Source: Candidatus Heimdallarchaeota archaeon
Lineage (GTDB): Archaea; Asgardarchaeota; Heimdallarchaeia; JABLTI01
Reading direction: 5' to 3'
Assembly (NCBI GenBank): GCA_030614005.1
Contig: JAUWKS010000069.1
Coordinates: 1 to 16,534, forward strand
Length of the DNA stretch: 16,534 bases
Positions within the stretch are counted from its first letter, which is position 1, and each line of letters starts with the position of its first letter. The notes below the pieces were generated by a model. It saw nothing but the letters and a program-made list of their open reading frames with translations. It made no database searches and was not told where the DNA came from. The translations under genes were made by a program, and so were the position numbers. Of the stretch, positions 1 through 16,534 are shown one piece after another.

Positions 1-50
1 ATGAGTATTTTGTATGCTTTTCTTGTGAGGCGCTGTTCTTTTGAGAGCAT
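1..50 (-). CDS. Possible 5' end of a hypothetical protein running off the left edge (MLSKEQRLTRKAYKIL...)
   Basis: ATG at 50-48 on the minus strand, with an in-frame TAG four codons upstream; open to position 1. Only 16 codons are visible and it does not resemble the IorB N-terminus. Confidence 0.2.
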   Translation of the reverse strand, partial: MLSKEQRLTRKAYKIL

Positions 51-293
51 TTTTTCTTCATACTATTATTGTTTAGCTGAATATATTTCATTTAGCTAAA
101 GAGGTTACTGAAAGTATTATCCTTTATTTAAAAGAATAGTTGAACAATTAGCTATTCGTACAGCTTTTCAAGAGTTATTTAAAAAGAAGAAAGAGTATTG
201 AATTGTAGGAGAATCACTATGCAAAATTATTGGCATTTCTATGAAAAAAGATTCTTGCTTATTTTCTTTGACTGTGGAAATTTAAAATATTGG

Positions 294-1742
294 TTAACGA
301 AATGATATTATAACCATTAGCACAGTTCGATGTTTGTTGAACACTGCATTAACAATGCCAGGCATAGCTGCATGGAAGAATGTTGAATCTCCAACAAATG
401 ACATAATAGGTGTATCTGGTAATGCAAGCTTCATTCCTGCTGCTGTTGGGACCCCACTACCCATGCTATAGAGTAACGTTCCTTGGTTGTGGGGATCCAA
501 ATATCCCAGTGAATAACAGCCGATATCTGCCATAGAATAACCTTTGAGTTTATCTAAAACAATCTTAGCTGCGTGGAATGAGGTTCTGTGTCCACATCCT
601 GGACAGAGAACTGGTGAGCGTTTTGGTATGTCGATTTTAGATGATGCAGTAATAATTGGGTTTGGTTTATCTAGCAATTTGGAAAACATATCCACTAATC
701 GAGCAGTTGTATATTCGGAAATCATCAAATCAACATACTCCTGTTCTTTGTGCTTACCGATTATTCTGACATCAGTAATTCCTTCTTCGAATAATGTCAT
801 TTTTACTTGTTCTTCGATGAAGGGATCGAGTTCTTCTAGAATTTTTACTGTCTTGTTCTCTTTTATGAATTTGATGATTTTCTTCATTGGTAGTGGGTAA
901 ATAATTCCTAGTTTGAGTATATTAGCTGTAGCTCCAAGAATTCTCAGTGCAGCCTTAGTAGCTGCATAAGCATGCCCAGCAGTTATAATACCGATCTCAG
1001 GTTTACCATCACCGAATTTTTCTTCAGTTAATAAGGCGCCACTGTTTGCAAGGTCTTCCCATTTTTGAAGATTAAGCAATGCTTTGGTTTTGAGTGGTTT
1101 CAAGGTAGCAGGGAGAGGAACATAACCTCCCTCTAAATTTGGATCATAACCAGTCTTTACTTCAGTATTCTTTATTGGTCCATATTCTACTAAACCTGTT
1201 TGGTGGCAAATTCTAGTCGTTGATCTAACCACGACAGGCATTTTCCATTTATTCGCATAACTCATTGCGAAAACAAAATAATCTTTAGCTTCCTGTGCAT
1301 TTGCAGGTTCAATCATTGGTATATGACCAATTTTTGCGTAATGACGATTATCTTGTTCATTTTGAGAAGAATGCGGTCCAGGATCATCACCAAGTATAAC
1401 TACTAACCCACCTGGCATAGTGTACATACTTAGTTGAACGAAAGAATCCGCAGCAACATTTAATCCAACGCTTTTCATAAAAACCGTCGATGGTAATAAG
1501 CCAATCGCTGCTGTAGCTGCAATTTCTGTGGCAACCTTTTCATTAGTAGAAAATTCAAAATAAATACCACTTTCTTCCGTAATCTCTGCGAGTCTTACAC
1601 CAATTTCACTTGTAGGTGAACCTGGGTAAGCAGTAGCAATTTTTACTCCTGACTCAACCATTCCTCGAACAAATGCATCATTCCCAAGAATTAATTCCTT
1701 GTGAGGAGCATCTTTTAGAATAGGATGTCTCTTTGAGTACAT
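294..1742 (-). CDS. iorA: Indolepyruvate:ferredoxin oxidoreductase alpha subunit, 3'-truncated (482 aa)
   Basis: Typical IorA motifs: LGNDA, AYPGSPTSEI, STNEKVA, MKSVGLNVAAD, GDDPGPHSSQNEQDNR, LCPGCGHR, DIGCYSLG and GDSTFFH. The frame stops at ...VLMVIISFR where DNxxTAMTG and the C-terminal ferredoxin domain are expected. Confidence 0.9.
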   Translation of the reverse strand: MYSKRHPILKDAPHKELILGNDAFVRGMVESGVKIATAYPGSPTSEIGVRLAEITEESGIYFEFSTNEKVATEIAATAAIGLLPSTVFMKSVGLNVAADSFVQLSMYTMPGGLVVILGDDPGPHSSQNEQDNRHYAKIGHIPMIEPANAQEAKDYFVFAMSYANKWKMPVVVRSTTRICHQTGLVEYGPIKNTEVKTGYDPNLEGGYVPLPATLKPLKTKALLNLQKWEDLANSGALLTEEKFGDGKPEIGIITAGHAYAATKAALRILGATANILKLGIIYPLPMKKIIKFIKENKTVKILEELDPFIEEQVKMTLFEEGITDVRIIGKHKEQEYVDLMISEYTTARLVDMFSKLLDKPNPIITASSKIDIPKRSPVLCPGCGHRTSFHAAKIVLDKLKGYSMADIGCYSLGYLDPHNQGTLLYSMGSGVPTAAGMKLALPDTPIMSFVGDSTFFHAAMPGIVNAVFNKHRTVLMVIISFR

Positions 1743-1865
1743 TACATCAATTTCCTTTTGATTTTTGTTTCAAACAATTAAAGAAAGATAGTTCTCTAGT
1801 GAATAAAACGTAAAAATAGCTCTTAATCTTTTCTATTTACAAAGCAAGATGCTTGAAGAGTGTTT

Positions 1866-2957
1866 TCAGATATCAAAACACTCGAATAAACCGTTAGGAA
1901 GATCTGCCATTATTATTTCATCCCCATCTGAATGATCCTCAAAAATGAATTGACTATTAATATCAATTGTTTCAAATGAACCAGAATTCATAAGAGAAAC
2001 GTTGGGTGGTTGAAGTGCCATAATGATAAATTTTGGTAGATTTACTTTCTTCTTTATGATAATGAGATTATCAGGATGACTTTCTTTATGGGAAAGGGTT
2101 TTGTGGTCTCTTGTTTTTAGATTGAACAATTCTATTCTGCCAAAAACGAATCGTATTATTTGGTGTGATTCATGTTGATACTCTACAACATCACCAACTT
2201 CAAAATATGGCACTCGAATACAATAGGTTGAGAGGTAAACTGGTTTGCCATCCTTTACTGATTTTAATTTGGTACTATATTCAATAGATGCTGCAAGGTT
2301 CTCTGCAAGATAATGAGCAATGTTTTTAGCAAAGTTTTCACTCCCAATGTAAAGATCAATGCCACCCCTTGTTTGGTCCTCAAACTTGGCAATATATGCC
2401 ATTCGATTGCCACCAAAGTTCTCTTCCTTTTTAGTTTTAATAAGCTCGGAGATAAACCGCTGTTCATCTTCATTTATGTCTCTTTGATCACTACGCACTT
2501 GAACAATCGACTCAAAATAGCCTCGATTAAATTTCGCACAACGTTCGCAAACACCAATATTGATAATTAAATTAAGATCCATTTCCTGCTGATATGGAGG
2601 GACTTCAGCATTGGGACTTCCTTCAAAAATAATTTTAAGAAGGTGTTTTGAAGCAATATCAAATGGTGGATCACCAAAATCTGAAACAACCATTAATTTT
2701 GTTCCTTTAGCTTTTTTTGCTTTCTTTACAAATCCATCGAGAATTTCATGGATAATATCTGCTGGACTATCAATTACTTGTCTCCATTTACTATGATACA
2801 TTAAATCGCTGCAAACCTTACACGCAGTAATATTAAGCTGTTTTTCTGGGAAGGAGATGATCAAGGGAAATTCTAGAGCGTAACAGCTAAGACAAAAACC
2901 TTCTACTATTTTTTCTTCTGAATCAGTTTTTCCACATTTACAACAAATTTGTCCCAT
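1866..2957 (-). CDS. nmd3: NMD3-family ribosome biogenesis protein
   Basis: Four Cys pairs (CCKCG, CLSC, CKVC, CERC), followed by GYFESIVQVR and GGIDLYIGS; archaeal length with C-terminal OB/eIF5A-like regions. Confidence 0.92.
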   Translation of the reverse strand: MGQICCKCGKTDSEEKIVEGFCLSCYALEFPLIISFPEKQLNITACKVCSDLMYHSKWRQVIDSPADIIHEILDGFVKKAKKAKGTKLMVVSDFGDPPFDIASKHLLKIIFEGSPNAEVPPYQQEMDLNLIINIGVCERCAKFNRGYFESIVQVRSDQRDINEDEQRFISELIKTKKEENFGGNRMAYIAKFEDQTRGGIDLYIGSENFAKNIAHYLAENLAASIEYSTKLKSVKDGKPVYLSTYCIRVPYFEVGDVVEYQHESHQIIRFVFGRIELFNLKTRDHKTLSHKESHPDNLIIIKKKVNLPKFIIMALQPPNVSLMNSGSFETIDINSQFIFEDHSDGDEIIMADLPNGLFECFDI

Positions 2958-3009
2958 AGATGTTTCACCTTTACGAAATAAAGTTGGTATTGATATTAAT
3001 CACGCAGTT

Positions 3010-3333
3010 TTAGCGCAATAACATAACATGTCCTATGCGCCCATTTTTTTTGCACTCTAACCACATGACTGCCAGGTCGCTAACTATTCGATTTTCTACA
3101 GCAGCATTTACTATCTCGAAACCAATAAGATTACAACTTGTAGCTTTATTCATTTCCTCTAAGCATTGATCAATGGTGACTAAATCGCCTCCAAAGAAAC
3201 GTTCATTGACGTAGAGTTCAGTTTCACCATCAATTAGAGTTTCTCCTAGCAATTTCTCATCACATGCTGTGACTAGGTAATCTCTTTCGGTTTGTCGCAC
3301 TCGCAGATAGAACCGCTGTCCTTTCTTTTTCAT
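3010..3333 (-). CDS. DUF424 family protein
   Basis: Motifs LVTACDEKLLG, VNERFFGG and NLIG; lies between nmd3 and aIF-2beta. The ATG at 3333 has GAGTGA upstream and is preferred over the GTG at 3342. Confidence 0.85.
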   Translation of the reverse strand: MKKKGQRFYLRVRQTERDYLVTACDEKLLGETLIDGETELYVNERFFGGDLVTIDQCLEEMNKATSCNLIGFEIVNAAVENRIVSDLAVMWLECKKNGRIGHVMLLR

Positions 3334-3372
3334 TGGTATCACTCAAAGAAGTTGGTGATGTTTTTTCAACAT

Positions 3373-3786
3373 CTAAACTGATTTGACACTTGTTCGAGCA
3401 CCGCATGCTTCACAAACAAGAAAGTTTATTCGATCTTCTCTTATCAATACTGTATCTGGTTTTCCACATTCAGGACAGATAACATATTCTTTGATATAAC
3501 GATTGAAGAGGTCAATCATTGTTCCTCGAAAGTGCTTGCCTGAAAAGACTGCTCTTTGTCCTTCAATATTTGCTGAAGTAGCTAATTCTTTTGTAATGAA
3601 TTTTAATACATGGTTTTCATCACGTTGTAAAGCAGTAACTATTTGGTGCCAGTTTTTTACGAATGTGCGGTTGCCTTGAATATCTGCATCTGGTTTTGGG
3701 GGTTCAAAACGTGATTTTTCAAATATTTTTTCTGGGATTTGTTCACGAGCGCGTTTCAATAAATCCTTATAATTTTGATTTGACAT
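3373..3786 (-). CDS. eif2b: Translation initiation factor 2 beta subunit (aIF-2beta)
   Basis: RFEPP, GNRTF, KELAT, YIKEYVICPECGKPDT and C-terminal CEACGA zinc ribbon; 137 aa. Confidence 0.96.
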   Translation of the reverse strand: MSNQNYKDLLKRAREQIPEKIFEKSRFEPPKPDADIQGNRTFVKNWHQIVTALQRDENHVLKFITKELATSANIEGQRAVFSGKHFRGTMIDLFNRYIKEYVICPECGKPDTVLIREDRINFLVCEACGARTSVKSV

Positions 3787-3809
3787 AAAGCTACTTCTCT
3801 AACAAGTAA

Positions 3810-3824
3810 ATATTAAACTTTTTC
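3810..3824 (-). promoter_or_regulatory. Candidate archaeal BRE-TATA promoter of the aIF-2beta/DUF424/nmd3 unit
   Basis: Minus strand reads GAAAAAG-TTTAATAT; the TATA-like element lies 24-31 nt upstream of the ATG at 3786. Confidence 0.45.
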
Positions 3825-3913
3825 ACTTTTCCCTATTAAGGTTTACAGAAATACCTCACTCTATGCCGAAAAAACCAAAAAGGAACGTTCAAATATCAAT
3901 TCGTGTTTCGCTC

Positions 3914-4705
3914 ATGACTGTAGAATTTGGTATCATTGGTGGTTCTGGCTTTTACTCTATTTCTTCAAAAGGTGTTGAAGAGAATATTGAGACCCCGTTT
4001 GGAACTGTCGCAGTAAATATTTTCGATATAAATGATAGAAAAGTTGCTTTTATTACTCGACATGGATTAAAACACAGCATTCCTCCCCATTTAGTTAACT
4101 ATCGAGCAAATATATTCGCTTTGCATTCAATAGGTGTGAAACAAATAATTACCTCAAGTGCTGTTGGTTCTATGAAAGAGGAGATATTTCCTGGTAGCTT
4201 TGTTATACCCGATCAGTTCATAGATTTCACTATTGGGAGACCAAAAACATTCTTCGTAGATAATTTTGAAGTGAAATTGAACAATGGTTCAATACGAAAA
4301 GGTGTTGTTCACGTCGATTTAAGTGAACCCTACTGCCCTCATTTACGAGACGAATTGTTCATACAATCGAAAAAAATTGCTAAAAATGCTTTCAATAATG
4401 GTGTGTATGTTTGCACTGAAGGTCCAAGATTTGAAACCCCTGCTGAAATTAGTGCTTTCAAAATATTAGGGGGAACGTTAGTAGGGATGACTTCTGTTTC
4501 TGAATGTGTTCTTGCCCGAGAACTAGGTATTTGTTATTCTACTATTTGCTTGGTTACTAATTTTGCTGCAGGAATGCAAGAAAAGATTTCTACAGAAGAA
4601 GTATTCGCAGTATTCAAATCAAAAGTACTTGAACTCGAAGAAATAATTGTAAATACAATAGCTAATCTTGAAATTTCAGCTAAAAATTGTTCATGTGATA
4701 AGTAA
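3914..4705 (+). CDS. mtnP: MtnP/PNP2-family nucleoside phosphorylase, probably 6-oxopurine or methylthioinosine specific
   Basis: GIIGGSG, RHG, NYRANI, PDQFIDFT, EGPRFETPAE and VGMT. VTNFAAG has Asn where MTAP has VTDYD. The ATG at 3914 (MTVEFGIIGGSG) fits the family N-terminus better than 3863. Confidence 0.88.
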   Translation: MTVEFGIIGGSGFYSISSKGVEENIETPFGTVAVNIFDINDRKVAFITRHGLKHSIPPHLVNYRANIFALHSIGVKQIITSSAVGSMKEEIFPGSFVIPDQFIDFTIGRPKTFFVDNFEVKLNNGSIRKGVVHVDLSEPYCPHLRDELFIQSKKIAKNAFNNGVYVCTEGPRFETPAEISAFKILGGTLVGMTSVSECVLARELGICYSTICLVTNFAAGMQEKISTEEVFAVFKSKVLELEEIIVNTIANLEISAKNCSCDK

Positions 4706-4744
4706 AAAAATCACAACTCAAAATGAAAAAAAGAGACAATTTTG

Positions 4745-4765
4745 AGCATTTTTCTATGCTTTTTT
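4745..4765 (+). terminator. Possible terminator after the phosphorylase gene
   Basis: AGCAT-ttttct-ATGCT 5-bp stem running into a T-tract, 40 nt after the stop. Confidence 0.3.
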
Positions 4766-4799
4766 GATAGAAGTAATAATTATATACCATATTGCGAAT

Positions 4800-4818
4800 A
4801 ATAGTTGAATAAACTATT
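4800..4818. promoter_or_regulatory. Palindrome AATAGTT-N5-AACTATT, candidate transcription-factor site upstream of operon 1
   Basis: Perfect 7-bp inverted repeat about 45 nt upstream of the TATA-like box. The AT-rich context makes chance occurrence possible. Confidence 0.25.
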
Positions 4819-4864
4819 TTGTAAAAAATGGATAATTTACTCTTGTAAGTTAAACAAAATTTGG

Positions 4865-4874
4865 TATATATAAA
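4865..4874 (+). promoter_or_regulatory. TATA-box candidate for operon 1
   Basis: TATATATAAA 20-30 nt upstream of ATG 4895; GGGTGA SD-like sequence at 4883-4888. Confidence 0.4.
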
Positions 4875-4894
4875 ATGTCCAAGGGTGAACGGAG

Positions 4895-5743
4895 ATGTAC
4901 AGTTACGTATCACTAAAAGTTGATTGCCCTCTTTGCGGGAAATCTTTAATGGATTCTGAAGTGCATGTAGATGACATTCCGAGTATTAAATTAAATATAT
5001 CCGAGAATGGTGAACGAGGTACGATAAACTTAAGCTCGTTCTATGGGAGTTATAATTATGAATGTGATATTGACATTCATGATGAATTAATCTATCAATT
5101 CTATTGTCCACACTGTATTGAAAATCTTAATTCTGAAGAAGAAAACTGTGACGTATGTTCTTCACAAGCAGTTACTTTGAAAATTAGAGAAGGTGGAGAA
5201 GTAAGGTTTTGTCCAAGAGCAGGTTGTAAAAATCACAATGTGGAATTTGTTGATCTTTCAAATGTTCTAAATTACTTAAAACAGAATATTGAGAAACCAG
5301 AGATTATTGAAATAAATAGCGCCGAAGAAAAAGCTCTCCAAAAAGAGTTAATTAGAAGCGGCACTTTCTTACGAATATACTGCCCTCATTGTAAAAAGAG
5401 TTTAGTCGAGAAAAATTCAGTCATGTTCAAAATTGTAAACCAAAAAAATGAGAAAGGTTATTTGACATTGAGCCCCTATCTGAACGTTTTTGCAGAGAAA
5501 TCTACAATCTTCGTTCCAAATGGTGCTGTTGCAAGTGATATCCTGTGTCCATTCTGTGAAAAATCATTGGTAGATCCAGAAGATTTATGCCAAGAATGTA
5601 AATCACCTACAGTAAATGTCAATGTTGCTGCTGTAAGAAAAATGATTGATTTTCATTTCTGTTCAATGAAAGGCTGCCATTGGCATAGTCTTAGTCAAGA
5701 AGATTTGCATCACGTTTTGTTGGAAGATAGTCTCAGTTGGTAA
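4895..5743 (+). CDS. Cys-rich hypothetical protein A, tandem duplication of an 8-Cys/1-His metal-binding domain
   Basis: 282 aa with two repeats of CxxC-x~50-CxxC-x10-CxxC-x17/20-Cx4Cx2H (C11-H114 and C163-H264). SD present; colinear paralog at 12428-13288. Confidence 0.9.
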   Translation: MYSYVSLKVDCPLCGKSLMDSEVHVDDIPSIKLNISENGERGTINLSSFYGSYNYECDIDIHDELIYQFYCPHCIENLNSEEENCDVCSSQAVTLKIREGGEVRFCPRAGCKNHNVEFVDLSNVLNYLKQNIEKPEIIEINSAEEKALQKELIRSGTFLRIYCPHCKKSLVEKNSVMFKIVNQKNEKGYLTLSPYLNVFAEKSTIFVPNGAVASDILCPFCEKSLVDPEDLCQECKSPTVNVNVAAVRKMIDFHFCSMKGCHWHSLSQEDLHHVLLEDSLSW

Positions 5744-5825
5744 AAAGGAACCAAAAGATAAGATAAGTGTCTACTAACAACGATTGAATTTATAGAAAAA
5801 ACATTGTTAAAGAGGAATTTTAAAA

Positions 5826-6365
5826 ATGACTATTGAAAGTAATAAAATTTCCACTCAAAGTTTTAAGCTCACTAGCTCTGCAATAAAAAGTATCACTAAA
5901 ATATTAGAGCATAATGATCACGACCCAAGAAATCTAATACAAATTTTACAGGAACTACAAGACGAATTTCATTATCTACCAGAACCAATCATTTCCTATA
6001 TTGCAAAACAACTGAAAATTTCAGAACATCACATTTTTGGAGTGGCTACTTTTTATTCTCAGTTCAAATTTATTGAACCGGGTAAACATATAATACGGGT
6101 TTGTATGGGGACTGCATGTCATGTAATGGGTGCTCAATCTTTATTGGATAAATTATCTCGAGAGCTTAAGATTATCTCTGGGGAAACCACGAAAGATGGT
6201 TTATTCAGTTTAGAAAGTGTGTACTGCTTAGGATGTTGTGCTTTAGCCCCTGTAATGGTTATTGACGATGAAGTCTTTGGAAGTATGACTGCTGCTAAAG
6301 TAAATAGAACTCTGAGAAAATATCAGAAACAGAACTCTGGTAATAAAGGGAGGAATAAGAAGTGA
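5826..6365 (+). CDS. nuoE: NuoE/HydC-like [2Fe-2S] subunit
   Basis: LIQILQELQ...YLP, GVATFYSQF, CMGTACH...CLGCCALAP (Cx4C...Cx3C); GAGGA SD at 5812-5816. Confidence 0.93.
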   Translation: MTIESNKISTQSFKLTSSAIKSITKILEHNDHDPRNLIQILQELQDEFHYLPEPIISYIAKQLKISEHHIFGVATFYSQFKFIEPGKHIIRVCMGTACHVMGAQSLLDKLSRELKIISGETTKDGLFSLESVYCLGCCALAPVMVIDDEVFGSMTAAKVNRTLRKYQKQNSGNKGRNKK

Positions 6366-8239
6366 TAGATTTTGATACGATGGTAAAGAAGGCAAAAGCT
6401 TCTTGGAATTCATTACATGATCAAAAGAAACCTGTGATTTTTGCTGGTGCAGCTTCTTGCGGACGAGCAGCTGGCATTTTACCAGTTATAGAACAACTAA
6501 AGGAACTTTCCAAAAAAATCCCTCTTGATATTATTGAAGTTGGTTGTATTGGTCCTTGCTATTTAGAACCTATTATCGGCATTCAGATAAAAGGAGAACC
6601 AACAATTCTCTATGCAAATGTTCAACCGATTCAGGCACAAGAATTAGTTGAGAATTATCTCGTTAAGAACGATCCTCAACCAGATAAAGCAATTGGAACA
6701 ATTGGAGAAGGTAAAATAGAAGGCATTCAATCATTTTGGGAACATCCAATGATCAAGGATCAAGTACGTATCGTTTTGAAAAATTGCGGAATAATCGATC
6801 CTGCAAACATTAATCATTATTTGGCAATGGATGGTTATCAAGGCCTAAAGCAAGCATTAGCAATGAAACCTGAAGATGTCATTGAGAAAGTGCAAGAATC
6901 TGGCTTAAGAGGGCGAGGTGGTGCAGGATTCCCCACTGGTTTGAAATGGAAGTTCACACGTTCCGAAAAGGAACCTGAAAAATACATTATTTGCAATGCA
7001 GACGAAGGTGACCCTGGTGCATTTATGAATCGTTCCTTAATAGAAGGCGACCCACATGCAGTTCTAGAAGGTATGGTGATTGGCGCTTATGCAATAGGAG
7101 CAAGTACAGGTTATGTCTATTGTCGAGCAGAATATCCATTAGCTATTGATCGATTTGAGAAAGCTATTGCTGCTATGAAAAAACATGGTTTATTGGGTGA
7201 GAATATACTAAATAGTGGTTTTTCATTTGATATTCAAATAAAGAAAGGTGCGGGTGCGTTCGTTTGTGGAGAAGAAACAGCATTAATTGCTTCAATAGAA
7301 GGAGAAAGAGGTATGCCAAGACAAAAACCACCCTATCCATCACAGGAAGGTGTCTGGGGTAAACCAACTGTTATTAACAACGTGGAAACGCTGGGAACCG
7401 TACCGGTTATTTTACGTGAAAAATCATCTTGGTATACTAAATATGGAACTAAGCAATCAAAAGGGACGAAAACATTCTCATTAGTTGGTAAGGTGAAACG
7501 CACTGGATTAATTGAGGTTCCTCTTGGCACAACATTGCGCAAAGTAATTTTTGATATAGGTGGAGGCATCAAAGAAGATAAGGGTTTCAAAGCCATTCAA
7601 GTAGGTGGTCCCTCCGGAGGAACAATCCCGTCTGCGTTTATAGATGAAACACTTGATTATGAAGAATTGACAAAGCTAGGAGCAATTATGGGTTCAGGTG
7701 GGGTAGTCGTTATTGATGAGGACACTTGTGTTGTTGATTTAGCAAAATATTTCCTGCAATTCATTCAAGCAGAATCTTGTGGGAAATGCGTTCCATGTCG
7801 TGTTGGAAATAAACAATTGCTTGATTTATTAGTAAAAATATCAAAAGGATTAGGAAATATCGATGATTTTGAACTACTTGAAGAGCTAGCTTTTACCATT
7901 TCACAAGGATCATTATGTGGTTTGGGAAAAACAGCACCAAATCCTGTTATCACTACTTTAACTTATTTCAGAGACGAATACAAAGCACATGTAATAGATA
8001 AAATATGCCCAGCAAAAGTTTGCAAAGACCTATTTCTATACCAAGTGGATGCTGAAACTTGTATCGGTTGCGAAATCTGCAGGAAACGATGTCCTGTGGG
8101 AGCTATTACCGGGGAAAAGAAACAACCCCACGTAATAGATTTTGAAAAATGCATTAAATGTGATGTGTGTTCAACGAATTGTCCCGCAAAAGCAATTCGT
8201 AAAATAGACAAGGTGAGTGTTAAAATTGTTAGTAATTAA
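6362..8239 (+). CDS. nuoF: NuoF/HydB-like FMN/NADH-binding subunit of the electron-bifurcating (HydB) architecture
   Basis: N-terminal thioredoxin-like Fe-S domain (SCG...GCIGPC), GLRGRGGAGFPTGLKW, CNADEGDPGAFM, GAGAFVCGEET, ESCGKCVPCR...SLCG, HVIDKICPAKVC and a C-terminal 2x[4Fe-4S] domain (CIGCEICRKRCP, CIKCDVCSTNCP). GTG start overlaps the upstream TGA; GGGAGG SD. Confidence 0.93.
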   Translation: MIDFDTMVKKAKASWNSLHDQKKPVIFAGAASCGRAAGILPVIEQLKELSKKIPLDIIEVGCIGPCYLEPIIGIQIKGEPTILYANVQPIQAQELVENYLVKNDPQPDKAIGTIGEGKIEGIQSFWEHPMIKDQVRIVLKNCGIIDPANINHYLAMDGYQGLKQALAMKPEDVIEKVQESGLRGRGGAGFPTGLKWKFTRSEKEPEKYIICNADEGDPGAFMNRSLIEGDPHAVLEGMVIGAYAIGASTGYVYCRAEYPLAIDRFEKAIAAMKKHGLLGENILNSGFSFDIQIKKGAGAFVCGEETALIASIEGERGMPRQKPPYPSQEGVWGKPTVINNVETLGTVPVILREKSSWYTKYGTKQSKGTKTFSLVGKVKRTGLIEVPLGTTLRKVIFDIGGGIKEDKGFKAIQVGGPSGGTIPSAFIDETLDYEELTKLGAIMGSGGVVVIDEDTCVVDLAKYFLQFIQAESCGKCVPCRVGNKQLLDLLVKISKGLGNIDDFELLEELAFTISQGSLCGLGKTAPNPVITTLTYFRDEYKAHVIDKICPAKVCKDLFLYQVDAETCIGCEICRKRCPVGAITGEKKQPHVIDFEKCIKCDVCSTNCPAKAIRKIDKVSVKIVSN

Positions 8240-9794
8240 TGGTAACCAAGTTCCCTACGAAGAAGGTAAAACTATATTAGAAATCGCTCGAGAGAACGAT
8301 ATCTACATTCCAACACTTTGCGCTCATGAACGATTGCCTTCTTTTGGTGCATGTCGTATGTGTATGGTGAAAGTGCATGGTAATAAAGGGTTCATGAATG
8401 CTTGCACAACCAAAGTAAAAGATGGAATGGTAGTCACAACAGAAAGCCTCGAGATTAAGAGATTACGACGTTCAATATTTGAGCTTATACTATCCGAGCA
8501 TCCGAGTAGCTGTATGATGTGCGCGCAAGCAGAACATTGTGATAAATTCAATTCGGGTATTATGAAAGCTGGAGTAATAACGGGTTGCAATACGTGCCCA
8601 AATAAAGAGACGTGTGAACTACGAAAAATTAGTGATGCATTGAACTTTAAAACAATAAGGTTCCCAATGTTTTACAAGCATCTACCAATAGAACGAAATG
8701 ACCCATTTTTTGATCGCGATTATAATCTATGTATCCATTGTGGGCGCTGTGTAAGAGTTTGCCAAGATGTAGAAGGTGCATCAATATTGGTGTTTACTCA
8801 CAGAGGACATGATACAAAGGTTGGTACTTCTTTTGAAAAACCACACATAGAAACTGATTGCAAGTTTTGCGGGCAATGTGTTGATGTATGCCCTACTGGA
8901 GCATTATCGGCCAGAAATCAGAAGTGGTATGAGACCCCCGACGAACAAGTGAGTACAACCTGTCTGTTGTGTGATAAAGGGTGTAGGTTCCAGATTGACG
9001 TTAAATGGGGAAGAATGGTTGGGATGAGACCTGATCCGGAATACAAAACTCTTGAGACGGGAATATGTGTCAAAGGAAGATTTTGTCTGCCAGTTTTACT
9101 AAACAATATGGATCGTTTAAGGTTCCCAAGAATTCGACGGAATTTCAAACTATATCCAACAAATTGGGATGAAGCTGCTGCAAAGGTGGCGGAGATATTT
9201 GAAAATTATCCACCAAGCAAAATAGCATTATATATATCTCCATTTCTCATTGATGAAGCAGATTATCTATTTACGAAAATTGCATCGGATTTGGAAATAA
9301 CAAATATCTTTCGAAGTAAAGAGGATTTAACTAATATAAACAAAAAAGGAATAAAAGTGCTCTATACAACAGAAGGACTGCCAAATCTTGACAAGTATAA
9401 GTCATTAGAGAAAATTATCCTACAAGAAGTATTTTCTGCAGATGGACATGATTTTGCTGACGTAATTTTACCTGCAGCAGCATTCACTGAAGAAACGGGA
9501 ACAATAACCACTAATCATGGAATAATGACTGTCGAAAAAGTTGTGAAAGCACCAGACCTAGCTCTAGAAGATTGGAAGATTGTAGCAAAAATAGCTCAAG
9601 AATTGGATCTTTCAGGTTTCAAATTTATAGAAACAAGTGAAATTCAAGGTGAAATGAAACGCCTCGGAATTAAAGGAAAAACTCGGGGCGTCGAAGAACA
9701 TTATTTGAAATACCGAGGAACAGCAATTGCCGACAAAGTACCGGATTTCAAAATTTTGATCGAAGCTCGAAAAGAACGAGACAAGCTGTGGTGA
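8217..9794 (+). CDS. NuoG/HydA/FdhA-like multi-Fe-S subunit with a collapsed molybdopterin-type domain and no H-cluster (non-catalytic)
   Basis: [2Fe-2S] (IPTLC...GACRMC...NAC), His-ligated cluster HPSSCMMC, 2x[4Fe-4S] (CIHCGRCVRVC, CKFCGQCVDVCP), FS0-type CLLCDKGC...CVKG and ADVILPAAAFTEETGT. Only 525 aa. The start may be the TTG at 8226, given AAGGTGA at 8210-8216. Confidence 0.85.
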   Translation: MLKLLVINGNQVPYEEGKTILEIARENDIYIPTLCAHERLPSFGACRMCMVKVHGNKGFMNACTTKVKDGMVVTTESLEIKRLRRSIFELILSEHPSSCMMCAQAEHCDKFNSGIMKAGVITGCNTCPNKETCELRKISDALNFKTIRFPMFYKHLPIERNDPFFDRDYNLCIHCGRCVRVCQDVEGASILVFTHRGHDTKVGTSFEKPHIETDCKFCGQCVDVCPTGALSARNQKWYETPDEQVSTTCLLCDKGCRFQIDVKWGRMVGMRPDPEYKTLETGICVKGRFCLPVLLNNMDRLRFPRIRRNFKLYPTNWDEAAAKVAEIFENYPPSKIALYISPFLIDEADYLFTKIASDLEITNIFRSKEDLTNINKKGIKVLYTTEGLPNLDKYKSLEKIILQEVFSADGHDFADVILPAAAFTEETGTITTNHGIMTVEKVVKAPDLALEDWKIVAKIAQELDLSGFKFIETSEIQGEMKRLGIKGKTRGVEEHYLKYRGTAIADKVPDFKILIEARKERDKLW

Positions 9795-9799
9795 TGTAA

Positions 9800-10657
9800 A
9801 TGTATGAAATTGTAGAAAAATATGAAGAAGTTCCAAATGTTCATCGTTTAGTTGTAAGAGAACCAAATATAGCCGCAAAAGCTCAACCAGGACAATTTGC
9901 AATTTTAATGGCGGACGAACAAAGTGAACGTGTGCCTATTTCAATAGTTGACACCAAAGATGATACATTTACAATGTTTATACTTGAACTAGGGATATCC
10001 TCTGCAAAAATCGTAAATATGAAAGAAGGAGATACGCTAGAAGCTGTTACTGGACCTCTTGGTATGCCTGCAGATTTAGGTAAATACGGTAGGGTTGTTC
10101 TTGGTGGAGGATGCTATGGCATTGGTGCTATCTATCCACTTGCGAGAGCTTTGAAAGAGCTTGGAAATGAAGTAGTAACGATAATAGAAGCACGAAGTGA
10201 TTATCTACTATATTTCCAAGAAGAATTGAAAGCAGTTTCGGATGAGTTTTTTGTTGCAACTTCTGATGGCACAGAAGGAACAAATGGACATGTACAAGAT
10301 GTTTTAGTAAAATTGATCCGAGATGGAGAAAGATTTGATCATGCAAAATTCATCGGATGTACGTATATGATGATGAATTGTTCGCATATTACATCACCAT
10401 ATAGGATCCCAACAAAAGTAGCATTGAACACAATAATGTTAGATGGTACAGGCATGTGCGGTTGTTGTCGAGTTTCTGTTGAAGGTGAAACAAAATTCGC
10501 TTGCGTTGATGGCCCAGAATTTGATGGGCATCATGTTGATTGGGATGAATTAATGAAACGAAAATCCTCCTACCTAATGGAGGAAATGCTTGCTTATCAA
10601 ACAGCACCCCATACATGCAAAGCATTAGAAAAAGCTTATTCTGGTGATTCAAAATGA
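9800..10657 (+). CDS. nfnA: NfnA (NfnS/SudB/PyrK-like) small FAD/[2Fe-2S] subunit, divergent copy 1
   Basis: PGQF, ERVPISIVD, GPLG and DGTGMCGCCRV...FACVDGPEFDG; GGTGA SD overlaps the upstream stop. Confidence 0.9.
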   Translation: MYEIVEKYEEVPNVHRLVVREPNIAAKAQPGQFAILMADEQSERVPISIVDTKDDTFTMFILELGISSAKIVNMKEGDTLEAVTGPLGMPADLGKYGRVVLGGGCYGIGAIYPLARALKELGNEVVTIIEARSDYLLYFQEELKAVSDEFFVATSDGTEGTNGHVQDVLVKLIRDGERFDHAKFIGCTYMMMNCSHITSPYRIPTKVALNTIMLDGTGMCGCCRVSVEGETKFACVDGPEFDGHHVDWDELMKRKSSYLMEEMLAYQTAPHTCKALEKAYSGDSK

Positions 10658-12147
10658 GCAAAAAGAAATCCCCCGCCCCTAAAAAAGAAAATGCAAAGCA
10701 ATCACCAAAAGATAAACCTGCTGAAAAACCTAAACGACCTCCAAGACCACCTCGCACAAAAATGCCAGAGCAACCCCCTGATATTCGAATAAAAAATTTT
10801 GTTGAGGTTCCATATGGTCTAACCCCTGAAGAAGCACAACTTGAAGCTGCTAGATGTATACAATGCAAACGACCGAAATGCGTAGAGGGTTGTCCTGTAA
10901 GTGTCCAAATACCTGAATTCATAGCTCTCATAAAAGACGGGCATTTTGCAGAAGCAGCTAGTAAGATAAAAGAAACAAATGTTTTACCTGCTGTTTGTGG
11001 TCGAGTTTGTCCGCAAGAAACACAATGTGAAGAAACCTGTATTTTAGGTCGTCGTGGTGAACCCGTGGCAATCGGTTATTTGGAAAGATTTTGCGCAGAT
11101 TATGAAAGGTTGGGTGGACATATTAAACTCCCAAAGAAGAAGAGACCCAATGATAAGAAAGTAGCAATTGTCGGCTCAGGACCCGCAGGTTTGACTGTAG
11201 CTGGTGATCTCTCATTGCTCGGTTACAAATTAACAATTTTTGAAGCATTTCACAAAGGTGGTGGAGTACTCGTTTATGGTATACCCGAGTTTAGATTGCC
11301 TAAGGAAATTGTTGAAACCGAAATAAACTATTTGGAACGTCTTGGTGTTGAGATTAAATACAATCACGTTATTGGTATGTGTAAATCTATAAACGAACTT
11401 CTGACAAAAGATGGTTTTGACGCCGTATTTATTGGTGTTGGTGCAGGACTACCGAGATTTTTGAACATTCCAGGGGAGAATCTAAATGGAGTATATTCAG
11501 CAAATGAATACCTTACTCGTTCGAATTTGATGAAAGCTTATCTTTATCCTACGTACAATACACCTATTATGAAAGGAAGAAAAGTAACTGTTGTAGGTGG
11601 AGGAAATGTGGCTATGGATTGTGCTCGAACCGCACTGAGACTCGGTTCAGATAAGGTAATGTTGGTCTATCGTAGAGCGAGAGAGCAAATGCCTGCAAGA
11701 GCTGAGGAAGTACATCATGCTGCTGAGGAGGGCATTGATTTTAGATTGCTTTCAAATCCCGTTGAAATTATTGGTGATGACACCGGAGTAGTGAAGCGAA
11801 TCAAATGCCAAAAATATCAGTTAGGAGAACCAGATGATTCTGGTAGAAGAAGACCTTTACCTATTGAAGGAGAATATTTTGAATTAGAAACTGATTTGGT
11901 GATCATTGCAATAGGGAATAATGCAAACCCCCTCATAAAAGCTACAACTCCCGATATTGAAACGAATAAATGGGGTAATATTATCGTAGATGAATTTGGT
12001 CGTACAAATAAAAATTTCGTCTATGCCGCGGGAGATATTGTCACAGGTGGAGCAACAGTTATCTCAGCAATGGGCGGTGGGAGAAAAGCTGCAACAGGTA
12101 TTCATAGAGATCTAATGGGAATAAAGGATGAAGATGTCCAAGATTAA
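10654..12147 (+). CDS. nfnB: NfnB (NfnL/SudA/GltD-like) large subunit, copy 1, with Lys/Pro-rich N-terminal extension
   Basis: RCIQCKRPKCVEGCP, CGRVCPQETQCEETC, GSGPAG, YGIPEFRLPK, GGGNVAMD, VYRR (NADP-type) and GDIVTGGATVISAM. ATGA overlap with nfnA. Confidence 0.93.
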   Translation: MSKKKSPAPKKENAKQSPKDKPAEKPKRPPRPPRTKMPEQPPDIRIKNFVEVPYGLTPEEAQLEAARCIQCKRPKCVEGCPVSVQIPEFIALIKDGHFAEAASKIKETNVLPAVCGRVCPQETQCEETCILGRRGEPVAIGYLERFCADYERLGGHIKLPKKKRPNDKKVAIVGSGPAGLTVAGDLSLLGYKLTIFEAFHKGGGVLVYGIPEFRLPKEIVETEINYLERLGVEIKYNHVIGMCKSINELLTKDGFDAVFIGVGAGLPRFLNIPGENLNGVYSANEYLTRSNLMKAYLYPTYNTPIMKGRKVTVVGGGNVAMDCARTALRLGSDKVMLVYRRAREQMPARAEEVHHAAEEGIDFRLLSNPVEIIGDDTGVVKRIKCQKYQLGEPDDSGRRRPLPIEGEYFELETDLVIIAIGNNANPLIKATTPDIETNKWGNIIVDEFGRTNKNFVYAAGDIVTGGATVISAMGGGRKAATGIHRDLMGIKDEDVQD

Positions 12148-12150
12148 ATG

Positions 12151-12189
12151 ATTGTAGATGCAAAAAGTTTCTACAATTGTTATTTTTTT
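12151..12189 (+). terminator. Hairpin plus T-tract ending operon 1
   Basis: ATTGTAGA (12151-12158) pairs with TCTACAAT (12170-12177) around an 11-nt loop, followed by T7 at 12183-12189, just after the nfnB stop. Confidence 0.6.
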
Positions 12190-12427
12190 ATCACTTTTAG
12201 CTTATCCATTATTGAGTAGCTAATAATCTGAGATTAAATTAAAATGTTTTTAATATTAACTTGTCATTGGATACTTAAACCAATTAAATTACTATTTATT
12301 TAGACACATACATATTATTTTTATAGTATAACCGTGAAGATAATTTGAATTGATAATCTCAACATCTCTCTCAAAAAAGAGGTCCAATCTAAATGCTCGT
12401 TTTAATAAAAATTAAAGGAGATTGAAA

Positions 12428-13288
12428 ATGCACGACTTTATAGCACTAAAACTAAATTGTCCGCTCTGTGAAAAATCACTAATGGACACTCAAACATTAA
12501 TCGATAATCTACCCGGAGTAAAATTAAATATATCCTTTGATGATCAACAAGGAGTGATTCATCTGAGCGCTATTTATGGTAGCTATAATTATACTACCAA
12601 CATCAAAATTCCTTTAGGTAAAGAAGCTACTTTCTCTTGTCCCCATTGCAAAGAACCAATTGTTTCTGAAATAAAATGCGAGGTATGTTCTGCTCATTCT
12701 GTTCCATTGAAAATCGAAGATAATGGAATTGTTAGAATATGTTCTCGTGCCGGTTGTAAAAACCATTATGTGGAATTTGAAGATTTGTCCCATGCTCTAG
12801 AACACTTCTATGTGTATTTTGATTATGGTGATGCAAGCAGAGTAAAGAAACCATTAACAGAATCCAATGCGACACCAGATGCTGATAAAGAAATAGTGAA
12901 ATCAGGTACATTCCTTAGAACATATTGCCCTCATTGCGAAGACAGCCTCTATAAAAATAGAGCAATTGAATTTAAGATAACTGGCAAAGATGGAGAAGAA
13001 GGTATATTACAATTAAGTCCCTTTCTCAATGTGTTTACAAACGAATCAACTTTTTACATTCCCGAGGGAGAACCTGTAAAGAATGTTAGATGTCCTCATT
13101 GCGATGAAAGTCTTTTGCGTAAAGGTGAGGATTGTCCAGAATGTGGAGAAGCAATTGTAAGTGTATCTGTTGCTGCCCTATCAAAAATAATTGATTTCTA
13201 TTTTTGTTCAAAGAAAGGGTGTCATTGGCATGGAATGAGTCAAGAAGATATAGATGATATAATCATTGAGGATAGCAGTGAGTGGTAA
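12428..13288 (+). CDS. Cys-rich hypothetical protein B, paralog of protein A (two 8-Cys/1-His domains)
   Basis: Same ligand pattern twice and colinear with 4895-5743. AAAGGAG at 12414-12420 favours the ATG at 12428 over the TTG at 12422. Confidence 0.9.
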   Translation: MHDFIALKLNCPLCEKSLMDTQTLIDNLPGVKLNISFDDQQGVIHLSAIYGSYNYTTNIKIPLGKEATFSCPHCKEPIVSEIKCEVCSAHSVPLKIEDNGIVRICSRAGCKNHYVEFEDLSHALEHFYVYFDYGDASRVKKPLTESNATPDADKEIVKSGTFLRTYCPHCEDSLYKNRAIEFKITGKDGEEGILQLSPFLNVFTNESTFYIPEGEPVKNVRCPHCDESLLRKGEDCPECGEAIVSVSVAALSKIIDFYFCSKKGCHWHGMSQEDIDDIIIEDSSEW

Positions 13289-13291
13289 TAA

Positions 13292-14119
13292 ATGCATCAA
13301 ATAATTCGTAAACAAGAAATGGCAAAAGGTACAATTGTACGATTTGATGTTCGTGCTCCAGAAATAGCAAAAAAAGCAAAACCTGGACAATTTGTGATTG
13401 TAAGACTTACGGAAACTGGTGAAAGAATACCACTAACAATTGCAGATAAGGACAGCTTTGAAGGGTATATAACACTCATTTTTCAGGTAGTTGGAAAAAC
13501 AACTGCAATAATGAGAACGTTAAATGAAGGTGACGCAATAAAGGACCTTGTTGGGCCACTAGGAAAACCAGCAGATATACAAAAAGTTGGCACAGTAATA
13601 ATGGTCGGTGGTGGAACTGGTGTCGCAATATTACATCACATTGCGAAAGCATTCAAAGAAGCAGGTAATACTGTGATTAGCATTATCGGTGCACGCGAAA
13701 AAGACTTGTTAATCCTTGAAAACGAAATGAGAATAATTTCCGATGAACTGGTTATAACTACTGATGATGGAAGCTATGGACAACTTGGTTTTGTTACAGA
13801 GCCCTTACAAAGATATCTAGATGAACGTTATGACATTAAGGAAGTATATGCTATTGGTCCAATTCCAATGATGAAATTCGTTTGCCGATTGACAAAGAAA
13901 TATAATGTACCAACAATGGTCAGCCTTAATCCAATAATGATTGATGGCACCGGCATGTGCGGTGGTTGTCGTGTGACTGTTGGAAACGAAACAAAGTTCT
14001 GCTGTGTTGATGGTCCTGACTTCAATGGGCATGAAGTAGACTTTGATGAACTAACAAAACGAAATTCTATGTATCTTAAGGAAGAAAAAGATGCACTATT
14101 ATTTTCAATAAGAGGTTAA
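13292..14119 (+). CDS. nfnA: NfnA small subunit, canonical copy 2
   Basis: PGQFVIVR, ERIPLTIAD, GPLG, VGGGTG, IIGAR, TTDDG, IGPIPMM and SLNPIMIDGTGMCGGCRV...CVDGPDF. Confidence 0.94.
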   Translation: MHQIIRKQEMAKGTIVRFDVRAPEIAKKAKPGQFVIVRLTETGERIPLTIADKDSFEGYITLIFQVVGKTTAIMRTLNEGDAIKDLVGPLGKPADIQKVGTVIMVGGGTGVAILHHIAKAFKEAGNTVISIIGAREKDLLILENEMRIISDELVITTDDGSYGQLGFVTEPLQRYLDERYDIKEVYAIGPIPMMKFVCRLTKKYNVPTMVSLNPIMIDGTGMCGGCRVTVGNETKFCCVDGPDFNGHEVDFDELTKRNSMYLKEEKDALLFSIRG

Positions 14120-14123
14120 ACCA

Positions 14124-16007
14124 ATGGTAGATTATGATGTAAAATATCTAAAATTTAAAACCTACCTGAACACCTATTGTCCGCACTGCAGAAATAGCTT
14201 TAACAGAAAAGAAAAAGAAATGGACAAACTCAAGTTCATAGGTGTCTATAAAGGTGAAGATTTTGAATTAACAATAAGCGCTTATCTAGACGTTTTTGAG
14301 GCTCAAGCTTCAATACCTTTGAAAGAAGGAATGATTCTTGAAGATTGCAAATGCCCTCATTGCAAACAAAGTCTTGTGACCTCTGAAAAGAAATGTGGAG
14401 AATGCGGCTCTGCTGTAGGTGAAGTAATTATCAGTGCCTTTTCAAAACTAATTCCTTTCTTCACTTGTTTGAAATATGGTTGTGAATGGCATGGCTTAAC
14501 TAAAGCGGATGAACGAAGAATCAAACTAAAAATTCCTAGACAAGAAATGCCCGAACAAGATCAAGTACTAAGAATTCATAATTTCAATGAGGTACCCTAT
14601 GGACTAACCACTGAATTAGCTTTATTAGAAGCTGGTAGATGCTTACAATGCAAGCAACCAAAATGTGTTGAAGGTTGTCCAGTAAATATTGATATCCCTG
14701 AATTTATTCGATTAATCGCTGAAGAGAAAATTGAAGATGCAGTAATGAAAGTAAAAGAAACAAACCTTTTTCCAGCAATTTGTGGTCGAGTCTGTCCACA
14801 AGAGAATCAGTGTGAAGAACTTTGTATTTTAGGAAAGCGAGATTATCCCGTTGCTATTGGTCATCTTGAGAGATTTATTGCTGATTATGAACGTCGTATG
14901 GATTTCAGGAAATTACCCAGAATTGAAGCGAAAAACAATAAACGAATAGCTGTTGTCGGGTCTGGACCTGCTGGTTTAACCGTTGCAGCTGATTTAATTC
15001 AATTGGGTTACAGCATAACAATTTATGAGGCACTTCACGAACCTGGTGGGGTACTCGTTTACGGCATCCCTGAATTTCGATTGCCAAAATCAATTGTTCA
15101 TTATGAAATTGAGTTCTTAAAGAGTCTTGGATGTCGAATTGAAACAAATCATGTGATTGGTTATATCTATAGCATTGCTGAATTGCTTGAAAATTACGAT
15201 GCAGTATTTTTAGGTGTCGGTGCAGGTTTACCACGATTTATGAATATTACAGGTGAAAATCTGTGCAATGTGTTTTCTGCTAATGAATATCTAACCCGAA
15301 TGAATCTCATGAAAGCGTACAAATTTCCCGAATATGACACTCCAATGCCCGAAGGTAATGATATTGTTGTGATTGGTGGTGGAAACGTAGCAATGGATTG
15401 TGCTAGAAATGCAAAACGAACCGGAGCAATAAATGTTACCGTTGTCTATCGTCGATCGAGAAAGGAATTACCTGCAAGAAATGAAGAAATTCGTCATGCA
15501 GAAGAAGAAGGCATTCATTTCAAGTTGCTAACGAATCCAGTTAGATTTGTAGGTGATGATCGAAATTGGTTGAAAGGAATAGAATGTGTTCTGATGGAAC
15601 TTGGTGAACCTGATGATTCCGGGAGAAGAAGACCTATCCCAATTGAGAATTCAAACATAACTATACCCTGTGATATAGCAATTGTTGCTATTGGTAATAG
15701 ACCAAATCCTATTCTCTTCAATACGACACCCAATTTACAAGGCAATAAATGGGGTTGTATAGAAGTTAATCAAGAAACAATGGAAACATCGATAGAGTAT
15801 GTTTATGCTGGAGGAGATATTGTTACTGGAGCAGCAACAGTAATCTCTGCTATGGGTCAAGGACGTATCGCAGCAAATGCAATGCATAAAAAATTGTCTA
15901 GACCTGCGAGTAAAACAAAACCCAAGCAAAAACCTGAAAAAGCTGTAGCGACTACTCCAAAACCCAAACCAAAAGCTAAATCTACATCTACCCGAAAGAA
16001 AATTTAG
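14124..16007 (+). CDS. nfnB: NfnB large subunit, copy 2, fused to an N-terminal 8-Cys/1-His domain and carrying a Lys/Pro-rich C-terminal tail
   Basis: Residues 19-123 repeat the Cys-rich domain. From about residue 138 it has all NfnB motifs (RCLQCKQPKCVEGCP, CGRVCPQENQCEELC, GSGPAG, GIPEFRLPK, GGGNVAMD, VYRRS, GDIVTGAATV). Confidence 0.93.
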   Translation: MVDYDVKYLKFKTYLNTYCPHCRNSFNRKEKEMDKLKFIGVYKGEDFELTISAYLDVFEAQASIPLKEGMILEDCKCPHCKQSLVTSEKKCGECGSAVGEVIISAFSKLIPFFTCLKYGCEWHGLTKADERRIKLKIPRQEMPEQDQVLRIHNFNEVPYGLTTELALLEAGRCLQCKQPKCVEGCPVNIDIPEFIRLIAEEKIEDAVMKVKETNLFPAICGRVCPQENQCEELCILGKRDYPVAIGHLERFIADYERRMDFRKLPRIEAKNNKRIAVVGSGPAGLTVAADLIQLGYSITIYEALHEPGGVLVYGIPEFRLPKSIVHYEIEFLKSLGCRIETNHVIGYIYSIAELLENYDAVFLGVGAGLPRFMNITGENLCNVFSANEYLTRMNLMKAYKFPEYDTPMPEGNDIVVIGGGNVAMDCARNAKRTGAINVTVVYRRSRKELPARNEEIRHAEEEGIHFKLLTNPVRFVGDDRNWLKGIECVLMELGEPDDSGRRRPIPIENSNITIPCDIAIVAIGNRPNPILFNTTPNLQGNKWGCIEVNQETMETSIEYVYAGGDIVTGAATVISAMGQGRIAANAMHKKLSRPASKTKPKQKPEKAVATTPKPKPKAKSTSTRKKI

Positions 16008-16013
16008 CTTTAA

Positions 16014-16088
16014 AATTCACTGCTTTATATTACAAAAGTGAATTGTTGGTGATCGACAGAAAATCCATCACCAGAATTTTTTTCTTTT
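16014..16088 (+). terminator. Two tandem hairpins plus T-tract ending operon 2
   Basis: AATTCACT/AGTGAATT (16014-16021 with 16037-16044), then TGGTGAT/ATCACCA (16047-16053 with 16067-16073), followed by T7-C-T4 at 16077-16088. Confidence 0.6.
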
Positions 16089-16234
16089 CGCTAAATTTAT
16101 TGACAGTGATTTTTGCAGAACTATTACTTGAAAATCAAAAAGTTAATTAAAGTAGATTACTTCTTAATGAGATAATAATTCCTAGTTACAATCTTTTAGG
16201 AGTAAATTATGACCCTAATGTTGGCAGTGAAGTT

Positions 16235-16534
16235 ATGACAAAACTATACTTTTTCTATTGTCAAGAATGCGATAAATTGACACCCATTTTTGAGGCTCAA
16301 ATGAGTTGGATAGATCAAACAGGTAAGGTAGGATTACGGCTAACATTTGAGGGAGAACCTGATGGTGAATATACCGGTGAATGGGAAACAGTCATCATCC
16401 ATGATGCAATGTGTATAAAATGCAATTTAGTATATCAAATTATTATAGGAGATTTCTCCTACAAACTAAAAGAACAAGTAATAGATGATCAGAGTACAAG
16501 TTTATTTGTAAGAATGAAAGATTTTGAGTACGAA
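16235..16534 (+). CDS. Hypothetical protein with two CxxC pairs (zinc-ribbon-like), partial at the right edge; not in the supplied ORF track
   Basis: My translation is MTKLYFFYCQECDKLTPIFEAQMSWIDQTGKVGLRLTFEGEPDGEYTGEWETVIIHDAMCIKCNLVYQIIIGDFSYKLKEQVIDDQSTSLFVRMKDFEYE: 100 codons with no stop in AT-rich DNA. Confidence 0.65.
   Translation, partial: MTKLYFFYCQECDKLTPIFEAQMSWIDQTGKVGLRLTFEGEPDGEYTGEWETVIIHDAMCIKCNLVYQIIIGDFSYKLKEQVIDDQSTSLFVRMKDFEYE

What the first reader, a model, noticed from the sequence alone, without database searches (positions are those of the whole stretch)
4925..14492. Uncharacterised 8-Cys/1-His domain repeated five times across an electron-bifurcation island
Seen: a ~105-aa unit CxxC-x~50-CxxC-x9/10-CxxC-x17/20-Cx4Cx2H with a central LS(x)Y/F motif. 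It occurs twice in protein A, twice in protein B and once fused to NfnB2. Two subtypes are distinguishable. Type 1 has LSxxYGSYNY and ends GCKNH. Type 2 has LS[PA][YF]L[ND]VF-like text and ends GCxWH. Every copy heads or is fused into an Nfn-containing operon. Inference: eight or nine ligands imply two metal sites (Zn, rubredoxin-like Fe or Fe-S). It could be a dedicated electron carrier replacing ferredoxin, a redox sensor, or a docking adaptor. I recall similar sequences fused to NuoE-like proteins in anaerobic bacteria but cannot verify this, and I know of no functional characterisation.
Basis: partly seen in the sequence, partly recalled or inferred. Interest (0 to 1): 0.85.

Follow-up and report, generated by a model that had tools for sequence, protein, structure and literature searches.

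The report
Unnamed eight-cysteine module on Nfn enzymes
A conserved, still unnamed ~120-residue metal-binding module occurs five times beside or inside the genes of NADH/NADPH/ferredoxin electron-bifurcating enzymes in this Asgard archaeon and in hundreds of anaerobic bacteria, so it is probably an unrecognised extra part of these enzymes, most likely a zinc-pinned docking or control piece, not an electron carrier.

Summary
Five copies of a ~110-125-aa module carrying 8 Cys and 1 His lie in this window. Two are in protein A, two in protein B and one is fused to the N-terminus of NfnB2. The genome holds no other copy. Pfam and NCBIfam have no model for it, and a confident AlphaFold model (pLDDT 93.8) has no clear neighbour among solved structures.

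Context is very consistent. In 72 of 74 informative genome loci the two-module protein sits directly next to NfnA/NfnB or NuoE/NuoF genes. In 55 of these it forms a fixed trio: two-module protein, NfnA, and a long NfnB with the fused module. One such fusion heads the same five-gene operon as window operon 1.

The module is not restricted to redox enzymes. It is inserted in the ATPase domain of histidine kinases and fused to a cyclase and a Mur-ligase-like protein.

Ligand swaps and loss patterns indicate two sequential Cys4 sites of zinc-ribbon type. I favour a Zn-structural adaptor or gate at the ferredoxin port. An Fe-based carrier or a redox switch remains open.

This scan found the same module earlier on another genome (e1-3342296).

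The parts
4895..5743 (+). Protein A (282 aa): type-1 module (aa 1-125, nt 4895-5269), a low-confidence (partly disordered) linker, and type-2 module (aa 150-282, nt 5342-5740). It heads operon 1.
   Evidence: ORF. Alignments. AlphaFold two-domain model with pLDDT 83.8 and a low-confidence linker (pLDDT below 50 at residues 133-142). Orthologues are 56-94% identical in other Heimdall/Asgard MAGs at the same position.
5826..6365 (+). NuoE/HydC/NfnC-like [2Fe-2S] thioredoxin-like subunit
   Evidence: PF01257, E 6.8e-50
6362..8239 (+). NuoF/HydB-like FMN/NADH subunit with a C-terminal 2x[4Fe-4S] ferredoxin-like domain
   Evidence: PF01512, PF10589 and Fer4
8217..9794 (+). NuoG-like Fe-S subunit with a truncated molybdopterin domain and no H-cluster
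   Evidence: PF13510, PF22117, PF04879 and partial PF00384
9800..10657 (+). NfnA1 (NfnS-type small subunit)
   Evidence: PF10418. The DGTGMCGxCR motif is read from the translation.
10654..12147 (+). NfnB1 (NfnL/GltD-type). It has no fused module but carries a Lys/Pro-rich N-terminal tail.
   Evidence: PF14691 and PF07992. Alignment.
12422..13288 (+). Protein B (288 aa): type-1 module (nt 12422-12802) plus type-2 module (nt 12884-13285). It heads operon 2, and its stop lies 3 nt before the NfnA2 start.
   Evidence: It is the first gene of a trio conserved in 50 fully extracted loci.
13292..14119 (+). NfnA2 (NfnS-type small subunit)
   Evidence: PF10418 and PF00175. It is 72-89% identical to bacterial and archaeal trio partners.
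14124..16007 (+). Long NfnB2 (627 aa). A type-2 module (aa 10-135, nt 14151-14528; ligands C19 to H123 at nt 14178-14492) is fused directly before the 2x[4Fe-4S] domain (Fer4_20, aa 150-259). FAD/NADPH domains and a Lys/Pro-rich tail follow.
   Evidence: The fusion is conserved in 276 90%-identity clusters.

Best explanation
The unit is an undescribed all-beta module of about 110-125 residues. It is held together by two sequential Cys4 metal sites of the zinc-ribbon (knuckle) type. Site I is formed by Cys1-4. Site II is formed by Cys5-8, with a neighbouring His that can stand in as a ligand.

In this Heimdall-type Asgard archaeon it occurs as a type-1 plus type-2 tandem in two small proteins (A and B) and as a type-2 copy fused to NfnB2.

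I read it as a permanent accessory subunit or domain of NAD(P)H-linked iron-sulfur flavoenzyme complexes built from NuoE/NuoF and NfnA/NfnB (GltD-like) parts.

Its two enzyme fusions both put it at the low-potential (ferredoxin) end. One fusion lies immediately before the 2x[4Fe-4S] domain of NfnB. The other lies immediately after the mobile [2Fe-2S] domain of NuoE-like subunits.

The most likely metal is zinc, and the most likely job is structural. It would dock, gate or hold together partners at the ferredoxin port. It could also link the NfnSL-type and NuoEF-type modules that are encoded side by side. I do not think it carries electrons.

Shown: the conservation, the ligand pattern, the gene neighbourhood and the fusions. 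Inferred: physical binding, the identity of the metal, and the role at the ferredoxin port.
For: (1) Repeat and conservation. There are five copies and all eight Cys are invariant. All eight Cys are present in nearly all complete copies among 169 domain hits from 150 cluster representatives.

(2) Two independent sites in sequence. P0252 keeps C1-C4 but lost C5-C8 and the His together.

(3) Ligand swaps typical of structural Zn sites. When C6 is replaced by S, G or K the His is kept. When C6 is D the His is lost. Histidine-kinase copies have CPK-GH in place of CPxC in knuckle 1. The only sequence similarities are to Zn knuckles: DZR, Zn_ribbon_6/YfgJ and the MetRS knuckle, all below cut-off.

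(4) Gene neighbourhood. 267 species genomes encode a relative. Of the 80 best loci, 53 are the trio (two-module protein, NfnA, long NfnB), 11 head NuoE-NuoF operons, 2 do both, 6 are convergent with NfnB, 6 are too short to judge and 2 are other.

(5) Tight spacing. The median gap to NfnA is 42.5 nt, and it is 3 nt in the window.

(6) Rosetta-stone fusions. The NfnB N-terminal fusion is conserved in 276 clusters. NuoE C-terminal fusions exist. One of them heads NuoF-NuoG'-NfnA-NfnB, the same gene set as window operon 1.

(7) Position at the ferredoxin end. Docking in the literature places ferredoxin near the distal [4Fe-4S] of NfnB (PMC6405883). In NfnABC, ferredoxin binds between the mobile NfnC (NuoE-like) C-terminal domain and the NfnB ferredoxin-like domain (PMC12018979).

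(8) Occurrence in non-redox proteins. It is a histidine-kinase ATPase-domain insertion, a cyclase/AAA_16 fusion and a Mur-ligase-like fusion. This fits a general Zn-scaffolded interaction or control module better than an electron carrier.
Against: No metal analysis, no co-purification data and no structure of a complex exist. Knuckle Cys4 sites can hold Fe, as in rubredoxin, and sequence alone cannot exclude this. All hosts are anaerobes with Fe-rich enzymes. The conserved aromatic residues next to the sites (YGSYNY, GCxWH) would also suit electron transfer. The kinase and cyclase fusions fit a sensor at least as well as a passive adaptor. The physical position at the ferredoxin port is inferred from chain ends in homologous structures and was not modelled here.
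Confidence: 0.45

Rival explanations
1. Redox-active relay or carrier. Each module would bind Fe (two rubredoxin-like Fe(Cys)4 centres) or small Fe-S clusters. The fused copy would extend the electron wire of NfnB. The free two-module proteins would act as a dedicated protein electron acceptor or donor, in place of or ahead of ferredoxin or flavodoxin. They could also wire the neighbouring NfnSL-type and NuoEF-type enzymes together.
For: There are eight invariant Cys in knuckles, some of CPxC form, and rubredoxin knuckles are CxxCG and CPxCG. Both enzyme fusions sit exactly at the ferredoxin end (with PMC6405883 and PMC12018979). The protein accompanies two unrelated Nfn types whose shared substrates (NADPH, NAD and ferredoxin) include ferredoxin as the only protein. 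A and B are acidic, with pI 5.1-5.2, like many carriers. One single-module relative sits between an Nfn-Bfu-type fusion protein and a rubrerythrin gene.
Against: Cys4 to Cys3His/Asp swaps and the dispensable His are typical of structural Zn and are rare in rubredoxin centres. There is no rubredoxin or ferredoxin Pfam hit. Mononuclear Fe(Cys)4 centres usually sit near 0 mV, which would short-circuit the low-potential branch (general knowledge). The module is also inserted in a histidine-kinase ATPase domain and fused to a cyclase and a Mur-ligase-like protein, where a carrier makes little sense.
Confidence: 0.2
2. Sensor or switch. The module would be a regulatory input domain, either a Zn-thiolate or Fe-based redox switch or a small-ligand binder. 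It would turn the attached enzyme, kinase or cyclase on or off, for example by closing the ferredoxin port on oxidation.
For: The same module is inserted in the HATPase_c domain of sensor kinases (622-aa ORF: sCache-HAMP-HisKA-[module]-HATPase_c) that lie in redox gene clusters. It is also fused to an adenylate cyclase/AAA_16 protein and to a response-regulator/NuoE-like protein. CPHC-type CxxC pairs are classical thiol-switch elements (general knowledge). The weak but recurrent fold resemblances are to Zn-pinned ligand-binding beta-tent domains: RLR C-terminal domains at Z 3.0-3.6, plus Mss4, cereblon and yippee.
Against: There is no direct evidence of switching. Three modules per NfnAB, with fixed type-1 and type-2 identities and 66% mean column identity, look more like fixed architecture than a sensor. 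The fold matches are all below the level that means anything (Z below 4).
Confidence: 0.2
3. Maturation factor. A and B would be transient chaperones that deliver metal or Fe-S clusters, or help assemble the complexes, and would be absent from the mature enzyme.
For: The gene is first in the operon. One single-module relative lies inside a hyp (hydrogenase maturation) cluster next to hypA. Some database names call relatives HypA-like.
Against: The conserved in-frame fusions to NfnB and NuoE make the module a permanent part of the enzyme. HypA Pfam matches are only sub-threshold knuckle hits.
Confidence: 0.08
4. Nucleic-acid-binding zinc-ribbon regulator of the operon.
For: Zn ribbons often bind nucleic acids. 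There is weak shape similarity to RLR C-terminal domains, topoisomerase I Zn ribbons and Rpb9.
Against: The proteins are acidic. Fusion into enzyme subunits argues against it. No helix-turn-helix or other DNA-binding domain is present. All structural scores are insignificant.
Confidence: 0.03

Closest known systems
Double zinc ribbon proteins (Pfam PF12773 DZR; PF07191 Zn_ribbon_6, E. coli YfgJ, PDB 2JNE)
   Same: Both use pairs of CxxC knuckles that bind two metal ions in a small beta module. These families give the best sequence hits, which cover only Cys3-Cys6 or Cys5-Cys8.
   Different: The scores are below the Pfam gathering cut-offs (25.9 against 27.3, and 24.3 against 25). Those families are 45-67 residues long. 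This module is 110-125 residues, with a roughly 55-residue beta insertion between knuckles 1 and 2, the LS..Y/F motif and a Cx4CxxH last knuckle. The solved YfgJ is not a structural neighbour.
Zinc knuckles of the methionyl-tRNA synthetase connective peptide (PF09334 region 109-199; PDB 1MEA)
   Same: CPxC-x9/10-CxxC has the same spacing as the MetRS Zn knuckle. This is why databases call relatives 'class I tRNA ligase family protein'.
   Different: The match is local and below threshold (18.2 against 20.1 bits). There is no synthetase domain, and the database name is an annotation artefact.
Rubredoxin / rubredoxin-like Fe(Cys)4 domains
   Same: Both have two knuckles per metal site, some of CPxC form, and both occur with flavoprotein reductases in anaerobes.
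   Different: There is no Pfam rubredoxin match. The fold is larger with two sites. Cys-to-His/Asp swaps occur. The metal is unknown.
Structural Zn sites of Bfu-type enzymes (B2 and B5 sites of NfnB/HydB in NfnABC, Stn and HydABC)
   Same: Both are Cys/His Zn sites in the same enzyme world. In Bfu enzymes they act as hinges or scaffolds near the ferredoxin-binding region, not as redox centres (PMC12018979).
   Different: Those sites lie within NuoF-like subunits and are not a separate module. No homology to them was detected.
Characterised Nfn enzymes: NfnAB/NfnSL (T. maritima, P. furiosus) and NfnABC/StnABC (C. saccharolyticus, T. sibiricus, S. ovata)
   Same: NfnA1/2, NfnB1/2 and NuoE/F/G' in the window have the same domains and cluster motifs.
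   Different: No eight-Cys protein or domain is mentioned in the passages I retrieved from the NfnABC/Nfn-Bfu structure paper (PMC12018979, term searches only). The 2019 Nfn review lists patterns A-D, and none has it.
Zn-pinned beta-tent domains (RIG-I/LGP2/MDA5 C-terminal domain, Mss4, yippee, cereblon CULT)
   Same: Both are all-beta, with an N-terminal CxxC and a distant Cx4C/CxxC that pin the sheets. These are the only solved domains that align over nearly the whole module (83-91 residues).
   Different: Z is only 2.4-3.6 with rmsd 4.8-6.3 A, and Foldseek probability is at most 0.33. This is not evidence of relationship.

Membership tests
Double zinc ribbon (PF12773 DZR / PF07191 Zn_ribbon_6) | Score above the Pfam gathering cut-off | tested here: not met
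   The best scores are 25.9 bits against 27.3 (DZR) and 24.3 against 25 (Zn_ribbon_6), both on protein B. Protein A scores lower.
Double zinc ribbon (PF12773 DZR / PF07191 Zn_ribbon_6) | Two metal sites, each made of two CxxC-type knuckles | tested here: met
   The pattern is CxxC..CxxC then CxxC..Cx4C, invariant in the five copies and nearly universal in 169 domain hits. Site II was lost as a block in P0252. Metal binding itself is not testable here.
Rubredoxin | Pfam rubredoxin match and the ~50-residue CxxCG...CPxCG fold | tested here: not met
   No rubredoxin family appears among the Pfam hits at E up to 0.1. No rubredoxin appears among the structural neighbours.
Rubredoxin | Redox-active Fe(Cys)4 centre | not testable with these tools
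   This needs metal analysis and spectroscopy.
2x[4Fe-4S] or [2Fe-2S] ferredoxin | CxxCxxCxxxCP or plant/thioredoxin-like [2Fe-2S] motifs and a Pfam Fer4/Fer2 match | tested here: not met
   Proteins A, B and the NfnB2 N-domain have no Fer4 or Fer2 hit and no such motif.
Class I tRNA ligase (MetRS), the name given by some databases | Catalytic Rossmann domain (PF09334 full length, above cut-off) | tested here: not met
   Only profile positions 109-199 of 391 match, at 18.2 bits against a cut-off of 20.1.
Beta-tent fold (RLR C-terminal domain, Mss4, yippee, CULT) | Significant structural superposition over the domain | tested here: inconclusive
   The best Z is 3.4-3.6 over 86-88 residues at rmsd 5.6 A. 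Foldseek probability is at most 0.33.
NfnAB (NfnSL-type) for NfnA2/NfnB2, the host of the fused module | NfnA: FNR-like fold plus a DGTGMCGxCR [2Fe-2S] motif. NfnB: an N-terminal 2x[4Fe-4S] domain plus FAD/NADPH domains. | tested here: met
   PF10418 and PF00175 match in NfnA2. PF14691 (E 6e-42) and PF07992 match in NfnB2. The motif is read in the translation.
NfnAB (NfnSL-type) for NfnA2/NfnB2, the host of the fused module | [quoted passage not shown] | not testable with these tools
   This needs an enzyme assay. No member of the long-NfnB clade has been characterised, as far as the literature searches show.

The most novel reading that the evidence does not exclude
The eight-Cys modules are redox-active (Fe-bearing) stations. 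The free two-module proteins and the fused copy would form a protein electron wire or a dedicated carrier. This would couple an NfnSL-type enzyme and a NuoEF(Bfu)-type enzyme, which are encoded side by side, into one supercomplex. Soluble ferredoxin would be bypassed in Asgard archaea and in Bacteroidota, Ignavibacteria and Cloacimonadota. That would be a new kind of low-potential electron hand-over in flavin-based electron bifurcation.
Probability: 0.15. Interest if true: 0.85.

Novelty: new variant of a known kind. Interest (0 to 1): 0.62.

Why it matters
Nfn transhydrogenases set the NADH/NADPH/ferredoxin balance of anaerobes, and their structures are used as the textbook case of flavin-based electron bifurcation. 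All characterised Nfn enzymes lack this module.

A large clade carries three copies of it per enzyme: 276 clusters of long NfnB, and 267 species genomes with the two-module protein. The clade is spread over Asgard archaea, Bacteroidota (including Ignavibacteria), Cloacimonadota and others. The same module also accompanies the unrelated NuoEF-type (Bfu) enzymes.

If it binds at the ferredoxin port, it changes how partner choice, gating or regulation of bifurcation should be thought about in these lineages. It would also give the field a directly testable third component.

It deserves a family model as well. At present databases label it 'class I tRNA ligase family protein', 'HypA' or 'topoisomerase Zn finger', and some gene callers cut it off NfnB.

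Tried and rejected
- Complex prediction of protein B with NfnB2 residues 1-582, using my own 51-row alignments. The score was 0.01 against a mark of 0.32. The tool's verdict was 'no answer', which is evidence neither for nor against binding. A three-chain job including NfnA2 did not fit the 1000-residue limit.
- Foldseek against PDB with the two-domain model (best E 0.045) and with the single-domain model (best E 0.2). VIA-align against 48,161 chains gave a best Z of 3.6 and 3.9, with none at Z 5 or more. No known fold could be assigned. This does not prove the fold is new.
- A profile search of PDB sequences gave only generic knuckle hits: C2H2 artefacts, YfgJ, Hakai, topoisomerase I and MetRS.
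I therefore could not measure S-S distances or the distance between the two sites. Site assignment rests on loss patterns only.
- Literature searches for an Nfn accessory, an NfnB extension or a NuoE zinc ribbon found nothing relevant.
- The annotation 'class I tRNA ligase family protein' is rejected. It reflects only a local sub-threshold knuckle match.
- P0235, a NuoE fusion, lay on a 2-kb contig and gave no usable context.
- One script call returned no answer and was repeated.

Full report
**What is in the window.** The + strand from 4895 to 16007 carries two operons.
- Operon 1 is protein A (282 aa), a NuoE-like subunit, a NuoF-like subunit, a NuoG-like Fe-S subunit without an active site, NfnA1 and NfnB1.
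- Operon 2 is protein B (288 aa), NfnA2 and a long NfnB2 (627 aa).
- Upstream lie housekeeping archaeal genes: a 2-oxoacid:ferredoxin oxidoreductase subunit, NMD3, DUF424, aIF2-beta/eIF5-like and a purine nucleoside phosphorylase.
- The nearest relatives of A, B and the synteny are in Heimdallarchaeota/Asgard MAGs.

Aligning the two halves of A, the two halves of B and the first 135 residues of NfnB2 gives 16 invariant columns.

The two subtypes are real. Type 1 copies are 52% identical to each other. Type 2 copies are 50% identical, and the fused copy is 37-38% identical to type 2. Across types the identity is 21-27%. The subtype motifs are conserved in 51 orthologous two-module proteins.

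A profile of the five copies finds exactly these five in the 3.6-Mb genome, at E 1e-48 to 3e-56. The next hit is 7e-4.

**Is it a known family?** Pfam and NCBIfam give no hit above cut-off. They give only sub-threshold matches of single knuckles to DZR, Zn_ribbon_6, the MetRS connective-peptide knuckle and archaeal small Zn-finger proteins. This explains database names such as 'class I tRNA ligase family protein', 'HypA' or 'topoisomerase Zn finger' for relatives.

AlphaFold gives two all-beta domains joined by a low-confidence (partly disordered) linker for protein A (pLDDT 83.8). It gives a very confident single-domain model (pLDDT 93.8, pTM 0.86).

Neither Foldseek nor an exhaustive VIA-align scan of PDB representatives finds a convincing neighbour. 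The best Foldseek E-values are 0.045 and 0.2, and the best Z scores are 3.6 and 3.9. The only solved domains that align end to end are the Zn-pinned C-terminal domains of RIG-I-like receptors, at Z 3.0-3.6, which is not evidence of relationship.

In AlphaFold DB and the ESM Atlas the fold matches only uncharacterised proteins, NuoE fusions and histidine kinases. Literature searches found no description of it. The 2019 Nfn review lists four architectures of Nfn, and none has this module.

The same scan had already flagged the module on another genome (e1-3342296). My results agree with that follow-up and extend it.

**Family size and architectures.** A profile search of 1.84 billion cluster representatives finds 363 clusters. 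Most are stand-alone single modules of 115-160 aa, of type-1 character. About a dozen are two-module proteins.

Fusions include the following:
- Modules at the C-terminus of NuoE-like [2Fe-2S] subunits: P0195, P0196, P0220, P0235, P0261 and P0264.
- A Mur-ligase-like protein and an adenylate cyclase/AAA_16 protein.
- The long NfnB with the N-terminal module, which forms 276 clusters at 90% identity. These are annotated as 'NADPH-dependent glutamate synthase'.
- Histidine kinases. The ESM Atlas shape hits to kinases were verified by sequence. In Bacteroidota genomes a 622-aa sCache-HAMP-HisKA kinase carries the module at about residues 431-543, inserted in the HATPase_c domain.

**Ligands.** Across 169 domain hits the eight Cys are almost universal. 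The His is replaced in about 20 cases, by R, N, P, S, Y, Q, D, F, V or E.

One homologue, P0252, keeps Cys1-4 and lost Cys5-8 and the His together. The two sites are therefore sequential: site I is Cys1-4 and site II is Cys5-8.

Cys6 is the most variable ligand. When it is S, G or K the His is retained. When it is D the His is lost. This suggests the His lies next to site II and can substitute as a ligand. Kinase copies have CPK-GH in place of CPxC in knuckle 1 and Q in place of the His.

Such Cys4/Cys3His/Cys3Asp interchange is typical of structural zinc sites. This last statement is general knowledge, not tested here.

**Context.** A genome-collection scan found relatives of the two-module protein in 267 species genomes. 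I labelled the neighbours in the 80 best loci by tblastn with the window's proteins.
- 53 are the trio: two-module protein, NfnA2-like, then long NfnB with the fused module.
- 11 head NuoE-NuoF operons. Some of these are the NuoG/GltD-fused NfnABC/Stn type with no NfnSL genes at all.
- 2 do both.
- 6 lie convergent to an NfnB gene.
- 6 are too short to judge.
- 2 are other.

So 72 of 74 informative loci touch Nfn or NuoE genes.

In 50 fully extracted trios the median gap from the two-module gene to NfnA is 42.5 nt, and in the window it is 3 nt. The trio is very conserved between this archaeon and bacteria: NfnA2 72-89%, the NfnB2 core 68-83% and the fused module 52-73% identical. This points to lateral transfer.

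Single-module relatives sit in related contexts:
- After a 1233-aa NuoG/GltD fusion protein and before a rubrerythrin gene.
- Near a NuoE-like gene and a glutamate dehydrogenase gene.
- In a hyp cluster beside a NuoE-NuoF fusion.

A NuoE-module fusion (P0261) heads NuoF-NuoG'-NfnA-NfnB. This is the same gene set as window operon 1, with the module moved from a separate protein onto NuoE. Another NuoE-module fusion heads a NuoF/GltD fusion, a small Fe-S protein and a GltB-like gene.

**How it most likely works.** The fusions make the module a permanent part of these enzymes. They also place it at one particular end.

In NfnB2 it is joined by about 15 residues to the canonical NfnB N-terminus. 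That N-terminus leads straight into the 2x[4Fe-4S] domain (Fer4_20, aa 150-259). Docking studies place ferredoxin near the distal cluster of that domain (PMC6405883).

In NuoE fusions it follows the thioredoxin-like [2Fe-2S] domain. In the NfnABC cryo-EM work this domain is the mobile C-terminal domain, whose swing opens the ferredoxin site between NfnC and NfnB (PMC12018979).

I therefore read the module as an accessory piece at the low-potential port. The knuckle chemistry, the ligand swaps, the similarity only to Zn knuckles and its use inside kinases, a cyclase and a Mur-ligase-like protein make a zinc-pinned interaction or control module the most likely reading (confidence 0.45).

A redox-active Fe relay or carrier (0.2) and a redox or ligand switch (0.2) remain open. 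A transient maturation factor (0.08) and a nucleic-acid-binding regulator (0.03) are unlikely, because of the fusions and the acidic pI.

Binding, the identity of the metal and the position in the complex are all inferred. The one complex prediction I could run gave no verdict.

I rate it a new variant of a known kind, namely a new zinc-ribbon-based domain family serving as an undescribed third component of known enzymes. Interest is 0.62.

Noticed in passing
L121:1991-3859 (G042:C34) and L122 (G058:C28): Bacteroidota sensor histidine kinases (sCache_3_2-HAMP-HisKA) carry the eight-Cys module inserted inside the HATPase_c domain, at about residues 431-543 of 622. The gene cluster also has an NrfD/cytochrome c7 fusion, two response regulators fused to glycine-cleavage-H-like domains and a 4Fe-4S dicluster protein.
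   Followed up: partly
window 12422-16007 compared with L001, L002, L008 and L014-L084: Operon 2 (B-NfnA2-NfnB2) of this Asgard archaeon is 45-89% identical, gene by gene, to trios in Bacteroidales, Ignavibacteria, Cloacimonadota and one Bathyarchaeia-labelled MAG. This points to lateral transfer between archaea and bacteria. No tree was built, so the direction is unknown.
   Followed up: partly
L014-L084 (for example L014:12673-17507, L028, L030, L045): In many bacterial loci the trio is directly followed or preceded by NuoE, NuoF and a NuoG-Nterm/GltD/NuoG fusion. That is the NfnABC/Stn (Bfu) type of transhydrogenase. Two unrelated Nfn-type enzymes are therefore encoded as one cluster.
   Followed up: partly
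window 10654-10800 and 15870-16007: NfnB1 has a roughly 40-residue Lys/Pro-rich low-complexity N-terminal tail where NfnB2 has the eight-Cys module. NfnB2 ends in a roughly 45-residue Lys/Pro/Thr-rich tail. Bacterial orthologues lack most of this tail.
   Followed up: no
L003:10214-11581 compared with L002:9791-11581: The same long NfnB gene is called as 455 aa in the NCBI record but as 596 aa in the ENA record. Some gene callers therefore cut off the fused eight-Cys module, which hides the fusion in databases.
   Followed up: no
L004:11094-11882 and the same position in L009-L011: Other Heimdall/Asgard genomes carry a second two-module paralogue (262 aa) between protein A and NuoE. Their operon 1 therefore has four modules, not two.
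   Followed up: no
window 8217-9794: The NuoG-like subunit keeps the N-terminal Fe-S domains and only fragments of the molybdopterin domain, with no H-cluster or Mo/W active site. The same 526-535-aa form recurs in Asgard loci and in bacterial loci L101 and L102.
   Followed up: no
A5 alignment; window 13268-13285: The two-module proteins end in an acidic tail with an invariant C-terminal Trp (consensus LEDSLEW). This would suit insertion into a partner pocket.
   Followed up: no
L001:11615-12118: In a complete 3.78-Mb Bacteroidota-like genome a flavodoxin gene lies directly after the trio on the opposite strand. It is a possible physiological partner.
   Followed up: no

Follow-up and report, generated by a model that had tools for sequence, protein, structure and literature searches.

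A Heimdallarchaeal operon type that probably unites a Bfu-family enzyme and a specialised NfnSL pair in one complex

Background

NfnSL (NfnAB) and the Bfu-type NfnABC/Stn enzymes are treated by the field as unrelated alternatives for the same reaction (PMC10482914; PMC12018979). Stn has no NfnA homolog, and Nfn has no HydBC homolog (PMC10482914). The Type 1 or Nfn-Bfu enzymes (StnABC; structures from S. ovata, 8oh5, C. saccharolyticus, 9bov, and T. sibiricus, 9n5u) consist of three subunits and carry a GltD-like FAD/NADPH domain within BfuA. In the Type 2/3 Bfu enzymes (NiFe-HydABCSL, 7t2r; WorABCSL, 9mqx), an empty BfuA plugs the BC core to separately encoded catalytic subunits (PMC12318220; PMC9304861). 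NfnSL is unrelated to the SL subunits found in the ABCSL enzymes known so far (PMC12018979).

NfnSL is structurally known from T. maritima (4ylf) and P. furiosus (5jca). In the P. furiosus paralog NfnII (5vj7), the NADH domain of the small subunit is altered, and this subunit lacks NAD+-dependent activity (PMC6405883). The catalogue of Bfu enzymes (PMC9304861) holds no Nfn entry of the kind described here, and our literature search found no paper treating this operon type as one enzyme.

Results

The window, which is the whole 16,534-nucleotide stretch analysed, contains six co-directional open reading frames at 4895-12147, linked by overlaps or short gaps; on re-reading, all their coordinates were as stated. 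All features given below lie on the + strand. The first gene, which encodes a Cys-rich protein, is separated from hydC by an 82-nt gap without a T-run. The sequence-only reading had described overlapping or near-adjacent stop and start codons at the remaining four junctions, and all four read as described: hydC and hydB share a GTGA overlap (6362-6365), hydB and hydA overlap by 23 nt (8217-8239; the A subunit could also start at a TTG, at 8226), 5 nt separate the A stop at 9794 from the nfnA-like start at 9800, and an ATGA overlap (10654-10657) joins the two nfn genes. Directly read from the DNA, a TATA-like box at 4866-4876, 20-29 nt 5' of the first ATG, is a candidate archaeal promoter, and a hairpin with a T7 run after the last stop (12151-12189) likely marks the end of the transcription unit. 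T runs of at least six within the operon occur only at 8706 and 10247, both inside genes. The apparent translational coupling of the genes between one promoter-like box and one terminator-like site counts toward a single complex.

BfuC (HydC/NuoE-like, 5826-6365) is a thioredoxin-like [2Fe-2S] subunit (PF01257, E 7e-50) with cysteines at C93, C98, C134 and C138. BfuB (HydB/NuoF-like, 6362-8239) combines an N-terminal [2Fe-2S] domain, the FMN/NADH site, the B1 cluster, the B2 Cys/His site and a C-terminal 2x[4Fe-4S] domain, which Pfam detects as Fer4. Its matches to the B subunits in 9bov, 8oh5, 7t2r and 9n5u extend over the full length and score 715-735 bits; the BfuB/BfuC core is homologous to that of StnABC. 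Alignment to 9bov_B, 8oh5_B and 7t2r_B recovers the N-terminal SCG...GCIGxC motif and both CxxCxxCxxxC motifs. The NADH/FMN motifs DEGDPGAFMNR and GAGAFVCGE, the latter with its Phe, are of the bifurcating type, and ICNADEGDPGAFMNRS and KKGAGAFVCGEETALI agree with the Bfu rows rather than the non-bifurcating rows of the published alignment (PMC9304861 Suppl. Fig. 10). The three Cys and one His that form the B2 site in all Bfu BfuB subunits are present as C456, H543, C549 and C554 (compared with PMC9304861 Suppl. Fig. 9). At the level of motifs, every Bfu bifurcation signature is therefore present in BfuB, in agreement with the thioredoxin-like N-domain, His/Cys motif and C-terminal clusters previously noted for this subunit.

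BfuA (8217-9794) is short, with 525 residues. Pfam and NCBIfam assign it clusters A1-A5 on 2Fe-2S, NuoG-type, Fer4 and Molybdop_Fe4S4 domains, followed by the end of a Molybdopterin domain: PF00384 is matched only at profile positions 247-352, the last ~100 of the profile. Relative to long homologs, ~200-280 residues are missing and the core of the Mo-domain is deleted. The catalytic Cys/Sec-His segment of Mo/W formate dehydrogenases is absent from A, and no H-cluster domain (PF02906) was found in A or in the whole 90%-complete genome. The earlier view that A has neither an H-cluster nor a Mo/W site is thus borne out, but the subunit is not bare: an A5-type cluster motif is still there, along with a remnant of the Mo-domain scaffold. 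The ligand Cys and His of A1-A5 are invariant in 81 sequences, including the Y-shaped A1-A4 set. The best PDB matches include 7t2r_A as well as 9bov_A and 8oh5_C, which align to A on both sides of their GltD insert; A itself has no such insert, as Pfam found neither Pyr_redox nor Fer4_20. Like the Stn enzymes, the present system combines an NADPH module of the NfnB fold with a formate-dehydrogenase-like tail that has degenerated. The Stn/NfnABC insert is placed at a point matching A residues 95-133 (8499-8615). Here A carries a loop, predicted to dock the NfnA-like subunit, in which H-x3-C-x2-C-x5-C is followed by an extra C-x2-C-x5-C triad (C124/C127/C133). All seven Cys and His residues of these motifs are invariant in the A subunits of this operon type (81/81), and the aligned FdsA (6tg9_A) lacks the extra triad. 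In the tree, A falls in a single clade with other short A subunits, 13 in all, that Heimdall/Hod archaea share with Desulfobacterota.

The NfnA/NfnS-like subunit, here called S* (9800-10657), is PyrK-like and matches T. maritima NfnA with E 1e-69. The ERVPIS FAD strand and the DGTGMCGCCR...CVDG [2Fe-2S] motif (Asp/Cys3) are retained, corresponding to ERxPxT and DGTGMCGxCR...CV of the NfnSL small subunit. Its NAD(H) motifs, in contrast, are remodelled: the canonical GGGxGxA and GP are replaced by GGCYGIG and GC, with GGCYG at residues 103-107 and GC at 186-187. The signature GGC[YF]G + GC occurs in all 65 copies linked to HydBC-type genes, and its cysteines C105 and C187 are invariant in these 65 and found in none of five free or crystallised NfnA subunits. 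Both GGGxG and GP are present in the free copies, in the crystallised T. maritima subunit and in that of P. furiosus NfnI. In the alignment, P. furiosus NfnII shows GAYTG instead of GGCYG and keeps GP; as far as PMC6405883 says, it is not encoded with Bfu genes. The S* copies form one clade (SH-aLRT 95). The motif changes and the predicted plug described below suggest that S* has lost NAD(H) binding.

The last subunit, L (10654-12147), is a canonical, GltD-like NfnB/NfnL. Aligned to 4ylf_B and 5jca_L, it shows its functional motifs at residues 68, 116, 210 and 338, and these comprise every large-subunit cofactor motif of NfnSL (per PMC6405883): the two [4Fe-4S] motifs RCx2Cx4Cx3CPV and GRVCPQExQCx3C, the FAD N5 Arg (R214 of IPEFRLP) and the NADPH arginines (VYRR). 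The proximal cluster site is of the Glu type, as in NfnL, and not of the Lys type found in NfnABC. The functional motifs are kept in 62-64 of 64 homologs. L matches T. maritima NfnB over its full length with E 1e-159 to 2e-159, and the GltD domains of Stn/NfnABC with 1e-88 to 1e-95. In the tree, linked NfnBs have free ones nested among them, and the Stn-type GltD domain of the host genome falls outside.

The sequence-only reading had raised a split Stn, with the GltD-like part as a separate NfnB with its own NfnA. The separate genes are there, and the NfnA homolog starts 5 nt after A. An origin of L as a split-off Stn GltD domain is not supported, because the E values and the tree nesting favour a canonical NfnB, and because the predicted link to A runs through an NfnA, which Stn lacks, and not through GltD clusters.

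This gene set was followed through 79 related loci from more than 15 phyla, comprising Asgard archaea, Thermoplasmatota, Bathyarchaeota and more than 12 bacterial phyla. Among the 55 loci with at least 2.6 kb 3' of A, S adjoins A in every one, and S and L are both present in 54. The E and F genes lie 5' of A in 60 of 62 loci, and Desulfobacterota have the same five genes in the permuted order E-A-S-L-F. Four loci (L035, L051, L055 and L066) encode A and S as single polypeptides with linkers of 10-18 residues, and A-S fusions account for 11 of the top 24 cluster representatives retrieved with S*. Conservation of the six-gene order, the check proposed for this locus, is thus near-universal for the five-gene set and does not extend to the Cys-rich gene, which lies 5' of hydC only in close Heimdall relatives (L017, L018 and L104).

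Structure prediction, also proposed earlier for A with NfnA/B, returned an A-S* interface with ipSAE values of 0.61, 0.60 and 0.61, compared with 0.00 for the best of three controls. Of 80 solved complexes, 58 come up to this ipSAE mark, as do 2 of 110 mismatched pairs; these counts are rough here owing to the custom alignments. The runs share at least 67% of contacts, with a partner pLDDT of at least 80. The predicted contacts connect A 96-123 with S* 132-136, 154-158 and 187-192 in the motifs of the NAD-domain, so that the A loop is predicted to sit in the former NAD(H) cleft of S*. At E<=1e-20, the only matches of S among solved structures are small subunits of the NfnSL type, and none of the solved A homologs has an NfnA-like domain. 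This means that there is no known solved A-S complex that the model could have memorised.

The Cys-rich protein (282 aa, 4895-5743) is built from two repeats that contain eight Cys and one His apiece. Its AlphaFold2 model is all-beta (pLDDT 78) and found no match among PDB folds. A paralog with 47% identity, at 12422-13288, opens a second, separate module (12422-16007) that continues with NfnA2, which has canonical NAD motifs, and NfnB2, whose N-terminus carries one fused Cys-rich repeat. In the relative L104, the two modules stand in swapped order. Outside the close Heimdall relatives, the Cys-rich family, with 45-62% identity kept across phyla, sits in a separate CysRich-NfnA-NfnB module, including in bacteria. 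The protein is probably a lineage-specific addition to the operon, either an accessory or a sixth subunit.

The same genome also encodes, on contig C20, a 983-aa fused Stn-type protein with an inserted GltD-like domain (NfnABC). Together with the second NfnSL module, this enzyme counts against the one-complex view, since yet another enzyme linking these three pools would call for a reason of its own.

Discussion

We propose that the operon probably encodes one soluble iron-sulfur flavoprotein complex, in which a Bfu-family enzyme has a specialised NfnSL pair as extra subunits. Synteny, permuted orders, A-S fusions, co-varying A and S motifs and the predicted A-S interface make it most likely that the five proteins form one complex. 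They also lend good support to the earlier suggestion of a multi-subunit NADH/NADPH/ferredoxin hub built from a HydBC-type core, an empty A, NfnA and NfnB. As in Type 2/3 enzymes, the empty BfuA would serve separately encoded subunits; unlike in those enzymes, the added subunits are themselves of a bifurcating enzyme type.

In the proposed complex, BfuB and BfuC would form the usual FMN/Fe-S bifurcating core for NAD(H) and ferredoxin, and BfuA would act as a wire without catalysis. NfnL would handle NADP(H) on its FAD and keep its own two-cluster ferredoxin branch. S* would no longer use NAD(H) and would instead dock its old nucleotide cleft onto the His/Cys loop of BfuA. With the cleft docked in this way, the FAD and [2Fe-2S] cluster of S* would bridge the NfnL FAD and the BfuA cluster chain, giving a putative electron path from the NfnL FAD through S* to the BfuA clusters. 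The enzyme would thus join the NADPH, NADH and ferredoxin pools, and its direction in vivo is most likely NADPH formation.

How many bifurcation sites work in such a complex is a separate matter. We hold it possible, but less likely than not, that two sites work in series, the NfnL FAD and the BfuBC FMN/Fe-S site, joined through the S* FAD and an extra BfuA-loop cluster whose fourth ligand may come from an S*-specific cysteine. If both sites are active, the reaction would be NADH + 6 Fd-red + 4 NADP+ -> 4 NADPH, with about -50 kJ (E' values from PMC9304861). This would make the complex a ferredoxin-heavy, nearly irreversible NADPH generator, unlike Nfn and Stn. As the in-series reaction lies far from equilibrium at textbook potentials, the physiological stoichiometry is uncertain.

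An alternative that we hold to be just as possible is a Stn-like wiring with one working site. Here, NfnSL* would be an NADPH dehydrogenase module that feeds mid-potential electrons via BfuA to BfuBC, the net reaction would be that of Nfn/Stn (2 NADPH + NAD+ + 2 Fd-ox), near equilibrium by the same E' values (PMC9304861), and the NfnL ferredoxin branch would be idle or structural. Third-substrate modules feeding BfuA are the general logic of Bfu enzymes (PMC9304861; PMC12318220), and the GltD domain of StnC shows that the NfnB fold can lose bifurcation (PMC10482914). However, L is indistinguishable from a bifurcating NfnB: 62-64 of 64 homologs retain both cluster motifs, the Glu-type site and the N5 Arg, and free NfnBs are nested among the linked ones. 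In addition, a fused Stn-type enzyme is already present in the genome.

A complex that is real but does not use NADP(H) as the physiological third substrate is unlikely; in this reading, electrons would pass from S*/L, or from the Cys-rich protein, to another acceptor. The lost NAD-dependent activity of the P. furiosus NfnII small subunit offers an analogy, the presence of three Nfn-like systems in a single genome points to separate roles, and the Cys-rich protein has no known function; yet L conserves its VYRR motif and FAD site, and it is BfuA itself that is predicted to fill the S* cleft.

We regard as very improbable that the operon encodes two co-transcribed independent enzymes, an ordinary NfnAB and a BfuABC that works with a partner encoded elsewhere, either a formate dehydrogenase or, by the model of HydABCSL, a NiFe hydrogenase (the case that the sequence-only reading had named against itself): adjacency by itself is no proof of a complex, NiFe-HydABCSL shows an empty BfuA serving separate catalytic subunits with 7t2r_A among the best matches, and the neighbours of one NiFe small/large gene pair are cut off by the end of its contig, but A-S fusions are frequent, family-specific A and S* motifs co-occur, synteny is near-universal across domains with permuted orders preserving the gene set, the A-S* interface is predicted against controls at 0.00, four hydrogenase loci carry their own partner genes, and the 90%-complete genome yielded no formate dehydrogenase, no [FeFe] hydrogenase and no other Mo-pterin or H-cluster protein.

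The operon type brings the two machines together in a single predicted particle. Hundreds of uncultured anaerobic species have it, the Asgard relatives of eukaryotes among them. If its products are one enzyme, they would represent a missing class in the Bfu catalogue, and the coupling of two bifurcation sites could be tested on a natural example. Metabolic reconstructions would then change for genes that are now listed as 'NuoEFG', 'FdhA-HydBC' or plain NfnAB. For annotation, simple markers are available in the S* signature (GGC[YF]G + GC) and in the Cys triad of BfuA. Should the two-site reading be true, the architecture would stand as a living intermediate that connects two enzymes, NfnSL and NfnABC, at present called unrelated.

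A complete Bfu core with an empty A subunit

The window is one entire 16.5-kb contig of a 3.6-Mb, 90% complete genome. It carries archaeal neighbour genes (NMD3, DUF424 and aIF2-beta), and the closest homologs bear the Heimdallarchaeota label. A six-gene operon occupies 4895-12147 of the forward strand by its ORF coordinates. The tight junctions described in the sequence-only reading are all borne out: genes 2 and 3 share a GTGA overlap (6362-6365), genes 3 and 4 overlap by 23 nt (8217-8239), genes 4 and 5 lie 5 nt apart (9794/9800), and genes 5 and 6 share an ATGA overlap (10654-10657), all on the forward strand. A scan with bacterial promoter and terminator models, ill-suited to an archaeon, gave counts not above those of shuffled sequence, and we read the intergenic DNA directly in its place. 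On the operon strand, a TATA-like box lies 20-29 nt upstream of the first ATG and a hairpin with a T7 run directly 3' of the last operon stop, while the 82-nt gap between genes 1 and 2 is free of T-runs. A search for sequencing runs matching the operon, or the A gene alone, returned no RNA run, only metagenome DNA from cold seeps and marine sediments.

Genes 2 to 4 encode the core of a bifurcating enzyme of the HydABC-type (Bfu) family. The gene 2 product is a NuoE/HydC-type [2Fe-2S] protein. The gene 3 product (BfuB) can be aligned from end to end with the B subunit of each of four solved enzymes (715-735 bits), namely C. saccharolyticus NfnABC, S. ovata Stn, A. mobile NiFe-HydABCSL and T. 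sibiricus NfnABC. It contains DEGDPGAFMNR, GAGAFVCGE and the B2 residues C456, H543, C549 and C554, which on comparison with published signatures are the motifs that distinguish bifurcating BfuB from NuoF, HoxF and FdsB (PMC9304861). The gene 4 product (A, 525 aa) retains the ligands for clusters A1 to A5. Domain search and alignment found neither an H-cluster nor a GltD insert in A, and only the last part of a molybdopterin domain, which upholds the earlier statement that this subunit has no H-cluster. The Bfu core is complete and A is empty, and the two genes that follow encode an NfnA with changed nucleotide motifs and a canonical NfnB.

The linked NfnA is remodelled, NfnB is not

The gene 5 product matches T. 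maritima NfnA at 1e-69. Two motifs of the nucleotide-binding domain, which has an FNR-type fold (PMC6405883), read GGC[YF]G[IL] and GC in all 65 linked NfnA sequences. At the same sites, GGGxG and GP are found in NfnA2 of the window, in two other free copies, in crystallised T. maritima NfnA and in the small subunit of P. furiosus NfnI. The P. furiosus NfnII small subunit differs again, with GAYTG and GP. A tree built from 144 NfnA domains places the signature-bearing sequences together in one clade (SH-aLRT 95).

In contrast to the linked NfnA and to A, NfnB shows no such specialisation. Of 64 NfnB sequences, 62-64 retain each of its functional features: the two [4Fe-4S] motifs, the proximal site of Glu type, the Arg beside the flavin N5 and the motif for NADPH. 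The idea that this NfnB derives from a split Stn enzyme is rejected on two grounds. Its similarity to T. maritima NfnB (2e-159) is far closer than that to the GltD domains of Stn/NfnABC (1e-88 to 1e-95), and in the NfnB tree linked and free copies are mixed, with the Stn-type GltD domain of the same genome outside. Lys/Pro-rich low-complexity tails are present at the N-terminus of NfnB (10654-10770) and at the C-terminus of NfnB2 (15900-16007).

Conservation and fusion of the five genes

With an alignment of 14 short A subunits as the query, we retrieved 80 loci in species-representative genomes; ORFs were labelled by BLAST against the window proteins, and 79 loci contained the A gene. An NfnA-like gene adjoins A in all 55 loci with at least 2.6 kb downstream, NfnB is also present in 54 of these, and both BfuC and BfuB are present in 60 of the 62 loci with room upstream. 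The loci come from archaea (Heimdall-, Hod-, Thor- and Promethearchaeota, Thermoplasmatota, Bathyarchaeota) and from bacteria (Bacillota, Aminicenantota, Thermodesulfobacteriota, Bacteroidota, Planctomycetota, Nitrospirota, Chloroflexota and others). In Desulfobacterota these five genes recur, arranged as BfuC, A, NfnA, NfnB, BfuB. Of the six-gene order, the five Bfu/Nfn genes are near-universal in these loci, and the Cys-rich gene is at the head of the operon only in close Heimdall relatives.

A and NfnA are fused into one protein in four loci, with a linker of 10-18 residues. Of the 24 cluster representatives that matched the window NfnA best in an exhaustive search, 11 are A-NfnA fusions of 550-1080 aa.

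In a Heimdall relative (76% identical), BfuB is called as two ORFs of 443 and 147 aa (L017:8136-10007), and the gene is left out of one record; a frameshift, a misassembly or a genuine split may account for this. Elsewhere, in one Aminicenantes locus (L080:6844-9999) and one Dehalococcoidales locus (L099:3433-6525), a GltD/NfnB-like domain, about 40% identical to NfnB, replaces the C-terminal 2x[4Fe-4S] part of BfuB, with separate NfnA and NfnB genes still there.

Long and short forms of the A subunit

Whether short or long, each of the 81 A subunits contains H-x3-C-x2-C-x5-C followed by an extra, invariant C-x2-C-x5-C. R. capsulatus FdsA is without this extra triad, and Stn and C. saccharolyticus NfnABC have their GltD domain inserted exactly where A has it. 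The long relatives (750-920 aa) are rejected as true formate dehydrogenases in nearly all cases, as the catalytic Cys/Sec-His segment is missing; L052 has C-Y. The sole A among the 80 loci with an FDH-type catalytic segment (NNVDHCARLCH), and the only one with the C-H motif, is L099:6580-9333 of Dehalococcoidales. This may be a genuine FDH-Bfu-NfnSL enzyme that shows what the ancestral state looked like. The 13 stand-alone short A subunits group in a single clade (SH-aLRT 96), drawn from Heimdall and Hod archaea and from Desulfobacterota/Spirochaetota. This cross-domain clade is nested among the long forms, a pattern that suggests a single deletion and then transfer between domains.

A predicted contact between A and NfnA

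Complex prediction was run on A with the linked NfnA, using 30-row alignments in matched order and three controls. The pair scored ipSAE 0.61, 0.60 and 0.61, and the best of the three controls 0.00. Among reference cases, 58 of 80 solved complexes attain this ipSAE mark, as do 2 of 110 mismatched pairs; the two figures are only a rough guide here, since the A-NfnA prediction used our own alignments. Contacts agreed between runs by at least 67%, with partner pLDDT of at least 80. The predicted interface joins A 96-123, comprising the His/Cys motif and the loop preceding the extra triad, with NfnA 132-136, 154-158 and 187-192. These NfnA stretches are the motifs of the nucleotide domain, and the new Cys187 is among their residues. 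The A loop is predicted to fill what was once the NAD(H) cleft of NfnA. A memorised A-NfnA complex is unlikely, since the strong solved-structure matches to NfnA are NfnSL-type small subunits only; the predicted contact expresses model confidence, short of proof of binding.

The Cys-rich gene and a second Nfn module

Gene 1 encodes a 282-aa Cys-rich protein. Pfam and NCBIfam gave nothing above threshold. Its structure model is all-beta, and a fold search with it against the PDB gave nothing at E<=0.001; Zn-ribbon-rich proteins led the weak matches. The family is found across many phyla at 45-62% identity, and its usual setting is a three-gene module of Cys-rich protein, NfnA and long NfnB. The window holds such a module at 12422-16007 on the forward strand, with a Cys-rich paralog (47% identical), NfnA2, and NfnB2 with an N-terminally fused Cys-rich repeat. 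For the paralog, ATG 12428, with AGGAG 8 nt upstream, is the more likely start than TTG 12422 of the ORF list. The same module, with an NfnA of canonical NAD motifs and an NfnB of about 600 aa to which a Cys-rich repeat is fused, is also found in bacteria, Cloacimonetes among them (L102, L103), and the Heimdall relative L104 has module and Bfu operon in swapped order.

Other redox systems of the genome

The sequence-only reading named a hydrogenase or formate dehydrogenase encoded elsewhere as the possible true partner of the Bfu proteins. This is rejected for what the 90%-complete genome contains, with one exception. We found no [FeFe] hydrogenase or H-cluster protein and no further Mo-pterin protein, and NiFe hydrogenases at four loci have partner genes of their own (two four-gene NAD(P)-type sets, one Mvh-Hdr set and one membrane complex). 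The exception is a further NiFe pair at a contig end, whose neighbours lie beyond the contig.

Another contig of this genome (C20) encodes a canonical fused Stn-type trio of a NuoE-like protein, a NuoF-like protein and a 983-aa 2Fe2S-GltD-NuoG-like protein. About 3.5 kb, including two ABC-transporter genes, separates the trio (L012:7774-13049) from a Glu/Leu/Phe/Val dehydrogenase gene upstream of it, and the trio's BfuB (522 aa) has an N-terminus about 100 residues shorter than that of the window BfuB. Bacillithiol-type genes (BshC, a PIG-L deacetylase and a GT4 glycosyltransferase) are found at L012:13287-16684 of this Asgard archaeal contig.

Proposed electron flow and role

In our full-text literature search, no paper described a Bfu enzyme that has NfnSL subunits. 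The Bfu catalogue enters Nfn solely as Type 1 ABC (PMC9304861), and the Stn structure paper describes Stn without an NfnA homolog and Nfn without a HydBC homolog (PMC10482914). NfnSL and NfnABC are reported as unrelated, as are NfnSL and the SL subunits of known ABCSL enzymes (PMC12018979), and the MK-D1 preprint gives 'FdhA-HydBC' and NfnAB as separate items.

We propose that electrons would pass from NADPH to the NfnB FAD, on to the [2Fe-2S] cluster and FAD of NfnA, and through the clusters of A to the BfuBC core, which would serve NAD(H) and ferredoxin. The two-cluster branch of NfnB may still serve ferredoxin. The potentials are -380 mV for NADPH, -280 mV for NADH and -500 mV for ferredoxin (E'; PMC9304861). 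With one bifurcation site working, the stoichiometry would be that of Nfn/Stn, near equilibrium. If the two sites that the sequence-only reading had considered worked in series, the reaction would be NADH + 6 Fd-red + 4 NADP+ -> 4 NADPH, in which eight electrons would drop by about 65 mV, equivalent to roughly -50 kJ. That this genome encodes three Nfn-like systems speaks against their being redundant.

Follow-up and report, generated by a model that had tools for sequence, protein, structure and literature searches.

A conserved Cys-Cys subtype of NfnS plausibly marks an undescribed Bfu-NfnSL hybrid enzyme

NfnSL and Bfu are regarded as two separate families of electron-bifurcating enzymes. 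NfnAB/NfnSL bifurcates at the FAD of NfnB, and the high-potential electron passes from the [2Fe-2S] cluster of NfnA to the NfnA FAD, where NAD+ binds (PMC6405883, PMC8097209). The small subunit of the P. furiosus NfnII enzyme (NfnII-S) has no NAD-dependent activity, its site being obstructed and the binding residues changed (PMC6405883, PMC8097209). As for the Nfn-Bfu enzymes (StnABC/NfnABC), their FAD merely lets electrons in without bifurcating, and it is the BfuBC flavobicluster that bifurcates (PMC12018979, PMC11829005, PMC9304861). A five-subunit enzyme made of Bfu and NfnSL was not found in the literature searched.

We have analysed a stretch of 16,534 nucleotides from a Candidatus Heimdallarchaeota archaeon (contig JAUWKS010000069.1; hereafter the window), in which an nfnA-nfnB pair follows three genes of the NuoE, NuoF and NuoG types and a second pair lies downstream. 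The genes considered here are the following.

4895-5743, plus strand: Zn-ribbon protein
5826-6365, plus strand: NuoE/HydC/BfuC-like subunit (PF01257, 6.8e-50)
6362-8239, plus strand: NuoF/HydB/BfuB-like subunit with a C-terminal 2x[4Fe-4S] domain (PF01512, PF10589, Fer4 at residues 560-612)
8217-9794, plus strand: NuoG/Fdh-like BfuA subunit of 525 aa, without H-cluster and with a truncated molybdopterin domain, ending 5 nt before nfnA1
9800-10657, plus strand: nfnA1, Cys-Cys-type NfnA/NfnS (PyrK-like) subunit of 285 aa (PF10418; 4ylf_A, 1.4e-69; 5jca_S)
10654-12147, plus strand: nfnB1, canonical NfnB/NfnL (2x[4Fe-4S], FAD, NADPH site), overlapping nfnA1 by 4 nt (4ylf_B, 1.7e-159)
after a gap downstream of nfnB1 and ahead of nfnA2, plus strand: second Zn-ribbon protein
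13292-14119, plus strand: nfnA2, canonical Gly-Pro-type NfnA of 275 aa, the comparison copy (5jca_S, 2e-94)
14124-16007, plus strand: nfnB2

The solved structures closest to NfnA1 were those of T. maritima NfnA (4ylf_A) and of NfnI-S (5jca_S, 1.9e-68). The protein matched PF10418 (1.7e-12) and carried the NfnS motif DGTGMCGxCRx10-11CV with its Asp ligand. Its predicted model gave Foldseek TM values of 0.83-0.86 against solved NfnA/NfnS (0.86 to 5jca_S), with NfnI-S, T. maritima NfnA and Xfn-S as neighbours. NfnA1 thus shares with NfnAB/NfnSL (T. maritima 4YLF/4YRY; P. furiosus NfnI 5JCA) the fold, ~41-42% identity, the FAD strand, the [2Fe-2S] motif and the translational coupling to a canonical NfnB. 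It differs in that G105, G130, D155 and P187 of NfnAB/NfnSL are replaced in Cys-Cys NfnA by Cys, Glu, a non-acidic residue and Cys, respectively, and in that, across the loci examined, Cys-Cys nfnA never stands alone: a NuoG/Fdh-like BfuA is always encoded ahead of it or joined to it in one protein. With PyrK of dihydroorotate dehydrogenase B (1EP1/5KSW), NfnA1 has in common the FNR-like FAD domain and the C-terminal [2Fe-2S] domain (PF10418); the identity is 22-23%, however, and the partner of PyrK is PyrD instead of NfnB or BfuA. PyrK reduces NAD+.

The small subunit of NfnII/Xfn (5VJ7_B) resembles Cys-Cys NfnA in having an unused NAD(H) site and a non-Gly residue followed by Tyr (Ala-Tyr) at positions 105-106. 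In contrast to Cys-Cys NfnA, it keeps Pro187, lacks Glu130 and Cys105/187, has insertions in its NAD domain (the alignment of NfnA1 to 5vj7_B has several gaps there) and, as far as described, shows no linkage to NuoEFG-like genes. A kinship of NfnA1 to NfnII-S was discarded on the E-values (1.3e-49 for 5vj7_B vs. 1.4e-69 for 4ylf_A and 1.9e-68 for NfnI-S). The Cys-Cys NfnS may be regarded as a natural counterpart to P. furiosus NfnII.

The Nfn-Bfu enzymes (S. ovata 8OH5, C. saccharolyticus 9BOV, T. sibiricus 9N5U) share with this locus the NuoE/NuoF-like core, the NuoG/Fdh-like BfuA and an NfnL-type FAD/NADPH module. At the domain level, the window encodes a Type 1 Bfu BfuB/BfuC core (NuoF-like with two Fer4; NuoE-like with [2Fe-2S]), and the best match of BfuA among solved structures was 9bov_A (1.1e-58). 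The known enzymes, however, hold the NfnL-like domain within BfuA and have no NfnS/PyrK-like subunit, for which reason their FAD does not bifurcate (PMC12018979), whereas here a canonical NfnL is separate and accompanied by a specialised NfnS. Accordingly, the Nfn-Bfu layout (NfnL domain in BfuA, three subunits, no NfnS) was not the one found in the window, and a domain search of the window BfuA revealed no Pyr_redox domain.

The two NfnA copies are 44% identical. The initial annotation had listed six motif differences between them plus a C-terminal HTCK extension of copy 1, and had taken the FAD-binding region and the Asp/Cys3 motif as retained; all of these were found in the sequence. The six motifs fall within the span 10100-10470 that had been assigned to the change, whereas HTCK lies outside it, still within the gene. 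The positions concerned are given below.

9929-9943, plus strand: R44-S48 of the FAD-binding strand E43-R44-V-P46-I-S48 (ERxPx[TS]), kept (clade alignment)
10103-10129, plus strand: beta1-alphaA loop GGGCYGIGA, residues 102-110 (GGGTGVA in NfnA2), with Cys105 at 10112-10114
10187-10189, plus strand: Glu130 at the end of beta2, in IIEAR, residues 128-132 (IIGAR in NfnA2; canonical [IL]GAR)
10262-10264, plus strand: Ser155 after beta3, in ATSDG, residues 153-157 (TTDDG in NfnA2; canonical TDDG), the first Asp being lost
10358-10360, plus strand: Cys187 after beta4, in IGCTYMM, residues 185-191 (IGPIPMM in NfnA2; canonical xGPxxMM)
10442-10504, plus strand: Asp/Cys3 [2Fe-2S] motif D215, C220, C223 and C235, kept (PF10418, alignment)
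10610-10621, plus strand: C-terminal HTCK, residues 271-274, in a tail modelled with pLDDT <50

Besides these, NfnA1 has LNTIM (residues 209-213) where NfnA2 has LNPIM, and MCGCC (residues 219-223) where NfnA2 has MCGGC. Cys105 replaces an invariant Gly and Tyr106 replaces Val/Leu/Ile. With C105/Y106, E130, S155 and C187, NfnA1 departs from every canonical NAD(H) loop (xGGGxGxA, [IL]GAR, TDDG, xGPxxMM), and the Pfam NAD_binding_1 model matched NfnA2 (27.5 bits) but not NfnA1. The FAD strand is kept throughout the Cys-Cys proteins, with E43, R44 and P46 invariant and Thr or Ser at residue 48 (Ser in NfnA1); the ERxPxT motif of NfnS is taken from PMC6405883.

We have used an AlphaFold2 model to place the changes in the fold (mean pLDDT 82.8; >85 for most of residues 1-210). 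Its strands are beta1 (98-103), beta2 (124-131), beta3 (149-154), beta4 (181-186) and beta5 (205-209). In the model, the beta1-alphaA loop holds C105/Y106, E130 is in the terminal part of beta2, S155 comes just past beta3, C187 is the first residue past beta4 and T211 follows beta5. FNR/PyrK-fold proteins hold NAD(P)H at the C-terminal edge of the parallel sheet, whose strand order is 3-2-1-4-5, and the acidic residue binding the adenosine ribose of NAD classically stands at the end of beta2. The earlier assignment of the altered segments to the pyridine-nucleotide site was thus supported, as they would sit at the C-terminal ends of beta1-beta5 in the NAD-type domain, a placement that combines the predicted model with knowledge of the fold. 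Residue-level NAD contacts were taken from reviews and the fold.

Judged from the sequences, NfnA1 belongs to a distinct, monophyletic, old, widespread and hitherto undescribed Cys-Cys clade of NfnA/NfnS (PyrK-like) flavoproteins, and is not the product of a local remodelling of copy 1, as had been assumed at the outset. The clade signature comprises G105C, V106Y/F, G130E, D155X and P187C, plus R37M and I138Y. All of the best 120 homologues (55-96% identity) carried GGGC[YF]G, an [IL]EAR-like motif, T[SA]DG and GC[TS]xxM, their named sources being Heimdall-, Thor- and other Asgard archaea, Thermoplasmatota, Undinarchaeota, Deltaproteobacteria and Desulfobacterales. Taking source names and loci together, the clade ranges over Asgard archaea, Thermoplasmatota, Chloroflexota, Deltaproteobacteria and others. 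For a wider sample, we have taken 150 representatives of 50%-identity clusters drawn from 1.8 billion proteins: 24-29 had Cys at both 105 and 187, ~95 had Gly105/Pro187 and the remainder showed other states. The positions separating the groups among these representatives were R37M/I, G105C, V/L/I106Y/F, G130E, I/F138Y and P187C.

Residue 105 was Cys in the clade (24/24 representatives, 48/48 loci) and Gly in canonical NfnA (96/96 and 100/100). Glu130 was present in 24/24 clade representatives and 45/48 loci (the other 3 having Asp), against Gly in 83/96 and 87/100 of the canonical proteins, and residue 155 was never Asp in the clade (K/S/A/R/G/T), against Asp in 81/96 and 95/100. Residue 187 was invariant in both groups, as Cys in the clade and as Pro in canonical NfnA, and Cys105 and Cys187 always occurred together. 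Hence, among the differences first listed, C105, Y/F106, E130, non-Asp 155 and C187 proved fixed throughout, or almost throughout, the clade, whereas LNTIM, MCGCC and HTCK did not turn out to be clade characters: T211 and C222 vary in both groups, and C-terminal HxC was present in 78/135 clade members (58%), a tail Cys of any kind being found in 119/135 (88%).

The maximum-likelihood tree grouped the core of the Cys-Cys proteins (23 rows) as a starred clade (SH-aLRT 97), and all 29 Cys-Cys rows, together with three derived rows having other residues at both sites, lay on one side of one branch. When the trait columns were masked, the core was still starred (95) and the larger group was recovered with weak support (28). 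By this topology, the Cys-Cys state arose once or very few times, and the concordance of the loci described below reflects retention and not independent gains. The NAD domain of the clade had a column entropy no higher than that of canonical NfnA; A115, K119, N123 and D148 were invariant in the clade only, and D156, G157, G104 and G107 were kept. The pyridine-nucleotide domain thus appears from its sequence to be re-specialised, not degraded. A new Rossmann motif GxGxxG (G102-x-G104-x-x-G107) was considered and dropped, since G102/G103 are not conserved across the clade.

We have then looked at the gene neighbourhood in 60 Asgard genome regions, 80 metagenome loci and 4 Chloroflexota regions. 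The metagenome-scan patterns matched canonical as well as Cys-Cys NfnA; NfnA-like ORFs were typed by alignment and their flanks were checked for relatives of the other proteins of the window. A Cys-Cys NfnA was counted as having room when at least 2.5 kb lay upstream or when it was fused. Every Cys-Cys NfnA with room (37/37) was preceded by a NuoG-like gene of the same orientation, the gene order being E-F-G-A-B. By comparison, 57/67 canonical Gly-Pro NfnA with room had no nuoE/F/G-like neighbour. Of the 10/67 that had one, nine belonged, like nfnA2 here, to a second copy that follows a Cys-Cys operon, and the tenth (L139), near E-F-G, had a genuine [FeFe] HydA 4.5 kb away. Four further Cys-Cys loci gave no NuoG hit: three (L015, L016, L068) end at a contig edge, and in the fourth (L073) the Cys-Cys NfnA is immediately preceded by the molybdopterin part of a long BfuA. 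Among 301 Chloroflexota genomes, four had a hit below 1e-78, all of them Cys-Cys and in E-F-G-A-B operons (4/4).

Fusions gave the same picture. Twelve of the 29 Cys-Cys representatives were fused behind a NuoG/Fdh-like part in single polypeptides of 550-1080 residues, and none of the 29 was fused to NfnB, whereas the ~95 Gly-Pro representatives included ~20 fusions to NfnB and 0 to NuoG. Pfam confirmed the NuoG-like/NfnA fusion for P0128 and P0134, and BfuA-NfnA fusions were also present in eight Asgard loci (L037-L044). Where the flank was long enough, the Cys-Cys clade was seen in two settings only, namely five-gene operons bfuC(nuoE)-bfuB(nuoF)-bfuA(nuoG/fdh-like)-nfnA-nfnB and proteins in which NfnA is fused to the C-terminal end of BfuA. 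The expectation that the GGCYG/GCT variant tracks with hydABC-like neighbours was borne out by neighbourhood (37/37 plus 4/4) and by fusion alike. Nor is the variant widespread in stand-alone nfnAB loci, as no stand-alone Cys-Cys nfnAB was seen among the loci with a long enough flank. As it was found only beside, or fused with, a NuoG-like subunit, NfnA1 probably links Nfn to the Bfu machine; in other words, Cys-Cys NfnA probably plugs the Nfn enzyme into a second electron-bifurcating machine. A fusion through a linker of ~20 residues is in itself no proof of direct electron-transfer contact.

The partner subunits were compared next to the same NfnA types. BfuA of the window has three extra cysteines (C108, C124 and C127), located as follows.

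8538-8615, plus strand: extra Cys C108, C124 and C127 of BfuA, a second CxxCx5C triad

These cysteines were present in 37/37 BfuA partners of Cys-Cys NfnA and in 8/8 full-length BfuA-NfnA fusions examined, and the segment is a gap in the two other NuoG-like proteins compared; C133 occurs outside the Cys-Cys partners too. The Cys-rich insert of the window BfuA is 25 residues long and lies at the site of the Stn NfnL domain: in 9bov_A and 8oh5_C the NfnL-like domain interrupts BfuA between the counterparts of residues ~101 and 127, exactly where the extra triad stands. NfnB1, on the other hand, matched T. maritima NfnB at 1.7e-159 and has the motifs RCxQC...CPV, GRVCPQExQCE and EFRLP, whose Arg contacts the flavin N5 (PMC6405883). 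When NfnB proteins beside Cys-Cys and Gly-Pro NfnA were compared, a single position of 464 separated the groups (Q345/E). With the same loci and thresholds, NfnA had clade-specific residues at 6 of 265 positions, two of which define the groups and four of which are independent. By this comparison, it is the small subunit, and within it the NAD domain, that has adapted to the Bfu context.

Based on these data, it is plausible that the conserved NfnS subtype marks an undescribed Bfu-NfnSL hybrid enzyme, a functional reading drawn from sequence comparison. We propose that the small subunit would give up free NAD(H) and that its former NAD cleft would dock onto the iron-sulfur subunit BfuA, so that the NfnA flavin exchanges electrons with the BfuA wire. 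Electrons would leave the bifurcating FAD of the unchanged NfnB, reach the NfnA FAD through the NfnA [2Fe-2S] cluster and then enter the BfuA wire towards NAD+ at the BfuB FMN, if the flow runs in this direction. We consider this cleft-docking proposal the most likely reading, albeit with about even odds, in which the loss of NAD(H) binding by NfnA1 and the direct NfnA-BfuA electron transfer are both presumptive. In essence, electron exchange with the Bfu wire and the use of NAD(H) at the BfuB FMN would be the idea already put forward in the initial annotation. On our reasoning, two bifurcations in series from NADPH would be difficult to accommodate thermodynamically, and we would sooner expect that the NAD+ site is simply outsourced or that the arrangement is branched.

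Several observations speak for cleft-docking, namely the conserved signature, the clade starred in both trees (97 and 95), the 37/37 linkage, the fusions to BfuA, the changes after beta1-beta4, the canonical NfnB and the failure of NAD_binding_1 to match NfnA1, with Ala-Tyr at 105-106 of the NAD-inactive NfnII-S as a partial parallel. Others speak against it. The high conservation of the clade NAD domain fits a new partner and a retained nucleotide site alike, Glu130 stands at the classical ribose-acid position with D156-G157 and G104/G107 kept, and the solved Nfn-Bfu enzymes wire an NfnL-like domain, not an NfnS, into BfuA at the extra-Cys site. Since the NfnL-like domain sits at that site, NfnB could be the subunit that plugs in, with NfnA as a terminal site. 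Moreover, the concordant loci go back to a single origin and do not count as separate events. The strict pairing with BfuA nevertheless indicates that the NfnSL and Bfu machines were joined repeatedly and stably, both among Asgard archaea and in a number of other archaeal and bacterial phyla; if cleft-docking holds, the former NAD(H) cleft of the small subunit would be the place where the coupling evolved.

The main rival, which we consider somewhat unlikely, is that binding of a pyridine nucleotide persists at the FAD of Cys-Cys NfnA, in a re-registered mode or with a changed specificity, with Glu130 taking over from Asp155 in ribose binding. Nucleotides would then bind at three sites of the five-subunit enzyme (BfuB FMN, NfnA FAD and NfnB FAD), and the [4Fe-4S] arm of NfnB would be the link to BfuA, as in Stn/NfnABC. 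Such a role for Glu130 is compatible with its modelled location at the beta2 end and with its near-invariance (3 Asp among 48 loci), and a retained site with the kept D156, G157, G104 and G107 and the strong constraint on the NAD domain; the insertion of the NfnL-like domain of 9bov_A/8oh5_C at the BfuA triad site would suit an NfnB link. A retained nucleotide is harder to reconcile with the replacement of G105 and P187, in both loops flanking the dinucleotide, by the bulkier Cys, with an aromatic at 106 as in the NAD-inactive NfnII-S, and with the variation of R132 (R/S/K/P/C in the clade). Moreover, NfnB has hardly changed in a way that would fit it to a new partner (1/464 positions), and every fusion joins BfuA to NfnA, never to NfnB.

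We regard as unlikely that Cys105 and Cys187, on adjoining loops beside the flavin, form a new redox or metal centre replacing NAD(H) as the partner of the NfnA FAD, either as a redox-active dithiol/disulfide or as an extra Fe-S cluster or Zn site, with ligands possibly shared with BfuA Cys108/124/127 or the C-terminal HxC; this would be compatible with cleft-docking. The two Cys are invariant and always together, and they follow the adjacent strands beta1 and beta4 (model, with the strand order from fold knowledge). Three surplus Cys are found in every BfuA partner (37/37), fusions included, and 88% of the clade has a tail Cys. In T. sibiricus NfnABC, Zn sites take the place of clusters (PMC12018979). 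Against such a centre, two Cys are too few alone for a cluster, the tail Cys is absent in 12% of members, the change could be a simple steric filling of the pocket, and BfuA itself may supply a fourth ligand, its triad then holding a separate cluster. The more specific version, an inter-subunit redox centre (Fe-S cluster or dithiol) built by the NfnA pair and the BfuA triad, taking the place of NAD(H) at the NfnA flavin and wiring the flavin-based NfnSL to the flavobicluster-based BfuBC, seems equally doubtful; if true, a single enzyme would bifurcate at two sites, arranged in series or in parallel.

Neutral paralogue drift between the copies, to which their mere 44% identity and the variability of T211, C222 and HTCK might point, is highly improbable, as the core substitutions are invariant across phyla, down to ~43% identity, and strictly co-occur with the gene context and the fusions.

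For annotation, the five-residue signature separates Cys-Cys NfnA from ordinary Nfn, and metabolic reconstructions of Asgard archaea should leave one of the two "Nfn" copies out of their plain NADH-dependent transhydrogenases. Current databases name the Cys-Cys proteins "sulfide/dihydroorotate dehydrogenase-like" or "ferredoxin-NADP+ reductase", and the ESM Atlas look-up returned generic family names only. A 96%-identical relative of NfnA1 is encoded in a Heimdallarchaeota MAG.

Comparison of BfuA, the NuoG/Fdh-like subunit of the Cys-Cys operon, with the solved Nfn-Bfu chains 9bov_A (C. saccharolyticus) and 8oh5_C (S. ovata) delimited the following region:

8499-8615, (+) strand: Cys-rich insert region of BfuA, residues 95-133

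BfuA residues 7-101 and 127-364 aligned to chain residues 8-102 and 568-807, respectively, and the 25-residue Cys-rich insert occupies the same site as the ~460-residue NfnL-like domain of the solved enzymes. This site may correspond to a shared hot-spot for docking or insertion, adjoining the His-ligated cluster.

With 525 aa, the window BfuA is a truncated form when compared with the 740-950-aa BfuA found before Cys-Cys NfnA in many lineages (loci L012-L036, L145-L148 and L073), where the molybdopterin domain is full-length. In the case of L073, both Pfam Molybdopterin and Molydop_binding were matched. Some of the complexes with a long BfuA might still be formate dehydrogenases.

The downstream NfnB1 carries an N-terminal extension:

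10654-10780, (+) strand: Lys/Pro-rich N-terminal tail of NfnB1, residues 1-42

This tail of about 40 residues, which the NfnB of T. maritima and P. furiosus lack, is probably disordered.

The gene order varied in one metagenome contig (L066:1-5295) of the bacterial "IIEARY/GCTQML" subgroup, which reads G-A-B-F, with the NuoF-like gene placed after nfnB and not before nuoG. The N-terminal part of its product is a NuoE-like [2Fe-2S] region. A small sub-lineage nested in, or adjoining, the Cys-Cys clade (loci L083 and L109, cluster representative P0144) retains Glu130 (VMEAK), but both Cys sites were altered a second time, to Thr/Ser105 and Arg187. Downstream of nfnAB, L109 encodes a 565-aa ORF that is a hybrid of NfnB-like and NuoG-like parts.

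Regarding canonical NfnA, GGGCG[ST]A is frequent in Asgard family f11 (L046-L057), where a Cys immediately follows the invariant Gly105. This Cys is in a different register from that of the Cys-Cys clade, and motif searches should separate both. In Asgard family f4 (L011, L026, L029, L030, L032-L035), a canonical second NfnA lies inside a 585-653 aa ORF 3' of the Cys-Cys operon. Since its N-terminal extension holds a GGGPAGLS-type dinucleotide motif, this ORF represents a further NfnA fusion form.

What the first reader, a model, noticed from the sequence alone, without database searches (positions are those of the whole stretch)
14124..14534. Fusion of the Cys-rich domain to the N-terminus of NfnB (Rosetta-stone link)
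Seen: residues 19-123 of the 627-aa NfnB2 are a type-2 copy (YCPHC...CKCPHC...CGEC...CLKYGCEWHG), joined by about 15 residues to the N-terminal Fe-S domain. Established: the N-terminal 2x[4Fe-4S] domain of NfnB is the low-potential exit to ferredoxin. Inference: the domain is tethered beside the ferredoxin-reducing branch, the best in-sequence evidence that it acts in electron transfer or gating rather than being a bystander gene.
Basis: partly seen in the sequence, partly recalled or inferred. Interest (0 to 1): 0.72.

Follow-up and report, generated by a model that had tools for sequence, protein, structure and literature searches.

The report
Eight-cysteine module fused onto NfnB
The large subunit of an electron-bifurcating NADPH/NADH/ferredoxin enzyme (Nfn) in this Heimdall-type archaeon starts with an undescribed ~136-residue, eight-cysteine metal-binding module. 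The same fusion, always next to a free two-module protein, occurs in hundreds of anaerobic bacteria, so it marks an unrecognised three-part version of a well-studied enzyme.

Summary
Residues 1-136 of the 627-aa NfnB2 (14124-14531) are a copy of the type-2 half of the two stand-alone Cys-rich proteins in the window (38% identity, E 1e-29 and 9e-27).

There is no free 15-residue tether. The module runs straight into NfnB's own N-terminal arm, and that junction is nearly invariant.

The fusion is not an assembly artefact:
- It occurs in 290 protein clusters.
- It occurs in 194 species genomes, mostly Bacteroidota, Cloacimonadota and Ignavibacteriota, plus one Heimdall family.
- 78 of the 80 fetched loci have an intact reading frame.
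- Contigs from three studies bridge the junction.

Every locus with enough upstream DNA (63 of 63) carries the cassette two-module protein, nfnA, module-nfnB. By sequence, NfnB-type Fer4_20 is the only fusion partner found.

The Rosetta-stone link to Nfn is therefore strongly supported. An electron-transfer role is not shown:
- The metal is unknown.
- One four-Cys site is lost in some lineages.
- The only weak similarities are to zinc ribbons.
- AlphaFold does not place the module confidently.

My best reading is a two-metal, probably zinc, docking module that makes this Nfn a three-component enzyme. A rubredoxin-like relay remains a live rival.

I found no Pfam or NCBIfam model, no solved structure and no paper for the module. 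This scan had already noted the module in other genomes.

The parts
14124..14531 (+). Eight-Cys module, residues 1-136 of NfnB2. It is all-beta with one C-terminal helix (127-135).
   Evidence: BLASTP against the type-2 halves of the stand-alone proteins. Alignments. AlphaFold model with pLDDT 73.8. No Pfam or NCBIfam hit.
14178..14363 (+). Proposed metal site A: C19 (14178-80), C22 (14187-89), C77 (14352-54) and C80 (14361-63).
   Evidence: Present wherever the aligned stretch covers them, apart from isolated substitutions in three divergent, mostly partial hits (P0141, P0187, P0203). Kept in P0140, which lost the other four Cys together. The pairing is inferred, not measured.
14394..14492 (+). 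Proposed metal site B: C91 (14394-96), C94 (14403-05), C115 (14466-68) and C120 (14481-83), with neighbouring W122 and H123 (14490-92).
   Evidence: The Cys are invariant in 47 fused homologues. H123 is only nearly invariant; it is N in P0084. The site is degenerate or lost in P0140, P0205, P0147, P0154 and P0155.
14532..14570 (+). Junction: NfnB's own N-terminal arm (IPRQEMPEQDQVL, residues 137-149).
   Evidence: PDB NfnB chains align from residue 134-139. Nearly invariant. Low pLDDT in the full-length model.
14571..14900 (+). Fer4_20 domain with the two [4Fe-4S] motifs (residues 150-259).
   Evidence: Pfam PF14691, E 6e-42. Both motifs given in PMC6405883 (RCx2Cx4Cx3CPV and GRVCPQExQCx3Cx13Gx2ER) are present.
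14943..15863 (+). FAD/NADPH Rossmann part of NfnB2 (residues 274-580).
   Evidence: Pfam PF07992, E 9e-33. TIGR01316 scores 581 bits against a cut-off of 472. 4ylf_B matches at E 9e-157.
15900..16007 (+). Lys/Pro-rich C-terminal tail (residues 593-627) and stop codon.
   Evidence: pLDDT below 50. The bacterial homologues checked are about 594-613 aa and so lack most of this tail.
13292..14119 (+). nfnA2, the small subunit, probably translationally coupled (4-nt gap).
   Evidence: NF004862, E 2e-121. The DGTGMCGGCR...CCV motif is present.
12422..13288 (+). Stand-alone two-module protein CysB (type-1 plus type-2). The likely start is the ATG at 12428. It has a conserved C-terminal EDSxEW tail.
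   Evidence: 16 Cys, 2 His and the terminal Trp are invariant in 36 sequences. Upstream of nfnA in 63 of 63 loci.
4895..5743 (+). Second stand-alone two-module protein, CysA, at the head of the Bfu-core/nfnA1B1 operon.

Best explanation
NfnB2 is a canonical NfnB (NfnL) large subunit. Its first ~136 residues are an integral, conserved module that binds two metals through two Cys4 sites. Site A is C19/C22/C77/C80. Site B is C91/C94/C115/C120, next to W122 and H123.

The module arose as a copy of the type-2 half of the free two-module protein. It is welded, without spacer, onto NfnB's N-terminal arm. Together with that free protein (CysB) and NfnA it defines a distinct three-gene Nfn subtype. This subtype is found in Bacteroidota, Cloacimonadota, Ignavibacteriota and one Heimdall family.

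Most likely mechanism (inferred): the metals are structural zinc. The module is a fixed docking platform on the Fe-S end of NfnB. It holds the free two-module protein, or through it another partner, as a third component. In that way it influences what reaches the low-potential exit, rather than carrying electrons itself.

In unfused systems the same job would be done by a free type-2 module, whose conserved acidic C-terminal tail ending in Trp (DSxEW) would take the place of the covalent link.

Shown: homology, fusion, distribution, synteny and invariance of the Cys. Inferred: the site pairing, zinc, docking and any effect on ferredoxin access.
For: - Homology to type-2 halves.
- Canonical NfnB core: TIGR01316 above cut-off, 4ylf_B at E 9e-157 from residue 139, and both [4Fe-4S] motifs (against PMC6405883).
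- Fusion: 290 clusters at 60-92% identity in the module. 194 species genomes. 78 of 80 loci intact.
- Cassette Cys-NfnA-fused NfnB: 61 of 63 loci by strict spacing, and the other two also have it at larger spacing. Gene gaps are mostly 0-20 nt.
- The junction and the 8 Cys are invariant or nearly so.
- Module plus Fer4_20 recurs in divergent lineages: P0176, P0140, P0146 and P0161.
- A free single type-2 module with a DSxEW tail lies directly after NfnA-like and NfnB-like genes in a NiFe-hydrogenase locus.
- The DSxEW tail is conserved in many free forms.
- In favour of zinc and a structural role: the only weak family similarities are zinc ribbons and the MetRS zinc-knuckle region. Site B is lost as a set in fused P0140 and is degenerate in P0205, P0147, P0154 and P0155. 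The predicted fold is beta-rich with knuckles.
Against: - No metal was measured, so Fe(Cys)4 centres cannot be excluded.
- Every other protein in these operons is a redox carrier.
- The site pairing rests mainly on one lineage (P0140). The 10-residue spacing C80-C91 would also suit a nested ribbon.
- AlphaFold does not fix the module against the core (pTM 0.56, residues 131-160 below pLDDT 50), so a 'fixed platform' is not shown.
- The divergent fused lineage P0176 has no free Cys protein nearby. Docking of CysB therefore cannot be the module's only role.
Confidence: 0.45

Rival explanations
1. Redox relay or carrier. The Cys4 sites bind iron as in rubredoxin, or bind clusters. The fused module would extend the low-potential wire of NfnB. 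The free two-module protein, with four centres, would be a dedicated electron acceptor or donor, used in place of or alongside ferredoxin.
For: - Eight invariant Cys per module.
- Fusion to the Fe-S end of NfnB.
- The operons contain only redox proteins.
- Gene spacing suggests translational coupling and therefore stoichiometric expression.
Against: - There is no rubredoxin or Fe-S family hit; the only weak matches are zinc ribbons.
- Site B is dispensable in some lineages.
- From general knowledge, typical rubredoxin potentials lie far above the -513 and -718 mV given for the NfnB clusters (PMC6405883). Such a centre would risk short-circuiting bifurcation.
- No spatial model is available.
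Confidence: 0.25
2. Sensor or gate. The module is a regulatory input domain that senses thiol/metal redox state or a small ligand. It would switch Nfn on or off, or block ferredoxin or nicotinamide access. For example, the terminal Trp of the free form could plug a flavin site.
For: - Predicted-structure look-alikes in the ESM Atlas include clusters fused to histidine-kinase domains and to a NuoE-like subunit, at TM 0.64-0.74. These are leads only.
- The free forms have a conserved acidic tail ending in Trp.
- Weak fold resemblance to RIG-I-like CTD and Yippee zinc domains, which bind ligands.
Against: - The kinase-fused look-alikes were not recovered by a profile search of four genomes carrying the cassette, nor by phmmer over 1.84 billion representatives. 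They may be analogues.
- The fold matches are weak (Z at most 3.0, Foldseek E at least 0.18).
- No ligand pocket was identified.
Confidence: 0.2
3. Assembly factor. The Cys-rich proteins deliver or hold metal or Fe-S clusters during maturation of the Nfn Fe-S domain. The fused copy would be a built-in version of this.
For: - Cys-rich proteins lie next to Fe-S enzymes.
- One free single-module gene sits divergently beside hypF and hypD in a Bacteroidales genome.
Against: - A maturation factor is rarely kept permanently fused with an invariant junction in hundreds of species.
- Canonical NfnAB matures without such a factor.
- There is no similarity to known scaffold families.
Confidence: 0.1

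Closest known systems
NfnAB / NfnSL transhydrogenase (T. maritima 4YLF/4YRY; P. furiosus NfnI 5JCA, NfnII 5VJ7)
   Same: The core of NfnB2 (residues 139-592) aligns end to end with 4ylf_B (E 9e-157), 5jca_L and 5vj7_A. Both [4Fe-4S] motifs, the FAD/NADPH domains and an adjacent NfnA with the Asp/Cys3 [2Fe-2S] motif are present.
   Different: All solved chains begin where the module ends. None has the 136-residue eight-Cys module or a third Cys-rich protein. The 2019 survey of Nfn architectures lists four patterns (A-D), and none of them has this module (PMC6405883).
Zinc-ribbon families (Pfam DZR PF12773, Zn_ribbon_6 PF07191; MetRS zinc-knuckle region within PF09334)
   Same: CPxC knuckles are followed by beta strands. 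The free proteins give sub-threshold hits to these families.
   Different: All scores are below the curated cut-offs. The hits cover only about 25-30 residues (DZR, Zn_ribbon_6) or one half of the protein (PF09334). The fused module itself gives no Pfam hit at all. The 105-residue pattern CxxC-x54-CxxC-x10-CxxC-x20-Cx4CxWH is not modelled by any family.
Nfn-Bfu / StnABC transhydrogenases (9BOV, 9N5U, 8OH5)
   Same: They share a GltD/NfnB-like module. In about 25 of 80 loci the cassette is followed by HydC-HydB and, where the locus extends far enough, a further NfnB/GltD-like ORF. In this window a free Cys protein heads a Bfu-core operon.
   Different: Those enzymes were described as three subunits without this module. 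Here the module sits on a separate NfnSL-type pair.
Beta-tent type zinc domains (RIG-I/LGP2 CTD, Yippee/Mis18, Mss4, MsrB)
   Same: They have two CxxC motifs about 50 residues apart pinning beta sheets, as proposed for site A. They are the top but weak fold matches.
   Different: Z is at most 3.0 and Foldseek E at least 0.18, and there is no sequence similarity. Membership is not established.

Membership tests
NfnB / NfnL (NADPH-dependent GltD-like subunit, TIGR01316) | Whole-protein score above the curated cut-off | tested here: met
   TIGR01316 scores 581.3 bits against a cut-off of 471.75, over residues 150-589.
NfnB / NfnL | Two [4Fe-4S] motifs, RCx2Cx4Cx3CPV and GRVCPQExQCx3Cx13Gx2ER (PMC6405883) | tested here: met
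   Both are present at residues 172-187 and 221-250 of the translation. Fer4_20 gives E 6e-42.
NfnB / NfnL | Adjacent NfnA with FAD/NAD domains and the DGTGMCGxCRx10CV [2Fe-2S] motif | tested here: met
   The ORF 13292-14119 matches NF004862 at E 2e-121. The motif is present.
NfnB / NfnL | Electron-bifurcating NADPH:ferredoxin/NAD+ activity | not testable with these tools
   This needs enzyme assays.
Zinc ribbon (Pfam DZR PF12773, Zn_ribbon_6 PF07191) | Score at or above the Pfam gathering threshold | tested here: not met
   CysB scores 25.9 against 27.3 and 24.3 against 25. NfnB2 residues 1-140 give no hit.
Rubredoxin-type Fe(Cys)4 domain | Match to a rubredoxin family model or to a solved rubredoxin | tested here: not met
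   Pfam and NCBIfam give no hit at E up to 0.01. No rubredoxin appears among the PDB sequence hits at E up to 10. The metal itself was not testable.
Beta-tent zinc domains (RIG-I CTD, Yippee, Mss4) | Clear structural superposition | tested here: inconclusive
   The best match is Z 3.0 (9lov_A, 76 residues, rmsd 6.3). Foldseek E is at least 0.18.

The most novel reading that the evidence does not exclude
The eight-Cys modules would be a new class of mononuclear-iron (or otherwise redox-active) centres. On this reading the fused module and the four-centre free protein form a dedicated output wire and carrier for a distinct class of Nfn. That would be a bifurcating transhydrogenase that talks to a partner other than ferredoxin, shared between FCB-group bacteria and Heimdall archaea.
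Probability: 0.2. Interest if true: 0.8.

Novelty: new variant of a known kind. Interest (0 to 1): 0.55.

Why it matters
NfnAB is the simplest and best-studied model of flavin-based electron bifurcation, and it is treated as a two-subunit enzyme.

In a large group of sediment and digester anaerobes (Bacteroidales, Cloacimonadota, Ignavibacteria) and in one family of Heimdall archaea, the enzyme instead comes as a strictly conserved three-gene set. An unnamed metal-binding module occurs three times in that set, once welded to the subunit that hands electrons to ferredoxin.

If the module docks a third subunit, gates the low-potential exit or carries electrons, then models of Nfn function and the metabolic reconstructions of these organisms are incomplete. 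The family also deserves a domain model, because at present it is annotated only as 'hypothetical' or as spurious MetRS-like hits.

The cassette is present in a genome bin labelled Ignavibacterium album. From general knowledge this species has a cultured type strain, so the question should be testable.

Tried and rejected
- Complex prediction of CysB with NfnB2 (residues 1-592), using own alignments: no answer (score 0.01, controls not run). This is neither for nor against binding.
- Foldseek against the PDB and VIA-align over 48,161 chains with the module model: nothing above Z 3.0 or below E 0.18.
- Profile against PDB sequences: only chance CPHC-motif hits (ResA, glutaredoxin, L44e) at E 0.13 or worse.
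- Atlas feature search restricted to named clusters: no usable hit.
- The histidine-kinase-fused and NuoE-fused look-alikes from the Atlas fold search could not be confirmed by sequence. A profile search of four cassette-bearing genomes found only the cassette copies, plus a few small ORFs in one Bacteroidales genome.
- Apparent 'split' forms were considered as natural fissions and rejected. L085/P0129 and L093/P0138 lie on contigs shorter than 2 kb and read like frameshifts through the junction. L034 has a single in-frame TAG after the junction.
- Sequencing runs: no RNA holder was listed, so nothing can be said about expression.
- The paper on the T. maritima NfnAB structure (PMC4571952), wanted for the position of NfnB's N-terminus, is not held.
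- Literature searches for a description of the module found none.

Full report
**What is in the window**

The + strand carries two operons.
- Operon 1: a 282-aa Cys-rich protein (CysA, 4895-5743), then NuoE-, NuoF- and NuoG-like genes, then nfnA1 and nfnB1.
- Operon 2: a 288-aa Cys-rich protein (CysB, 12422-13288), then nfnA2 (13292-14119), then a 627-aa nfnB2 (14124-16007).

The flanking genes are archaeal: NMD3, aIF2-beta and DUF424. The closest related loci come from Heimdallarchaeota genome bins, at 86% identity in the module.

**The observation**

Residues 1-150 of NfnB2 match the C-terminal halves of CysB and CysA at 38% identity (E 1e-29 and 9e-27). They match the N-terminal halves only weakly. 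Eight Cys and one His align in all five copies. The claim of a type-2 copy at the N-terminus of NfnB2 is therefore correct.

The rest of the protein is a standard NfnB:
- TIGR01316 scores above its cut-off.
- Fer4_20 and Pyr_redox_2 are present.
- Both [4Fe-4S] motifs quoted in PMC6405883 are present.
- It aligns end to end with T. maritima NfnB (4ylf_B, E 9e-157) and with P. furiosus NfnI-L and NfnII.

Those solved chains start aligning at query residue 134-139. The C-terminus of the free module aligns to about residue 141. So there is no 15-residue tether: the module's last helix runs directly into NfnB's own N-terminal arm. That junction (ADERRIKLKIPRQEMPEQ) is nearly invariant in 47 fused homologues.

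**Is the fusion real and general?**

- A search restricted to residues 1-140, among proteins of NfnB length, found 290 clusters. The best 120 are 60-100% identical over the whole module, and all carry Fer4_20 and Pyr_redox_2.
- In 119 of the 120 listed proteins the full Cys/His pattern is present, at residues 19-123 in 117 of them.
- In one genome per species, 194 genomes encode a relative. The best 80 are mostly Bacteroidota, Cloacimonadota and Ignavibacteriota, plus Heimdallarchaeota and one bin labelled Bathyarchaeia.
- In 78 of the 80 loci the module and the NfnB core form one open frame. One exception is cut by the contig end. The other has a single in-frame TAG after the junction.
- Contigs from runs of three studies (cold seep and marine sediment) bridge the junction in this organism's own sequence without indels.

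**The cassette**

In every locus with enough upstream DNA the order is a two-module protein of about 290 aa, then a 274-aa NfnA, then the fused NfnB. This holds in 61 of 63 loci by strict spacing, and the other two show it with larger gaps. Intergenic gaps are mostly 0-20 nt.

The two-module proteins are true homologues of CysB, at 43-51% identity. All 16 Cys, both His and a C-terminal EDSxEW tail with an invariant last Trp are conserved.

The fusion therefore does not replace the free protein. The fused module is a third copy that coexists with it.

About 25 of the 80 loci, all Bacteroidota or Ignavibacteriota apart from the Bathyarchaeia-labelled bin, continue with HydC and HydB. Where the locus extends far enough, a further NfnB/GltD-like ORF follows; in L001 this is a 1231-aa GltD-fused Bfu subunit. 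The Cloacimonadota loci do not continue this way.

**Wider family**

An exhaustive phmmer search of 1.84 billion representatives with the module alone gave 82 hits. These comprise:
- free single modules of about 130-160 aa;
- free double modules of about 270-297 aa;
- divergent module-plus-Fer4_20 proteins: P0176, P0140, P0146 and P0161;
- a few proteins that share only the inner ribbon.

No other enzyme domain was found fused to the module by sequence.

The divergent fused lineage P0176 sits behind a hemerythrin-like gene and nfnA, with no free Cys protein nearby. A free single type-2 module with the DSxEW tail lies directly after NfnA-like and NfnB-like genes in a NiFe-hydrogenase locus.

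In the window's own genome only the three genes of this window carry the module. Among 40 relatives, it was found in 8 of 11 genomes of the same family and in none of the 29 searched from other families of the class.

In a quick tree, the archaeal fused NfnBs form one clade (SH-aLRT support 100). That clade groups with Cloacimonadota (support 98) inside the bacterial diversity. The core is about 70% identical across the two domains of life. This fits a single inter-domain transfer, but the direction is not proven.

**What the module is**

It has no Pfam or NCBIfam model. No solved relative was found by sequence or by fold (best Z 3.0).

The AlphaFold model (pLDDT 73.8) is all-beta, with strands following each CxxC knuckle and one C-terminal helix. 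The only weak similarities are to zinc ribbons and the MetRS zinc-knuckle region, and structurally to Rpb9/TFIIS ribbons and RIG-I-like or Yippee zinc domains.

Among divergent members, C19/C22/C77/C80 are present wherever the aligned stretch covers them, apart from isolated substitutions in three divergent, mostly partial hits (P0141, P0187, P0203). C91/C94/C115/C120 are lost together in fused P0140 and are partly lost in P0205, P0147, P0154 and P0155. H123 varies.

I therefore propose two Cys4 sites, A and B, with B dispensable in some lineages. This pairing is an inference from few cases.

**How it most likely works**

The strict co-occurrence, the likely translational coupling, the spacer-free invariant junction and the exclusive fusion partner together make it very likely (about 0.85) that the module and the free Cys proteins are physical parts of Nfn-type complexes.

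What they do there is open. I favour a structural, probably zinc, docking module (0.45), for three reasons:
- the family resemblances are to zinc ribbons;
- site B is dispensable in some lineages;
- the free forms carry a conserved docking-like tail exactly where the fused form has the covalent link.

A rubredoxin-like relay or carrier (0.25), a sensor or gate (0.2) and a maturation role (0.1) remain possible.

There are 37 residues between the module and the first cluster ligand, and the full-length model leaves residues 131-160 below pLDDT 50, with pTM 0.56. The tools do not return coordinates, so no metal-to-cluster distance could be measured. The complex prediction gave no answer.

**Novelty**

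The 2019 survey of Nfn architectures lists four patterns, none of which has this module (PMC6405883). Reviews and full-text searches gave no description.

This scan had already noted the same module on Nfn operons of other genomes (e1-3342296, e1-2303321, e1-4682605). My results agree with those notes. They add the spacer-free junction, the 63 of 63 cassette count, the site A/B inference, the DSxEW tail, the restriction to one Heimdall family and the grouping with Cloacimonadota.

Noticed in passing
window 12428-13285; also L086:5001-5450 and many free single-module proteins: Free type-2 modules end in a conserved acidic tail with an invariant terminal Trp (consensus LEDSxEW). In the fused form this tail is replaced by NfnB's N-terminal arm. 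It looks like a docking peptide whose target is unknown.
   Followed up: partly
ESM Atlas clusters, no window coordinates: Predicted-structure look-alikes of the module (TM 0.64-0.74) occur fused to a NuoE-like 2Fe-2S subunit (282 aa, Planctomycetota) and to histidine-kinase domains (Ignavibacteriota). They were not confirmed by sequence. If they are real, they widen the module's partners.
   Followed up: partly
window 15900-16004 and 10654-10760: NfnB2 has a Lys/Pro-rich C-terminal tail (residues 593-627) and NfnB1 has a Lys/Pro-rich N-terminal extension (about 35 residues). The bacterial fused homologues are about 594-613 aa, so their C-termini are largely without such a tail.
   Followed up: no
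L004/L007 (bin labelled Bathyarchaeia, DATKZI010000043.1): This locus has the same neighbours (NMD3, DUF424, aIF2-beta, a purine-nucleoside-phosphorylase-family gene) and the same two operons as the window. The order is swapped: the fused cassette comes first, then the Cys protein with the Bfu core and nfnA1B1. The taxonomic label may be wrong, or the island may be shared.
   Followed up: partly
L106:5980-6387 (-) in Bacteroidales genome G043: A free single-module gene (135 aa) lies divergently next to the hypF and hypD hydrogenase-maturation genes, away from the Nfn cassette of the same genome.
   Followed up: partly
window 16235-16534 (+), open at the 3' end: Another small Cys-containing ORF (CxxC near its start, a further CxxC near residue 60) follows nfnB2. 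It has no Pfam or NCBIfam hit and does not match the module.
   Followed up: no
tree; search: The archaeal fused NfnBs form one clade that groups with Cloacimonadota. The module was found in only one family of the class among the genomes searched. This suggests inter-domain transfer of the whole cassette.
   Followed up: partly
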